Shown here: in pieces, positions 1 through 64,000 of the stretch
Position numbering within the stretch: the first letter of the stretch is position 1
Layout of the letters: each line of letters starts with the position of its first letter
Assembly: GCA_965263355.1 (NCBI GenBank)
Contig: CBDHHL010000032.1
Coordinates: forward strand, 3,232,001 to 3,296,000
DNA: 64,000 bases
Source: Leptolyngbyaceae cyanobacterium
Lineage (GTDB): Bacteria > Cyanobacteriota > Cyanobacteriia > Phormidesmidales > Phormidesmidaceae
Reading direction: 5' to 3'
Program-made: the position numbers and the translations under genes
The notes under the pieces: model-generated
Seen by the model: the letters and a program-made list of their open reading frames with translations, nothing else
The model's database searches: none
Told to the model about the DNA's origin: nothing

Positions 1-219
1 CGTTAGTAGTGACCCCATGATAGTGTCAGCAATCCGTTTAGCTAAGCGGTTTTGGTTGCTAGGAATGAGCCCTGGTGTAAACGGTAGCTGTTGGCCCAAT
101 AGAAAAATAGGTCGATAGGGCCGAAATAGCATTTTGATGGCTAAATCATTGGTGAAATAACCGATAATGCCACCGGCAATCGGCGGCACAGCTAATAGGA
201 TGGGAGAAATCGCGTTCAT
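1..219 (-). CDS. DUF445 family membrane protein, N-terminal part (runs off the window)
   Basis: Manual translation from ATG at 219 gives [35 protein letters not shown], the typical DUF445 N-terminal motif; ATGA overlap with the menG stop. Confidence 0.85.
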
Positions 220-923
220 TTTTGGGCCACAAGGACACCCATCATCCCACCAATGAGAGAGTAATGGATAGCCTGATGAAATCCTGCCTCTTTGGCCAGG
301 ATAATTTGCTTGCTGCCAATGGGAAAGCGATCCACGCTAGGACCTATATAAGCGTATTCCTCTGTCAGCCCACACCGTTCTGCTGTAGGTATGACAATGG
401 TATCCAAGTACCATTGTTGAAACTGTTTGACTAAGGCAGAGCGAGGGCGATGAAAATCTAAAATAGCTGCCTTGGCACCCGGTTTTAAGACCCTGTGGAG
501 TTCACTAAGACCTTTGGGAAGATTGATCAGGTTGCGGAGACCGTATCCCATGGTTAAGGCATCAAACTGATCTGCCTCAAATGGCAAATCCAGGGCATCG
601 GCTTCAATCCAGGTAGTCCAGCTACTATACCCTTTGTTAGCAGCGCGTTGAGCGGCGATCGCAAGTTGCTCTACTGCAAAATCTGTGCCAGTCACCTGAC
701 CCTGTGCACCTACTTGTCGGGCGAGTAAGAGCGCTAAATCGCCGCTACCGCAGCACACATCTAGCACGTTCATCCCTGGCTGCGCCCCTGCCCAATCCAC
801 TGCCATTTGTTTCCAAATCGTATGTAGCCCAAAGCTGAGCGCTTGATTTAAGTCATCGTAGACTGGTGCAATGCGGTCAAATAAGTCACGGATATAGTTG
901 GCGTCGGGGGGGGCCTGAGCCAT
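216..923 (-). CDS. menG: UbiE/MenG family quinone C-methyltransferase (demethylphylloquinol methyltransferase)
   Basis: [34 protein letters not shown] motif, GYGLRN, RVLKPG. Confidence 0.9.
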
Positions 924-1199
924 CAGTCTTTTCCTATGGCAAGGGTTAGGTCGCTACTGCAGTAAATTTACTGGGAACTAGAACCGATTTTTATCATATC
1001 TGCTGCTGGTAAGCTATCTGCTGCAGATTTTTGTGTAATTCCTAGTGCCGCGTCAACGCTAAAAATTAGGATTCTGCATTGATGAAGCGTACTAGCGTCA
1101 GCCATGTCTCCAGGGCAATAGGGTAAAGAGTTTCTCTTTATCCCGTTTGATTCTTCACTCTTTACTGGCGTCATCCTAAATTTTAGGCTTGATAACCCA

Positions 1200-2102
1200 C
1201 TAGGAATGACGTATCGCTATTAGTGCTTGAGCCAGTTGATTAGTCGCAATAGTGAGAATATTACTAACATCAGCCAGCGTGCGATAGGGATGCCCCCAGT
1301 GGAGAGAAACCACCGCTAAGAGTCGATCTTGGAAAACTATGGGTGCGACTAAATGGGCGTGGGTGTTGGTCGCCTCATAGAGTGTGTCGTTGATATTGCT
1401 CGCACTGGTATCTGGTAGAGTTTGCAAGGTACGAGTTGCCACCACAGCTTGTACCAATGGGTTACTGTCTAAACTCTGACCATTGAGGTTACCAAATGCA
1501 CCGATTGGACCGTCATCTAAACACTGGATGACACATAACTGAGCTGATAGTGTTTGTCCCCAGCCATCAGCAACAAACTGGATCGCCTCACTTTCTGATA
1601 TTTGAATATGGGCAAGTTCAGCTACCCGATGCATTAATTGCTGCTGTCGGTCAGATACATAGAGTGAATGGTGACTTTCCTTGAGCAACTCATAGCTATC
1701 TGCTGCTTTTTGCACGAGTTGTTTCAGGGTGTGAGGTTCCCAAGGCTTGGTAATATAACGGTAAACCTGACCGTTGTTAATCGCCTGAACCAAATCCGTA
1801 ACGTCTGTAAACCCAGTCAGGATAATGCGAACGGTGTCAGGAAAGTCGGGCACTGTTTTACTTAGGAATTCAGTGCCACTCATATCAGGCATGCGCTGGT
1901 CAGAAATGATGACCGCAACTTCGCCATCATCTTCTAAGACTTCCAGCGCTTTCATGCCGCTCTCAGCTCTCAGCACCTGATATTCGCGACGAAAGGTCCG
2001 ATATAGCAAATCTAAGTTGTCTGGCTCATCATCGACAACTAAAAGACGAGGCTTTCGCCTGGTCAAAACTTGAGCTGCATTTAAAGGACTAACTGTATTC
2101 AT
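1200..2102 (-). CDS. Response regulator with receiver domain and C-terminal GAF domain
   Basis: LLVVDDEPDN, IISDQRMP (phosphoacceptor Asp), YITKPW; C-terminal HLVAPIVFQDRLLAVVSLH GAF-like; ATG at 2102 chosen over the longer ORF start at 2168. Confidence 0.85.
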   Translation of the reverse strand: MNTVSPLNAAQVLTRRKPRLLVVDDEPDNLDLLYRTFRREYQVLRAESGMKALEVLEDDGEVAVIISDQRMPDMSGTEFLSKTVPDFPDTVRIILTGFTDVTDLVQAINNGQVYRYITKPWEPHTLKQLVQKAADSYELLKESHHSLYVSDRQQQLMHRVAELAHIQISESEAIQFVADGWGQTLSAQLCVIQCLDDGPIGAFGNLNGQSLDSNPLVQAVVATRTLQTLPDTSASNINDTLYEATNTHAHLVAPIVFQDRLLAVVSLHWGHPYRTLADVSNILTIATNQLAQALIAIRHS

Positions 2103-2301
2103 AATCGGTTGGAATACACAGAACAGAGGTTGTCCATGGGATGTTGGATATCCATGGTGACCACACAAGACTGCATTTGACTGATGTTATTAGTAAACCC
2201 AGGTGTATGGAAGAGTAACGATTGATTGGGACGATCGGTTTGGCGATGCAATATACCTGAACTATATAAGATTTAACTCAACTTAGGCTCGATACAATAG
2301 A

Positions 2302-2685
2302 ATGGCTGAGTATAAAAAACAAAAGATGTTACAGTCAGTGCTGCATGCCGCGATTAACGTTTCTAATTTGGAAGCAGCAGAGCATTTCTACGGTACCGTT
2401 CTAGGGCTGCCCAAGGTTGAGCGACCTCTTAAATTTGCTGGAACCTGGTATCAATTAGGTACCTTCCAATTGCATCTAATTGAAGCTGAGCATCAGCATA
2501 TAGGGCCATCCCCCCAGGAAAAGTGGGGTCGACGAACCCATTTAGCATTTGCGATCGCAGATTTGGAGCTTGTCAAACAGACATTGACCATAGCCAATGT
2601 GCCAATCCAAGCAAGTTCCTCGGGACGTGCTGCCATATTTATTCAAGATCCAGATGGTTATGTGATTGAATTGAGCCAACTTTAA
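2302..2685 (+). CDS. VOC/glyoxalase family protein
   Basis: HAAINVSNLEAAEHFYGTVLGL, HLAFAI, DPDGYVIEL. Confidence 0.9.
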   Translation: MAEYKKQKMLQSVLHAAINVSNLEAAEHFYGTVLGLPKVERPLKFAGTWYQLGTFQLHLIEAEHQHIGPSPQEKWGRRTHLAFAIADLELVKQTLTIANVPIQASSSGRAAIFIQDPDGYVIELSQL

Positions 2686-2762
2686 TAAAGATATCAAATC
2701 AAACTGCCTCAGCATTGACGTTGGCAAAAGGTTCATGATTGGGCATGGTAGCGTAAAGATGG

Positions 2763-3740
2763 ATGTGTACTCTTAGTCTTATTCCTTTTCTTTGGGGGCT
2801 ATCCGTGAAGGTTGCTATTTTAGGATTGCCGCTTTTGTTAGCAGGGGTGCTCTTCATCGAGTTAGCTCTAAGGTTGCTATTTGGATTTGGTAATCCTCCC
2901 CTTTATATTGCTGATGAAACCATTGGATATCTTTTAGCACCTAATCAGCGAGTGCGTCGTTTTGGTAATTTAATTGCCATCAATCAATATTCAATGCGTG
3001 CTGATGAGCTTGAGAAATCTCGACCGTCGAACACCTTACGAGTACTGCTTATTGGTGACTCGATTGTCAATGGAAATTGGTGGACCGATCAATCTGCTTT
3101 ATTGTCGGTAATGCTTGAGCAAGTCCTTTTGAAACATGGCACTATCCAGGCTGCTGAAGTCCTTAATGCGTCGGCCAATTCTTGGGGACCTCGCAACGAG
3201 CTAGCTTATCTACAAAAATTTGGCATTTTTGACTCCCAAATTGTCATGTTAGTTATTAACACGGATGATTTATTTGGAGTGAAACCTAATTCACTTCAGG
3301 TGGGTAAAGACCGGAGTTACCCTGATAAGAAACCATTATTTGCCATTTTAGAACTCTCTAATCGCTTTCAAAAACAACAACCTATTGCCGGTCTAAAGGA
3401 GATTCAAAATGAGAAAGGTGACCGTATTGGGAAAAATTTAATGGCAATTGCTGACATCAAGCAATACGTCGATGCCCATGATGGTCTGTTGTTGTTAGCC
3501 ATGACGCCACTCAAACGAGAGGTGATCAATGGGCCGCGAGACTATGAGATGGCTGCACGTCAGCGGGTTGATGAATTTGTTACTCAACAACAAATTCCCT
3601 ATGTAGATTTTTTATCATCCTTTCAAGCTACGCCAGTACCCGATAGCCTTTATCGCGATCATATTCATCTCAGTCCTAATGGTAGTACCTTGGTAGTCCA
3701 ATCCTTAAATGAGTTAATTCTAAAAGCCCTGCCTGATTGA
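2763..3740 (+). CDS. SGNH/GDSL hydrolase family protein with N-terminal membrane anchor
   Basis: LLIGDS block I, DHIHLS block V, hydrophobic N-terminus. Confidence 0.85.
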   Translation: MCTLSLIPFLWGLSVKVAILGLPLLLAGVLFIELALRLLFGFGNPPLYIADETIGYLLAPNQRVRRFGNLIAINQYSMRADELEKSRPSNTLRVLLIGDSIVNGNWWTDQSALLSVMLEQVLLKHGTIQAAEVLNASANSWGPRNELAYLQKFGIFDSQIVMLVINTDDLFGVKPNSLQVGKDRSYPDKKPLFAILELSNRFQKQQPIAGLKEIQNEKGDRIGKNLMAIADIKQYVDAHDGLLLLAMTPLKREVINGPRDYEMAARQRVDEFVTQQQIPYVDFLSSFQATPVPDSLYRDHIHLSPNGSTLVVQSLNELILKALPD

Positions 3741-3782
3741 GATCGTTGTTTCCCCTGAGCAGGGGTGTGGTAATATCAACCA

Positions 3783-3865
3783 CACAGCTAGGGGTGCCCG
3801 CATAGCAGGCTGAGATTATACCCTCGGAACCTGAGTCTGGATAATGCCAGCGTAGGGAAGCAGCC
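3783..3865 (+). ncRNA. TPP (thi-box) riboswitch
   Basis: AGGGGTGC...GGCTGAGA..ATACCC..GAACCTGA..TGGATAATGCCAGCGTAGGGAAG matches the TPP consensus; lies upstream of a transporter and thiC. Confidence 0.95.
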
Positions 3866-3982
3866 GATTTGATTGACTGTGTATTGCCAAGCGCATCCGT
3901 GGGCAAGTCAAAGGAGAGTTCTGTAATCTACAGACAATGCTCATTGCTCCTAGTGTTTTGCCTAACAAGATGAGGAAGGACT

Positions 3983-6930
<2,948 letters not shown>

Positions 6931-6975
6931 TAACACATCACTCCGATTATGGTTTGATTAGAGTTAGACGTGAGA

Positions 6976-7004
6976 AGAGACAGGTTTAGGATAGGCCTGT
7001 CTCT
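6976..7004. terminator. Hairpin between convergent genes (probable terminator)
   Basis: AGAGACAGG...CCTGTCTCT inverted repeat. Confidence 0.65.
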
Positions 7005-7022
7005 GTTGTTGTATCTAGCTAG

Positions 7023-7391
7023 CTAAAGCAGGTGGTTTAATAGCAGTAGAGCACTGAGGACCAGGGTTAGAGCGACTAACCATTGCCAGGGTTGATCTAG
7101 ATTGCGTAAGAAACGTCCCCACTGTTTATAAAATTTAACCAAGTCTGCATAGAGATTGTCCTGGGGAGGGTGAGTAGAGGGAGGCCCTGCGTCGTTAGGA
7201 GGGTTAGCGGGAACCTCTCTATGTGGGGGACATAGAGGTTCCTGACCTCGAGGGAATGGTGCAGAACCATATGGGCTCAGTGGGCGACGTAGAGATGTAA
7301 TCGGCGCAAAGTTGCCACGATATTGTTGTGTCGCCGCCCGTCCCCGTAGGGGCGGTTTTACCCTCGATGTACGATGGGGTAAACGAGTCAT
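7023..7391 (-). CDS. Hypothetical Pro-rich protein with C-terminal TM helix
   Basis: ATGA overlap with the haloperoxidase stop; C-terminal WLVALTLVLSALLLL. Confidence 0.5.
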   Translation of the reverse strand: MTRLPHRTSRVKPPLRGRAATQQYRGNFAPITSLRRPLSPYGSAPFPRGQEPLCPPHREVPANPPNDAGPPSTHPPQDNLYADLVKFYKQWGRFLRNLDQPWQWLVALTLVLSALLLLNHLL

Positions 7392-9349
7392 CGGCGACCA
7401 ATCCTTACAACTTCACCATCAAACGTGGGTACAGAGAGTACAAAGGGATCGGTGGAGTAGGTCAGTGCCTGCTCTTCGAGAATACCCAGGGCAATTTCTT
7501 CACCCATGCGTAGACTGTCGAAGTAGTCACTAAAGTAATGAACACCCGCCATATCGCGACCAATGGAAATGTTGGCAGCGAGTTTATTGAGTTCACCTTC
7601 TAGGGTGAGGAATTTATCAGATTCCTCATCTTTTATTTCCTCTGCGATTAGCTTGGTGATGATGGTGTGAGTATCAGTAACCTGAGGAGCACGGAAGAGA
7701 ACAGCTTGATCCCCATGGGCTAACCGCTTAAAGGCAATCTTTTTGTCACCAGATTCCTCATCCTCGTATTTGACCAGGACAGCATTGGTGTCAAAGAAAG
7801 CCTTCAAGATGGTGACACAAGCCCCAGCAACGGTTGCATGACCTGCACCATAGGCCGGGTGCATTGGCGATCCCTCAGGAAAGGCCATAGGCAATAGATA
7901 GGTGCCGCCCTCATCAGGGTTATCGGCATTAGCCTTTTGAGTTAATTGACAAATCTTATCAAGGGTACCGTTTGCCTTTAGCTCCTCAGAAAACTTACCC
8001 ATGATATTGAGCAGTTGTGGAGAAACCTCTTTCTTGGCAATCTCACTTAATCCATCAAAGCGTCTTACCAGTTCAATTCGGGCAGCTAGTGCCTCTGGAC
8101 GTAGCCGAATATGGCTGTTGAACTTTTGAAAACGAACGGCTTTAAGTGCTCGGGTGGCAACCTCAGTCACGAGATTAAGAATGTGAGGGCCACCATATAG
8201 AGCAAAGCCACCTGCATTCCGTCTTGTTTTCACATCGCCTGCGGCTGCCCCCACACCAGATAGATGATCAAATGCAGGATCAAAGGGGGTGCCCATACCT
8301 AGAAGAATGATGCAAGCATTGAGGTACGCCTCGTAAAGTGCATCATAGTGAACATAGGTTGCCAGGTCGCGGGGGGTGGAAATAAAGCGACGGGCTGCCC
8401 GTGCTTTGCCAGTGTCTTTCTCCTCGGGCTTATAGCTCTCTGGACTGGGGCGAAGACCTCTCTGAGTGGCTACATAGGACTTCATGTCAGTCATGTAGTC
8501 TACACAGGGCGTGGCAATAGGAACTCGCTGATCAATTTCTAGAACACCGTAGGTAATCTTGCCATCGGCAACGTGGCCACCACCATTCACATCGGTATTA
8601 CCAATGAGTAGAAACTGAGAGAGGTAGGGACCCACTTCCACACCGGGGGATGAGCCGCGAAAGAGTGTTTGGGCATCAAATTCGGAATTAGCATTCACCT
8701 TACGGGGACGACCGGTTTGATTGCTGACGTAGCTAAGGTTGTTGAGACGGTCGATTGCATCTTTAACTTCTGGGGTGGAGTGTCCGTTTTCGAAAGCATT
8801 TAGGGGCTGATCCCTTAAAATCGCTAGCTCATAAACCTCTGCCATTTCCAAAACAAGCTCTGGATTGACATTGCCTGTTTCGTTCAACAGGGGTGGCGCA
8901 GGCGGCATAGTAACCGCTTGAGGGTCTGGTCCCTGCAGCTCAAAAACAATTCCTGCAGTAGGGGCTTCCCACTGTCGGAAGTTTTTACTAAGTTCGACGT
9001 TTTCTGTGTTTATAAAATCTATAGGGTCAACCTTAAAGCCTACAGGGTCAGGCTTATCGTCTGCCTTGACCTCATTAACCTTAAATTTTGCTCCATGGCG
9101 CACTCGATCACTAAATGGGTCAATAAAACCATCATCAATAGAGCGACGAAACTCTACAAAATCTTGTGGATCTTGAATTAACCCAGTCTCTTCGTTATGG
9201 GGTAGCCCCTTAGTGAAAGACATAAAATACTTAGAGTCAGCGTAACGCTGTTCGTCTCCATTTGCTAGATGGGTGGGGTACTCGCGGCTTCTGGCAAGTT
9301 CTGCGGCTTCTAGACGAACTGCATAGGACTCTTGGCGACGATCTGACAT
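7388..9349 (-). CDS. Vanadium-dependent haloperoxidase (bromoperoxidase type)
   Basis: Vanadate motifs RFQKFNSHIRLRPEA, PEGSPMHPAYGAGHAT, GELNKLAANISIGRDMAGVHYFSD; GGAG RBS before ATG 9349. Confidence 0.92.
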   Translation of the reverse strand: MSDRRQESYAVRLEAAELARSREYPTHLANGDEQRYADSKYFMSFTKGLPHNEETGLIQDPQDFVEFRRSIDDGFIDPFSDRVRHGAKFKVNEVKADDKPDPVGFKVDPIDFINTENVELSKNFRQWEAPTAGIVFELQGPDPQAVTMPPAPPLLNETGNVNPELVLEMAEVYELAILRDQPLNAFENGHSTPEVKDAIDRLNNLSYVSNQTGRPRKVNANSEFDAQTLFRGSSPGVEVGPYLSQFLLIGNTDVNGGGHVADGKITYGVLEIDQRVPIATPCVDYMTDMKSYVATQRGLRPSPESYKPEEKDTGKARAARRFISTPRDLATYVHYDALYEAYLNACIILLGMGTPFDPAFDHLSGVGAAAGDVKTRRNAGGFALYGGPHILNLVTEVATRALKAVRFQKFNSHIRLRPEALAARIELVRRFDGLSEIAKKEVSPQLLNIMGKFSEELKANGTLDKICQLTQKANADNPDEGGTYLLPMAFPEGSPMHPAYGAGHATVAGACVTILKAFFDTNAVLVKYEDEESGDKKIAFKRLAHGDQAVLFRAPQVTDTHTIITKLIAEEIKDEESDKFLTLEGELNKLAANISIGRDMAGVHYFSDYFDSLRMGEEIALGILEEQALTYSTDPFVLSVPTFDGEVVRIGRR

Positions 9350-9490
9350 AAGAATCTCCCTACAAAAAACGGTAGGATGTTTCCAACCTTGGAACATCCA
9401 CAACTTAATAACAGAGGTGTGTGATTCAAATGTAAGAGCTGCAATTAAGATCGCCAGTACCCTGTAGGGTGATTTAAATTACCTCAAGGG

Positions 9491-10087
9491 CTATTTAAGC
9501 CCTTGCCAGCGAGCTTGGATGTCACTGATTGTGTAGACTGCCTTGAAGTCAATACCTTCTTTGGCATAGTACTCTGCGCCTCCCTGCTGACGATCAACCA
9601 GGGAAATAACTTGGTTGACTGTGTAGCCTGCGGCCCGCAGACGAACGATAGCTTTCATTGCAGACTGGCCAGTAGTGACGACATCTTCCAAAATCACTAC
9701 GTTGCTGTTGTCTGGTAAGGTAGGACCTTCTATGTAAGCACCCGTGCCATGACCCTTGGCTTCTTTGCGAACAATTAGAGGTGTGATAGAACGACCCTCG
9801 TACGCGGCGACAACGCTCACGGCTGTGACAATTGGGTCTGCACCTAAGGTGAGTCCGCCAACTCCTACAACGCTATCATCCAAATAGTTAAGCAGTACTT
9901 GACCTACCATCTGTCCCCCTTGGGGATGGAGAGTAACAAGTTTGCCATTGATGTAATAAGTGCTCTGCTGCCCAGATGACAGGACAAAATTGCCTTCCTT
10001 GTAAGCGTCGGTGCAAATTAAATCCAGTAACTGTTGTTTAACGATAGCTAGGTCAGCGGACATAGGAGCCATAGTAGTCGAGAACAA
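9491..10087 (-). CDS. pyrE: Orotate phosphoribosyltransferase
   Basis: FVLSSGQQSTYYI, VRKEAKGHGT, VVILEDVVTTGQS. Confidence 0.95.
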   Translation of the reverse strand: MFSTTMAPMSADLAIVKQQLLDLICTDAYKEGNFVLSSGQQSTYYINGKLVTLHPQGGQMVGQVLLNYLDDSVVGVGGLTLGADPIVTAVSVVAAYEGRSITPLIVRKEAKGHGTGAYIEGPTLPDNSNVVILEDVVTTGQSAMKAIVRLRAAGYTVNQVISLVDRQQGGAEYYAKEGIDFKAVYTISDIQARWQGLK

Positions 10088-10301
10088 TAAATTAGTGGGT
10101 ACTTTGGAAAAGTGTTAGCTAATAATTTTGAATTATGTAGTTCAAAAATGTTGCAAAAGTTAGTAAAACAGATAAGATAGAAGCCAGTTTTTGTTAGTAG
10201 CTAAGCTTTAATTTTTAGCGGATTTATATTAACTGCTGGATATTGCTTAGTTAGTGTATCGATTTTTATGAACCGGGGTACTATATGCCCCAAATTGTGA
10301 G

Positions 10302-10739
10302 GTGAAGCCCATCATGAAACTCAAGGGATTAGTACTCGGCACAGCGGTTGCGATCGCAGCTATATCAACAGTGGCAGCCCGTGCCAACGCTCAGAATGCC
10401 ACATTTACCGAACCCACCGTGCTGGAAACGATGGATGACATTGTTACTCGTCACAGTGGCAACTATGACAAAGACCGTAACAATTTTCGTCAAATAGCTC
10501 ACTACTTTGGTATCGGCTTACCGAGTTCTTACCCTGAGCTTGAACTGGATCGTAATGGTCGGGGAGTTCTAGAAGCTTACAATGAACTGATGTTCCTCCA
10601 AACCCGTAACACCCCAGTATTACGGGTGCCTGATTTAGCTAATCCTTACTCAACCTCATTGCAAATGTTACCTGGGGCTCAATCCCGTGGTCGCGTTGTG
10701 GGCACTGAGCTTAACTTTGAACCGCTACCAAGACGCTAA
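10302..10739 (+). CDS. Hypothetical secreted protein
   Basis: Signal peptide ending ARANA; LRVPDLANPYSTSL segment. Confidence 0.7.
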   Translation: MKPIMKLKGLVLGTAVAIAAISTVAARANAQNATFTEPTVLETMDDIVTRHSGNYDKDRNNFRQIAHYFGIGLPSSYPELELDRNGRGVLEAYNELMFLQTRNTPVLRVPDLANPYSTSLQMLPGAQSRGRVVGTELNFEPLPRR

Positions 10740-10744
10740 AACTA

Positions 10745-10775
10745 AATCCCCGGAGACTCAAGGAATCCGGGGATT
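10745..10775. terminator. Hairpin between convergent CDS and tRNA
   Basis: AATCCCCGGA...TCCGGGGATT. Confidence 0.7.
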
Positions 10776-10777
10776 AA

Positions 10778-10850
10778 TCCAGGGTGCAGGAATCGAACCT
10801 GCCTGAGGCGAATTATGAGTTCGCTGCCTAATCCGCTCGGCCAACCCTGG
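10778..10850 (-). tRNA. tRNA with CAT anticodon, probably tRNA-Ile2 (lysidine type) rather than Met
   Basis: Reverse complement CCAGGGTTGGCCGAGCGG..AGGCAGCGAACT-CAT-AATTCGC..CAGGTTCGATTCCTGCACCCTGGA folds as a cloverleaf; CCA not encoded. Confidence 0.92.
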
Positions 10851-10939
10851 TTGAATGGCAGTAGAGCTACTAGACTCGTTATATCATAGCCAACTATCCA
10901 AAGTAGATGAGCAATAGTTTTTGATATATTTTAGATAAA

Positions 10940-11284
10940 GTGTGCTTTTCTAAGGGTACACTTCTACCTGTTAATATTCCGTCAAGTCCTCTTGTTGCTC
11001 CGGTAGATTTTTCCCTCACACCTATGAGAGTTAATCCAGCAATTGCATTTACATTGATACTGCTGGCAGCCATGTTTGGCTCAGGGATTGTTAGCGCATC
11101 TTGGGGCTATTCACTGGGACGGCAGGCCCTTACCGGTATTCGCCAACCAGAAACTCGACCTGCTAGCGCCTCAACGGCTAGTCGAAGTACCACTCAAACG
11201 AGTGACTTTGTCCTCTTAAAAGAGGACGATATTCTCAAGAATGTCAAGGCTCGGATCGAAGGTGGTTTGGATACTGCTGAGTAG
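10940..11284 (+). CDS. Hypothetical single-TM protein
   Basis: TM segment followed by WGYSLGRQALTGIRQP; true start is probably the internal MRVNP. Confidence 0.7.
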   Translation: MCFSKGTLLPVNIPSSPLVAPVDFSLTPMRVNPAIAFTLILLAAMFGSGIVSASWGYSLGRQALTGIRQPETRPASASTASRSTTQTSDFVLLKEDDILKNVKARIEGGLDTAE

Positions 11285-11326
11285 TTGGACGATGCAGCAA
11301 CTATATAAACCTAGCCCCTTAGGGGT

Positions 11327-12721
11327 TTGGCAATGGCTGGGCAGGATTTAGTGAGTAACGGTGGGTTACCAATTAGTGCTGCAGGTGTTGTGGTCCGTCT
11401 GCTTGTTATCGGAGCATTGATTGTCCTCAATGCCTTTTTTGTGGCAGCTGAATTTTCGATTGTATCGGTACGACGTTCTCGCATTAATCAGCTGGCTTCA
11501 GTCGGAGATGTACAAGCTCAAACCGTACAGAGTTTGCAGCAAAGTATTGATCGTCTGCTACCCACTACTCAAATTGGAATTACATTGGCTAGTCTGGCCC
11601 TAGGCTGGATTGGGGAAGATACCCTTGCCCTACTTTTACATCACTGGTTACGGCGGCTACCGATTCCTGTTTCAGTGTTGTCCCATGGCGTCGCCTTGAT
11701 CATTGCGTTTTGGAGCCTTGCCTATTTGCAAATTGTTCTGGGGGAACTACTCCCTAAATCTTTGGCGTTAAGCTATTCAGAACAAACATCTCGTTTATTA
11801 GGGCCAGTTAGTTTGACGGTGGCTCGCTTATTTTCACCCGTTGTGTGGATACTAAATCTTTCTACTCAAGGATTACTAAGTCTGGTTGGGTTACAGGAGC
11901 GGCGTCAATCAGATAGTCAACTGACTTCGGATGAACTGCAGATGATCATTAGTACCCCGACCGCTGTGCTCGACTTGGACCAGGAAGAGCGAGAAATTCT
12001 CAATAATGTCTTTGAGACGAGGGACTTTACCGTAGAAGACATTATGGTGCCACGGACACAAATTGTGGCCTTGGAGGACACAGCTACCTGGCAGGATTTG
12101 TTAAACATTGTGGTTGAGACTGGCTATTCTCAGTTCCCATTGCTGGGTGACTCCCTTGATAGTATTAGTGGCATTCTTGACTTTAAGGCGATGGCCGAAC
12201 CCTTGGCTAAAGGGCAGTTGACCGTTACGACACCAGTGAGTCCTTGGATGAAAGAAGCACGCGTTGTACCTACGGATGTGCCTCTGAGCGATTTGCTGAG
12301 TCGTATGCAACGGTCGAACAATTCCATGATGATCGTGGTCGATAACTATGGTGGCACAGCTGGTTTGGTGACTTGGTCAGATGTGACGTCTGAGCTAATT
12401 GGGGACGAGGATGAAAATATTCCAGGGGATATCGCTTATTTAGATGACTATTCGGTCTTGGTTCCAGCTCAAATGGAAATTGATGTGGTGAACAAGCAGT
12501 TTGCCTTGGCATTGCCAGCTACAGATGACTACCAAACCCTGGCGGGATTTGTTATTCACTCTCTGCAGAAAATTCCTGCAGCTGGTGAGCAGCTTGCTTA
12601 TAGTGATGATTTGGTCTTTACGGTAAAGACTGTCAAAGGGCCTAAACTGGAGCAAATTCAAATTACACGCCATCAGGTGCCTCTACGCTATCGACTGCCC
12701 CACAGACAACCAGGAAACTGA
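11327..12721 (+). CDS. Hemolysin/CNNM (CorB/TlyC) family protein with CBS and CorC domains
   Basis: NAFFVAAEFSIV, QIGITLASLALGW, GELLPKSLA, IMVPRT, VVDNYGGTAG, TLAGFV. Confidence 0.92.
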   Translation: MAMAGQDLVSNGGLPISAAGVVVRLLVIGALIVLNAFFVAAEFSIVSVRRSRINQLASVGDVQAQTVQSLQQSIDRLLPTTQIGITLASLALGWIGEDTLALLLHHWLRRLPIPVSVLSHGVALIIAFWSLAYLQIVLGELLPKSLALSYSEQTSRLLGPVSLTVARLFSPVVWILNLSTQGLLSLVGLQERRQSDSQLTSDELQMIISTPTAVLDLDQEEREILNNVFETRDFTVEDIMVPRTQIVALEDTATWQDLLNIVVETGYSQFPLLGDSLDSISGILDFKAMAEPLAKGQLTVTTPVSPWMKEARVVPTDVPLSDLLSRMQRSNNSMMIVVDNYGGTAGLVTWSDVTSELIGDEDENIPGDIAYLDDYSVLVPAQMEIDVVNKQFALALPATDDYQTLAGFVIHSLQKIPAAGEQLAYSDDLVFTVKTVKGPKLEQIQITRHQVPLRYRLPHRQPGN

Positions 12722-12877
12722 CACAACGTTAGCGGTTGATAATCCTCGACTTAGGCACAATTCTGAATAAGAAAAGCATTTCGCCAATATGCAACCAAAG
12801 AACTAAGGACTGCTGTGGTAATATCTGGTTGACTTTAAGGAACGTAAAGTCATTCTGGGAGCGAATAGCTCTCTGGT

Positions 12878-13951
12878 GTGAGGGACCCTGGCGTGCAACA
12901 ACGAGATTCTCAACTGGCAAGTGATATTCACGAGGACTTTATTCGCATTGGTGTGATTGGTGTTGGCAACATGGGGCAACACCATGCGCGTGTGCTAAGT
13001 CGCATCAAAGACGTTCAACTAGTTGGTATTGCAGATATTAACGTCGAACGTGGTTTAGCGACGGCAGGCAAATACGGTGTGCGTTTTTTTGAGGATTATG
13101 ATGAGCTGTTAAAGCATGTGGATGCTGTCTGCATTGCTGTGCCCACAAGGTTTCATCACCAGGTGGGTATGGCTTGTTTGCAGGCAGGGGTGCATATGCT
13201 GATTGAAAAGCCGATTGCGGCTAATATCGCTGAAGCTGAATCCTTGGTCAATGCAGCAGCAGAGGCTAACTGTATTCTACAAGTTGGCCACATTGAGCGG
13301 TTTAATCCGGCTTTTCAGGAGTTGCATAAGGTCCTTAAAACCGAGAAATTATTGGCACTTGAGGCTCGCCGTATGAGTCCATACTCCCAGCGGGCGAATG
13401 ATGTGTCCGTAGTTCTAGACTTGATGATCCACGATATTGATCTTCTACTAGAACTAGCAGAAGCGCCAGTGGTTAAATTGACGGCAAGTGGTAGTCGGGC
13501 TGGGGACTCACCTTATTTAGATTATGTGACGGCTACTCTAGGCTTTGCCAATGGCATTGTGGGGACCTTAACGGCGAGCAAAGTAACCCATCGCAAGATA
13601 CGGAGTATTGTCGCCCACTGCCGTAACTCGCTGACTGAGGCAGATTTTCTCAACAATGAGATTTTGATTCATCGTCAGACAACGGCCAACACCATGACTG
13701 ATTATGGTCAAGTGCTTTATCGACAAGATGGTTTGATTGAGAAGGTCTATACCAGTAATATTGAGCCGCTGCATGCGGAATTGGAGCATTTTGTTCACTG
13801 CGCTCGCGGGGGGGGGAAGCCTTCGGTTGGCGGTGAACAAGCGCTTAAAGCCCTACGCTTAGCCAGCCTGATTGAGCAGATGGCGCTCGATGGTCAAGCT
13901 TGGCGAACGGATGATGAGATGGCGGGGGTATTGCAGGCAGTTACGGTATAG
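12878..13951 (+). CDS. Gfo/Idh/MocA family oxidoreductase
   Basis: IGVIGVGNMG, LIEKP, GHIERFNPA, DLMIHDID. Confidence 0.92.
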   Translation: MRDPGVQQRDSQLASDIHEDFIRIGVIGVGNMGQHHARVLSRIKDVQLVGIADINVERGLATAGKYGVRFFEDYDELLKHVDAVCIAVPTRFHHQVGMACLQAGVHMLIEKPIAANIAEAESLVNAAAEANCILQVGHIERFNPAFQELHKVLKTEKLLALEARRMSPYSQRANDVSVVLDLMIHDIDLLLELAEAPVVKLTASGSRAGDSPYLDYVTATLGFANGIVGTLTASKVTHRKIRSIVAHCRNSLTEADFLNNEILIHRQTTANTMTDYGQVLYRQDGLIEKVYTSNIEPLHAELEHFVHCARGGGKPSVGGEQALKALRLASLIEQMALDGQAWRTDDEMAGVLQAVTV

Positions 13952-14201
13952 CGGTAATGACTGCGGGTTCTATGGCGATCGCAACCAGGCCATTTTCTTG
14001 AGCTGCCACGCCAAAAATAACCTCACCTTCATGGGCGGTAAAAAAACAATGGCGAATGCCATCAACGACGCGACACAGGGCAACGGTACCTGAGCAAATT
14101 TTCCAAGCTTGATTGGGGACGTTGAGTTCCAGGATTTCATCTGGTTGAATGTGGCACGCCGTTTGGGTGATGTGCTGGGGCGGTGTGCTCAAGATAGACA
14201 T
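13941..14201 (-). CDS. Small hypothetical protein with cNMP-binding-like beta fold
   Basis: AWKICSGTVAL...RHCFFTAHEGEVIFG pattern; overlaps the 3' end of the convergent gene by 11 nt. Confidence 0.5.
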   Translation of the reverse strand: MSILSTPPQHITQTACHIQPDEILELNVPNQAWKICSGTVALCRVVDGIRHCFFTAHEGEVIFGVAAQENGLVAIAIEPAVITAIP

Positions 14202-14347
14202 AAAGATAGTGAAGTAAGTCGAAGCTAGTCTTCTAGCATAGACAAGCAGAGCTGCTAATCGGAGGCTTTTCTGATTTATCTTAGAAATGTTCCAATAAAC
14301 TTCATAGAAATCTGATGTAGTGTATGGCTATGTAGGCCAGGTATCCA

Positions 14348-15418
14348 TCAGTCCGCTCCTGCCGTTGTCAATGGCTGTAAAGGAGGTATGTGAGTGCTTA
14401 AGGCTGAAGCTGTAATGCCTGCGCGCTGGGCTGCGATCACACCAATGGCTTCTAAGTAAGAGTTCACTGTCATTACCGTTAGGTTTAGGGCGTTGGCATC
14501 GACTTTAATGGCAGCAGAATTGTCTGCCACGGCAATAATCTGAGTAGATGTACCGCTGAGACTCAAGACGGCACTGCCCCCCAGGGTGCTGGCAGGAACC
14601 ACCAGGGCATCGACATCATGGGCACTAATGCTTTGAGCTGTGGCTGCGGTTGTAAACTGGGGGGCTTGACTGAGGCCAGCCAAGACACAGGGTAAAAAGG
14701 TATAGCCAATCTCTTCGGCAGCAGAGCGTGGAGAAATACTCGGATCCAGGGGTAAGGGCTGGAGAGCCGGGGCATGGGCACAAGGCACTTGAAACTCACG
14801 CACCACGAGATGGCTAATCACCGCTTCAGCCCCCGCGAGTGGATCCACTCCCTGGCCCTGACGATAGTTGGTAAGGGCGTCACTACCAAGGTCATCTGGA
14901 AAGCGGGCGATCACAGCAATGGCATCACAGCCTGCCTGACGTAAATGCGCCACAGCACGCAGCAGGCTATCAGGATGGGTTAAGGTTCCCCAGGTAGCTG
15001 TTTGGGCTTGTTTTAGCTGTACCCCTAAAGGTGTATCTGTCGTGATGTAGCGATGAATGGCTAAGCCTAAAGTAGCCCGAGCGGCATCGGCAGCTTGTAG
15101 ATGCCGCCAACGTAAATCGTCTTCAATGCCCTGGTCCAGTACTAATCCAATCGTATTTTGGTGAACGGGGCATAGATGCCAACGTCCTGCAGCGAACTGA
15201 TCGAGCCCGTACCCTTCAACATAGTAGGCATTGGCTAGGGGCCAATAGAGTTGGGCCCCGTTGAGAACATTGGGGTGGGTAATTAGCTGGTCGGTGACGC
15301 TTGCGATCGCACGAGCGACGGGCAATGCATCCCCAGCATAGCCACCAATGGCTGCCCCTACTCCAGTAGGAACAATCATCATAGTGGTATGGAGACAGGC
15401 GTTTTGAGATCGGTTCAT
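14348..15418 (-). CDS. DUF3326 family protein
   Basis: IVPTGVGAAIGGYAGDA, THPNVLNGA, GVDPLAGAEAVISH, PCAHAP; ATG 15418 overlaps the upstream stop. Confidence 0.9.
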   Translation of the reverse strand: MNRSQNACLHTTMMIVPTGVGAAIGGYAGDALPVARAIASVTDQLITHPNVLNGAQLYWPLANAYYVEGYGLDQFAAGRWHLCPVHQNTIGLVLDQGIEDDLRWRHLQAADAARATLGLAIHRYITTDTPLGVQLKQAQTATWGTLTHPDSLLRAVAHLRQAGCDAIAVIARFPDDLGSDALTNYRQGQGVDPLAGAEAVISHLVVREFQVPCAHAPALQPLPLDPSISPRSAAEEIGYTFLPCVLAGLSQAPQFTTAATAQSISAHDVDALVVPASTLGGSAVLSLSGTSTQIIAVADNSAAIKVDANALNLTVMTVNSYLEAIGVIAAQRAGITASALSTHIPPLQPLTTAGAD

Positions 15419-15630
15419 GGCTGGTTTGAGGCAGCCATTGTCACTACGGCTTCTACCTGGACAGTCGTCTGATGCACAGCTACAATCGCCCATCTAAGCG
15501 GTTCTCCGTAGTCGCTTAGATGGGTTTCAATATGGTCTCGAAGCGCGATGCCATCAGCCTGTAGCTCAACCGTTGTCAGGATGAACTGTGTGGTGAGGGC
15601 GGTAGGATTACTAGTTTTGAAATTGGCCAA
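15415..15630 (-). CDS. Small hypothetical protein
   Basis: GEPLRWAIV..VQVEAVV; overlaps both neighbouring genes. Confidence 0.75.
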   Translation of the reverse strand: MANFKTSNPTALTTQFILTTVELQADGIALRDHIETHLSDYGEPLRWAIVAVHQTTVQVEAVVTMAASNQP

Positions 15631-15931
15631 ATTGGGCTTGGTATACCTCGTCTTCTTTTTCAGTTTCCAATTTGATGTCAGATGTGGGATAGGCTACACA
15701 AAGTAGGGCATACCCTTTGTCCTGGAGTTCTTGACTCACACCCATGCCGTCTGTTTGGGAGACGCTGCCCTCGGTAATCAAAGCAGCACATGTAGTGCAT
15801 ACTCCCGCACCACAGGATGTAGGAAGTTCAAGACCAGCCGTTTGGGCTGTGGCCAAAATTGTTTCCTGTTCATCGACAGCGATGGTATGAACAGTGCCTT
15901 GATGATGAATTTCGACAGAATAGGTTGCCAT
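15611..15931 (-). CDS. Plant-type 2Fe-2S ferredoxin
   Basis: LPTSCGAGVCTTC...LLCVAYP. Confidence 0.93.
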   Translation of the reverse strand: MATYSVEIHHQGTVHTIAVDEQETILATAQTAGLELPTSCGAGVCTTCAALITEGSVSQTDGMGVSQELQDKGYALLCVAYPTSDIKLETEKEDEVYQAQFGQFQN

Positions 15932-16124
15932 TGAGATTGTGATTGAAAAAAATTAAAAAAGTATTGAAGGGTTCGCTGAGATTAGTAGTCTGTCAAAACT
16001 TAATTTTTTGGGGTGAAGAAGACTATCAGTAAAACGACTGTTACACCCAACAAACTACTCACCGTCTTACCTAAAAGTTAAGCTTGACACAGTAGCAGAC
16101 ATTGCTTAAAAAATCTGCAAACGT

Positions 16125-16307
16125 CTAGCCTTGAGACTTTTCTTTGAAAACACGCTCAAATTCCTCTAACAAATCATCCATTTCCTCTAAAGCTTGGTTG
16201 ACATCAATACGCAATGTACCGAGATTAGGCTGTTCTAGCAGCTGCACTAGGGACTCACGTTTAGCCCTAATTTGTTCAATTTGAGTTTTAATCGTCTCTA
16301 GAGGCAT
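16125..16307 (-). CDS. Small coiled-coil hypothetical protein
   Basis: LEQPNLGTLRIDVNQALEEMDDL. Confidence 0.7.
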   Translation of the reverse strand: MPLETIKTQIEQIRAKRESLVQLLEQPNLGTLRIDVNQALEEMDDLLEEFERVFKEKSQG

Positions 16308-16481
16308 GGCTATGTCTTATCTCACCGTCTACAGACTCCAGAATAAGCAACTTTGGGTGAATAATGCTACAGGGTGATGTTCTGAATAGTCGAGTTTAAT
16401 TTCTGGTCAAAGTTTAAACTCATATCCCTTTACTATAGAAATTAGGCCCATACATAAGTTTTGTAATCAACCATCCTGCAT

Positions 16482-17033
16482 ATGCTACGAAAAATTCCCC
16501 TTGGCGGTGTTTTATTGTCGATCGGTTCTATTCTGACCCTGGTTGGTTTTGTGGCCTATTTCAGGGATATGGCCACCTTAAATCTGGCAGGCTTTTTCTA
16601 TGGAATTCCAATTTTGCTGGGGGGAGCAGCATTGCGAGCGGCGGAGTTAGAACCAGTTCCCTACACTCAGTCTGCAAGCGATACTGTGATTGCTTTGCGA
16701 GATAAAACGGCCACCCAAACCCAAAACCAGGTGCGCAAAGATGTGACTCGCTATCGCTACGGTCAAGAGGCTCATTTAGATATTGCTTTAGAACGTCTTG
16801 GCCTGAGTCCCAATGATAAACAGCGACCGGTATTGAGCGGTTTGCGAGAGGAGCTGCGGAATGGTGCCTATGCCTTGGTACTGGAGTTTGATTCTCCATA
16901 TATGCCGCTGGAGAGCTGGCAAGAAAAGCACGGCAAGATCGAAAAATTCTTTGGGCCTAACATTCGCGCTGAGATTGATGCTAAGGCCGATGACCAAATG
17001 GAGTTAGCGCTGATTACGGCTTCAGCTGCATAG
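16482..17033 (+). CDS. DUF2854 family membrane protein
   Basis: Two TM helices, FYGIPILLGG, DVTRYRYGQEAHL, FFGP. Confidence 0.85.
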   Translation: MLRKIPLGGVLLSIGSILTLVGFVAYFRDMATLNLAGFFYGIPILLGGAALRAAELEPVPYTQSASDTVIALRDKTATQTQNQVRKDVTRYRYGQEAHLDIALERLGLSPNDKQRPVLSGLREELRNGAYALVLEFDSPYMPLESWQEKHGKIEKFFGPNIRAEIDAKADDQMELALITASAA

Positions 17034-17039
17034 ATTTCA

Positions 17040-17069
17040 GCAAACTGCTGACCACAGTCAGCAGTTTGC
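17040..17069. terminator. Perfect 13-bp stem hairpin between convergent genes
   Basis: GCAAACTGCTGAC-CACA-GTCAGCAGTTTGC. Confidence 0.75.
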
Positions 17070-17129
17070 GTCGCGCCTATGGCTATTACCGTCTAAAGTC
17101 TTTAGCCAACTCTGTGTAGCACCGCCCCC

Positions 17130-17948
17130 TTAAATACTGACGATGCCAGACCACTGTACCTGCTTGAGTCGTGTACGCCGATAGGAGAAAAAGCGCTCAG
17201 GTTCTTGATAAGTGCAGTGGGGTGCAGTAGCTATTTGTTCTGGCTTAAAACCCATCTGTTCTAATTGGATTTCGTTAATGCGCCGCACATCCAAACGCAC
17301 ATGACCGGGTTTTGTATCAGAGAGCAGCGGCGGATTGTTTACATTGAGTAGGTGCTCAACCACGTCTGCTTCATTATCAAACTGGTCTGCATTGACGATA
17401 CTCAAACCAATTTGAGCGGCAACATCTTTGCCCACTTGGTAAACTTCACCGGTAATAGCTGGGCCTAGCAGGACGCGTAGATCCTGAAGTTGTGAGCCTT
17501 GGGACTGCAGCTTAGCAACGGCTATGGGTACAATTTTTTGGGCTGTGCCTCGCCAGCCTGCATGGGCCGCTGCCACAAGTCCAGTGCGTTTATCAGCAAT
17601 CAAAGCAGGTGTACAATCTGCAGTACATACCCATGTGGCTTGACCGGATTTATTACTAAAGCAGCCATCGGCCTGGGGGCGCTGAATATCCTCTTCTGTG
17701 ACCTGATGACCAATGCCGCCACTGGCTACTAGCGTTTTAGTCCCGTTTCTGACTTGCTCAGGCGCAAGGACGACATTACCGTGAACTTGCTTAGTTCTCA
17801 ACACTTCAGCGTCTGTAGCCAGAGCTGAAGTGAGGGCTTCAGGTCGTTGGGGGGTAAAGTCCGATGTAAAGAACCCGTGGGGCTGATTAATCAGATTACA
17901 GGTTAAATAGGACTTACCTTGCCAGGTTTGCCAGTTCCAGTTGTGCAT
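17130..17948 (-). CDS. pgeF: Peptidoglycan editing factor PgeF (YfiH family)
   Basis: QVHG, TADCTP, AHAGWRG, CTYQEPERFFSYRR. Confidence 0.93.
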   Translation of the reverse strand: MHNWNWQTWQGKSYLTCNLINQPHGFFTSDFTPQRPEALTSALATDAEVLRTKQVHGNVVLAPEQVRNGTKTLVASGGIGHQVTEEDIQRPQADGCFSNKSGQATWVCTADCTPALIADKRTGLVAAAHAGWRGTAQKIVPIAVAKLQSQGSQLQDLRVLLGPAITGEVYQVGKDVAAQIGLSIVNADQFDNEADVVEHLLNVNNPPLLSDTKPGHVRLDVRRINEIQLEQMGFKPEQIATAPHCTYQEPERFFSYRRTRLKQVQWSGIVSI

Positions 17949-17978
17949 GGGAGAGAACAGAGTAAAGGGTGAGTAGGG

Positions 17979-19658
17979 TCAAGATTGACACGCTACAAGC
18001 TTAGCCTTTACTTGAGAGTGCAGCTTGAGTAGACCATATTCTAGACCGTCAACGACAGCTTGATAGGAGGCTTCCAAAATATTGGGCGATAGTCCGACCG
18101 TTGTCCAACGACGCTCACCGTCCCCAAATTCAACCAGCACTCGAGTTTTGGCGGCAGTTCCCGCTGTACTGTCTAGAATACGCACCTTATAATCTGTTAG
18201 ATAAAACCGCTCTAGCTCTGGATAAAACTGTTCTAACGCTTTACGCAAAGCATGGTCCAGTGCTTCTACAGGACCATTACCCTCAGCGGCATGGAGTAAA
18301 TTTTTGCCATCTACAGACACTTTGATGGTGGCTAAAGAATAGCTGCTAGCCGAGTCTTCTGGTGAGCAATTAACCGTATTCCCGGCGTAGGGCATACGTT
18401 CACAATGTACTTGAAAGCCATGTACCTCAAACATTTTGGGACGCTGTCCCAAGGCTTCACGCATAAGTAATTCAAAGCTAGCCTCTGCCGCCTCAAATTG
18501 ATAGCCTTCGTCTTCTAGAAACTTTAATCGTCGTAGCAACTGGCGCGATGTCGGATTTGTCCGGTCAAGTTTAAGGCCAAAGCTACGGGCTTTAGCCATG
18601 ATATTGCTCAGCCCTGCCTGATCGGAAATGACAATGCGCCGGAGATTGCCGATAGCCTCAGGCTCAATATGCTCATAGGTTTTAGGATTGCGTTCTACGG
18701 CACTGACATGGATACCGCCCTTATGGGCAAAGGCTGATAAGCCTACATAGGGAGCATGATCGTCGGGTGCTAGATTGACTAACTCGCTGATGTCTCGGCT
18801 AGTGATAGTCAGGGTAGCCAGCTTGTCGGCGGTTAAGCAGTTATAACCAAGCTTGAGCTGTAAATTTGGGATTAACGAACAAAGATTTGCATTCCCGCAC
18901 CGTTCTCCATAGCCATTGATGGTGCCTTGGACCATCGTCACCCCTTCCAGAACTGCCGTCAGCGCATTAGCAACGGCTAGCTCGCTATCGTTATGGGTAT
19001 GAATACCCAATTGGGGAGGATTTTCTAAATTAAGCGTGGTTAACCATTGGCTGATTGTACGGACAATATCGGTGATCTGATGGGGGAGCATGCCTCCGTT
19101 GGTGTCACACAAAACCAGCCACTCCGCCCCGGCCCGAATTGCAGCTTCTAACGTTTGGACAGCGTAGGCAGGGTTATTTAAGTAGCCATCAAACCAATGT
19201 TCGGCATCGTAGATCACTCTGCGCCCCTGTTGTCGCAAATAGTCAATAGAGTCATAAATCATTGACAGATTTTCGTTGAGATCTGTTTTTAGCCCTGTGG
19301 TGACGTGAAGATCCCAAGATTTGCCAAACAGAGTTATCCATTGAGTTCTGGCTGCTAAGGCTGCGGCCAAAGTAACGTCTTCTGCTACTGGCAAATGGGG
19401 GCGACGGGTGGAGCAAAAAGCAACCACTTCAGCCTGACGTAGCGGCTGTAACTGCAGCTGGGCAAAAAACTGACCATCCTTAGGATTGGCCCCTGGCCAT
19501 CCCCCTTCAATAAAGGGGATGCCGAGGTCGTCAAGACGACGCGCAATATTGAGTTTGTCCTCAACGGAAAGGGATAGGCCCTCTCGCTGGGCACCGTCCC
19601 GCAGGGTAGTGTCGTAAATCCAAAGTTGAGTATTGGGAGACATAGCAACAGAGAACAC
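17979..19658 (-). CDS. cimA: Citramalate synthase (LeuA family)
   Basis: DTTLRDGAQREG, FIEGGWPGANPKD, YDAEHWFDG, HTHND, AFAHKGGIH. Confidence 0.92.
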   Translation of the reverse strand: MFSVAMSPNTQLWIYDTTLRDGAQREGLSLSVEDKLNIARRLDDLGIPFIEGGWPGANPKDGQFFAQLQLQPLRQAEVVAFCSTRRPHLPVAEDVTLAAALAARTQWITLFGKSWDLHVTTGLKTDLNENLSMIYDSIDYLRQQGRRVIYDAEHWFDGYLNNPAYAVQTLEAAIRAGAEWLVLCDTNGGMLPHQITDIVRTISQWLTTLNLENPPQLGIHTHNDSELAVANALTAVLEGVTMVQGTINGYGERCGNANLCSLIPNLQLKLGYNCLTADKLATLTITSRDISELVNLAPDDHAPYVGLSAFAHKGGIHVSAVERNPKTYEHIEPEAIGNLRRIVISDQAGLSNIMAKARSFGLKLDRTNPTSRQLLRRLKFLEDEGYQFEAAEASFELLMREALGQRPKMFEVHGFQVHCERMPYAGNTVNCSPEDSASSYSLATIKVSVDGKNLLHAAEGNGPVEALDHALRKALEQFYPELERFYLTDYKVRILDSTAGTAAKTRVLVEFGDGERRWTTVGLSPNILEASYQAVVDGLEYGLLKLHSQVKAKLVACQS

Positions 19659-20148
19659 AATGTAGGAATGAAGCCTGAAAATGAAGATTAGAGAAGGATG
19701 CTACCTGTGGTTAAGTGCTGAGTTGCAAATTTTTAGTTTTATCCGATCTTTATTTCTTAGACGCATTTTAAAGACCCTGTGTACCGAGTTTAGACCTTTG
19801 ATAAAGATATTCACAACCCAAAATGGGAAATAAGTTTGTGTGCTTGATTCTATTGACCACAGGTGTTTGGTAGCATTTTTATACGCCTATTCTCATCATG
19901 TTTTTTTGATTCATGTCAGGTATGTCGTGCCTCCTATTTAGTTGGAACAAAGAAAAGTCAGGCAGTCTTGAGGTTGTGGCTCAATGGCCAGCTCAATTGT
20001 TGACGGATTAGAAAAATTTCTAACTTAGAATATCTCCGTGTTTTACGCAGCTAAACTGTTATTTATCAAACTATCTCCCCAAGGTTTAATGCTTTATGTC
20101 CCAAAAAACTTTGGGTTTAGTTTGAAACTCTTAACTTAAAGAATTCCT

Positions 20149-20475
20149 ATGCCAAACGTGATTGCTCAAGGAAAAACCTTTGAATGTGCCACGGGGGCAA
20201 ACCTCAGACGGGTGCTATTGGAGCATGACGTGGCTCTATACAATGGCAATGCTCGTTTGATTAATTGTCGGGGTATTGGTAGCTGTGGCACCTGTGCTGT
20301 GATGGTTGAGGGGGAGGTGTCGGCTGCCAACTGGAAAGATCGGGGGCGACGGTCACTGCCGCCCCATAATTCTGAGAGTCCTTTACGATTGGCCTGTCAA
20401 ACGTCCGTTTTGGGGGACGTGATAGTAACTAAATATGACCAATTTTGGGGGCAAGGACAAACCTTACTGTGGTGA
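20149..20475 (+). CDS. 2Fe-2S ferredoxin-like protein
   Basis: NCRGIGSCGTC...RLACQ. Confidence 0.9.
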   Translation: MPNVIAQGKTFECATGANLRRVLLEHDVALYNGNARLINCRGIGSCGTCAVMVEGEVSAANWKDRGRRSLPPHNSESPLRLACQTSVLGDVIVTKYDQFWGQGQTLLW

Positions 20476-20597
20476 GCATTAAGGCTTCAGGCCAAAGTTG
20501 TTGAAGTTATTGTCTCTATTTCTATTAAAATAGTGCATCCATTTTTTAGGAACTGGGTAATGATAAAAACCAGTGGTAGTCGGGAGGGGAAAGGTTT

Positions 20598-21065
20598 ATG
20601 AATAAGTTTATCTTAGGCAGTATTTTGGCTGCTATTTCACTAATGGCGATCTATGGCAGTAGTGCTTCTAATCGCGTGACTTCCTGGGTGGACGGGGAAA
20701 ACCCTGTGGCCACTCAAAGTAATTTTGGTCAGACCAATGGCCGTGTTAATAATCAAGGGACTGGTGATCAACTTGTTGCTCTAAATGAAACAGAGCAGGA
20801 TGCCATTGCTCAGATTGGGAGTCGTACACCCTTAGAAAAAGCGGGTGATATTCCTCAGCGTCAGACCCGTGGTGTGCAGAGTTCTCCCGCGTTTGGGACT
20901 AACGCTCAGTCAGCCAATACTGGGGACGATACTGATGGTGAAGTTGTTACCCCTGATCCATCGCCTGCACCGAATACACCAGCTCAGCCAGCTCCAGAGG
21001 CTACTCAGGGGCAGCCCCAGCCGCCGCAAAACCAAACTCAGCCCCCCGTGCGGGCACTTTGGTAA
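20598..21065 (+). CDS. Hypothetical exported low-complexity protein
   Basis: Signal-like N-terminus, P/Q-rich tail ending PVRALW. Confidence 0.7.
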   Translation: MNKFILGSILAAISLMAIYGSSASNRVTSWVDGENPVATQSNFGQTNGRVNNQGTGDQLVALNETEQDAIAQIGSRTPLEKAGDIPQRQTRGVQSSPAFGTNAQSANTGDDTDGEVVTPDPSPAPNTPAQPAPEATQGQPQPPQNQTQPPVRALW

Positions 21066-21080
21066 GGGGGGAGCCAGTCG

Positions 21081-21097
21081 GGTGGGCACTACCCACC
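21081..21097. repeat. REP-like palindrome GGTGGGCA(C/T)TGCCCACC family, intergenic copy
   Basis: GGTGGGCACTACCCACC; related copies at 22317-22336 and 63640-63652. Confidence 0.7.
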
Positions 21098-21167
21098 ATC
21101 ATTGGGTAATCGTCGGGTAATCGTCTGAATGGATCATAGTCAATTGCAGGGGGGTGGATAAACGTTT

Positions 21168-23186
21168 ATGGCGCAGGCAGATGTACTGGTGGTGGGTGGC
21201 GGTATTATTGGCCTTGCGATCGCAACCGAACTGCGCCAGCAAGGTGCGACAGTAACCATCCTCAGCCGTGACTTTAATGCGGCAGCAGGTCATGCGGCGG
21301 CGGGCATGTTAGCCCCTAGGGCTGAAGGGTTGACAGGCCCTATGCTAGAGCTAGGTCAGCGTAGTCTGTCCCTCTATCTCGACTGGTGTCGTAAATTAGA
21401 AGAGCTAACGGGCCAAGATACTGGCTTTTGGCCCTGTGGTATTCTTGCTCCGCTTTGGGAATTACCCGCTGAAACCAATGGACTAGCGAACACTACTTTA
21501 CTCGGCCAGACCGCCATTCACAGCTATCAATCCCATCTCAGTCCTCAAGTAGCCGGTGGTTACTGGTACCCCGAAGAAGGGCAAGTCAATAATCAGGCTT
21601 TGCTCAAAGCCTTACGGATAGCTTCCCAAGATCTGGGTGTGGAGATCCAAGAGGGGGTAAATGTCATCTCTTTTTTGCAACAGAATCACCATGTAACTGG
21701 GGTATTGACTTCCCAGGGGCAGCAGCAGGCGGGGCATTATGTACTGGCGACTGGTGCTTGGACTAGTGAGCTGTTGCCAATTCCAGTAAAGCCTTGTAAG
21801 GGGCAAATGGCTGCCCTGTTGACTCCCCTTGACTCTCCCTATGGCCTCAGTCGAGTTTTGTATGGCGAGTACAGTTATATTGTGCCGCGCAAAGATGGGC
21901 GAATTGTGCTTGGGGCTACGAGTGAAGATGTTGGATTTACTCCCCATAACACTTCTAGGGGAGTAGCCCAGCTGCTTAACGAGGCGATTCGGCTTTATCC
22001 GCCCTTAGCTGATTTTCCTGTGCAGGAGTCTTGGTGGGGATATCGTCCAGCGACTCCTGATGAGGCTCCTATTTTGGGTCCTAGCCATTGCGATAATCTA
22101 ACTCTGGCAACGGGGCATCATCGCAATGGTGTTTTGCTGACGCCGATTACGGCTAAGCTGATTGGTGAGGCGGTTAAGGGAAAACCTGATCCGCTGTTAG
22201 ATGCGTTTCATTGGGAACGGTTCATGGAGGCGAGGGGTACCCATGGGACGGGAATGGAGCGTACTGCTCCGGTTCAAAATGTTCAAATTCAAAATGTTCA
22301 AAATGCAATGCCGATAGTGGGCACTGCCCACCCTACGGTTTTACACAATTCTACAGATATGCAAACGCTTTCGGCTCCTGTTGTGACAACGTCTGATGAT
22401 GTGCTGGTGATTGCGGGACGGTCTTTTGCGTCTCGGTTGATGACGGGGTCAGGGAAATTTGAGAACTTTGAGACGATGCGGGCTAGTCTGGCGGCGAGTG
22501 GCAGTCAGATTGTGACAGTAGCTGTGCGGCGGGTGCAGACCAATGCTCCAGGGCATGAAGGATTGGCCCAGGCCATTGACTGGCAGAAGATTTGGATGTT
22601 GCCCAATACTGCTGGCTGTACTACGGCTGACGAAGCGATTCGTGTGGCTCGACTGGGGCGAGAAATGGCAAAGTTGTTGGGGCAAGAAGACAACAATTTT
22701 GTCAAACTGGAAGTTATCCCTGATGCTAAATATTTGTTGCCGGACCCGATTGGTACCTTGCGGGCTGCAGAACAACTTGTGAAGGAAGGGTTTACGGTGT
22801 TGCCCTATGTGAATGCAGATCCGATTTTGGCAAGGCATTTGGAAGAGGCTGGCTGTGCGACAGTCATGCCCCTAGGCTCTCCCATTGGCTCTGGCCAAGG
22901 GGTGCGTAATGCGGCTAACATTCGCATTATTGTTGAGAATGCCAATATCCCGGTGGTAGTAGATGCGGGAATTGGTAGTCCCAGTGAAGCAGCAGAATCG
23001 ATGGAGATGGGGGCGGACGCCTTACTGATTAATACTGCGATCGCAAAAGCTCAAGACCCGGTCAAAATGGGACGAGCCATGGGGCTGGCAACAGAAGCAG
23101 GTCGTTTAGCCTATTTAGCCGGTCGGATTCCAGTAAAAGCATATGCCAGCGCTAGCTCTCCACTAACGGGTACCATTACCAGCTAG
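21168..23186 (+). CDS. thiOG: Fused glycine oxidase ThiO / thiazole synthase ThiG
   Basis: N-terminal [26 protein letters not shown]-terminal [31 protein letters not shown]. Confidence 0.93.
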
Positions 23187-23368
23187 CCAATATGTATGGA
23201 CGACACCTGACATCCTTTTAAGGATATCCACTATATTCGATACATAATCGAACCTATTGAGTTACTTTCTATGGGGAGTGTGCAGTTGACCCAACGTTTA
23301 GGAGCGATTGTTCCTTTGGTGCTCACAGTATTGGGACTGGGCGTACTAAATGCCGAGTGGTGAAATTT

Positions 23369-25081
23369 TTACTGAGGGCTGGGAAGAGAATTAGTCTGCA
23401 GACAAGGTGCTGAAATCAGAATTTTCCCCTGATCTTGAACAACTTTACAGGTAGGTAAAAGTTGTTGCAGTGCGGAAGGTTGTTGCCGTAGTTGATTAAT
23501 GGCTGCTGTCCATTCTGTTCTATATTGACGTAACCAAAGTTTAGGCAAAGTGTTCAGGTTAAAAGAATTTTCATCCACTAGCCAAAAGTCAATGTCATAT
23601 TTGTCAATTACAGACTGTAATACTGATCTGTCAGGGCTATACTGCGCTTGAATGAGATCCAATGTGCGCTCTCTAATTTGGCGATAATACTCCTGATGAT
23701 AGGCAATGCTGTGGCCACGACTTAAGAGCACTGAACGCCCCGTGAAGGCAGGAATGTTTTCGGCCTCATTGGCAAGAGAGGCAATGCGAATATCCTGTGG
23801 CTGTTGGTTTATATACTCATAGAGTGCCGTTCGATTTGACTTCACATAGACAACATTGAGAAAACTGTTGAGGAATAGGGGATAGCCCACCGTGGTGATG
23901 GTGATACCTGCAATTATTGCTAGGGCAGTAATCTGTTTCCAGAGGCTATAAGGTGCTTTATAGAGCCGTCTAAGGCCACTATCCAACCATGTTATTAAGA
24001 CCATGGCAGCTGCTAAGGCAACGATAACTTTGATGCCATGGCGGCTATAGCGGCTGGGTAAATGCAACCAAAATAAAGTGGCGTGAGATGCTAAAAACAT
24101 CAGAATTCCAGCCAAGCCAATCTGGACTATAAGAACACCATTGGGGGTGATTTTTTTGAGCAGTGGTGGACGAAACCAGAGCATTAAGGGTAACAGCAAT
24201 GACAGTGCTGTGGTGGTCGGGGCGACGGGGGGGAAGAATCCACTGCGACTGGAGAATAGCCAAAATTTCCACCATTTATCTCGGAAAAATGCATTGCGGC
24301 CACCCGCTTGAAATTCGGCCATGGTTTTGGCTTGTTCCAGGCTGACAACGGGACCATAGGGGGAGGTTTCTAAGGCATAGGGTAACAGCACCAAGATTGC
24401 GATCGCGCCACCCACAATCAAGAATTTCAGATGATGTTTTTTGTCATTTTTGTTAGTTGTTGGCCATACCACTCGTAGTGCCAGGACTACAACCGATATA
24501 AACACCAGGTGTGGGTAGAAAAAACCCTGCAAGGCAATGGCAATGGCACAGCCCCAAATATTACGGCGAGCGACATAAACCAAAAAGACAATCACCAGTA
24601 ACACACTAAATCCTTTGGGGGTGCCTGATGCCACTTCATCCCACATCCAAAGGGACTGATTGAGAATAACTGTATTAACAAATGCCACCAGCGGCACGGG
24701 AATGATGGCTAAAGCCAGATAAAACGTGTAGACAGTGCCTGCTAAGCAAATGAAGGGAGGCAGGAGTTTGTTAAATAGAAATGGATTAATCCCGATTAGT
24801 GATCCGAAACGATACAAGGCTTTATAGCCTATCGGGGCCACAGACTGAAAATAGTCAGCCATGAGGTCATCTGGAAACATCATTGGATCCACATAACGCC
24901 ACATCCAAAACACATGCTGTCTAGCATCATCCTGGATCCCATAGGGACCCTCGAAGGCAATGCGCCAGAATAAGATGCCATAAAGCATGGCAATGGCCAG
25001 ACTAGCCATTAGCCAAAGGTTTTGCGTTTTGGGGGTGGAACGCAGACCGTATTGGTGAATCCAGTTGACAAGAGTCTTCAC
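23369..25081 (-). CDS. Polytopic membrane protein, possibly GT-C-like glycosyltransferase
   Basis: Many TM helices; acidic DDARQH motif after the first TM. Confidence 0.6.
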   Translation of the reverse strand: MKTLVNWIHQYGLRSTPKTQNLWLMASLAIAMLYGILFWRIAFEGPYGIQDDARQHVFWMWRYVDPMMFPDDLMADYFQSVAPIGYKALYRFGSLIGINPFLFNKLLPPFICLAGTVYTFYLALAIIPVPLVAFVNTVILNQSLWMWDEVASGTPKGFSVLLVIVFLVYVARRNIWGCAIAIALQGFFYPHLVFISVVVLALRVVWPTTNKNDKKHHLKFLIVGGAIAILVLLPYALETSPYGPVVSLEQAKTMAEFQAGGRNAFFRDKWWKFWLFSSRSGFFPPVAPTTTALSLLLPLMLWFRPPLLKKITPNGVLIVQIGLAGILMFLASHATLFWLHLPSRYSRHGIKVIVALAAAMVLITWLDSGLRRLYKAPYSLWKQITALAIIAGITITTVGYPLFLNSFLNVVYVKSNRTALYEYINQQPQDIRIASLANEAENIPAFTGRSVLLSRGHSIAYHQEYYRQIRERTLDLIQAQYSPDRSVLQSVIDKYDIDFWLVDENSFNLNTLPKLWLRQYRTEWTAAINQLRQQPSALQQLLPTCKVVQDQGKILISAPCLQTNSLPSPQ

Positions 25082-25232
25082 AGCAATCAGAAAGAAACTG
25101 GGCGATGCCTAATCCATGTCCAAGGTCAACGGTTTCTTCTATAGAAAAAATCACTTGAGAACATGGGACAAAGCCTATCTTACTAAAGGCTATGCTCTAT
25201 CTATCGCTGTCTTGAACTACGAGTACCCTGGC

Positions 25233-25700
25233 TTACGTTGCTTTTATCAGTACCAAATCGCCGTCAATAATAGCTTCGTAGGGCGCTAGCGGTTGAGTTG
25301 CAGGGCCTGTGTTTACGCTACCATCAGTGTTGAATTTTGACCCATGGCAGGGGCAGGCCAAGAGGTTATCTTTCCACTCAACGCCACAACCCTGGTGGGT
25401 ACACATGGAGTTGAGGGCGATAATGCTATCGGCATTAGCTGGATCACGAATGACAATGACGGGACCGGCAATAAAGCCTTTTTTGCCGAGATACCCATTG
25501 GCATCCAAGTCAGCGACGGTGCCCAAGGCAGCAAACCCATCAGCTCGGGGTGTTTCGTCGATTTTTTTTGGAGCGGTAGCGGACTCTGCTTCAGGGGCTT
25601 CAGACGTAGTTTCGGTAGAGTTACAGGCTGCGATCGCAATTGGCAACGATGTAGCTAACAGGCCTAACCCAAACAAGCTGCTAAACTCGCGACGTTTCAT
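25233..25700 (-). CDS. Rieske 2Fe-2S lipoprotein with Tat signal (PetC3-like)
   Basis: MKRREF Tat motif, IAAC lipobox, CTHQGC and CPCHGS Rieske boxes. Confidence 0.9.
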   Translation of the reverse strand: MKRREFSSLFGLGLLATSLPIAIAACNSTETTSEAPEAESATAPKKIDETPRADGFAALGTVADLDANGYLGKKGFIAGPVIVIRDPANADSIIALNSMCTHQGCGVEWKDNLLACPCHGSKFNTDGSVNTGPATQPLAPYEAIIDGDLVLIKAT

Positions 25701-25852
25701 ATTCTTTCCTCTCTTTAGTTACTGGAATCTAGGGGGTGGATGTGGGTTTACCCACTAGTATTGTGTCAAGTTCTAATTTTTGGATAAGGCCGTGAATAGT
25801 GATATGCGTAAACGCATGGCCTTGGGCTTTTGTGGTGATTAGTGACAGACAG

Positions 25853-27628
25853 CTAGGTGCTGGTTTCAGCGGCTGGCAATCCGCTCAACCATCCTTGATG
25901 CCGAATGACTGTGATCAGCACGAATAGCAGGTCTAGACCCACGACACCAGCGATGATTAATTCAGAACCACCGGTCCCAAATCCATAGCTGTGTAGCCCT
26001 GTACCTAGCACAAAGTTAACGCCATACCAGGCCATTAGCACCGCATTAAAAGCCACTACACTGGCAACACTGATACCAAAATTGCCAATCCAACCTACTA
26101 AGCGACCATGGAGCGGTACCAGGTAGCAGAGTAAGGCAATTAAAGCCCAGGTTTCCTTTGGATCCCAGCCCCAGAAACGACCCCAGGAGAAGTGCGCCCA
26201 AATGCCACCTAAAATAATACCAGCCGTCAATAATAGGACACCAACCTGGAGGACACGATAATTTAGCTGGGAAAGTAGCTTGATACGTGACTGGGCATTG
26301 GGGGTAAACAGGTAGCTCCCCAGAGCGACATGACCCAGACCCAACGCTAGGGCAAAGCTAGCGTAGCTCAGGGCAATGGTGGGGACATGAATACTCAACC
26401 AGAAGTTATCACGTAGGACTGGTACTAGGGGTGAAATGCTAGGATCTAACACCGCCGGTAGGCTATCGGCCAAAATCAGACAAATAACCGATAGGGGAGC
26501 CGCTGCCAATACATAGTACTTGGACCGATACAGCAGCTCAAACATCAGGGCAATAGCAGCAATGCCAAAGCCAACCCACACTACGGACTCGTACATGTTG
26601 GTCACTGGTGGGCGACCGGCAATTTGCATCCGTAGCCAGAAGCCACAGCTTTGTACAGCCACACCCGCAACAAAGGTACCTATGGCAGTCCAATATAGAT
26701 TAAAGGGCTGTACCCATAGGGCCATCAACATTAAGACAAAGGCAATACCATAGAGCTGCCATGCTTTAGCAAAGGGATGAAAGTGGTTAAAAAACACTTC
26801 GCGCTGCATGACACCGTCTGCTGGATAAACCGTGGGGCTAAGACTCGCTAAGCCATCTTTTAGAGACTGGGCCAGGGGGGCCAGCATAGGCAGATGGTCA
26901 GTGCCTGATAAAACTGTCTGTTTAATAATGGCGAAGTTGGCTAACAGTGGAGCCACTGACTCGGCATCGTACAGGCTTTGGGCCTCGGTAATGCCAACCC
27001 ATTTGCCTTTGATGTCAGTGGGATGGGGGACGATTGCGATCGCATTATCATCCACCATACTCAGCATTAGTTGTAGCCGGTCTTCAATGGTTAAAGCTTC
27101 TCGCTCATCACGGGTCAAATCTTCCTCGTCAATTTGTTTCTGGTGTGCCGCTCTAACCACCTCCCCTAAGGACTGATTTCTCATCAACGTTGCGAAGGAG
27201 AAGTGTTTTTGTTCCAAATCCAGCCCCGCCAGCTCTTTCAAGGGGCGATAGCTAACCAACACAAAGGGTTCTTCGTTCCAGTTGCGATTGTTGAGCCACA
27301 GTGACATAAAGGTTTCCATGGCGCTTTCTTCAACCCCATTGTGCTTGTAGGTGGTGGCCCCATAGATTTTGGCAACCGTTTCCTGAGCCACCGTATCCAG
27401 TGGCTTTTTCCGCCCACCCTGTTGCACAGTTATGGTCTGTAGGCTGTCTAGAGTCGATGGCTGAAACTGGCTGATGGGCATTGCAATGAGCAACAGCCCA
27501 AGGCATAAACCAATGACAAATTTAAGAAGTTTCATGGGATGTGGCTTGTACATAGTGGTATGCGAAGCGCAGGGTCTTAGATCTTTAGTTTGATATTTTG
27601 ATGCGGATGGGATGATGTCGGTCGCCAT
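25853..27628 (-). CDS. ccsA: System II cytochrome c synthase CcsA with large N-terminal soluble domain
   Basis: WWD domain WGRFWGWDPKETW, GRPPVTNMYES, WLSIHV, GLHSYG; start probably the internal MKLLK at 27535. Confidence 0.9.
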   Translation of the reverse strand: MATDIIPSASKYQTKDLRPCASHTTMYKPHPMKLLKFVIGLCLGLLLIAMPISQFQPSTLDSLQTITVQQGGRKKPLDTVAQETVAKIYGATTYKHNGVEESAMETFMSLWLNNRNWNEEPFVLVSYRPLKELAGLDLEQKHFSFATLMRNQSLGEVVRAAHQKQIDEEDLTRDEREALTIEDRLQLMLSMVDDNAIAIVPHPTDIKGKWVGITEAQSLYDAESVAPLLANFAIIKQTVLSGTDHLPMLAPLAQSLKDGLASLSPTVYPADGVMQREVFFNHFHPFAKAWQLYGIAFVLMLMALWVQPFNLYWTAIGTFVAGVAVQSCGFWLRMQIAGRPPVTNMYESVVWVGFGIAAIALMFELLYRSKYYVLAAAPLSVICLILADSLPAVLDPSISPLVPVLRDNFWLSIHVPTIALSYASFALALGLGHVALGSYLFTPNAQSRIKLLSQLNYRVLQVGVLLLTAGIILGGIWAHFSWGRFWGWDPKETWALIALLCYLVPLHGRLVGWIGNFGISVASVVAFNAVLMAWYGVNFVLGTGLHSYGFGTGGSELIIAGVVGLDLLFVLITVIRHQGWLSGLPAAETST

Positions 27629-27633
27629 TGCGA

Positions 27634-29451
27634 CTAAGCAGCGGGTTTACCGGAACGGTTCGAGAAAAAGCTAAAAATTGGAATAGGTGTAGCAGCTCCG
27701 TCCTTGCTATCTTGGACCTCAGGCGAACCTAGAACGTCACCTAAAAACTGGAGCTTTTTGGCCACGGATCTACCATAGAACATGATAGCCACACCTAAGG
27801 TAACCATCAGTGACCCTAGCCAGGTCAGCCCGGTTACCCACCAGGGCTCCCGTTTAACCTGTAGCGTAGACTGAGCTAAATCACCAGGATTCCAGGATGC
27901 TTGAGCAATTTTCCAACCCTGAAACCAGGTAGGATGATTCATCCAAACACGACGTTCAAATAGCTCACCTGTTTGTGGGTCTATGAGGGTGACCAAACTG
28001 GTCCACATAGCGACAGACTCACTACCCTCATTGCGCTCCACAATAAAGTCATTGAGTTTAAGGGCAAAGGGAAGGCGCATTAATTTGGGGCTAAAGGCCA
28101 CATACCAATCCTCTGTTGATGTGGCGACTGTAGTCGGTTCACCCCAAGGAATCCATGCAACTTGACCATCTGTCGTTGCTACCTGTAAGGCCGGTTCTCC
28201 CCCACCAGCTCCCTCGGGTAAGGGCGTTACATCTCGTTCCACCTTCGCCTGGGGCACGTAGTCTTCAAGCGTGATTTCAAAGTCTGCCCAACCTGGCGTC
28301 ACAGATTGTCCGAGGGCAATCGGTCCAGATTTAAACCCTTTAGAAGACCTGGCTGCGTAATAAAGGCCACCCTTCATGTCTACGACGATTTTAAAGAACG
28401 CATCTGGTTGGGAGTTGGCATCGATTTCATAATCGATATTAAGGGCTAACGGTGCACCTCCCGCTAGCTGGGTACGAATAGAGTCAAACCCAGGGGTGCC
28501 AAAGATAAACCAACGTTCAACAACGTCACCTGTAGAGACCTCTAACTGCACTGCTGGATTCCGCAGCTGCTGGGTGACCGTTTCTGGCTGGCCATTACCA
28601 TCCAGTCTAAAATCAGGCCAAAAACCCTGAACCGTGAGATTTATATCACCCAGAACAAGGGATTGATTTAAATTGGACCTAACATCTACAGTCTCTGTGC
28701 CATTAGGGAGGGCAAGCTGTAAGTTCCCCCAAGGCGCTTCAACATTCTGAGCAGGAGCAGTTAGCGTCTGTTGCAACTCCTGCTCAGAATGTACCGTTTG
28801 AATTTGCAATTCAGCCGGTCCGATATCCATCCGATCATAGGCGGCTGGGGCAGCTGCTAACCAACGCTCAAGTGTTTGTCCCATGCGTTGACTAGTCAGA
28901 GAAAGACGCACAGCTGGATTATCGATGGCAGCACCATCGATAAAATGAACGGTTTTAATCGCATGTTTGGTATATCCCAACAGGGATAAATCTCCCAAAT
29001 GATCAGGAACAATATGACCACTGTCCTTAATAAACAGAGAAGTTTGTTGATTCTCTTTGCCGGGGATGGCAAGTTCCAAGAGATCGCCGTCCACTCGTAA
29101 TGTACTAACAGGACCGCCATCGGTACGGGCTAGCAGCATGCCTTCCACACTCAAATGAATAACAGCGGCTGAACCTGCAATAATCACAACTAAGCCCCAG
29201 TGAGCAATGGCAAAGCCAACCTTACGAGCACCTTTCCAGGGATAGCGCAGCAGTGTGGAAAGACTGAGATTTACTGCCAATAAAAACATAAGAGCCCCAA
29301 ACCACGGGCTTTTATAAATTTCTTGTTGGACAACAGTTGCTCCCACTTCGGACTCATAAAATGTGGCACCAATCAGAATAGAACCGATTACCACCAGCAG
29401 CGGTACAGCCAGTCGAATCGAGCCAATAAATTGGATTACAGCAGACGTCAT
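27634..29451 (-). CDS. CcsB/ResB-like cytochrome c biogenesis protein
   Basis: Three N-terminal TMs (IYKSPWF, AHWG), large soluble domain, WMNHP..FQGW, C-terminal TM; 5 nt upstream of the ccsA ORF. Confidence 0.85.
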   Translation of the reverse strand: MTSAVIQFIGSIRLAVPLLVVIGSILIGATFYESEVGATVVQQEIYKSPWFGALMFLLAVNLSLSTLLRYPWKGARKVGFAIAHWGLVVIIAGSAAVIHLSVEGMLLARTDGGPVSTLRVDGDLLELAIPGKENQQTSLFIKDSGHIVPDHLGDLSLLGYTKHAIKTVHFIDGAAIDNPAVRLSLTSQRMGQTLERWLAAAPAAYDRMDIGPAELQIQTVHSEQELQQTLTAPAQNVEAPWGNLQLALPNGTETVDVRSNLNQSLVLGDINLTVQGFWPDFRLDGNGQPETVTQQLRNPAVQLEVSTGDVVERWFIFGTPGFDSIRTQLAGGAPLALNIDYEIDANSQPDAFFKIVVDMKGGLYYAARSSKGFKSGPIALGQSVTPGWADFEITLEDYVPQAKVERDVTPLPEGAGGGEPALQVATTDGQVAWIPWGEPTTVATSTEDWYVAFSPKLMRLPFALKLNDFIVERNEGSESVAMWTSLVTLIDPQTGELFERRVWMNHPTWFQGWKIAQASWNPGDLAQSTLQVKREPWWVTGLTWLGSLMVTLGVAIMFYGRSVAKKLQFLGDVLGSPEVQDSKDGAATPIPIFSFFSNRSGKPAA

Positions 29452-29551
29452 AAGCAGGCAATAAGCAAAATTCCATTGAAGATCCCATTAGGGAAACCTT
29501 ACAGACGGTCAACAATATTCAACAATCTTCACTGTGAATCCAAGACTTTTT

Positions 29552-29589
29552 TGTATCTGTAGGTACAGAAAAGTTGTATTTTTTGTTAC
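29552..29589. promoter_or_regulatory. Two tandem NtcA boxes (GTA-N8-TAC)
   Basis: TGTATCTGTAGGTACA (29552-29567) and GTATTTTTTGTTAC (29576-29589). Confidence 0.65.
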
Positions 29590-30193
29590 CAACCCCAGTA
29601 TTATTCAAAAACTGAATTGATCTATGGCAATAAATGCAAGACGATTTGGGTTTAACTAAGTTTTTAGCGACTTCACTTAGATGAGGTTAGGTATCTTTTG
29701 CTGATTGAAAGTATATATTCAGCTAGTGTTTTAGCTTCCTTTATGGATGTTTATGGATGCGTGAAATACCCTTGCCCTAATTTTCTTTATTGAAAATAAG
29801 CTTGATTCTTTTCTTGCAACTGACAAATGCGATAAAGGAATTTTATTGTTGTTTTGGTAGCTGAAGTCACAAAAAAATAGTTGAGATCGCCATACTTTGA
29901 TACTCAACATGAGTAATTCCCGATCCATCAGAGTTAGCATTTTGTCTTTGCGAAATGCTTTTATGATGGGTTTTTGAGTTAATCATGCCTCTTCTTGTTA
30001 TCTAGGTTGCCGTCACTCTTGATTTGGTGTCGGTGAGTTTGCTTTTAGAGCCGTCAACTTCATCACATATGTAGTGCGTTAGCTGGGTTGTTTGAGTCTA
30101 AAGGGATTCTTCGGCTTGTTGCGCATGATGTTTTTTGAGGTTCTTTGCAACAAAGCATGTGATGAAAACTTGTTGAATTGAGACTTACCAGGC

Positions 30194-31192
30194 ATGTCCT
30201 TAAATGTTGAGTTGTTAGAGCAAAGTTTCGAACTCGTAAAGCCCCAGGCAGATGAGCTTATGAGCAGCTTCTATAACAACCTGTTCACAGACTATCCGGC
30301 GTCTAAGCAATTGTTTGAGCACTCAGATATGTCCAAGCAGAAGCAGATGCTTAAGGGTGCTTTGGTGATGACTGTTGAAAATCTTAGGAGACCTGACGTG
30401 CTCAGTGATGCACTTAAGGGTTTGGGAGCACGTCATGTGAAGTACGGGGCTTTGCCAGAGCATTATCCAATGGTTGGTCAGAGTTTGCTTAAGGCTTTGG
30501 CGCAGCATGCAGGCGATGCCTGGACTGATGAGCTTCAAGAAGCTTGGGCAGGAGCCTATGGTGTCATTACTGAGCTGATGCTTGAGGGTGCTGATTACGC
30601 TCCGGAGGAGGTGGCCTTAGAGAGTGCGCCTGCGCCGACTGCTGAGGAAGGTGGTCTGAATATTGAGGTTTTAGAGCAGAGCTTTGCTTTAGTGGCTCCC
30701 CAAGCCGATGATTTGGTTTCAACGTTTTACAATTATCTGTTTACAGATTATCCAGAGTCTAAAGCTCTGTTTGAGCATACTGATATGTCCAAGCAGGCAC
30801 AGATGCTCAAAGGTGGTCTAGTGATGGTGGTGGAAAATTTGCGCAAGCCTGATGTTTTAAGTAAGGCTTTGAAAGGGTTGGGGGCTCGCCATGTGAATTA
30901 CGGGGCTTTGCCCGCTCACTATCCATTGGTGGGTAACAGTTTACTAAAGGCCCTTGAGAAACATGCAGGTGCCGCTTGGACCGCCGAAGTTAAGGATGCT
31001 TGGGTAGATGCCTATGGGGCAATCACAGAGCTGATGCTTGAGGGGGCTGACTATGATCAGCAGGATATTCAGTTGGATTCTGCAGCGGCAGTCCTGCCTG
31101 AGCCACCAGAAGGTATTGGGATGGGGAAAGTAGCAGGCATCATTGGGGCTGGTTCAGTTGCCTTCATTGTTTTGTTGATAGTGTTTCTTTAG
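30194..31192 (+). CDS. Tandem two-domain globin (flavohemoglobin/VHb-type) with C-terminal membrane anchor
   Basis: Two repeats, each with FY (TyrB10), LF (CD1), KQ (GlnE7), LGARH (HisF8), HYP and W..AY; C-terminal hydrophobic helix. Confidence 0.9.
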   Translation: MSLNVELLEQSFELVKPQADELMSSFYNNLFTDYPASKQLFEHSDMSKQKQMLKGALVMTVENLRRPDVLSDALKGLGARHVKYGALPEHYPMVGQSLLKALAQHAGDAWTDELQEAWAGAYGVITELMLEGADYAPEEVALESAPAPTAEEGGLNIEVLEQSFALVAPQADDLVSTFYNYLFTDYPESKALFEHTDMSKQAQMLKGGLVMVVENLRKPDVLSKALKGLGARHVNYGALPAHYPLVGNSLLKALEKHAGAAWTAEVKDAWVDAYGAITELMLEGADYDQQDIQLDSAAAVLPEPPEGIGMGKVAGIIGAGSVAFIVLLIVFL

Positions 31193-31198
31193 TATTGG

Positions 31199-31849
31199 TT
31201 GCTTAGAGAGTTGATGGCTTTAAGGCAACGACTAGGTAAATTGTTGTCGCTCAAGACAGGGATTGTCTTAGCGTTATTAATTCTGCTTGTGTGGATTTCG
31301 GCAGCGTTTGCCCTAGATCAAAAACAGATTTTTTTGCCGGGTGAAACGTCTGAAGGTCACCATGTTTTTGAGGCATCCTGTGCGTCTTGTCATGAAGGGT
31401 TTAAGCCCGTCAGCAACGAGAACTGTGCACGATGCCACGAGGCTGAACTGGCTGATGATGTGCATGGGGTGAAAAAGTTTCGTGATCCCCGTTGGGCAGA
31501 ATATCGTGAAAGAGTAGATGTTTTAACCTGTACGGCTTGCCATAATGAGCACGTTCATATGTTTGGTCGTGGAGTCAATCTACAGCCAGATTTATGTATG
31601 GCTTGTCATGAGGAATTGACGCTGACGCAGCTCAAGAGTCATGAAGGATTTGCCCCTGATGGTTGCTGGACGGCGGGCTGTCATAACTATCATGATCATC
31701 GAACTATATCTACTGGTTTTTTACGGCAAAATATGGGGCAGCCCGATATGCTGCCAGTCCAGGAACTGCCGGATAGGGTTGTGACGACATCGCTGGAAAC
31801 TGCGCCTGAGCCCGATCTCCAGCAGGAGTTTTTGGGAGGTGGCTCATGA
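31199..31849 (+). CDS. Multiheme c-type cytochrome (4 CXXCH + 1 CX4CH), N-terminal TM/signal
   Basis: CASCH, CARCH, CTACH, CMACH, CWTAGCH; start may be ATG 31214. Confidence 0.9.
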   Translation: MLRELMALRQRLGKLLSLKTGIVLALLILLVWISAAFALDQKQIFLPGETSEGHHVFEASCASCHEGFKPVSNENCARCHEAELADDVHGVKKFRDPRWAEYRERVDVLTCTACHNEHVHMFGRGVNLQPDLCMACHEELTLTQLKSHEGFAPDGCWTAGCHNYHDHRTISTGFLRQNMGQPDMLPVQELPDRVVTTSLETAPEPDLQQEFLGGGS

Positions 31850-32655
31850 TGCGTCAAGTCATAGGTTTGCTGCGTTCTGTTGCTGTGATTATCCTGGTGC
31901 TTCTGCTGGTGTGTGGTACGGTTCCAGTTGCTAGTGCTACGACAGAGCAAGATTTGAATGACATCACAGTCCTGTGGCAAAACAGTGCTCACGCGCTTAA
32001 TGATATCAACTGCGCTAGTTGTCATCAGAATAGTGAGACCAAAGAATTTGTTGCAGTTCCTAGCTATGAGACCTGTCAGTCTTGTCATGAAGAAGCTGTG
32101 GACACATTCTTGCTGAGTAAGCATGGTATTCGCCTACTGGAGGGCAAAGATGCGTTAACCCCTGCCATGGCTAGGCTGCCTATGCAGCATGATGCCATGC
32201 AAAAGCAGATGACCTGTAACGCTTGCCATGATGTGCATTCTGCCAATACAGTAGAGGCTTCGGTGGATGCCTGTCTCACTTGTCATAATGATGATCACTC
32301 TCTGAATTATCAAAATTCAAAGCATGCTGAACTGTTTGCTGAGAGCCGGGAATTACCTCGACCTGCACCAGGAGCTGTGAGTTGTTCAACCTGTCATTTG
32401 CCCCGCGTGAACTATGGAGAAGGTGATAGCACGATTGTGAAAGTCAATCACAACAATACCTATAATCTCAAGCCGCAGGATCGAATGGTGGGCGATGTAT
32501 GTATGAACTGTCACGGCATTGAGTATAGCTACAACAGTATTTTTGACCCTGAGCTGGTCGAAGCCAATTTTGACCGTCCTCCAACCCTAAAAATGGAGTC
32601 TTTTGATTTGATGAAGGCTGCTGAGGCCAGGAGAACGGGCAATGCCTCTGAATAA
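31846..32655 (+). CDS. Hexaheme c-type cytochrome with signal peptide
   Basis: CASCH, CQSCH, CNACH, CLTCH, CSTCH, CMNCH; ATGA overlap with the previous gene. Confidence 0.9.
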   Translation: MMRQVIGLLRSVAVIILVLLLVCGTVPVASATTEQDLNDITVLWQNSAHALNDINCASCHQNSETKEFVAVPSYETCQSCHEEAVDTFLLSKHGIRLLEGKDALTPAMARLPMQHDAMQKQMTCNACHDVHSANTVEASVDACLTCHNDDHSLNYQNSKHAELFAESRELPRPAPGAVSCSTCHLPRVNYGEGDSTIVKVNHNNTYNLKPQDRMVGDVCMNCHGIEYSYNSIFDPELVEANFDRPPTLKMESFDLMKAAEARRTGNASE

Positions 32656-32794
32656 CAAACTTAGATTTGTTATTTGGAACCCTCTGTGGGGGTAAGCCAC
32701 GTCTAAGTTGAAATCTGTAGGTCTTCTACAGGACAGTCAATTTCTAAGCGTGGCCAAGATCTAAAGATCCGGATGTACCAGGAGATAACTGATC

Positions 32795-33460
32795 ATGTTG
32801 ACAAATTTCTTTCAGCATATTCGTGCTAGGACTATAGCTTTGTTAGGATTAGCAGCGGCTGTTTGCTTTACTGCTGTTGCTTGTAGTGGTGGTGGTACTG
32901 CTACCACGGCAACCGCTACTGGCCCCAGTATTGCCCCTGAACTCGTTGCTGATTATATTCACACAGTGCTAGCAGCTGATCGTACTGCTTACACTAAGCA
33001 TGTTGTGAACCGTGTAAAGACCCTTGAAGGTAAAGCCAAGGATAAGGGCGTTCTTGAGGTTGAGTCTACTGAAGGCTGGCAGGAAACCAATGGTATTCCC
33101 TTGCCTGCTCAGATGTTCCGTTTGGGTTCCGAGATTGCCAATGAGTCTGGTTATTTTACCTATAACCTAATTTCTACTTGGTATATCAATGACAACCATG
33201 GCCCTAAGAGCGACTTTGAAAAAACCGCTCTAGTTGAAATGGAAGCTAGCGGTGAGCCCTATAAGGATTACCAAGAGGTTGGTGGTCAGGCATATTTCTC
33301 TGCTATGTACCCTGACAAAGCTGTTGCTGAAGCTTGCGTGACTTGCCATAATACTCACCCAATACATCTTGAGCGCTATCCTGACAAGCAATTCGAGATG
33401 GGAGAAGTTATGGGTGGTGTTGTGATCAATATTCCTGTTGAAAGCATGCCTGCTTCCTAG
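32795..33460 (+). CDS. DUF3365 / Tll0287-like monoheme c lipoprotein
   Basis: AVAC lipobox, PLPAQMFR, DKAVAEACVTCHNTHP, GEVMGGVVI; AGGAG RBS. Confidence 0.85.
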   Translation: MLTNFFQHIRARTIALLGLAAAVCFTAVACSGGGTATTATATGPSIAPELVADYIHTVLAADRTAYTKHVVNRVKTLEGKAKDKGVLEVESTEGWQETNGIPLPAQMFRLGSEIANESGYFTYNLISTWYINDNHGPKSDFEKTALVEMEASGEPYKDYQEVGGQAYFSAMYPDKAVAEACVTCHNTHPIHLERYPDKQFEMGEVMGGVVINIPVESMPAS

Positions 33461-33620
33461 CAGAGAGTTATCAGTTTTTCTCTGATTCTACTGGCCTGAG
33501 CTAGTTTTGGTCAGCCGGTTACAATCTCTCTCGACGTTAGGGATAGGTTTGTTGGTTTTTCCAATAGTTCTATCCCTAATGTTTTTGACTTACTTGATTG
33601 CTGTTGGTTCCTTAGGAGTC

Positions 33621-34214
33621 ATGAAACCTAAATTTTCTACCTTGATTATATTGACGCTCCTAAGTGCCTGTTTGTTGGTTCCCTTTGTTGTGAGCCCCAT
33701 CTATTTAGATGCACTGCGGGAACGTTCAGTAGAACTACATCAGTTGATTCGTGGTGAAATCTATAAGCAGGTAACTGGCTATGTTGCTTTAGCCTTTGTT
33801 GTTTTAGAGATGCTGTTATCGCTGCGAAAACGAGGACGGAGCTGGATTGGAAATTTGAAGTTACCAGGCTCTGTCATTTTGTGGCGTAGTCTTCATATAT
33901 TTCTGGGTGTAGGTCTTTTGGCTGTAGTGGGGGTCCATACCATTGGTTCTACGGGGCTTAATTTTAATGCGATCTTTTTATGGGTATTTTTTGCAGTGAC
34001 CCTTTCTGCTTTGGTGGGTGTCGTTGCAGAAACTGGGGTTTTAGAGTCCCCACGCAAGATCTTTGGCGTACCTGGGAATAAAGATCTAGTGTTGACTAAA
34101 GGCCCATTAATTCGAAATATGCGAGCTATTTGGCTGCCTACTCACATTTTTCTAGTGAGTGTGTTTATCTTAATGTTGGGTATGCATGTATTTCTGGCTT
34201 ATTACTATCGTTAA
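33621..34214 (+). CDS. Integral membrane protein, putative heme-b electron-transfer subunit
   Basis: About 5 TM helices; LSLRKR, WRSLHIFLG, VHT, WLPTHI, MHV (four TM histidines); AGGAG RBS before ATG 33621. Confidence 0.7.
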   Translation: MKPKFSTLIILTLLSACLLVPFVVSPIYLDALRERSVELHQLIRGEIYKQVTGYVALAFVVLEMLLSLRKRGRSWIGNLKLPGSVILWRSLHIFLGVGLLAVVGVHTIGSTGLNFNAIFLWVFFAVTLSALVGVVAETGVLESPRKIFGVPGNKDLVLTKGPLIRNMRAIWLPTHIFLVSVFILMLGMHVFLAYYYR

Positions 34215-34226
34215 AGGAGGAGTCGG

Positions 34227-34709
34227 TTGATGGCGTCTACTACAAAGGACGGTGCTGCGACTTCGGTTAAGGTTTTTGGGGCTGTTATTGCTTTGATTGC
34301 GGCGGTATTGGTGACTGTGTTGATTACTCGTCCAGCGGTGACGACGACTAGTTTTACTCCTCTCTCAGGATTGATGGCTTTAAAAACGATGGCGACTGAG
34401 GCCATGTCCTACGAAGTTGCGATCGCATCCCCAAACCCCACATTTATCGAGTTCTACGCTGATTGGTGTACCACCTGCCAAGGTATGGCCTCTACCGTAG
34501 TCGATTTGCATCAAGAATATGGCAATACCATTAACTTTGTCATGCTAGACATTGATGATCCCCAGTGGGCGACTCAAGTGGCAGATTACGCTGCTTCAGG
34601 GGTGCCTCAGTTTACTCTGATTGATGCTCAGCATAATGAAATTAAAACTTGGGTTGGTAAGGTGCCCAAATCAATCCTCGCTAATGTATTCGACCAGTTG
34701 CTTGGATAG
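34227..34709 (+). CDS. Membrane-anchored thioredoxin (TxlA/ResA/CcsX-like)
   Basis: N-terminal TM, EFYADWCTTC, GVP. Confidence 0.88.
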   Translation: MMASTTKDGAATSVKVFGAVIALIAAVLVTVLITRPAVTTTSFTPLSGLMALKTMATEAMSYEVAIASPNPTFIEFYADWCTTCQGMASTVVDLHQEYGNTINFVMLDIDDPQWATQVADYAASGVPQFTLIDAQHNEIKTWVGKVPKSILANVFDQLLG

Positions 34710-34723
34710 GTAACGCTCTAGCT

Positions 34724-34942
34724 ATGACACTATTAGATCGATTTCTTAAACTATTAGAATTTTTAGAGGCCGCCCAAGGGATTTTTGAGTTCCTCACCGA
34801 TCCCATTGGTTTATCAGGGGTATTGGCGATCTGCCTTTACTTTCCCATACAAGCCCTTGGCTGTGATGCGTCAGCTGCCGCGACGCTTTCCTGTACGGCT
34901 GCGCTGACTTTTTTCTGCCTGGTCAAGAAGCCTGATTTTTGA
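34724..34942 (+). CDS. Small hypothetical membrane protein
   Basis: 72-aa ORF 14 nt after the thioredoxin; two hydrophobic stretches. Confidence 0.5.
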   Translation: MTLLDRFLKLLEFLEAAQGIFEFLTDPIGLSGVLAICLYFPIQALGCDASAAATLSCTAALTFFCLVKKPDF

Positions 34943-34965
34943 GCACTGTAGGACTAAAGATGGGT

Positions 34966-35799
34966 TCAAGCACTGCGAGCTTGGATATTAGAAAGCCATT
35001 CTGCGGGAGCAGATTCCTTTTTAGGGACTCCTATCGCATCGGTCCATAGGACATTGGTTAAGTTCGCGCCTTTTAGATTGGCTCCGGTTAAATCAGCACC
35101 TGATAGGTTGGCATTTGTAAGATTTGTGCCCCGTAAATCAGCGTTTTGTAGATTTGCCCGTTGTAGACAAGTACTCTGAAAATTAGTGGCTGTCAGGTCT
35201 GCGTCTCTAAAGCATACGTCTGTAAAGTCTGCATGGTTTAGGTTGCTTCCTTCCAAGTTAGCGGCTGTAAAATTGGCCTTGATACCGATAACCTGGGAAA
35301 GATTGCTCCAGCTCATATCTACTGATGTAAATTGAGCCTGGGTTAATTGGGCAGTGGCCCAGTCAGTCTGGTACAGGCAAGCACCACTAAAATCAGCTCC
35401 TTTAGCCCATATTCCCCATAGCTGAGCATTGGAAAAATTGGCATTCTGGGCAGATATTTCGCAGAGTGTTGCACCATTCAACTTAGCCTTGGCAAAGTTT
35501 GCTCGCGCCAAATTGGCCGCAGTTAAATTGGCACAGCTCCAATCGGCTCGCCGGACATCAGCATCTGTCAAATCAGTCCACAATCCTTGGAGCCAAATAG
35601 CGACCGTATCTTGTAAGTTGGCACCAATAAAGCGAGCACCACTCACATCGGCCCATATAAAACTGCTTTTAGACAAGTGACTTTGAATAAAGTCTAATCC
35701 GCTCAAATTTGCTTGGTAGAAATTAGCCTTTGGTAGCTGAACACCAGGAAAACTCCGCTCAGCACTGTGATACCGTTGCCAAAAAGTCAGTATATTCAT
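34966..35799 (-). CDS. Pentapeptide repeat protein
   Basis: Tandem A(N/D)LXX repeats; ERSFPGVQL N-terminus. Confidence 0.92.
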   Translation of the reverse strand: MNILTFWQRYHSAERSFPGVQLPKANFYQANLSGLDFIQSHLSKSSFIWADVSGARFIGANLQDTVAIWLQGLWTDLTDADVRRADWSCANLTAANLARANFAKAKLNGATLCEISAQNANFSNAQLWGIWAKGADFSGACLYQTDWATAQLTQAQFTSVDMSWSNLSQVIGIKANFTAANLEGSNLNHADFTDVCFRDADLTATNFQSTCLQRANLQNADLRGTNLTNANLSGADLTGANLKGANLTNVLWTDAIGVPKKESAPAEWLSNIQARSA

Positions 35800-35860
35800 T
35801 GTACTCAGGTGAAGACGGCATAATCATGCACCCCCTAACTGCGCCTCACCTGAACCACAT

Positions 35861-36787
35861 TTATCCAGGGACGTTTAATGCACCATTTTGCTTTAGCCAG
35901 GTAACCTGCGTTTCGGTTAATCCCTGTACGTCAGTAAAGAGGGCTCCTGCTACCTGCGCAGCGGTAAAGTCAACCGCTGTCAGATTTGCGTTTTCAAGAT
36001 TTGCCTGCTGTAGGTTGACGCCTGCTAAATTTGCACCTGCAAGATTAGCGCTTTCAAACTGGGCACCCATCATGGATGCATTGGTCCAATCAGTCTCAAT
36101 CAAACTGGCTCCATTTAAAGTTGCCCAGTCAACCTGGGCCTGTATTAGTACAGCACCATCTAGCGTTGCCTGTTCTAGCGTTGTATTGAGTAAGTTAGCT
36201 TGAGCTAGAGTCGCCCCATTAAGTTTGGCCTCTACAAAATGCGCTGATTCTAAGTCAGCTTGTTGCAAATTTGCGCTTAGTAATGTGGCGCGATCGCAAT
36301 TGCTCCGGGTCAGGTTAGCCCCTTCAAAAATAGCTCCGCTAAAGTCAGCGTCGGTCAGTGTTGCTTTGACCAAATTAGCCCAGCTGAAGCGAGTGTTATG
36401 GCCGATGGCATTGGATAAATCAGCTTGGGTCAAGGTGGCAAATGATAGGTCTGCTTCAGTTAGATGGGCACCATGAAACTTTGCCTTGGGGGCGTGTAGC
36501 TCACGGAAAATACCCCGCTCTAAACGGGCGCGAGTCAATTCTGCTGCATCCAAACGAGCTTTATCAAATCGACCTTCTGACAGTACTGCTAAAATCAACG
36601 TGGCCTTTGAAAAATCAGTCCCTTCGCAGGACGCTCCAGTCAAATTTGCCTGTCTTAGGTAAGCCTGGGTAAAGTTTCCTCGATCCAGAGCTGCTCCGCC
36701 CAGGTCAATTTTACTTAGCTCGGCTCGACGCAAAGATTCATGATGACTGACTTTTGCAAGCACTTCGCTGACAGTAAGCTGGGCCAT
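35861..36787 (-). CDS. Pentapeptide repeat protein
   Basis: Tandem A(N/D/T)LXX repeats; GLTETQ..WLKQNGA cap. Confidence 0.92.
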   Translation of the reverse strand: MAQLTVSEVLAKVSHHESLRRAELSKIDLGGAALDRGNFTQAYLRQANLTGASCEGTDFSKATLILAVLSEGRFDKARLDAAELTRARLERGIFRELHAPKAKFHGAHLTEADLSFATLTQADLSNAIGHNTRFSWANLVKATLTDADFSGAIFEGANLTRSNCDRATLLSANLQQADLESAHFVEAKLNGATLAQANLLNTTLEQATLDGAVLIQAQVDWATLNGASLIETDWTNASMMGAQFESANLAGANLAGVNLQQANLENANLTAVDFTAAQVAGALFTDVQGLTETQVTWLKQNGALNVPG

Positions 36788-36908
36788 AATGCCAAAAATC
36801 CTTAGTATGGTATCAGAAGTAACACTTTGCTTTCTTTAATCGTATAGTACGCAACAGTTTTTTGGGATCCCCTATGAGTTAAAAATTGTTAGGGGCTTTG
36901 TTGGGTTT

Positions 36909-37832
36909 TCATGACATTTTGTTGGCCGATGGGGCGTGAATGGCGCTTAGTGTATGTTTTGCTGGCTGACAGCACTCTAATTTCATGACTTCTAAAAATC
37001 TGGTGACCGCTGGTGATGGGGGTGTTGTTGCTAATATGGCGACACCAATCACCCGCTCCAGGGGAACAGGTAGTGGGCGAATTTCAACAGTTTCTGGGAT
37101 GGGCATAGCGGCTAAACGAGGTAAGATAGCTGCCCCCAACCCTTGTGCCACCATACTCACAATGGTGGAATCTTCTTTCACGTTGTAAGCGACCTTTAGG
37201 GGTTGTTGCCAACGCGACCAATGTTCTCGCACGGCTGTGGTGCACTCGGCATAGTTCAACAAAATAAAGGACCGTTTGGATAGTTCCTCCCAGGTAATGG
37301 GAGTGGTCAGAGTATGTTTAGTTTTGGGTAATAGAACCACGTACTCATCACGGATAATTTCCCAGGTGGTAAAGTCTTCTGATCGGGGCAAGGGCAATAG
37401 GCCTAGGTCTGCATTTCCAGCCCGTAATGCTTGTTCTACACCTGCCGGGTCGAATTCATCCAGGCTCACTTCGACGCGGGGGTGTGCTCGCTGAAACTCA
37501 GCAATTTTAGGGGGTAATAAATGGGTGGCTGCACTGCGAAAAGAGGCAATCCGCAGACGGCTATTGTAGAGAGCTTTTTCGAGATTGACTTCGTATTCAA
37601 TTAATTCTCGTAAGTCTAAAATCTGTTGCGCGTGAGGTACGACGCGTGCGCCAATGACGGTGAGTTTGGCTCCTAAGCGTCCCCGTACTAGCAGTGGCAC
37701 ATTGAGTTCATTTTCTAGGGATGCGATCGCACGGCTGACCGCTGACTGAGACATGTCTAACTGCATGGCGGCATCGGAAAAACTGCCACATTGGCTAATC
37801 ATCACAAGCACCTTGAGTTGGGAAATGTTCAT
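36909..37832 (-). CDS. LysR family transcriptional regulator
   Basis: GSFSDAAMQLDMSQSAVSRAIASLE HTH; MVAQGLGAAILP. Confidence 0.95.
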   Translation of the reverse strand: MNISQLKVLVMISQCGSFSDAAMQLDMSQSAVSRAIASLENELNVPLLVRGRLGAKLTVIGARVVPHAQQILDLRELIEYEVNLEKALYNSRLRIASFRSAATHLLPPKIAEFQRAHPRVEVSLDEFDPAGVEQALRAGNADLGLLPLPRSEDFTTWEIIRDEYVVLLPKTKHTLTTPITWEELSKRSFILLNYAECTTAVREHWSRWQQPLKVAYNVKEDSTIVSMVAQGLGAAILPRLAAMPIPETVEIRPLPVPLERVIGVAILATTPPSPAVTRFLEVMKLECCQPAKHTLSAIHAPSANKMS

Positions 37833-37841
37833 AGATAAGAC

Positions 37842-37860
37842 CTATGCGGTTTGCGCATAG
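37842..37860. promoter_or_regulatory. LysR recognition site (T-N11-A palindrome)
   Basis: CTATGCG-GTTTG-CGCATAG, 10 nt upstream of the lysR start in the divergent promoter. Confidence 0.75.
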
Positions 37861-37946
37861 ATAGATTCCGCTGGGCGATTTGATTCTGCAGATCGGGCTC
37901 GTTAATGTAAGGGCATCATCACGATTGAGCAGCCACATTAACTCTT

Positions 37947-38450
37947 ATGTTTGAACTATATCCGTTTGAAAAGTTTCGAGATACGCCTAGCGTTCAATTT
38001 TTTGATATTACAGTTCCTACCTCCAATGCCCGTGATTTAGTGTTTCATGAAGGGCCTGCCATTAGTCCCCACAGTGCTAAAACCGGTGATTGGCAATTTT
38101 ATTTACACCCCCGTCAAGAAGATAATTTATTGGCACTATCAGGAGGGCGGACATTTTATCTAGTTAACTTTAATTGGGATTATCCATTCCATCGGGTACG
38201 ACTGGAGCAAAATGATCGAATCTTGCGGATTCCGCCCGGTACGTTTCATCGTTCTGAATCGGATGTTAAGGGGTCGTTGGTAATCAATCAAGCTGTGCGT
38301 CAGGCTAAGGCGACTGTTCACAGTGAGTTCCGAGTTTATAACAGTGCTGAGATTCCGAAGCTGCGGGCGTTACTAGCGTCTGGTTTGCAACCCATTAACC
38401 ACGGCTTTGCTGAGCCAGAGGAGATGATTGAGTCACCCATGGCTGCCTAG
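37947..38450 (+). CDS. Cupin-fold (RmlC-like) protein
   Basis: FRDTPSVQFFDI, QFYLHPRQEDNL, LRIPPGTFHRS. Confidence 0.75.
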   Translation: MFELYPFEKFRDTPSVQFFDITVPTSNARDLVFHEGPAISPHSAKTGDWQFYLHPRQEDNLLALSGGRTFYLVNFNWDYPFHRVRLEQNDRILRIPPGTFHRSESDVKGSLVINQAVRQAKATVHSEFRVYNSAEIPKLRALLASGLQPINHGFAEPEEMIESPMAA

Positions 38451-38481
38451 TGATTCAGGGCAAACGTTGCTAACTTATGCG

Positions 38482-38510
38482 GCGTCTACCGACTATCGGT
38501 GGACGCTTTT
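38482..38510 (+). terminator. Rho-independent terminator
   Basis: GCGTCTACCGA-CTA-TCGGTGGACGC followed by TTTT. Confidence 0.75.
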
Positions 38511-38578
38511 GTAATTTGGGCTTTTATCATTGAGAATAATGGCTATTTCCACGTAACCCGATCCTATGGGGAGCATCG

Positions 38579-39466
38579 ATGGCTGACTCAAAGATGACTA
38601 AACTGTCGCAGTTACCCTGGCCAGTATGGGTAGGCGCGTCCTTAGCGCTGCATGTGGGGGCGTTAGCTGTTGGCTTACCAACTATTTTGCGTGTAGATCC
38701 ACCGCCCAGCAGTTCCATAGATATTCCGGTCACGCTGGTGGATGAAGGCTCTCTACCAGCGACTGCTCCCCAGCCTCCAATCCCTACAACGTCTGTCCCT
38801 AAAGAGTCTGTAACTCAGTCTAATCCTCTTGGTGGCCAGAATCCTACGGTAGCTCCCCAGATCAGGCCTCAAGTTGTTAAGCAACAGGAGGCACCCCAGA
38901 CAATTACACCCAAACAGCCAGAGCCGACATTGCCGGTAGACACACCTCTTCCGGAGAAACCAGTTACTAAGCCGACTAACGAAGTCGAAACCCCTGACGA
39001 TGTTGACATCCCCGACGACTTTACGACAGAGACTCCAGCGGCTACCGATGAACCGGCTTCAGCCGATGAGGACAACCAAAATTCTGAATCTGACGTGGGC
39101 AATGGCGCAATTTTAATCAGTATTGCAGGTACTCCGACCGTCCCGAAGGGCACTCCAGGTGATTGGCCAGATATTTTGCCCGTCTTGCAAAGCACATCAA
39201 CGTTGAGTGTTGCTAACCACGATTGCAATGCTGCTATACCAGCGGGTGACGTGACCGTGGGGGCGTTGATTGGTGCGGATGGTTCTGTGATTGAAGTATT
39301 TGTACCGTCTGGGGGGGATTCGGTGGCTGCACCCATTGCGAGCTGTTTACTCATCCATGTGCTGCATGCGAATCCGGCTGCTATTCGGTTTAGCCCTGCT
39401 TACACGGGAGATCAAGCTGTTATTACTGATCGTGTGCGGTTAACCTTACGTTTTTCTGCGGGCTAA
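38579..39466 (+). CDS. TonB/TolA-like Pro-rich membrane-anchored protein
   Basis: SLALH anchor motif, long Pro/Thr-rich linker, compact C-terminal domain. Confidence 0.6.
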   Translation: MADSKMTKLSQLPWPVWVGASLALHVGALAVGLPTILRVDPPPSSSIDIPVTLVDEGSLPATAPQPPIPTTSVPKESVTQSNPLGGQNPTVAPQIRPQVVKQQEAPQTITPKQPEPTLPVDTPLPEKPVTKPTNEVETPDDVDIPDDFTTETPAATDEPASADEDNQNSESDVGNGAILISIAGTPTVPKGTPGDWPDILPVLQSTSTLSVANHDCNAAIPAGDVTVGALIGADGSVIEVFVPSGGDSVAAPIASCLLIHVLHANPAAIRFSPAYTGDQAVITDRVRLTLRFSAG

Positions 39467-39559
39467 ATAAAAATAATGATTTGATCAGAACGCTTTATAG
39501 GAAACTATGCTAATCTAGCAAAACTGGTTAAGCATTAGCCTTATCTAGTTATATATCCT

Positions 39560-39630
39560 GCGGGTGTAGTTTAGTGGTAAAACCTTAGCCTTCCAAGCTA
39601 ATGATGGGGGTTCGATTCCCCCCACCCGCT
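39560..39630 (+). tRNA. tRNA-Gly (TCC)
   Basis: GCGGGTGTAGTTTAGTGGTAAAACCTTAGCCT-TCC-AAGCTAATGATGGGGGTTCGATTCCCCCCACCCGCT. Confidence 0.96.
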
Positions 39631-39685
39631 TTAATTCTTAAACGCTATGCTGATGGCAGCATCGTCGCGGGCTTCTCTGTTGTCT

Positions 39686-40154
39686 ATGAAACTGCGTGAG
39701 CTGAAAATCAAGGTCTATGAAGCGTGGGAGTTTTTAAGTGGCTATCGCGGTTGTGTGGTGCTGCCTGAAAACTTTAAGGGCGGAGTGCGTAAGGAATTTG
39801 GTGACCTTCGGTATAAGGAAACCTGGATTCGAGCATTGGCGCGCTATGAGGCACGAGGTACTCAATGCTTGTCATGACTGTCTCGATGCCCATTCCCTTG
39901 TGCTCCATACCTTGAACTTCACGGAGGATCGGTGGGACTATGAGTTTCGCCACCGGATTTTCGATGAATTTCTCATCATTCCTGATGCATTGGATCTGCT
40001 CAAGCTTGGTTTAGAGCAGCTGATGTCTGAGTCGTTCTCATCCAGTGACAGAAGAGGTGTGAATGGCTGTTATCAATTGGTGGCAGAACAACAAGGAAGA
40101 GACCGATGCTCAACTGAGCTTGCTGGGCGAATCTCAATCGCTCACGCGGCATGA
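39686..40154 (+). pseudogene. Frameshifted hypothetical gene (~155 aa if repaired)
   Basis: MKLRELKIKVYEAW...ALARYEAR in one frame continues as VLNACHDCLDAH... in the +1 frame; removing one G at 39857-39858 joins them. Confidence 0.55.
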
Positions 40155-40169
40155 ACAGGTAGATGCTGA

Positions 40170-40425
40170 ATCACTATTGTCTCGGCCAAAGGCCACATCA
40201 TGGTTGATAGCCGTGTCGAGATCAATACGATCATTGTCATTGCCTGCGTGTACCTTATCATTGCCATTGCCAGAGAGAAGATTTTTAGGACTGTTGGAAG
40301 ACTGTGCGCGGTTTTAGGTTTATTAGAGTTGTTGTCTCCTATATTAGGCCTTTGGTTATTGGTCGGTGGTTCTACGACAGGCGTAATCGGCTCACTGACG
40401 GGAGATATGATGGCTGGTTTTGGTT
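40170..40425 (-). pseudogene. Decayed RTX/hemolysin-type Ca-binding repeat gene fragment
   Basis: Minus strand reads LLSGNGNDKVHAGNDNDRIDLDTAINHDVAFGRDNSD, preceded in another frame by PITPVVEPP..PNIGDNNSNK; no start codon and an in-frame stop upstream. Confidence 0.5.
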
Positions 40426-40529
40426 GATTAGGTTTTAGGGTTAGACGGTTTAATTGGCCCTGTGGCTTGGGTCTGTGTATGCTAGAACGGTAAGGTAGGT
40501 GTAAATTACCAGGCTATTACCGTAGATCC

Positions 40530-40910
40530 ATGAGAGTCAAAGCGTTTATAAGCATTGTAGGATTAGGCGCATTGGCGGCTGTGCTAATTGCCACTAACCC
40601 TGGTCAAGAGCAGTACAATACCTTTGCAGCAGAAACCCTACAAAGTGAAGCCCGTGCAGCCTTTTGTCAGGCAGACGAACTTGACAGCTGGCTAGGGGAT
40701 TTAGGTCAAGCCTTGGGAAATATTTGTGAGACGGCGATTGAAAAAGGAACCTTAATCGGTGAGGATGACCTCAAATCATTTATAGAGGAGAATACCCAGC
40801 GCCAAAACTTTTTGGTATGTAGTCTCTATACCACTCAAATTCCAGCGGTACGTGTCAGGATTCTGGCAATTTTTAACCGATTTATTCCCATTCAACAAAC
40901 GGTGGGTTAA
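40530..40910 (+). CDS. DUF4359 family protein
   Basis: TM followed by TNPGQEQY, TQRQNFLVCSLYTT, AIFNRFI. Confidence 0.8.
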   Translation: MRVKAFISIVGLGALAAVLIATNPGQEQYNTFAAETLQSEARAAFCQADELDSWLGDLGQALGNICETAIEKGTLIGEDDLKSFIEENTQRQNFLVCSLYTTQIPAVRVRILAIFNRFIPIQQTVG

Positions 40911-40915
40911 ATCCG

Positions 40916-42067
40916 ATGGCAGACTCTCCTATTTATCTTGACTGTCATGCAACAACACCGGTTGATCAACGTGTTGTTACTGCTATGTTACCCTTTTTGA
41001 CAGAGCATTTTGGTAACCCCAGTAGCACGCATCAATATGGCTGGACAGTTGAAGCAGCTGTTAAAAAGAGTCGTGAGACCATTGCAGAAATCATTAATGC
41101 CCAGCCAGAAGAGATTGTTTTTGCCAGTGGTGCTACTGAGGCTAATAACCTGGCAATTAAAGGTGTAGCTGAAGCCTACTTTAACTATGGCAAACATATT
41201 ATTACGGTACAAACAGAACATAGTGCTGTATTAGATCCCTGTCGTTATTTAGAATCGCTAGGATTTGACGTCACCTATTTACCGGTAGAATCTGACGGTC
41301 TAGTCTCGTTAGAAACACTTAAAAAAGCAATGCGTTCAGAGACTATTTTGGTTTCTGTGATGGCGGCTAATAACGAAACTGGAGTATTACAGCCGATAAA
41401 AGAGATTGCTACACTGTGTCAGGAACGTGAAATTTTGTTCCATACGGATGCTGCTCAGGCGATTGGCAAGGTGCCTTTGGATGTGCAGGATATGAATATC
41501 CATTTAATGTCGATGACGGCCCATAAAGTTTATGGACCAAAAGGAATTGGGGCACTCTATGTGCGGCGACGACAGCCTCGGGTCAACTTAGCAGCTCAGC
41601 TTCATGGTGGTGGGCATGAACGTGGTATGCGTTCAGGCACTCTAGCTCCACCACAAATTGTTGGGTTTGCTACGGCACTTGAGCTAGCTACGGTAGAAAT
41701 AGGTTCAGAATATAGGCGGTTGAGTGGTTTGCGATCGCACCTCTTAACATATCTCAACCAACTACCCGATATCCATATCAATGGCCATCCCACTCAGCGC
41801 CTACCTGGTAATCTCAATGTCAGCTTTGGTGATGTCGATGGTCAGGCGTTACTGCTAGGGCTGAAACCAGTGGTAGCACTCTCCTCAGGGTCTGCTTGTA
41901 GTTCAGCCAGTACGGCTCCATCCCACGTTCTCAAAGCCCTTGGTCGTAGTGATCGGTTAGCCTATGCATCGTTGCGGTTTGGCTTGGGCCGCTTTACCAC
42001 CAAGCAGGACATTGATCGTGTGGGACAAGCTGTCGTTAAAACTGTAAAGATTCTACGAGCACTCTAA
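40916..42067 (+). CDS. iscS: Cysteine desulfurase (IscS/NifS class I)
   Basis: YLDCHATTP, GATEANN, EHSAV, HTDAAQ, TAHKVYGPKG, SSGSACS. Confidence 0.92.
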   Translation: MADSPIYLDCHATTPVDQRVVTAMLPFLTEHFGNPSSTHQYGWTVEAAVKKSRETIAEIINAQPEEIVFASGATEANNLAIKGVAEAYFNYGKHIITVQTEHSAVLDPCRYLESLGFDVTYLPVESDGLVSLETLKKAMRSETILVSVMAANNETGVLQPIKEIATLCQEREILFHTDAAQAIGKVPLDVQDMNIHLMSMTAHKVYGPKGIGALYVRRRQPRVNLAAQLHGGGHERGMRSGTLAPPQIVGFATALELATVEIGSEYRRLSGLRSHLLTYLNQLPDIHINGHPTQRLPGNLNVSFGDVDGQALLLGLKPVVALSSGSACSSASTAPSHVLKALGRSDRLAYASLRFGLGRFTTKQDIDRVGQAVVKTVKILRAL

Positions 42068-42163
42068 TCCTTTGTGAAAAGGAATTAATGATATCAACTT
42101 AGCTTGATTAGCTGGGCATCTTGGGATAGTTAACTCGACATCATAAAGCGAGGGTGTATCACA

Positions 42164-42547
42164 ATGTCAAATACTGCTTTAAACACATGGACAGTGCGGG
42201 GAAAGTTAGCCACTGATGTAGTGGTTTCGACGATCGATATGGAGAATGACCAACCCACCAAGGTGGCAGATGCCACCTTGTATGTTCATAGTGCGCGAGG
42301 TCGCAATGAATCGTTTACGATGACTTTGAATATCTGGGAAGGATCAGCCGCTTGGAGAAGCTTACCGTTGTTAAAAAAAGGAGCACCGATTATCTGTATT
42401 GGTAGTGCTGAACCTAGCCCCTATATTTCGCAGGTAGATGGTATGCCTAAAGCTGGCTTAACGATGGATGTGATCGATATTGATGTGAAAAGCTGGCTTG
42501 ACGATAGGTACCCTAGTCAGCGACTTCGGTACAATATTGTTGCGTAA
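42164..42547 (+). CDS. Divergent single-stranded DNA-binding (OB-fold) protein
   Basis: NTWTVRGKLATD, LNIWEG, LKKGAPI..G, Y...DG.PKAGL pattern. Confidence 0.65.
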   Translation: MSNTALNTWTVRGKLATDVVVSTIDMENDQPTKVADATLYVHSARGRNESFTMTLNIWEGSAAWRSLPLLKKGAPIICIGSAEPSPYISQVDGMPKAGLTMDVIDIDVKSWLDDRYPSQRLRYNIVA

Positions 42548-42570
42548 GACCCTCGGGCTTAGGGGTAAAA

Positions 42571-43140
42571 TTACTTGCCCATCTGTCGCTTCAGTTCTTC
42601 CAGTTCTGCTTCAGTTTCCCAACGTTGAAAGCTCTCTTCCAGGGGGTCTAAGGGTTTGGCTTGGTAAGGGCTACGATTCCAGCCAGTGGTACTGGAGTCT
42701 TTAGGGGGAGACGACTGTGCTGCGGTTTGGGCAGTGGCGATTTTTGTTTTGAGTTCTTGGCGTTTAGCGTGGATCTGCTGTTGTAAGGTTTGGGTTTCAG
42801 CTAACCGTGCCTTGATGCTTTTCATCTGACCCCACAGGTGATTCCCTTGACGCAGCAGTGTGGCTTCTCGTTCTTTAGCCGGTGTGACCAAATCAAACCG
42901 CTGGGCAGCTTCTGCTTTGGCAATTCGCTCATGCCAGCGTTTGATATCTTTGACTGTATCGAGCACCGCTGTTTCTAACTCAGCCTCACGCCGTTTAAGG
43001 GTAGCCAAGGTAGCGATCGAATCTTCCTCTTGCCCTCGAAGTTGCTCTTCAAGCGCTATCATCTCCAAGTGGGGATGAGCTTTTAGAAATTCATCTAAGC
43101 GAGTTTCTAAAAAACGGCTGAAATCATCAAATATGCTCAT
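42571..43140 (-). CDS. TIGR04376 family (PspA/IM30-like) coiled-coil protein
   Basis: FDDFSRFLETRLDEFL..HPHLE, DPLEESFQRWETEAEL. Confidence 0.85.
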   Translation of the reverse strand: MSIFDDFSRFLETRLDEFLKAHPHLEMIALEEQLRGQEEDSIATLATLKRREAELETAVLDTVKDIKRWHERIAKAEAAQRFDLVTPAKEREATLLRQGNHLWGQMKSIKARLAETQTLQQQIHAKRQELKTKIATAQTAAQSSPPKDSSTTGWNRSPYQAKPLDPLEESFQRWETEAELEELKRQMGK

Positions 43141-43201
43141 TTATTACTATGTCAACCCCATGCAGCCACAGATCAAGCAAACCGTTCTTAACATAGTGCA
43201 C

Positions 43202-44284
43202 TTAAAACTGTTGCCCAATATAAATTGAGCGAACTTCACCATTACGTCGTACTACGACCTCTTCGTTGTTAATTGAAACAATACTCCAGCCACTTCCCCC
43301 GATGGTTTCACCAATGTAAACCCGCTGTGATGAGCCATTAACTTCAAAGAGGGCAGCAGAGCGATCGCCCAGTTCTAATACACCGACTAGCTCATAGCTA
43401 TTGTTGGTGGCAATATTGGGGATCGGCTCATTGGTATTGGTTTCGCTAGAGGGGGCTATTGCCGTATTAGGAGCGGGTAAAGTAGGTGGCAGAGTAACAA
43501 CGTTAGGTACAGCGTTGTTAGGGATGGCGTTGGGCGTAGCGCTGGGCGGCACAGTATTAGTATTAGGGCGTCGGTTTTGATTAGCGCCTGAACCAGGCTG
43601 TAACAGGGGAACAAATACACGCTCGATCACATTATTCGAGCGTTGTCCGGATGCTTGGCTATTAGCAGGCTGAGACGGGGCTGATGCAACTGCACCCGGT
43701 GTTTGTGTTTCGACCTGCGCACTACGCTCACCGCTAATCACCCGTAATGAACGCTTGAGATATTCACCAAAGGCTGCATCATCCGGTAGTGTGGACGATG
43801 CGGGCGGTGGAGTCGTTGATACAGCTGAGGGCTTAACTAAGGGAAAGGTAGGCTGTTGCCGCAACCACCAAATGCCTACGGCTGCGATCGCTGATAATCC
43901 TAATGCACTCAGCATAAAATTCCGCCAGTGCCGCTTATGGCCAGATTTATTAGGTGATTGGTTGGCTGTATCAGTCTTGGTGTCACCTAATTGTGTTTCT
44001 GTCAGAGGTGCCTGTGCGTCGGCATCTACCGCTGGCTGGGCGAAGACTGGCACAATCATTGCTGGCACAGTTACTGGCTCAGAGCGCAAGTCAGACTGTG
44101 GTTCCTGCGCTGGTTCGATAGGGTCGGCGTAAATGGCAGTTGCGTCACCCGCTAAGATACGATCAACATCGTCAAAAATTTCATCCATCAAATCTTCTGC
44201 ATAGGCTTCGACCAAAGTGTCAGCTTCTTGGGAAGTGCCTGCAGGGGCAGTTGCCATGGCATTGGACTGTCTAGATTGGCTCAT
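43202..44284 (-). CDS. Single-TM protein with C-terminal GspC/PilP-like beta domain
   Basis: YELVGVLELGDRSAALFEVNG..RVYIGETIGGSGW. Confidence 0.65.
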   Translation of the reverse strand: MSQSRQSNAMATAPAGTSQEADTLVEAYAEDLMDEIFDDVDRILAGDATAIYADPIEPAQEPQSDLRSEPVTVPAMIVPVFAQPAVDADAQAPLTETQLGDTKTDTANQSPNKSGHKRHWRNFMLSALGLSAIAAVGIWWLRQQPTFPLVKPSAVSTTPPPASSTLPDDAAFGEYLKRSLRVISGERSAQVETQTPGAVASAPSQPANSQASGQRSNNVIERVFVPLLQPGSGANQNRRPNTNTVPPSATPNAIPNNAVPNVVTLPPTLPAPNTAIAPSSETNTNEPIPNIATNNSYELVGVLELGDRSAALFEVNGSSQRVYIGETIGGSGWSIVSINNEEVVVRRNGEVRSIYIGQQF

Positions 44285-44546
44285 AACTTGACATGTACGA
44301 TTTGATAGTAGTGACTGTGGTCGAACTCACAATAGCCGATAATCTATAGGCAAGATGCCTAGAAAGTTAGCAGAGTATACAGCAAACCGAAAGGAAAATT
44401 TCAATCTTTCAGAAAATATGCTGCCAAAACTAGTTTGATAAGAAAGCTGAAAGCTTTTTAAGTCAAACTTTTAGCGATTTTTGGGGATGACAATACGAGA
44501 GTTACAGCTATATTAATTTTTACAGCGCTAGTCTAGCTTTACTTAG

Positions 44547-44582
44547 CAAAAAAAATACTGCATCAAAGCCATGATGCAGTAT
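44547..44582 (-). terminator. Rho-independent terminator
   Basis: ATACTGCATCA-AAGCCA-TGATGCAGTAT with an A-run on the plus strand (U-tail on minus). Confidence 0.8.
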
Positions 44583-44601
44583 CCCTTGTTCAAAAGTGTA
44601 A

Positions 44602-45906
44602 TTAGCACCTAGCTAAGGTGTGGGAAATGTCAAGGTGCCCGAAAGTTAGACTCAGGGCGAGGTTAAGGGTTTCCAATATTTTTACTAACCAACCCACAGA
44701 GTCTTGCTTTGCCAATTCGTAATGATTAAACAATGTGGATAATCGACGCTCTAAATACGGTTTTACCTTGCTACATAAAAGCAAAATCCTGAGGAGAAGG
44801 CCTGTGGTCAGTGTTGCGCCCAGGTTATTGATCAGGTCGATAAACACAAAGTGAGAGTGGGAACCTGCTGGATCAACGACTAGAAAGTTAAACAAATTCG
44901 AACATGTGCGGACTAATAGAAAGTCATTAAGCCGCTGATCGTCATTCTCAGGATAAATATCCTGTAGATTTTGATACAAAGCATCGTTAAAATGCTGACG
45001 ACCATAGGCCGGGTCAACACCCGATACCAGGTATTCATATAGGTCGTCTTTAAATGACTTAAACGTAACGGACTCACAACACTGGTTACGGAATCGTAGG
45101 GCTAAATCCCGATAAGTCCTGCCGTTGGCATCCTTGCCAGAAAACTGCTGAAGGGAATCAACAAGTTCGCGATCGCTCAATAATGTGGGGTTTTTAGAGG
45201 GCCGTAACCACTGCCCCTGTTTATCAAGCAGGCCTTCCCGCTTTAATCGAGACCGCCGTACTCGATAGTTGACGTATTGCGATAAATCCAGCTCCATCTT
45301 TTTTTGTGCCTGGTGCCGCATACGACGGACATGGGTTTTTTGCTCTTTGGGGCTCTCTTCACTGAGTAAACAATGCTCGTATAAGTAAGGATAGCGACCA
45401 ATCAGAGTCCCTAAAGGCTGGCGAGACCGTAGCCCAGGCTCGTCATTTCCCTCCATTGCCTGAACCAGGCGCTTGAGCATAACGTACTGCTCAGTTTTTC
45501 TAAACTGAGAAACGATGTCTCGTAAACGCCGAACAGAGCGGGCCCGAGACACTTCTCGAACAGCTTGGCTAGGAATGTAGTCAAACAGAGTTACCAGCTC
45601 AGCAATGGCCGGTTGATATTCACGGTTTTTTTGCCATCGATTGATTAGGATATGGCAGCAGCGATTCAGAATATGGTGAAAGTACATCTCAGCATGGGAG
45701 TCCAGAAGAATCTTATCGAGACTGCTAACAACCTGACGATCACAATAGCCAGTACCATCAATGAACAGCGTATTGAAGCGATCAATTAAGACATCAGGCT
45801 GCTCCAAATTGACACAGCCTAACCAATGGTCATAAAGTACCTGTTCTTGTGGACTAACTAATCGCGCACCGTAATTAGATTGCGAATAGCTTGATTGAAC
45901 GTTCAC
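44602..45906 (-). CDS. Hypothetical protein (cyanobacterial type)
   Basis: 434-aa ORF with LNRCCHILINRW, YPYLYEH, NPTLLSD, own terminator. Confidence 0.8.
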   Translation of the reverse strand: MNVQSSYSQSNYGARLVSPQEQVLYDHWLGCVNLEQPDVLIDRFNTLFIDGTGYCDRQVVSSLDKILLDSHAEMYFHHILNRCCHILINRWQKNREYQPAIAELVTLFDYIPSQAVREVSRARSVRRLRDIVSQFRKTEQYVMLKRLVQAMEGNDEPGLRSRQPLGTLIGRYPYLYEHCLLSEESPKEQKTHVRRMRHQAQKKMELDLSQYVNYRVRRSRLKREGLLDKQGQWLRPSKNPTLLSDRELVDSLQQFSGKDANGRTYRDLALRFRNQCCESVTFKSFKDDLYEYLVSGVDPAYGRQHFNDALYQNLQDIYPENDDQRLNDFLLVRTCSNLFNFLVVDPAGSHSHFVFIDLINNLGATLTTGLLLRILLLCSKVKPYLERRLSTLFNHYELAKQDSVGWLVKILETLNLALSLTFGHLDISHTLARC

Positions 45907-46418
45907 CAGTGAAACCTCAGCAAATACACCTACGTAGACAAAATCAATACAGGGAAAAACTTACGGCGACCAAAACTATTGTCAAACTGCTTCAAGTCTA
46001 ACTGCTTATGATGGCCTGAGACAGCATGAAAGTTTACAAAAAACCTTGAAAATTACTGAAGGGAGAGCAAACTAACTATGTAAGCGGATAAAGCAGTTGG
46101 AGTTGTCAGAGGTTCAACTAAAACAACAACAGCCAAACAAAAGTAAACATTGGTAGACACTAGTGATGGGCCTACGCAAGCCGAGATTAACACCTTCCTC
46201 CATTTCTAATAGTGCTTTGGTACACACTTAGTATTTCGGTACACACTTGGCTTACGCTTCATATAGTTTAGCCTATGGGGATTTTCAGATAGGCTGCGTC
46301 TAACCTAAGCTCTGCTAAAGCTTCTGTAAACTTACTGACATTGCTTCATTAAGCCTATATGTAGTGCAGGTGCTACCTCTGATGGTTCTGTCTTGCTTGA
46401 TTTACTTAAAACTTTGTT

Positions 46419-47768
46419 ATGTCTAGCTTTGCTCTTATTTATCAGGTTTTAGAGGCCCTTGGTGATCAAGTTGTAGGGCATACCCTCAATGCCAATTATT
46501 TGGAGCAAGTAGTTGGTCACATTAGTACAGATACTCGCACAATCGAGACCCATGATTTATTTTTGGCGCTAGAGGGTGAGCGCTTTGATGGTCATAGATT
46601 TGTGGAGCAGGCGATGGCCACGGGTGCGATCGCAGCGATTACTCGCCAAGGGGTCATCACTGCTGATGTGCCGCGCATTGAGGTTAACGATACCCTGGTG
46701 GCCTATCAGACCATCGGTCGCTGGTGGCGACAGCAATTGGGGTTACCCGTGGTGGCGATCACGGGTTCGGTCGGCAAGACAACCACTAAGGAGCTGATAT
46801 CGGCAGCCTTAACCTGCCATGGTTCTGTTCATAAGACTCGTGCCAACTTCAATAACGAAATTGGTGTGCCTAAGACCCTGCTCGAAATGACGGTTGACCA
46901 TGATTATGGTGTGGTCGAAATGGGGATGCGGGGGCCCGGAGAAATTGCATTGCTAGCGCAGATAGCACAACCCAATGTGGCAGTGATTACTAATGTCGGT
47001 ACGGCCCACATTGGTCGGTTGGGCTCTGAGCAAGCGATTGCTGATGCTAAATGTGAGCTGTTGGCAAATATGTCGATTGAGGGGACTGCTGTACTCAATT
47101 ACGATAATCATCGGTTGATGGATACAGCTGCGCGGGTATGGTCAGGTAAAACGATTACCTATGGACTCACTGGTGGGGATGTGCGGGGTCAGTTTCAGGG
47201 GGAAACCATGGTCGTGGATAATGTGCTGCTGCCATTGCCGTTAGAGGGTGAACACAATGCCTTGAACTATTTGAGTGCGATCGCGACACTCCAGGCCTTA
47301 AAGCTTGATTGGCAAATGTTGAGTCATGGCTTGACCGTTGATATGCCGACTGGGCGGGCTCAGCGGTATGACCTGGCGAACGATATCGTTCTACTGGATG
47401 AAACCTATAATGCTGGAGCGGAGTCCATGGTAGCTGCCCTCAGGTTACTTAAACATCAACCAGGTCAGCGCCATATCGCTGTGTTAGGCACCATGAAAGA
47501 GCTAGGGCACAAGTCTTTAGAACTGCATCAGATGATAGGAGAAACGGTCCAAGCCTTAGGAATCGATCACCTATTTATTTTGGCGGATCCGGCGGAAGCG
47601 GCAGCCATGGCATTGGGAGCTGGCAAGGTACCCTCCAAAAAATTTGTTAGCCATGGGGCTTTAGTGCAGCATCTCCAGCAATTTATTCAGCCAGGGGACC
47701 GATTACTGTTCAAAGCATCGCGCTCGGTTGCAATGGATCAAGTGGTGCAGCCCTTACGCTCGTCCTAG
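46419..47768 (+). CDS. murF: UDP-MurNAc-tripeptide:D-Ala-D-Ala ligase
   Basis: TDTR, AITGSVGKTTTKE, NFNNEIGVP, DETYNAG, LGTMKELG, KASR. Confidence 0.96.
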   Translation: MSSFALIYQVLEALGDQVVGHTLNANYLEQVVGHISTDTRTIETHDLFLALEGERFDGHRFVEQAMATGAIAAITRQGVITADVPRIEVNDTLVAYQTIGRWWRQQLGLPVVAITGSVGKTTTKELISAALTCHGSVHKTRANFNNEIGVPKTLLEMTVDHDYGVVEMGMRGPGEIALLAQIAQPNVAVITNVGTAHIGRLGSEQAIADAKCELLANMSIEGTAVLNYDNHRLMDTAARVWSGKTITYGLTGGDVRGQFQGETMVVDNVLLPLPLEGEHNALNYLSAIATLQALKLDWQMLSHGLTVDMPTGRAQRYDLANDIVLLDETYNAGAESMVAALRLLKHQPGQRHIAVLGTMKELGHKSLELHQMIGETVQALGIDHLFILADPAEAAAMALGAGKVPSKKFVSHGALVQHLQQFIQPGDRLLFKASRSVAMDQVVQPLRSS

Positions 47769-47912
47769 AACACCTCCATTGCCTGCTGGTCAGCAAAGCC
47801 CAGCAGACGCCTATTTCTGCTGCGGAAAACTTTGGTTTAACTTGAACCTTAGTTAAGCGTCACAGAATCTGCTCTACAATAAAAAGCCTGACACTTTTTA
47901 TACAGTCTGGTT

Positions 47913-48425
47913 GTGGCTCTGACCCTCACACAAGAGCATATTGAACGCATGCAATCTCATGTAGAGCAGGTATATCCCCATGAGGGCTGTGGTTTGCTTG
48001 TGGGGACATTTGACGCTGAGACCGACGCAAAAAGGTTGGTTGATGTAGCGCTATTAGATAATGCGTGGGCCCCTGATGTTGCCATCGAGTGGGGGAATCA
48101 GAAATCCTCGACGACTCTGACAAAAGCACGACGCTATTGGATTGATCCCAAAGATTTGTTGGAGACCCAGCGTCAGGCTAGGGAAAATGGCTTGACCATT
48201 ATTGGGGTGTTTCATTCTCACCCTGATGCTGAGGCGGTACCCTCGGGGTGCGATCGCGATCTAGCCTGGCCTGACTATGCTTACATCATTATGTCTGTGC
48301 ATCACGGCAAAGTCGTCGACCTTAAAAACTGGAAGTTAGATAGCAACCATCAATTTCAACCAGAGCCCCTAAAAATTGTCCCAGCTTCTGCGGCCAAGGA
48401 TCGAATGCCGCTCTTGTCGTCCTGA
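47913..48425 (+). CDS. M67 (JAB/Mov34) metallopeptidase
   Basis: YPHEGCG, FHSHPD..AVPS..D JAMM motif. Confidence 0.92.
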   Translation: MALTLTQEHIERMQSHVEQVYPHEGCGLLVGTFDAETDAKRLVDVALLDNAWAPDVAIEWGNQKSSTTLTKARRYWIDPKDLLETQRQARENGLTIIGVFHSHPDAEAVPSGCDRDLAWPDYAYIIMSVHHGKVVDLKNWKLDSNHQFQPEPLKIVPASAAKDRMPLLSS

Positions 48426-48493
48426 AATAAAAAACAACACTATCCTGCAGTGTTGCCCAGACTCTTCCAATCCTTTTTTGCTCTCAAGGAACC

Positions 48494-49669
48494 ATGCTGA
48501 ATCCAAATTTGGATGACATCCAACTCACGAAAGAAGACTATGAACGCTACTCACGGCATTTGATTCTGCCCGAAGTTGGCGTTGATGGTCAGAAACGACT
48601 TAAGGCTGCCAGTGTACTGTGTATCGGTACCGGTGGTCTTGGTTCTCCCTTAATTCTGTACCTAGCAGCTGCTGGTATTGGTCGTATCGGTCTCGTTGAT
48701 TTTGACGTGGTTGACTATTCGAACCTACAGCGTCAAATTATTCACGGTACTTCCTGGGTCAACAAGCCTAAAATTGAGTCTGCCAAAACTCGTATCCTCG
48801 AAATCAACCCCCATTGTCAGGTCGATTTATTTAATACGCGTCTTAGTTCTGACAATGCCCTCGAAATTTTTGAGCCCTATGACATTGTGGTAGACGGTAC
48901 CGACAACTTTCCAACCCGTTACTTGGTTAATGATGCCTGTGTGCTGCTCAACAAACCCAACGTCTACGGGTCTATTTTTCGGTTTGAAGGTCAGGCAACT
49001 GTCTTTAACTATGAGGATGGTCCCAATTACCGCGATCTCTATCCTGAGCCCCCACCGCCGGGGCTGGTTCCTTCCTGTGCGGAAGGAGGAGTTCTGGGCA
49101 TTCTCCCTGGCATTATTGGTGTAATTCAGGCGACTGAAACTATCAAAATCGTTTTAGGCGAAGGCACTACCTTGAGTGGTCGGTTATTGTTGTACAACTC
49201 CCTTGATATGACATTCCGGGAGCTAAAGCTACGGCCTAATCCAGTACGTCCTGTGATCGAACAATTAATCGATTACGAACAGTTCTGTGGTATTCCTGAT
49301 GCCCAAGCAGCTGAAGCCGAGCAAAAGGCTGCTATTGCCGAAATGAGTGTTCTTGATCTCAAAGCTTTACTTGACAGTGGCAGCGACGACTATGTTCTGC
49401 TGGATGTCCGTAATCCCAATGAGTACGAGATCGCTAAAATTCCTGGCTCAGTCCTGATTCCACTGCCAGAAATTGAAAATGGTGCTGGCATTGAAAAGGT
49501 GCGTGAGCTGGTTAATGGTCATAAACTGATTGCCCACTGTAAGATGGGTGGGCGTTCTGCTAAGGCGCTTGCCATTCTCAAGGAAGCAGCAGGCATTGAA
49601 GGTACCAATGTTATCGGTGGTATCCTGGCCTGGAGCCGTGAGGTCGATCCATCAGTGCCTCAGTATTAA
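48494..49669 (+). CDS. moeB: MoeB/MoeZ adenylyltransferase with C-terminal rhodanese domain
   Basis: RYSRH, GTGGLG, SNLQRQ, DGTDNFPTRY, PSCAEGG, DVRNPNE, HCKMGGRS. Confidence 0.93.
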   Translation: MLNPNLDDIQLTKEDYERYSRHLILPEVGVDGQKRLKAASVLCIGTGGLGSPLILYLAAAGIGRIGLVDFDVVDYSNLQRQIIHGTSWVNKPKIESAKTRILEINPHCQVDLFNTRLSSDNALEIFEPYDIVVDGTDNFPTRYLVNDACVLLNKPNVYGSIFRFEGQATVFNYEDGPNYRDLYPEPPPPGLVPSCAEGGVLGILPGIIGVIQATETIKIVLGEGTTLSGRLLLYNSLDMTFRELKLRPNPVRPVIEQLIDYEQFCGIPDAQAAEAEQKAAIAEMSVLDLKALLDSGSDDYVLLDVRNPNEYEIAKIPGSVLIPLPEIENGAGIEKVRELVNGHKLIAHCKMGGRSAKALAILKEAAGIEGTNVIGGILAWSREVDPSVPQY

Positions 49670-49671
49670 GA

Positions 49672-49713
49672 CCCCTGACCCTAAAGCCCTCTCCCCAGGG
49701 AGAGGGGCTTTGA
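49672..49713. repeat. Cyanobacterial short palindromic repeat / hairpin
   Basis: CCCCTGACCCTAAAGCCCTCTCCC-CA-GGGAGAGGGGCTTT immediately after the moeB stop. Confidence 0.6.
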
Positions 49714-49753
49714 TGTTTTGTGTACAGATGTTGCATGCAATGTCTTTTTAACT

Positions 49754-50215
49754 ATGTCTCTCAAAGACCGCATCAGTGACGAGATTAAAGCCGCGATGAA
49801 AGCCCGCGATAAGGTGCGTTTAGAAACCGTTCGCAGCATTAAAAAAGTTATCCTCGAAAAAGAAACAGAAGTGCGTCCCAAAGGCCAGGATGCATTGACA
49901 CCCGATCAAGAAATCGAAGTAATTACTCAGTTAGCTAAACAGCGTAAAGACTCCATTGAGCAGTATAAAAATGCAGGTCGCGATGATTTAGCTGAAAAAG
50001 AAGCTCAAGAATTGGCGATTTTGCAAGAATATTTACCTGAGCAAATGTCCGATGATGAAATAGAGGCTGTGATTGATGAGTTAATTGCCAAAACTGGAGC
50101 TAATGGACCCCGCGATATGGGTAAAGTTATGGGGCCTGCCATGAAACAGATGAAAGGTAAGGCTGATGGTGGAAAAGTTCAGGCGTTAGTTAAAGCAAAG
50201 TTAGCGGGTAGTTGA
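49754..50215 (+). CDS. GatB/YqeY domain protein
   Basis: MSLKDRISDEIKAAMKARDK, KQRKDSIEQY, DMGKVMG. Confidence 0.93.
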   Translation: MSLKDRISDEIKAAMKARDKVRLETVRSIKKVILEKETEVRPKGQDALTPDQEIEVITQLAKQRKDSIEQYKNAGRDDLAEKEAQELAILQEYLPEQMSDDEIEAVIDELIAKTGANGPRDMGKVMGPAMKQMKGKADGGKVQALVKAKLAGS

Positions 50216-50311
50216 TATTGAAAATGTTTTGAAGCCTGACTTTTTCCTTCAGTCGACTTCAGAAAATGAGCATGAATTTTGAACAGACAGCGAAAAATTC
50301 AATAGATTATG

Positions 50312-50346
50312 GGTGCACATCAATCGTTGATGTGCACCACTTTTTT
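50312..50346. terminator. Hairpin terminator between convergent genes
   Basis: GGTGCACATCAA-TCG-TTGATGTGCACC followed by a T-run. Confidence 0.75.
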
Positions 50347-50372
50347 GGTCAAAGTCTCACAATAGTTTTAAA

Positions 50373-51422
50373 TTATCGTCGAGATTGATAATACACTTTT
50401 TGGCCTTTATTGGGTACAAAGATGCACTCATGAGATGATCGCCAGAGGCTATGCCAGATAGAGCCTGTAGCCTCACGATAATAATCTCCTAGGATAGGTT
50501 TGATGGCCTTAGTTGCATCTTTGAGATAGTAGTGGGGCATGTTCAAAAAGATATGGTGAGCCACATGGGTACCAATGTTGTGATGAATATTGTTGAACAC
50601 TCCATAGTTACGGTCAATTGTTGACAGTGCTCCCTTAAGAAAGTACCAGCTATCATTGCGATACCAGGGTATATCAGGCTCAGTGTGGTGTAGAAACGTC
50701 ACTAAATCTAGCCAAATTATAAATACTAGATAAGGCATGACATAGAACTTAATCAAAAAGACCAACCCAAACTGTAATCCAAGCCAACCCAAAAAAACAA
50801 CAAAGCAGGACCATAGTGTAGTACTGGTGATCACATCCCACTTCTCGGAGGGACGAAATAAATCGCTGTCGGGCATAAAGTGAGAGCCTTTACGACCAGG
50901 AGAGCGATAAAACAAATAGAGGGGATAAGCCAATAAAAACAGATTAAACCGCACAAATCTGCCAAGAGCGGTCATAGAATTGTACTTCTCCTCGGACATA
51001 GGATACCAGCTCTCGTCGGTATCAATATTGCCTGTATTGGCATGGTGAGTACGGTGGCTAATACGCCAGCCGTGAAACGGTACTAAAAGAGGGATATGGC
51101 TGAGGTGTCCAATGAGATTATTTAGCCATTTGTGCTTAGAAAAGGAGCCATGGCCACAGTCATGGCCAACAACAAACAAGGCCCAGAACATGGTGCCTTG
51201 CATTAGCCAAAAGAGAGGAAAAAATAGCCAAGAATTGAGGCTATGAGCTATGCCATACAGACCAGCAATAATTCCAATGTCGAAGCAAAAGTAAGCTAAG
51301 GAGCGACTTGTGGAGGGTTCAAAACAGTAATCTGGAATCGCATCCTTGAGATCTTTCAGGGTAAATGGAAGCTCGCGCTTAGAGATGTCTGAAGACCTAG
51401 TTGGGCAGGTGGTTAATTGCAC
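50373..51422 (-). CDS. desB: Omega-3 (delta-15) acyl-lipid desaturase
   Basis: GTMFWALFVVGHDCGH, WRISHRTHH, HHNIGTHVAHH. Confidence 0.92.
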   Translation of the reverse strand: MQLTTCPTRSSDISKRELPFTLKDLKDAIPDYCFEPSTSRSLAYFCFDIGIIAGLYGIAHSLNSWLFFPLFWLMQGTMFWALFVVGHDCGHGSFSKHKWLNNLIGHLSHIPLLVPFHGWRISHRTHHANTGNIDTDESWYPMSEEKYNSMTALGRFVRFNLFLLAYPLYLFYRSPGRKGSHFMPDSDLFRPSEKWDVITSTTLWSCFVVFLGWLGLQFGLVFLIKFYVMPYLVFIIWLDLVTFLHHTEPDIPWYRNDSWYFLKGALSTIDRNYGVFNNIHHNIGTHVAHHIFLNMPHYYLKDATKAIKPILGDYYREATGSIWHSLWRSSHECIFVPNKGQKVYYQSRR

Positions 51423-51513
51423 TTAATACCTATGTTTGACGTCTAAAATCAAACTTTTCAGCCGGACACAGTGTAGACTTGCATATTTAGCCTGCATCAA
51501 ACCTTAAAGATGA

Positions 51514-51531
51514 TTTACAAAGCTTTACAAT
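51514..51531. promoter_or_regulatory. HLR1 (RpaB-binding) motif upstream of desB
   Basis: TTTACAAA-GC-TTTACAAT is an exact match to (G/T)TTACA(T/A)(T/A)-N2 x2. Confidence 0.75.
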
Positions 51532-51731
51532 ACTATATATCGAGCCATGGACGTGAACTCTGGTAAGTGATTCCGGGAAATGTTCTGACAAAAGACCGAG
51601 TCTTTATCAGCATTTCACATAGGTTGGGGCAAATGCATTGTCTGGATTTAAGGACTTTCCGCAAAATACTGCCGCTTTTCCGGGGAATAAGCTGCAAGGG
51701 GGAACGTGAGAGGAGTTGGGGAGAAGAGTGG

Positions 51732-52169
51732 CTATTTATGATAGCTTCCACCTTGTAAGATAGTCTTACTTCGATAAAGTTGTTCTAATAATAATAATTG
51801 TGCCACTTCGTGGGGGAAGGTCATCGCAGATAAGCTTAAAACTTTATCCGCTCGTTGTTTGAGACTATAACTAACCCCGGTTGGGCCACCGATAAAAAAT
51901 ACCAGTGTGCCAGAGGCTGCTTGACCCAACCAATGGCTAAATGTGACTGAGTCAAAGCGTTTTCCATCTTCTGAGAGGACTATTAGTTTGTCGTAGGTTT
52001 TTAGTAGAGCTAAGACTTTAGCTGCTTCAGTTTCTGGGTCTGTATCTTTAATTTCCAAGCACTCTAGCTCAGGTAATCGCTGGATATATGTATTGATACC
52101 ATCTTTAAGCCAGCCTTTTTTAACCTTGCCAACTGCAATGATTTTTACCTTAGGAAAGCTCTGCCCCAT
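51732..52169 (-). CDS. rlmH: 23S rRNA pseudouridine-1915 N3-methyltransferase
   Basis: IIAVGK, FFIGGPTG, LSLSAMTFPH, LLEQLYR, YHK. Confidence 0.93.
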   Translation of the reverse strand: MGQSFPKVKIIAVGKVKKGWLKDGINTYIQRLPELECLEIKDTDPETEAAKVLALLKTYDKLIVLSEDGKRFDSVTFSHWLGQAASGTLVFFIGGPTGVSYSLKQRADKVLSLSAMTFPHEVAQLLLLEQLYRSKTILQGGSYHK

Positions 52170-52194
52170 GCGTGTTGAGTTGTAAGTTAAATCT

Positions 52195-52791
52195 TTACTC
52201 TACTGGTGTGGAGATAAATTCTGGTAAAGCTTCAGCATTAGCAGAGAATGCTGCTAGCTGGGGATAGTCTGCAGGGGTAATGATATCAGCTGTATATAGC
52301 TGAGTGAATCGCCAGGCAACAGCGCTAGTTATATCCGACTGCATGAGTGGATCGCAGGTGAGACTATCAGCCGCCTGTTCTAGTTGGGCATAGGCGGCAT
52401 GCAGCTGCGTTGTGACTCGATCAAGCCACGGTTGATGCTGTTTCTCAGCTGGACGTAAGGTGCGCTCGTAGACAATTTGTACCGTCTTATCGCAGGCTAC
52501 CAAAGCTAGCCCAATCAGCCTAAGTGCCTCGGGCTGATTGGTGGCGGGCATTAATCTATCGGCTGATATCCCTTCGATATGATGCAGGATCAGTGTGGAG
52601 TCGACCAAAACGGTGCCATCGTCAGTAACCAGGGTAGGGGCTTTGACGATGGGGTTGATCTGGCGAAAGGCATCGAAATCGCTAAACACTGACAGGGGCT
52701 TATGTTCAAACGGAATATTTAGCCGTTTAAGAGATATGGCCACTCGTCTAACGTAAGGCGAATCGAGCATCCCAATCAGCTGCATAGACAT
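52195..52791 (-). CDS. Glutathione S-transferase family protein
   Basis: MLDSPYVRRV, INPIVKAPTL, LVDSTLI. Confidence 0.92.
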   Translation of the reverse strand: MSMQLIGMLDSPYVRRVAISLKRLNIPFEHKPLSVFSDFDAFRQINPIVKAPTLVTDDGTVLVDSTLILHHIEGISADRLMPATNQPEALRLIGLALVACDKTVQIVYERTLRPAEKQHQPWLDRVTTQLHAAYAQLEQAADSLTCDPLMQSDITSAVAWRFTQLYTADIITPADYPQLAAFSANAEALPEFISTPVE

Positions 52792-52906
52792 GCCAGGATT
52801 AAGTCAACATTTTTGAGGGTAAAAGACCCCGACGGTTATGGGGTTTACCTGAAATGTTTTGTTAGATATGACTAGTATTACTAATGCCGATTAAGTTAGG
52901 TATGAA

Positions 52907-53515
52907 TTATTGCTGCTGGGTGACATAGTCAATCGCCCATCTAGCAGCGGCAAGACTGATGCGAGCCTGTTCCATGGACGATAGATTATCCCATTCGATG
53001 TCACGTACTGAATTAATCGTGGCATCTAATATTTCTTCTTGACCACGCATGGCATGGGCCAGTGGACGGGCCATTACCTGCAGGTCAGCATCATCCCAGC
53101 CAGTCAGGGTATCGCGAACACAGGCAATTAGCTGTTCGGCCAAGGGGCGACTGGTAGTAACTACTTGAGATGCTTTAGCTGTAATTTGAGCAATGACATC
53201 TTCAGATAGACGACGAGCAAAGCGCTGTGCTAAAGCTATCTCTACGGAAGTGCCGCCCCACAAGGTATCGAGCTTAGCTGACAAGGCTTGCCAACCAAGC
53301 TGGGCTTCCTCATCTGAAAGGGCTAGTTCATCACCAGCGTCAGCGATTTCGGTAAAGTAGTTTGAAGCGTCTGCCGGGGTCCATGGGTAAGGCGTTTGAG
53401 GTGACAGAATTGACTGCAGCATTTCCTGCTGAGCAAGGTTGTCTGTGGATAGGCGTTGCTGAGACGAAGAATTTTTGTGGTTGACCATGGTAGTGTTACC
53501 CTCCCATAAGTTCAT
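52907..53515 (-). CDS. Hypothetical protein, possibly PatU3-like
   Basis: PYPW, LAEQLIACV, DLQVMARPLA, EQARISLAAAR. Confidence 0.65.
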   Translation of the reverse strand: MNLWEGNTTMVNHKNSSSQQRLSTDNLAQQEMLQSILSPQTPYPWTPADASNYFTEIADAGDELALSDEEAQLGWQALSAKLDTLWGGTSVEIALAQRFARRLSEDVIAQITAKASQVVTTSRPLAEQLIACVRDTLTGWDDADLQVMARPLAHAMRGQEEILDATINSVRDIEWDNLSSMEQARISLAAARWAIDYVTQQQ

Positions 53516-53672
53516 TGAGCTGTGACAGGAAGAGGATACAGGCTTACTTCCAATTGTTCCGCATCTAATTGTTGAACTTAAGGCAAACTTACGCTAAAAG
53601 ACGTAAGTTCGTATACCCCAACATCAAACCTCGTTTAAGTGCAAGCTCCTGATATGGCTTAATTAGAGGGCT

Positions 53673-55394
53673 TTAGCTAGGTACGGTAGGTTCTATTATA
53701 AATTCTAGCAAGCAACCATCAGAGCTACCAAATCGCAGCTGTGTACCTGACGATAGGGGAATTTCTTGGCGATGGATTTGCTGCCAACCTTCGGTGCTCA
53801 GATAATAGGTGCCATAACGGGAGAAGTCCCGCAGAAAATAGGTGGGTTCTGTCGGTTCGGATGCGGCTGTGGCCGCACGGCGGTAAAAGATTTCAGCGTG
53901 TTTACTGGACACCCAGGGTTCTCCGATCACCAAATCGTTATCGGGTAGTCTACCCACTCGCATCAAACCTCGGTAAATCGGCCAAACTTTACACTCACCG
54001 CCGATTTCTCTAATGCTAATGCTGTGGGTATGGACTCGTCCCCCAATGCCAGAATCCCCTGGTAAACGGGTAATGTCCGTTGGCATGGGTGTGAGTAGCT
54101 CACCGTCAAAATCGGGGTGCATGTACAGTACCGGCAACGTCCAGGCGGGTTGGTTAAATTTATAAAGGGTGAGTAAATGCTGACGTGCGATCGCAACCGC
54201 TTCATCCACCGGCTTACGCTCAGCCATGGCCTGGGCAAATTTCTGAATAAAGCTGAGGGCTTCTTCATCGGCAATGGAATCTCGCATGGCTAATACTGCC
54301 GGGACCCCATGGTGTAGAAGAACCTCTGCCAAACTGCTACGCGGAATGGCTTGCTGGCCACTACGTTCGGGTTGAGCGCCCCAGCAGGTGTTAAATACAG
54401 CTAGCTTGACCCGACAGCGAGTCAGGACTTGAGCGAGTTCTGTGCCGTTAAGGGTGGCATCGGGCTGCATAAACAATAAGCCACCATCGGGGGCAGGGAT
54501 GCCATGACCTGCATAAAAGAAAACATTGTAGCGATAGCGCTCTAAATGCTTCACCAAGTCTGCTGGAGAGGGCTGTAAAAGCACGTCTACTTGACGAACG
54601 ACTCGTCGGACGGGTCTAGAGTCGTTACGGTTTTCAAGGATACTTTTCAGTAGCTCAGCTTCCTTTTCCAGGCTCAGGGTAGCAGCAGCCCGGTCCTCGG
54701 TCGCAGGGGAATCATCATGACCCACGACCAGTAATATTCTTAAGCCGTTGTCTAAGCCCCAGTCGGCTAGGGGATCGACGTCACTGGTGGTGCGACTGAA
54801 CAAAATCTGCTGATTTAAGGCAACAGCGGGACGACCAGGCTGGGATTGCATGATTTCCCACGGAACGTTAATTAATTCGGGGTCACGTACTTCCAAGCGG
54901 AGTCGCATCACTGTGCTTTGACCCTGGGCAATGCCACAGCTGTGATCCAGGCTGCTCTGGACTGGGCCATCGAACAACCACTGCCAGAGATTCAGGCCCA
55001 GGTGCTGCATTAACCGGCTACTGTAGCTATTGCTCTGGCCAGCATTAGGGGCATCACTGCTATCGTCTAACAGCAGCTGAGGTACATAGGCCGATGGCAC
55101 ATGGGGCACGTGGGGTAAGCCACGCAGGGAAAACATCGACTGCCAGGTTTGCCAGGCTTGGGATAGGGTATGGTTCCAAATTCGGTCGTGATGGACATGA
55201 CCGCTGGGGAAGGGAGACTTTAATACCCAAATAGCATAATGCTCAGGATCAGCTGCGGTCAGTCGATCTAAGGCAAGCCATAGACAAAGTGACTCTGAAG
55301 ATGACATTGAAACGGTCATAAACGTTCTGTCACAGTAGAAAGACAATACACACTTACTCAGATGTGCAGTTAAGGATGTCAGTGTCAAGGGCAA
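53673..55394 (-). CDS. CHAT (caspase-like) protease with C-terminal FHA domain
   Basis: PWEIM, FFYAGHG (His), VFNTCWG (Cys), VPAVLAM; FHA RVGRLPDNDL..VSSKHA..S.YGT; true start is probably internal (MTVSM). Confidence 0.88.
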   Translation of the reverse strand: MPLTLTSLTAHLSKCVLSFYCDRTFMTVSMSSSESLCLWLALDRLTAADPEHYAIWVLKSPFPSGHVHHDRIWNHTLSQAWQTWQSMFSLRGLPHVPHVPSAYVPQLLLDDSSDAPNAGQSNSYSSRLMQHLGLNLWQWLFDGPVQSSLDHSCGIAQGQSTVMRLRLEVRDPELINVPWEIMQSQPGRPAVALNQQILFSRTTSDVDPLADWGLDNGLRILLVVGHDDSPATEDRAAATLSLEKEAELLKSILENRNDSRPVRRVVRQVDVLLQPSPADLVKHLERYRYNVFFYAGHGIPAPDGGLLFMQPDATLNGTELAQVLTRCRVKLAVFNTCWGAQPERSGQQAIPRSSLAEVLLHHGVPAVLAMRDSIADEEALSFIQKFAQAMAERKPVDEAVAIARQHLLTLYKFNQPAWTLPVLYMHPDFDGELLTPMPTDITRLPGDSGIGGRVHTHSISIREIGGECKVWPIYRGLMRVGRLPDNDLVIGEPWVSSKHAEIFYRRAATAASEPTEPTYFLRDFSRYGTYYLSTEGWQQIHRQEIPLSSGTQLRFGSSDGCLLEFIIEPTVPS

Positions 55395-57651
55395 CTTCTG
55401 CTAGCTGGGCCTCAAGTACCCAGCCCGTCGCCCCAGACTTTAGTGATGGTAACTCCGGTGTTGTGACAGTAGCATCTGAGATGGTTGGGTCTAAATCAAC
55501 AGTGGGTGGCGATTCAGGTTTATCGATGTTGCTAGAACTTGGGCTGCTAGGCTGGCTTGTGGGTGATAAAGTGCAGATCTTTAATTTTACCCAACGGGAC
55601 TGTTCAGCCGCTAGCTCTTGGCGAGTCAGAACCTGAACAATCGTGCCAGTGGGTAATTGGCCCAGATTGTTGGCGGCGTCCTCTGCGCTTTGGGGTGCAT
55701 TTAGAAGATCCACCGGTTGACTCAACTGCAAATAGCTCCTTGGGGCGAGCAGCGGACTTGCCAAGTGACTGTCGTTGATGCCTACCGCCTCAATTTCTTG
55801 ATCGATTTTATCTTGAATAGTTTCAGGGGGCGAGGGCGTTTTGTTAGGGGAGAATGCGATCGGTGAATTTCTAAAAAACACCATAGTTAGCGATGTTGCG
55901 GTACCTAAAAGTCCGACTAATCCCAATAGCCAGAGCCAGAGAGTTGCCGTTTTCTTGGGTGAGATAGAGGGCGTGGCAATGGACTCTCTGGGAACGATGG
56001 TTGGTCGGGATAATACCGTTGCTTGGGTGTTGGTAGGCCCAGGGACGTATTGCTCGGGGATGGGAGGAGGTACCGTTGGCGGTTTGCCTGATTGCAGATG
56101 TCCTGTAATCAGGCCGACGGTGACATTGTCATGTCCGTTATAGGTATTGGCGAGCTGGATCAGGCTAGTAGCCGCTGTAGCTGGTTTGGATTGCCCTTTG
56201 AGCAGCGGCAATAGATGACTTGGCCAATATTGCTCGACGCGATCATAGTCGCTTAACCCATCGGAACATAGAAGTAACACGATGTCATCATCAAGAATCA
56301 ATCGCTCAATGGTGACATGCAGTGCCGTTGAGTGGCTCATGCCCAAGGCCTGAATCAAGGCTCCGGTGCCTGATCGATGGACTACATCGGCGTAGAATCC
56401 ATAGCCTAAGCGGACTTCACGAGCAGCGACGTCATCGTCAAATGTAATTTGACGACAGCTGTTGGGGCTGATGTGATAAGCGCGGCTATCGCCTACGTGG
56501 GCAATGTATATGTGGACCCCGATAACTAGAGCCATAACCAGGGTGGTACCCATGCGATCGCGGGCCTGTCGATGGCCCTGATCATTGTGTTGGGAGATAT
56601 TGTCATTGGCCACACTGATGGCTTGTTCGATGGCCAGGGTGATAGCGATCGGATCGGCTTGTGGTTGATGAGATAGCTGCTCTAGCAGTGGCGATAGCTG
56701 CTGCCCGATGGTTGAGATCGCAAGCTGACTAGCCACATCTCCCCCTTCGTGACCACCGATGCCATCACAAACTAAGAGCAATAGCGGTCGCTGCTCTCGA
56801 GGCTTGGCCTGAGGACCGAGAGCATGGGTTTGAACGGTCCCACTCGTGGGATAGCAAGCATCTTCATTGCGTTTACGGCTAGGGCCTTGGTCGGTCATAA
56901 CTGCCAAGCCATAGGTGGCCTGGTAGCCGGTAGCGGTAGTGGCAATGGCCTGGTCCAGACAAGCAACTAAGACCTCGGCAGTGGCAATCTCCCCCTGGAT
57001 TAGCTGGGTACAAAGGCGTTCTAAAAAATCACAAATAGATGGCTTGGCCTGGGGAATCAAGGTTTGCCAGAAAGTCCCTAAGTCTCTGAGAGTAGGAGGC
57101 TGAACATCAATTACGAGTTCTAATAAACGGATGAGTGAGCCGTGTACTCGTAATTGATGGTTTGAGAGCAAACTGCTTGCCACCTGCTGACCCATAAAAT
57201 CTGACCATAGCCCTGCTATTTGCCAAAGCCAGTTGAGTTGTCTTAAGGGAGATGCTTTTGGCCATACTTCTTTCAAAGATGGCAATAGCGTTGGCTTGCG
57301 ATTGCCAACGCTGGCAATTGCAGCTGTATCTAACAATAGGGTTTCATGGCCTGTGTCAGAATTCAGCAGGGCATAAGGTTGGGGGACATGGAGCCCATGG
57401 GTAGCCAGCATCAAATAGGGCCAGATATGGGTGGGTACCGGTTCTGGTGATGCTGGTGGTATCCCAGGCTCAGTGTCTAGGACGATCTGCTGATGTAGCC
57501 AAACATATCGCTTATCCAGATAGTCAGGCGCAAACTCTCCTGACCCGACTGCCCAAAGATAGCGGTGGGGTATATAGGTCTGACAGGAGGTACATTCTTG
57601 AGTACCTTCTGGGTTAATGGCCTGACATTCAGGATTAGGACACTTAATCAC
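55354..57651 (-). CDS. PP2C-family Ser/Thr phosphatase with N-terminal zinc ribbon, TM helix and C-terminal extracytoplasmic domain
   Basis: [50 protein letters not shown]. Confidence 0.9.
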
Positions 57652-57985
57652 TCTCAGATACCACGCGGGGTAAGCCCATACTATAGTTGAGCACCCGGCT
57701 TCTCAGGTTGTAACTGATCTGTCCTGATTGCAGTAACGTTCTGACAAAGTGCTCTAGGTCAGAGCCAATGCGACGTAGGTTGTAATCTGTCAAAGCTTCT
57801 CCTGCAGCCGCTGCAACTAATCGCTCAAATTCTTTATAAACCTGCTGCAGCGCATCATCAGACCAATTAAACTCATTATCCGGATCAATATCCAAGGTGA
57901 GTTTGTTGTCGCTAGGCACTAGTTCATTGTTCTCAATGTCTGCCGCAAAGATATGGATATGGCGTGTGGTGGACTTGAGCAGCAT
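57644..57985 (-). CDS. ndhM: NDH-1 complex subunit M
   Basis: [45 protein letters not shown]. Confidence 0.96.
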
Positions 57986-58122
57986 AGATTGGTTCTTTAT
58001 TTAAGACGCTTATATTGTAAACGTTTCCTCGTAACCCCTTGACCGGCTAATGTTTAGCTTTGTTAGCAATTTTACGAGGCTGCGCTGCGCCAATGTTGCG
58101 TCAAGCTTAGCAATTTGGGGCA

Positions 58123-58779
58123 ATGGCAAACTATTTAAAGTTAATGCTGATTCGTCATGGTGAGTCTGTGGGCAATGCAGCTGGCCGTTTTGAAGGGCAG
58201 ATGTCTACGCCCCTATCTGTGAAAGGGCAATGGCAGGCATCGCAGCTGGCGAACTACTTGCAGGCGCAGGGTTCGCCAACGTGTCTATATAGCAGCCCGT
58301 TACGACGAGCGGTGGAAACAGCAAACTATCTGATGCCGATCACTGGGGGCGAGTTGCAGCTAGAGTCGGCGTTACAAGAACTACACCAGGGAATTTTTCA
58401 GGGACTGACCTGGTCGGAAGCTAATCAGCAATATCCCCACATTTGTGCAGCCTTACTATCTACCCTTGACTATCAGCCTATTCCCGGCGCAGAGACTTTG
58501 ATGGCGGCACATCGGCGAGCGTTAGTTTGGTGTCACACTCTGTGGCAGCGCCATACCCCTGGTGATTTGATTTGGATGGTTACCCACAGTGGGTTTATGC
58601 AGCAGTTGATTAGTGTGCTTTTAGGCTGCGATCGCAGCTGGCAAATTCCTATCGGTCATACCGCTTTGTTTGAATTTTGGTTACTCAAGCCAACCCCCAC
58701 CAGTCAGAGCCAACATAATCCGGAACACTGGAAAATTATTAGATTTAACGAAACCCCTCACTTAGATCATCCAACTTAA
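58123..58779 (+). CDS. Histidine phosphatase (phosphoglycerate mutase family)
   Basis: LIRHGES, SSPLRRA.ETA, VTHSG. Confidence 0.92.
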   Translation: MANYLKLMLIRHGESVGNAAGRFEGQMSTPLSVKGQWQASQLANYLQAQGSPTCLYSSPLRRAVETANYLMPITGGELQLESALQELHQGIFQGLTWSEANQQYPHICAALLSTLDYQPIPGAETLMAAHRRALVWCHTLWQRHTPGDLIWMVTHSGFMQQLISVLLGCDRSWQIPIGHTALFEFWLLKPTPTSQSQHNPEHWKIIRFNETPHLDHPT

Positions 58780-58894
58780 GTAGTGAAGGTGTTCTAAGTA
58801 TTTCAAGATATCGTCAAATACACGGAACTTTGAAGTAAATGAGAAGATTACTACGTTTTTGAGGTACCCTTGATTCCCAAGCCCTTGGAACATC

Positions 58895-59839
58895 TTGAGT
58901 AATCGGATGTCAATTCTAACCGGGCATTTTCTACCAATCTGGGATGATTGCAGTGATAGTCTCTTGGAGACTGTTTCAATGTCTACGACTACACTTACTG
59001 ACGTTAATGACGTTTTTGGGCAAGCCCAAGATGGCAGCGTAGCAGCCATTATTCAAATTCTTAACGAGCGTTTTGCAGACAATGGCATCCGTACCCGTGC
59101 TGTGTTTGCTAATAATATGCTGCATTTACTGTGTGAAGCCTCTACGAGTGAGCAGCTTGAGAAAACCACAGTGGTTGAGAAAATTCGTACTATTCTTGAA
59201 ACCATTGCCCCGAGGCGTATTCGTCGTGTCAAGATCAATTGCCGTCTGGTGCAAGAGCAGCAGCTATTATGGTTTGAGGAAATTAATCGCGATCCGGACA
59301 GCCAACTTTTGTGGGCAGAAATGATTACGCTGCGGCAGCCTCCTTGGCTTAAGCGTACCCTCCGTGATCTCAAACGTCCCAAGCTACGAGTGGATATGCC
59401 TGAAGGAGCGTCTAAGTCTGATCTCCGTCATCGGAATAAGTCATTTCTAAATAATGTGATTGGCGGTCTATCGGTGGCCTTACTGTTACTGGGTATCAGT
59501 ATTTGGGCTTACAAACGTTTTATCGTAACGGTTCCTACGGTTACGAATGCCACCGAACAGCGGCCTGTGCAGCCAGTAGCTGGTCAATTGCCACTGCCCG
59601 AATCCTATGATTCTTTTGCGCGGGCTGTTCGTATTGCTGAGCAATCCGCTAAAGATGGTTCAACGGCTGAGACCTCGTCTGACTGGCTAACATTAGCTGC
59701 CCGATGGCAGCAAGCCTCTGATCTCATGGCTGAAGTGCCATCGTCAGACGAGCGTTACCAAATTGCTCAGGACCGCGTTAATGCCTATAAATCTAATAGC
59801 GAGAGCTTGTTACAAAAAGCCCGTCAGGTTGCTGAATAA
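58895..59839 (+). CDS. Hypothetical single-TM protein with C-terminal helical domain
   Basis: GSVAAIIQILN, central TM, W...AARWQQA..LM; start probably MSTTT at 58979. Confidence 0.75.
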   Translation: MSNRMSILTGHFLPIWDDCSDSLLETVSMSTTTLTDVNDVFGQAQDGSVAAIIQILNERFADNGIRTRAVFANNMLHLLCEASTSEQLEKTTVVEKIRTILETIAPRRIRRVKINCRLVQEQQLLWFEEINRDPDSQLLWAEMITLRQPPWLKRTLRDLKRPKLRVDMPEGASKSDLRHRNKSFLNNVIGGLSVALLLLGISIWAYKRFIVTVPTVTNATEQRPVQPVAGQLPLPESYDSFARAVRIAEQSAKDGSTAETSSDWLTLAARWQQASDLMAEVPSSDERYQIAQDRVNAYKSNSESLLQKARQVAE

Positions 59840-59923
59840 ACCATGTCCAAGTTGAAACCGGTAGGTGCTGCACTGGCAAAATGACTATTCTGGCTACGGA
59901 CAAGGTTTAATTGGGGGTTGGTA

Positions 59924-61612
59924 TTACTCAATGCTGACGCCTTTAAATGTCGTTGCCTTCGGTCTGGCTGACACGGGTGCGGCTTTAATTTGCTGAGTGC
60001 GGAGGCGATGCTTTTGGAAATATCCTTGCCATTCTTCAGGCGCATTCAGGGTTTCGCCACCATGTTGGGTAATGCGTTTACGCACCTGGCAAAGGACAGG
60101 TGTATTCACACAGGCCCCAGCAATGATTACCTGGCCTTTAGTGAGCGCCGGTTTCAGCAAATCCCGTCCGGCAGCTTCAACCCCATATTTCAGGCTTTCT
60201 TGATCGACTGGATTGACAATGCGCATGAGAAACTGGCTCATGCACTGGGAGAGGACATCCGAATCAAGCTTACCGGGGCGTTGGGTAATTAAGCCTACCC
60301 CCAAGCCAAACTTACGTCCTTCGCTCAAAATGGTACGTAATACAGCTTTACACCGAGAGGGTTCCTTGGCTGGCGCAAATCGATGGGCTTCTTCAATCAG
60401 CACAAATACTGGAAACGGTAGATAATTCTCATCTCCTTCCTCGATTTTGTCACGGGCAGTGTTGATGCGGGCGTGGTAGCTTTGACGCAGCACCGCTGCA
60501 CAGATGACTTGTTGTTCCTCCTGGCTGATTTCGTTCATTTGTAAAACGGTGACTTGCCCTGGCTCAAATAGATCCCGTGGAGCCATGTGGTTGACCTGGT
60601 GAAAATAGGGCGAACGGGCCAGGCGGTCGAGTTTCCATTCCAGGGCTGGGGCCGATGATCCCACCTTGTCATTACCGTCATCGTCAGCGGTGGTGTCGGC
60701 TTCATAAACCGCAGCAATCAGGTCATTGACATTCCAACGGTAGTCTCCCCGCTTATGTTTACCTAAGATAGTAAATCCTTTATTGAGGATGGACTGCTGA
60801 CGATCGCTCATCTCGGGCAGCAGGGTGAGAATGTCGTAGTAGTCTAAGGACGACATGCGAATCTGAATATCATCAGGGGTGAGGATTTGCACCTTGGGGG
60901 CATAGCCATCACTGGCATGGAAGGCTGAATGTCCGCGCATTTCTGCCAGGGTGTTGTATTCCCCATGGGGGTCAAAGATTAAAACAGCTGCCCGGTTGTA
61001 GGGTTGTAAAAATTCTTCGATCAGGACGCCTGCTGTATAGCTTTTGCCAGAGCCAGTACCAGCCAGAATGGCCATATGGGTACTGACAATTTCTTTGACA
61101 TCGAGCGCAACGGGGACATGACCCCCAGTCCGTAAAAGCAGCGAGCCAATTTGAGCAGAGCCGACATCGCCTGGCTGTTTTTTATTGACTACTTGTTGTA
61201 AACGCTCATCGGATGCGATCGCAACTTTGGCACCTGGATCGGGGGTGATGCGAGGGTTGATAAACCCTAACGCGGAGTGAAAGTAACCAATCACATCCAC
61301 TGTGACTTCATAAATTTCTGGATTGGGATAAGCAAAGCCGATCAATGATGCGATCGTATCAGGACTAATTTGTGTGTCAGCAAAGATGCGGTCCGGTAGA
61401 TGATCGATTAAGCGTCGGTCAGAGATTTTCCCTAAAATCTCCCATGTATTACCGTCGGGGGCATCGACCTGGTAAAAGACAAATTCGCCAATTTTGACCC
61501 GCTTGTTATCAGTGGTAATGAATATATATTGGTTGCCATCTTCCCCAGGCCCTTTGACTGTGCCAATAATCGGGTTGCTAATATCTGAATCTGTCTGAGT
61601 GGATGGAGGCAT
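59924..61612 (-). CDS. HerA/DUF87 family ATPase with N-terminal HAS barrel
   Basis: HMAILAGTGSGKS Walker A, FDPHGEY, LIEEAHRFAP, EGRKFG, ITQRP. Confidence 0.92.
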   Translation of the reverse strand: MPPSTQTDSDISNPIIGTVKGPGEDGNQYIFITTDNKRVKIGEFVFYQVDAPDGNTWEILGKISDRRLIDHLPDRIFADTQISPDTIASLIGFAYPNPEIYEVTVDVIGYFHSALGFINPRITPDPGAKVAIASDERLQQVVNKKQPGDVGSAQIGSLLLRTGGHVPVALDVKEIVSTHMAILAGTGSGKSYTAGVLIEEFLQPYNRAAVLIFDPHGEYNTLAEMRGHSAFHASDGYAPKVQILTPDDIQIRMSSLDYYDILTLLPEMSDRQQSILNKGFTILGKHKRGDYRWNVNDLIAAVYEADTTADDDGNDKVGSSAPALEWKLDRLARSPYFHQVNHMAPRDLFEPGQVTVLQMNEISQEEQQVICAAVLRQSYHARINTARDKIEEGDENYLPFPVFVLIEEAHRFAPAKEPSRCKAVLRTILSEGRKFGLGVGLITQRPGKLDSDVLSQCMSQFLMRIVNPVDQESLKYGVEAAGRDLLKPALTKGQVIIAGACVNTPVLCQVRKRITQHGGETLNAPEEWQGYFQKHRLRTQQIKAAPVSARPKATTFKGVSIE

Positions 61613-61874
61613 AGCGGTGCGATCTCGTCAGCGTTAACCCTGGTCCACGTCCAGAACTGCAGTTTTGCCATAGAGGAAACTCCAGGTTTCAACTTGGACG
61701 TGGTTTAACTGGCTATTTGGCAAACCAATTTTACCCACTATAGTAAACCTGTATTGCTGGAAAGCAACCGCATCTTTAGTATGATATCTGCAGCAATGTC
61801 CTGAAATGGGCTGCAATCAATGGTAAGAAAGGGAGAACGGCCTCGAAACAAGACAAGCCTGTACGACGGCACGC

Positions 61875-61895
61875 TCTCCATGGGGGACATGGAGA
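61875..61895. terminator. Hairpin downstream of queA
   Basis: TCTCCATG-GGGGA-CATGGAGA. Confidence 0.45.
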
Positions 61896-61907
61896 ATGAC
61901 GTATAGA

Positions 61908-63065
61908 CTATGAGTGAGTTCCCTGATTGGGACAACAAGCATCCGGCAAAATAACCATGGCATCACCAAAAGAATAAAAACGGTACGCCTGATGAATTGC
62001 CTCTTGATAAAGATTCATTAATCGTTGACGACCTATTAGTGCACTTACCAGCATCAGGAGGCTAGAGCCCGGTAAGTGAAAATTAGTAATTAGTCCATCG
62101 ATGACTTTCCACTGATAGCCAGGGTAGATAAATAAGTTTACGGGGCCTTGATAGGCTTTGAGGCTACCTATTTGGGTCGCAACTCCCTCCAATGTACGAG
62201 TGGTGGTAGTTCCCACTGCATAGACATGGTTGCCCCGTGCCTGGGTGGCATTAATCAGCTCTACGGTTTTCTGAGGCAGATCTACCCATTCCGCATGCAT
62301 TTTGTGGTCAATAATAGTGTCGGTTTCCACTGGGCGAAACGTGCCTAATCCCACATGTAAGGTGACTTCAGCGCGCTGAATTCCTTTTTCCTCAAGGGCT
62401 TGAAACAGGGCTGGCGTAAAGTGTAGACCGGCCGTTGGGGCCGCCACCGCGCCAGGGGTCTGAGCGTAGATAGTTTGATACTGCTCAGGATCCGCAGGAG
62501 AATTAGTAATGTAGGGTGGTAAAGGGACCTCGCCAATAGCTGTCATTAGGTCATCTATGGGGGTATCGGTTGGGGTGTCAAAGGTGAGCAGTCGACCGTT
62601 GGTGTCGCTATCCCATGCCTCTACCTGGGCTCTGAGTAACGGTTGGTCTAAATTTGGCCCGAAGACTATTGAACTACCTGGTTTTAAGCGTCGTCCTGGT
62701 TTCACCAGTGCCAACCATTGGTCATGCCCACGGGGTTCTAGTAATAAAACTTCAACCTTGGCTCCACTTGGTTTATATCCATACATTCTCGCTGGTATGA
62801 CTCGCGTATTATTAACCACGAGTAGATCGCCAGCACACAGAACCCTGGGTAGGTCTTTAAAATAGGCATGCTGATGATCACTGCTTGATGAAATTACCAT
62901 CAAGCGAGAATGGTCTCGAGGGGTGACTGGTGCCTGGGCAATCAAATTGGACGGTAAGTTATATTGATAAGCCGTCAAGGAATAATCCCTGTTTGCCTGT
63001 TGCTGCTCGGTGAAATCATCGCTGTGAGCTGATTGATGACTATTAGGTAGGGGCATGGCAAACAA
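61908..63065 (-). CDS. queA: S-adenosylmethionine:tRNA ribosyltransferase-isomerase
   Basis: LIAQAP, NNTRVIPAR, PLPPYI, AAPTAGLHFT, LHVGLGTF, TNFHLP, YRFYSFGDAM. Confidence 0.97.
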   Translation of the reverse strand: MFAMPLPNSHQSAHSDDFTEQQQANRDYSLTAYQYNLPSNLIAQAPVTPRDHSRLMVISSSSDHQHAYFKDLPRVLCAGDLLVVNNTRVIPARMYGYKPSGAKVEVLLLEPRGHDQWLALVKPGRRLKPGSSIVFGPNLDQPLLRAQVEAWDSDTNGRLLTFDTPTDTPIDDLMTAIGEVPLPPYITNSPADPEQYQTIYAQTPGAVAAPTAGLHFTPALFQALEEKGIQRAEVTLHVGLGTFRPVETDTIIDHKMHAEWVDLPQKTVELINATQARGNHVYAVGTTTTRTLEGVATQIGSLKAYQGPVNLFIYPGYQWKVIDGLITNFHLPGSSLLMLVSALIGRQRLMNLYQEAIHQAYRFYSFGDAMVILPDACCPNQGTHS

Positions 63066-63238
63066 AAAAGCAGATGAAATACCGTTGATTTTTGATAAAG
63101 GCTTAGGCTGAGTCTCACTAAGTTGAAAGATTTAATGCCAGACTATAGTTAGATGGTCTATATGTTCTATAGACGGGGTCTATGGACTGGCTGTCTAGGT
63201 AATTTAAACGATCTAGACTGTAGCACCGCTTTATAATT

Positions 63239-63628
63239 ATGGATTACGTTTACTATTTATCCAATGCCAGTCTTGTTCTGCGAGTCGTTGAACGGCTACA
63301 TCGACTAACTCAGTTGCCATTAGAGTTTTTAAGTGTGATCCATCGCATTGACGGTTGGATTATTCGAGTCAGGCTACATGAGAGTGTTTCTCCAAACATA
63401 GCTGCTAATTTTCAAGCATTTTTAGATGAAGTAGGCGGTCGCTCTAAGCCAGGTTATCGCATTCGGATGGCTCTCTGGGGTTTAGAGACGGGGCAAACAG
63501 CTGTGGATGTTATGCGTCGCTATCAGGTGGCTGTGGTTTCCCATGGCAAACCCGACCGTTACGAAATTGAAGAATTTCGCAAGCAATTTGTTCAAGGGTT
63601 AGGCTATTGCCCAGAGACTTTGGCCTAA
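63239..63628 (+). CDS. Hypothetical protein
   Basis: Intact 129-aa ORF ending GLGYCPETLA, divergent from queA. Confidence 0.75.
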   Translation: MDYVYYLSNASLVLRVVERLHRLTQLPLEFLSVIHRIDGWIIRVRLHESVSPNIAANFQAFLDEVGGRSKPGYRIRMALWGLETGQTAVDVMRRYQVAVVSHGKPDRYEIEEFRKQFVQGLGYCPETLA

Positions 63629-63667
63629 TTTATTCCTGAGGTGGGCATTGCCTGCTCTTTCATATAT

Positions 63668-64000
63668 TTAACCTTCAATCGCATTCACCAAGTAGTCCTG
63701 TAGTACCAGATAACGCTGACTGTCGGGTAGTTCTAGCTGTGTTCTGGCGACTTTCGGTGGAGCTGCATGACAGCTGACTAAGGCGACATCCAAGCGGCAA
63801 GGCAGATGGGCTAGATGGGGATGACGGGTTAAAAATAAGCGTGCTGTCTTCCAAAGTTTTTTTTGTTTAGGGCGGGTGATTGAGAGGAGGCCATCCAGAT
63901 CCCAATTGCCTCGACTACGAGTTTTGACTTCTACAAAGATCACCATTTGGCTGCTGAGTTTGCCGCCTTGGGTGTTATAACCTTGGGCTACGATGTCTAA
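63668..64000 (-). CDS. YraN/UPF0102 family nuclease-like protein (5' end outside the window)
   Basis: LDIVA...[24 protein letters not shown]. Confidence 0.9.

Follow-up and report, generated by a model that had tools for sequence, protein, structure and literature searches.

A conserved globin and multiheme cytochrome operon of cyanobacteria with predicted links to nitrogen control

The locus lies in a window of 64,000 nucleotides from a Leptolyngbyaceae cyanobacterium and comprises nine genes, six on the forward strand and three divergent on the reverse strand (Table 1). A first-pass annotation had delimited this gene set from the sequence alone. All nine open reading frames proved real and correctly placed, and their products matched the Pfam families Rieske, CcsA (Cytochrom_C_asm), ResB/CcsB, Globin (twice), multiheme c, Tll0287-like (DUF3365) and thioredoxin. 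The likely start of CcsA is at 27535, giving 560 aa as in relatives, and for the membrane protein the ATG behind AGGAG listed in the table is a more probable start than 33507 and gives 197 aa, as in close relatives. No plasmid match was found for the locus, and a generic scan of it for sigma-70 promoters and terminators gave chance-level results only.

Table 1. Genes and predicted regulatory sites of the locus (window coordinates).
Feature	Position	Strand	Details
Small Rieske [2Fe-2S] protein	25233..25700	-	Twin-arginine-like N-terminus and lipobox; Pfam Rieske E 4e-12
Long-type CcsA heme lyase, dedicated	25853..27628	-	PF01578 E 1e-30
ResB/CcsB (Ccs1), heme lyase partner	27634..29451	-	PF05140 E 2e-14
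Perfect NtcA-type box GTA-N8-TAC	29553..29566	.	~100 nt before resB; role uncertain
NtcA class II promoter predicted for the globin-cytochrome operon	29857..29898	+	GTAGCTGAAGTCAC, 22 nt, TACTTT
Tandem globin (single-domain, flavohemoglobin type), membrane-anchored at its C-terminus	30194..31192	+	Pfam Globin x2
Membrane-anchored pentaheme cytochrome c	31199..31849	+	4 CxxCH + 1 CX4CH; N-terminal half of the 11-heme protein
Hexaheme cytochrome c	31846..32655	+	Putative HAO-family scaffold; C-terminal half of the 11-heme protein
Tll0287-like (sCache_heme/DUF3365) monoheme lipoprotein	32795..33460	+	PF11845 E 3e-20 (3.4e-20), above gathering score
Four-His membrane protein, predicted diheme cytochrome b	33621..34214	+	Two helices with the His pairs 92/106 and 175/189
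Membrane-anchored thioredoxin (WCTTC)	34227..34709	+	PF00085

We asked how widely these genes occur together, the check that the first-pass annotation had proposed, using relatives of the window's genome for the genome-level tests. The full set was present in 28 of the 29 cyanobacterial loci with enough flanking sequence, a co-occurrence far beyond chance, and 82 of the 172 genomes from a single cyanobacterial family carry the operon. It is not specific to cyanobacteria: 24 of 400 sampled Gammaproteobacteria and 6 of 301 Planctomycetota carry it as well, so that the locus represents the version found in cyanobacteria of a more widespread operon. The membrane domain (47/47 non-cyanobacterial loci) and the Tll0287-like protein (46/47) are near-constant, and the globin, present in 37 and missing in 10, is a frequent but dispensable partner. 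An alginate-export-type porin gene adjoins nine loci, all non-cyanobacterial. The literature we searched, which included few subscription papers, yielded no account of such a locus, in agreement with the first-pass annotation, and the arrangement appears undescribed.

The upstream cytochrome does have the five heme motifs first ascribed to it, but only four are CxxCH; the fifth is an atypical CX4CH, kept as CxxxGCHN in 138/141 homologues. Its gene overlaps that of the hexaheme protein by ATGA at 31846-31849, in line with the translational coupling noted earlier, and outside cyanobacteria both cytochromes form one fused 11-heme protein. Five invariant non-motif histidines in the pentaheme protein and six in the hexaheme protein, which also has an invariant D149 and a near-invariant M214, equal the eleven hemes in number and suggest that all hemes of this wire may be bis-His ligated. 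The wire shows no obvious five-coordinate heme.

Judged from its motifs, the hexaheme half is HAO-like but without the catalytic heme motif. It has six CxxCH motifs as against eight in the HAO family (N. europaea HAO; Kuenenia Kustc0458, 6H5L; 4QO5), one of which holds the catalytic heme 4. In alignments it matches HAO hemes 2, 3, 5 and 6, and the heme-4 motif of 6H5L falls on a stretch without a motif; heme 1 is absent too. The distal Asp-His pair, which has a catalytic role in the HAO family, is retained after heme 6 as D-x-H: D149 and H151 are invariant in 124/124 sequences, offset by one residue from the DH of 6H5L. Most of the HAO C-terminal helical/trimer domain, with its cross-linking Tyr, is lacking, the hexaheme protein ending 46 residues after its last heme motif. 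A fold search with a model of the fused Rhodopirellula protein, rather than of the window's split hexaheme protein, placed HAO-family structures or 4QO5 in the top nine rows, but with E values of only 0.01-0.14; direct comparison gave Z 6.5-7.1 and rmsd 4.1-16 over 198-222 aligned residues, about 200-220 of the 500 residues of HAO-type targets. The N-terminal pentaheme half gave no fold match in this full-length search. That module, with its CX4CH and no PDB match, precedes the HAO-like half and sets the protein apart from the HAO family, ONR and NrfA, and neither window cytochrome has the lysine-ligated CxxCK of NrfA and octaheme nitrite reductase. Respiration and nitrogen oxidation are the processes in which multiheme cytochromes of the HAO/NrfA type have been described; they are not known to take part in nitrogen assimilation and lie outside the textbook cyanobacterial cytochrome set.

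The Tll0287-like protein shares with Tll0287 (PF11845; 5B82) its Pfam family, a single CxxCH (at 181), export as a lipoprotein and the lack of a signalling fusion. It departs from the His/Cys axial ligation of Tll0287: the stretch from the lipobox Cys30 to Cys181 contains no further Cys, and the region instead has a conserved Met107, part of a PAQM motif found in 142/144 sequences. R63, Y66, E93, Q106, R109, Y123 and H188, among others, are invariant in 124 sequences. Met may ligate this heme. It is a candidate for the terminal, substrate-reacting heme. A 2026 preprint calls the function of stand-alone Tll0287-like proteins open, finds the stand-alone sCache_heme class redox-like and describes it as lacking a fixed context with respect to signalling genes; there, signalling-fused sCache_heme domains bind NO and a characterised stand-alone protein binds it only weakly (bioRxiv 2026.02.01.703092). 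The copy described here differs in sitting in a fixed operon, which would give these proteins a testable context. NO binding by the fused domains lends something to the idea that the Tll0287-like Cache domain senses NO or nitrite as part of a redox or NO signalling relay. We regard such a relay as very improbable: this copy is a stand-alone lipoprotein of the class called redox-like, and the conserved core lacks a signalling output gene. Sensing, as first suggested, is unlikely because the locus contains no output domain.

The membrane protein had been noted for four transmembrane histidines. These form two pairs on two predicted helices (His92/106 on helix 85-107, His175/189 on helix 160-195; AlphaFold model, pLDDT 88), and across 64 sequences three never vary, with conservation of at least 90% for the fourth. 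We found no Pfam family and no PDB sequence or profile match, and its Atlas clusters are annotated only as 'hypothetical'. The top Foldseek match of the model was cytochrome b561, at a weak E of 0.57, and comparison with CybB (Z 9.2, rmsd 3.3, 130 aligned residues) ranked amid unrelated helical bundles. Like cytochrome b561, CybB and ferric-reductase domains, the protein is modelled as a helical membrane bundle in which the histidines of each of two pairs are spaced by 14 residues, and on this arrangement we predict a diheme cytochrome b; it differs from them in lacking sequence matches in Pfam and PDB, in its weak fold matches and in that its fusion partner elsewhere is NirB-like and not of the FNR type. 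That fusion, in which the membrane domain follows an NADH flavoprotein-[2Fe-2S] module (NirB-like Pyr_redox/Rubredoxin_C/BFD) as the C-terminal part, was seen in 45 of 47 non-cyanobacterial loci, and the two loci without the flavoprotein adjoin a ferredoxin-type NirA. Because the same domain is joined to an NADH module there, electrons likely flow outward, and not inward to the globin as the first reading had it; the predicted transmembrane heme-b chain to periplasmic multiheme cytochromes is otherwise supported. Cyanobacterial NirA and NarB use ferredoxin as donor, and by analogy ferredoxin may supply the flavoprotein-less form.

TyrB10 and GlnE7 of the globin, already pointed out, are conserved in 28 and 29 of 30 aligned sequences, and PheCD1 and HisF8 in all 30; we take these position labels from Vgb/Hmp. 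The best PDB matches were single-domain globins and flavohemoglobins. Only the globin domains, repeated one to three times across copies, match NF009805 (165 bits, cut-off 432), so that no FAD/NAD reductase domain is fused. We predict an NO dioxygenase, and the operon would point to a candidate source of electrons for single-domain globins. The C-terminal anchor (residues 313-331) is absent from some cyanobacterial and from all ten aligned non-cyanobacterial globins. Complementarity with Hmp was uninformative (0/23 carriers and 4/57 non-carriers, p 0.32).

The tether, kept in most cyanobacterial copies, would suit an inward chain: a periplasmic donor, for instance NO, hydroxylamine or some other reduced nitrogen compound, would give up electrons that travel along the wire and cytochrome b and re-reduce the cytoplasmic globin. 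The putative HAO-type scaffold and the lack of a flavoprotein reductase in the cyanobacterial locus fit such a chain, and the nitrogen-control motifs described below would equally suit scavenging of these compounds. We nevertheless consider it unlikely: the flavoprotein fused to the membrane domain elsewhere can itself serve as the globin's reductant, 10/47 non-cyanobacterial loci do without a globin, and the catalytic heme and C-terminal domain of an oxidative HAO are missing.

The operon appears to bring its own heme-attachment machinery, as first proposed. Its CcsA is an extra, long-type copy beside ResB/CcsB, a second ccsA lying elsewhere in both cyanobacterial genomes checked, and is 29% identical to the CcsA beside a non-cyanobacterial operon copy. 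ResB/CcsB and the thioredoxin each occur in 29/29 full cyanobacterial loci, the thioredoxin in 0/47 others, and WCTTC is kept in 55/57 thioredoxin homologues. ResB, CcsA and thioredoxin would mature the c-type hemes of the locus, with the thioredoxin likely acting as apocytochrome thiol reductant for this dedicated Ccs system. The Rieske protein (28/29 full cyanobacterial loci, 0/47 others) is an accessory found only in cyanobacteria. It carries an RR motif, a lipobox and Rieske motifs, scores below the PetC cut-offs and is presumably PetC3-like. PetC3 is described as periplasmic (PMC12341915). We predict that the system lies in the periplasm rather than the thylakoid lumen.

Upstream of the globin, a motif fitting the NtcA class II consensus (taken from the accessible part of PMC3898017) was found in 39/43 cyanobacterial regions, compared with 6/43 on the other strand and 6.7 expected; the spacer was exactly 22 in 36/43. 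The nirA positive control scored 4/5 and window ORFs 6/49. The window copy fits the pattern GTA-N8-TAC, 22 nt, TAN3T with one mismatch, and we predict a class II promoter for the globin-cytochrome operon. Canonical promoters of this class mark genes scavenging traces of combined nitrogen (PMC3898017). The NtcA-type box before resB keeps its position, with variants, in close relatives; no matching -10 box was found for it. In the non-cyanobacterial leaders, ANTAR-type A1/G4 hexaloop hairpins (motif from PMC3369931) occurred in 21/52 (antisense 6, expected 5.1), and in 13/19 versus 0 in an even Gammaproteobacteria sample; the tightly conserved dual form was confined to 3/52. Sigma-54 motifs occurred in 17/52 (antisense 1, expected 0.8). 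Sigma-54 promoters also serve non-nitrogen activators. Microoxic conditions, suggested earlier, find no echo: the signal in the sequence points to nitrogen status (NtcA, NasT, sigma-54), and FNR-type boxes were not enriched (1/43 cyanobacterial regions, 3.3 expected). An NsrR-type pattern, itself unreliable, gave nothing in the scanned regions. Independent signals thus seem to tie the operon to nitrogen control, and an 11-heme protein would carry matching signals across distant phyla.

Gene neighbourhoods point the same way. At least one of nasT, nrtABC, narK, nirA or nasA lay within ~9 kb of 10/24 Gammaproteobacteria, 1/6 Planctomycetota and 15/40 metagenome loci, and in some relatives the operon is inserted inside nas operons; no nitrate-assimilation genes were found near 84 cyanobacterial loci or 8 first-scan non-cyanobacterial loci. 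NasT was present in 21/23 carrier genomes versus 11/57 non-carriers (p 2e-9) and NirD in 21/23 versus 21/57 (p 6e-6), in groups not matched for genome size; because loci and genomes are related, these counts and p-values overstate independence. All five cyanobacterial carriers checked have nirA. We rejected the operon as a replacement for standard nitrite reductase, since carriers have NirD or NirA, and a second nitrite-reducing step for this reason looks redundant. A link to nitrogen fixation was also rejected, nifH being as common in non-carriers (18/40) as in carriers (23/40; p 0.37). The Nostoc cyanoglobin GlbN scavenges oxygen to protect nitrogenase, and a similar role under nitrogen starvation could draw on the NtcA-type promoter, the repeated, anchored globin and the nifH-bearing carriers. 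With nifH no rarer in non-carriers, with 17/40 carriers showing none (genomes may be incomplete) and with relatives tied to nitrate-responsive NasT, we find it the least probable of the readings.

We put about equal weight for and against our preferred reading, that the operon, in an accessory role to nitrate/nitrite assimilation, reduces a nitrogen oxide on the periplasmic side, with the globin as NO dioxygenase. Ferredoxin would reduce the predicted cytochrome b, electrons would cross the membrane outward and pass through the split eleven-heme wire to the periplasmic Tll0287-like heme, and this heme would reduce its likely substrate, nitrite or NO; the anchored globin would turn cytoplasmic NO back into nitrate. 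The nitrogen-oxide role first proposed finds support in the control motifs and the nitrate-assimilation linkage. Counting against the reading are the apparent redundancy of a second nitrite-reducing step, a wire with no obvious five-coordinate heme, the weak NO binding of the characterised stand-alone sCache_heme protein, the loci that do without a globin and the cyanobacterial loci with no nitrate-assimilation gene nearby. Should the reading hold, nitrate/nitrite assimilation and marine NO turnover would each gain a periplasmic branch that has gone unrecognised.

Alternatively, the operon could be a metal or oxygen reductase or a general sink that takes electrons outward (ferric reduction, superoxide formation, extracellular electron transfer), with a link to nitrogen that is mere co-regulation, owing to the iron demand of nitrate use or to surplus reductant under nitrogen limitation. 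The histidine count fits a pure wire, a porin gene adjoins some relatives, and NADH-FAD-[2Fe-2S]-diheme b resembles ferric reductase/NOX logic. We judge such a merely co-regulated sink quite unlikely, given that none of the 43 cyanobacterial and 52 other regions had a Fur-type box, that the cyanobacterial locus lacks a porin gene, that the Tll0287-like protein keeps many invariant polar residues, as a specific site would, and that the operon is inserted into nas operons in some relatives.

The assimilatory reading has a bolder form, which we offer tentatively and think rather unlikely: a cytoplasm-powered periplasmic nitrogen-oxide reductase with a split active site. The HAO-derived wire, without a catalytic heme of its own but with the Asp-His pair, would have a vacancy into which the Tll0287-like protein or the CX4CH heme docks, reducing nitrite, NO or hydroxylamine to ammonium, and the globin would capture NO as nitrate, so that carriers use traces of NO and nitrite. 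These would then be a nitrogen source for benthic cyanobacteria and many marine heterotrophs.

The nearest known systems share parts of this plan. In the accessible text on Bradyrhizobium japonicum narK-bjgb-flp-nasC, Bjgb and the flavoprotein Flp remove NO formed as a by-product of nitrate assimilation, under NasS-NasT control, which offers a precedent for our reading; a cytochrome b in the membrane, an 11-heme cytochrome and a Tll0287-like protein go unmentioned there (PMC4724949). The likeness, a single-domain globin with a separate flavoprotein reductase under probable nitrate/nitrogen control, recurs in many proteobacterial loci; the window form has neither flavoprotein nor adjacent nas genes, only the NtcA-type promoter. 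The Uet cluster of Tenderiales likewise has an eleven-heme cytochrome near ccsAB, but UetJ has eleven CXXCH, and its partners in electron uptake (a beta-barrel, triheme c7 and NHL proteins) do not occur in this operon (bioRxiv 2022.05.06.490989). We rejected identity with it on gene content alone; as compared with MtrCAB and Uet conduits, none of the nine genes in the window encodes an outer-membrane beta-barrel. The carriers include organisms available in culture, namely Leptolyngbya sp. PCC 7375, Rhodopirellula sallentina and Thalassococcus halodurans, which makes the system directly testable.

The locus is real and conserved. All nine ORFs were confirmed, and family profiles gave the assignments anticipated for them, with no family matched by the four-histidine membrane protein. 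The globin has two domains, with TyrB10, GlnE7 and HisF8, and a hydrophobic anchor at its C-terminus. The cytochrome annotated as a pentaheme protein does contain five heme motifs, but only four are CxxCH and one is CX4CH. The second cytochrome has six CxxCH motifs, and the two genes overlap at ATGA. The CcsA is of the long type and is an extra copy. The proposed linkage of the nine genes also held: the full set was present in 28 of the 29 cyanobacterial genome loci (of 45) with sufficient flank, and the Rieske gene was missing in the other.

A GTDB genome scan with the hexaheme cytochrome as query returned 56 loci. Of these, 42 were at 62-84% identity (41 titled cyanobacteria, one "uncultured bacterium"); another 10 were orthologues from outside cyanobacteria, and 4 were weak, unrelated matches. 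Within the GTDB family containing Leptolyngbya sp. Heron Island J, which we take to be Phormidesmidaceae, 82 of 172 genomes had the hexaheme gene, as against only 4 of 401 cyanobacterial genomes sampled phylum-wide. Three distant cyanobacterial contigs (L091, L097 and L098) retain the globin, both cytochromes, the Tll0287-like protein and the membrane protein; because their ccs, thioredoxin and Rieske genes are relocated or absent, we regard the left arm as accessory. The number of domains in the main cyanobacterial globin ranges from one to three.

The first-pass annotation had described a cyanobacterial locus, a scope that proved too narrow, as the operon is also found in Gammaproteobacteria and Planctomycetota. 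Outside cyanobacteria, the two cytochromes are a single protein of ~450-500 aa with ten CxxCH motifs and one CX4CH, and the counterpart of the membrane protein forms the C-terminal domain of a larger, ~670-aa protein, which also carries Pyr_redox_2, Rubredoxin_C and BFD-[2Fe-2S] domains; the four histidines align. Genes could be counted at the 47 of 78 non-cyanobacterial loci with long enough flanks: the membrane domain was present in 47, the Tll0287-like protein in 46, the flavoprotein in 45, the globin in 37 and an extra monoheme cytochrome in 22, and ccs, thioredoxin and Rieske genes in none. Of 400 Gammaproteobacteria, 24 carried the fused cytochrome, as did 6 of 301 Planctomycetota (seed genomes counted). 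A protein search scored 8000 candidates, of which 3359 matched at E <= 1e-20; some of these may be partial relatives.

A midpoint-rooted FastTree phylogeny took in 84 of the 124 hexaheme regions, with the cyanobacterial ones reduced to 20. In it, cyanobacteria formed one clade (support 0.998), which grouped with three non-cyanobacterial loci that lack the flavoprotein (support 1.0); we read no donor or order of events from this grouping. At two non-cyanobacterial loci, L105 and L114, the membrane protein stands alone and the genes after it encode a monoheme cytochrome and a nitrite reductase of the ferredoxin type; L105 also has split cytochromes and the cyanobacterial gene order.

Electrons had been proposed to run inward, from the multiheme cytochromes to the globin. 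Where an NADH flavoprotein and a [2Fe-2S] center would feed a predicted diheme b protein, redox grounds favor outward flow, and we have corrected the direction accordingly; the inward chain is retained as a rival. The membrane protein was modeled as a bundle of helices, two of which carry His92/106 and His175/189; its matches to named families were weak.

In the PDB, the hexaheme cytochrome matched best to 6H5L, a reductive HAO-like protein, with an alignment that spans HAO hemes 2, 3, 5 and 6; at the catalytic heme-4 position the hexaheme has neither a CxxCH motif nor a conserved Cys or His. For the fused Rhodopirellula protein, structure searches with an AlphaFold model (pLDDT 86) also ranked HAO-family entries at the top, at weak scores (Foldseek E 0.01-0.14; Z 6.5-7.1, residues ~215-446). 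Outside the heme motifs, eleven histidines are invariant (five plus six), as many as there are hemes, which fits all-bis-His ligation. Alternatively, as D149/H151 occupy the distal Asp-His position of HAO and 121 of 124 sequences retain M214, one heme could take Met214 as a ligand, so that H151 would be free. A general-purpose electron sink or a metal reductase is another rival reading of the system. In the Tll0287-like protein, the sequence offers no Cys as a ligand, and a PAQM motif (142 of 144 copies) and an invariant set of Arg, Tyr, Glu and His suggest a specific site; a sensing role is a further rival.

We then considered regulation, using motif definitions from passages of PMC3898017 (NtcA) and PMC3369931 (ANTAR). 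NtcA promoter motifs (a box with <=1 mismatch, then TAN3T after 21-23 nt) were predicted towards the globin in 39 of 43 cyanobacterial divergent regions and towards resB in 6, against 6.7 expected; the spacer was exactly 22 nt in 36 regions. The same scan detected 4 of 5 nirA promoters and marked 6 of 49 window ORFs, only two of them, including the globin, with a 22-nt spacer. Of 52 leaders of flavoprotein genes, 21 contained ANTAR-type hairpins, compared with 6 on the antisense strand and 5.1 expected; sigma-54 motifs were present in 17 of them, compared with 1 antisense and 0.8 expected. Nitrate-assimilation genes lay within ~9 kb in 10 of 24 Gammaproteobacteria, 1 of 6 Planctomycetota and 15 of 40 metagenome loci, and in none of 8 non-cyanobacterial loci from the first scan or of 84 cyanobacterial loci. 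NasT was present in 21 of 23 carriers (one weak match excluded) versus 11 of 57 non-carriers, and NirD in 21 of 23 versus 21 of 57; as the samples compared here share ancestry and many are incomplete, the direction of the nitrogen signal is firmer than its p-values. The operon is likely part of the nitrogen regulon. Protection of nitrogenase is a rival reading, and nifH showed no link (23 of 40 carriers, 18 of 40 non-carriers). The suggested nitrogen-oxide role is broadly upheld. The sequence signals point to nitrogen rather than the proposed low-oxygen trigger, and FNR boxes showed no link to the operon in a promoter-region scan.

In the reading that we consider most likely, the system would handle nitrogen oxides arising alongside nitrate/nitrite use, as an accessory, because carriers retain the standard nitrite reductase. 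Ferredoxin may be the donor in cyanobacteria and in two flavoprotein-less loci adjoining ferredoxin-type NirA. In the periplasm, the Tll0287-like heme would be the site where a nitrogen oxide is reduced; in the cytoplasm, NO dioxygenation would hand nitrate back to assimilation. We give this scheme as a whole an even chance.

A search of the openly readable literature found no account of the operon, which is apparently undescribed. The Uet undecaheme cluster, as presented in part of 10.1101/2022.05.06.490989, is distinct, and the portion of preprint 10.64898/2026.02.01.703092 consulted leaves the function of stand-alone sCache_heme members open. The nearest working analogy, narK-bjgb-flp-nasC of Bradyrhizobium (from part of PMC4724949), matches the globin arm only.

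Coordinates of features in the window and at homologous loci (L-numbers)
Location	Strand	Feature	Remark
Window 21168-23186	+	Glycine-oxidase-like/ThiG fusion	Beside the locus in close relatives only
Window 23369-25081	-	570-aa membrane protein	Beside the locus in close relatives only; Pfam and NCBIfam gave no family for it
Window 33621	+	Probable start of four-His membrane protein	
Window 34966-36787	-	Two pentapeptide-repeat genes, convergent with operon	Such genes near 37 cyanobacterial loci; in L090 and L098 same strand, directly 3' of membrane-protein gene
Window 52907-53515	-	202-aa ORF, possible novel nitrogen-regulated gene	Perfect NtcA class II motif 101 nt upstream, spacer 22 nt; no Pfam family matched
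L036:7064-8156		Double globin as two overlapping ORFs	Frameshift or assembly error possible
L061:5831-6361; L072:4132-4659; L086:4100-4645		Second globin without anchor (cyanobacterial)	B10 is His, not Tyr, in two of three aligned
L075:12581-13474		ChaN-type heme-uptake gene (cyanobacterial)	Near five cyanobacterial loci including this one
L108:93-2527		resB and long ccsA immediately 5' of flavoprotein operon (non-cyanobacterial)	ccsA 29% identical to the window's
L124:9636-10970		Truncated (2/2) globin and ferredoxin-reductase-like gene	In place of single-domain globin
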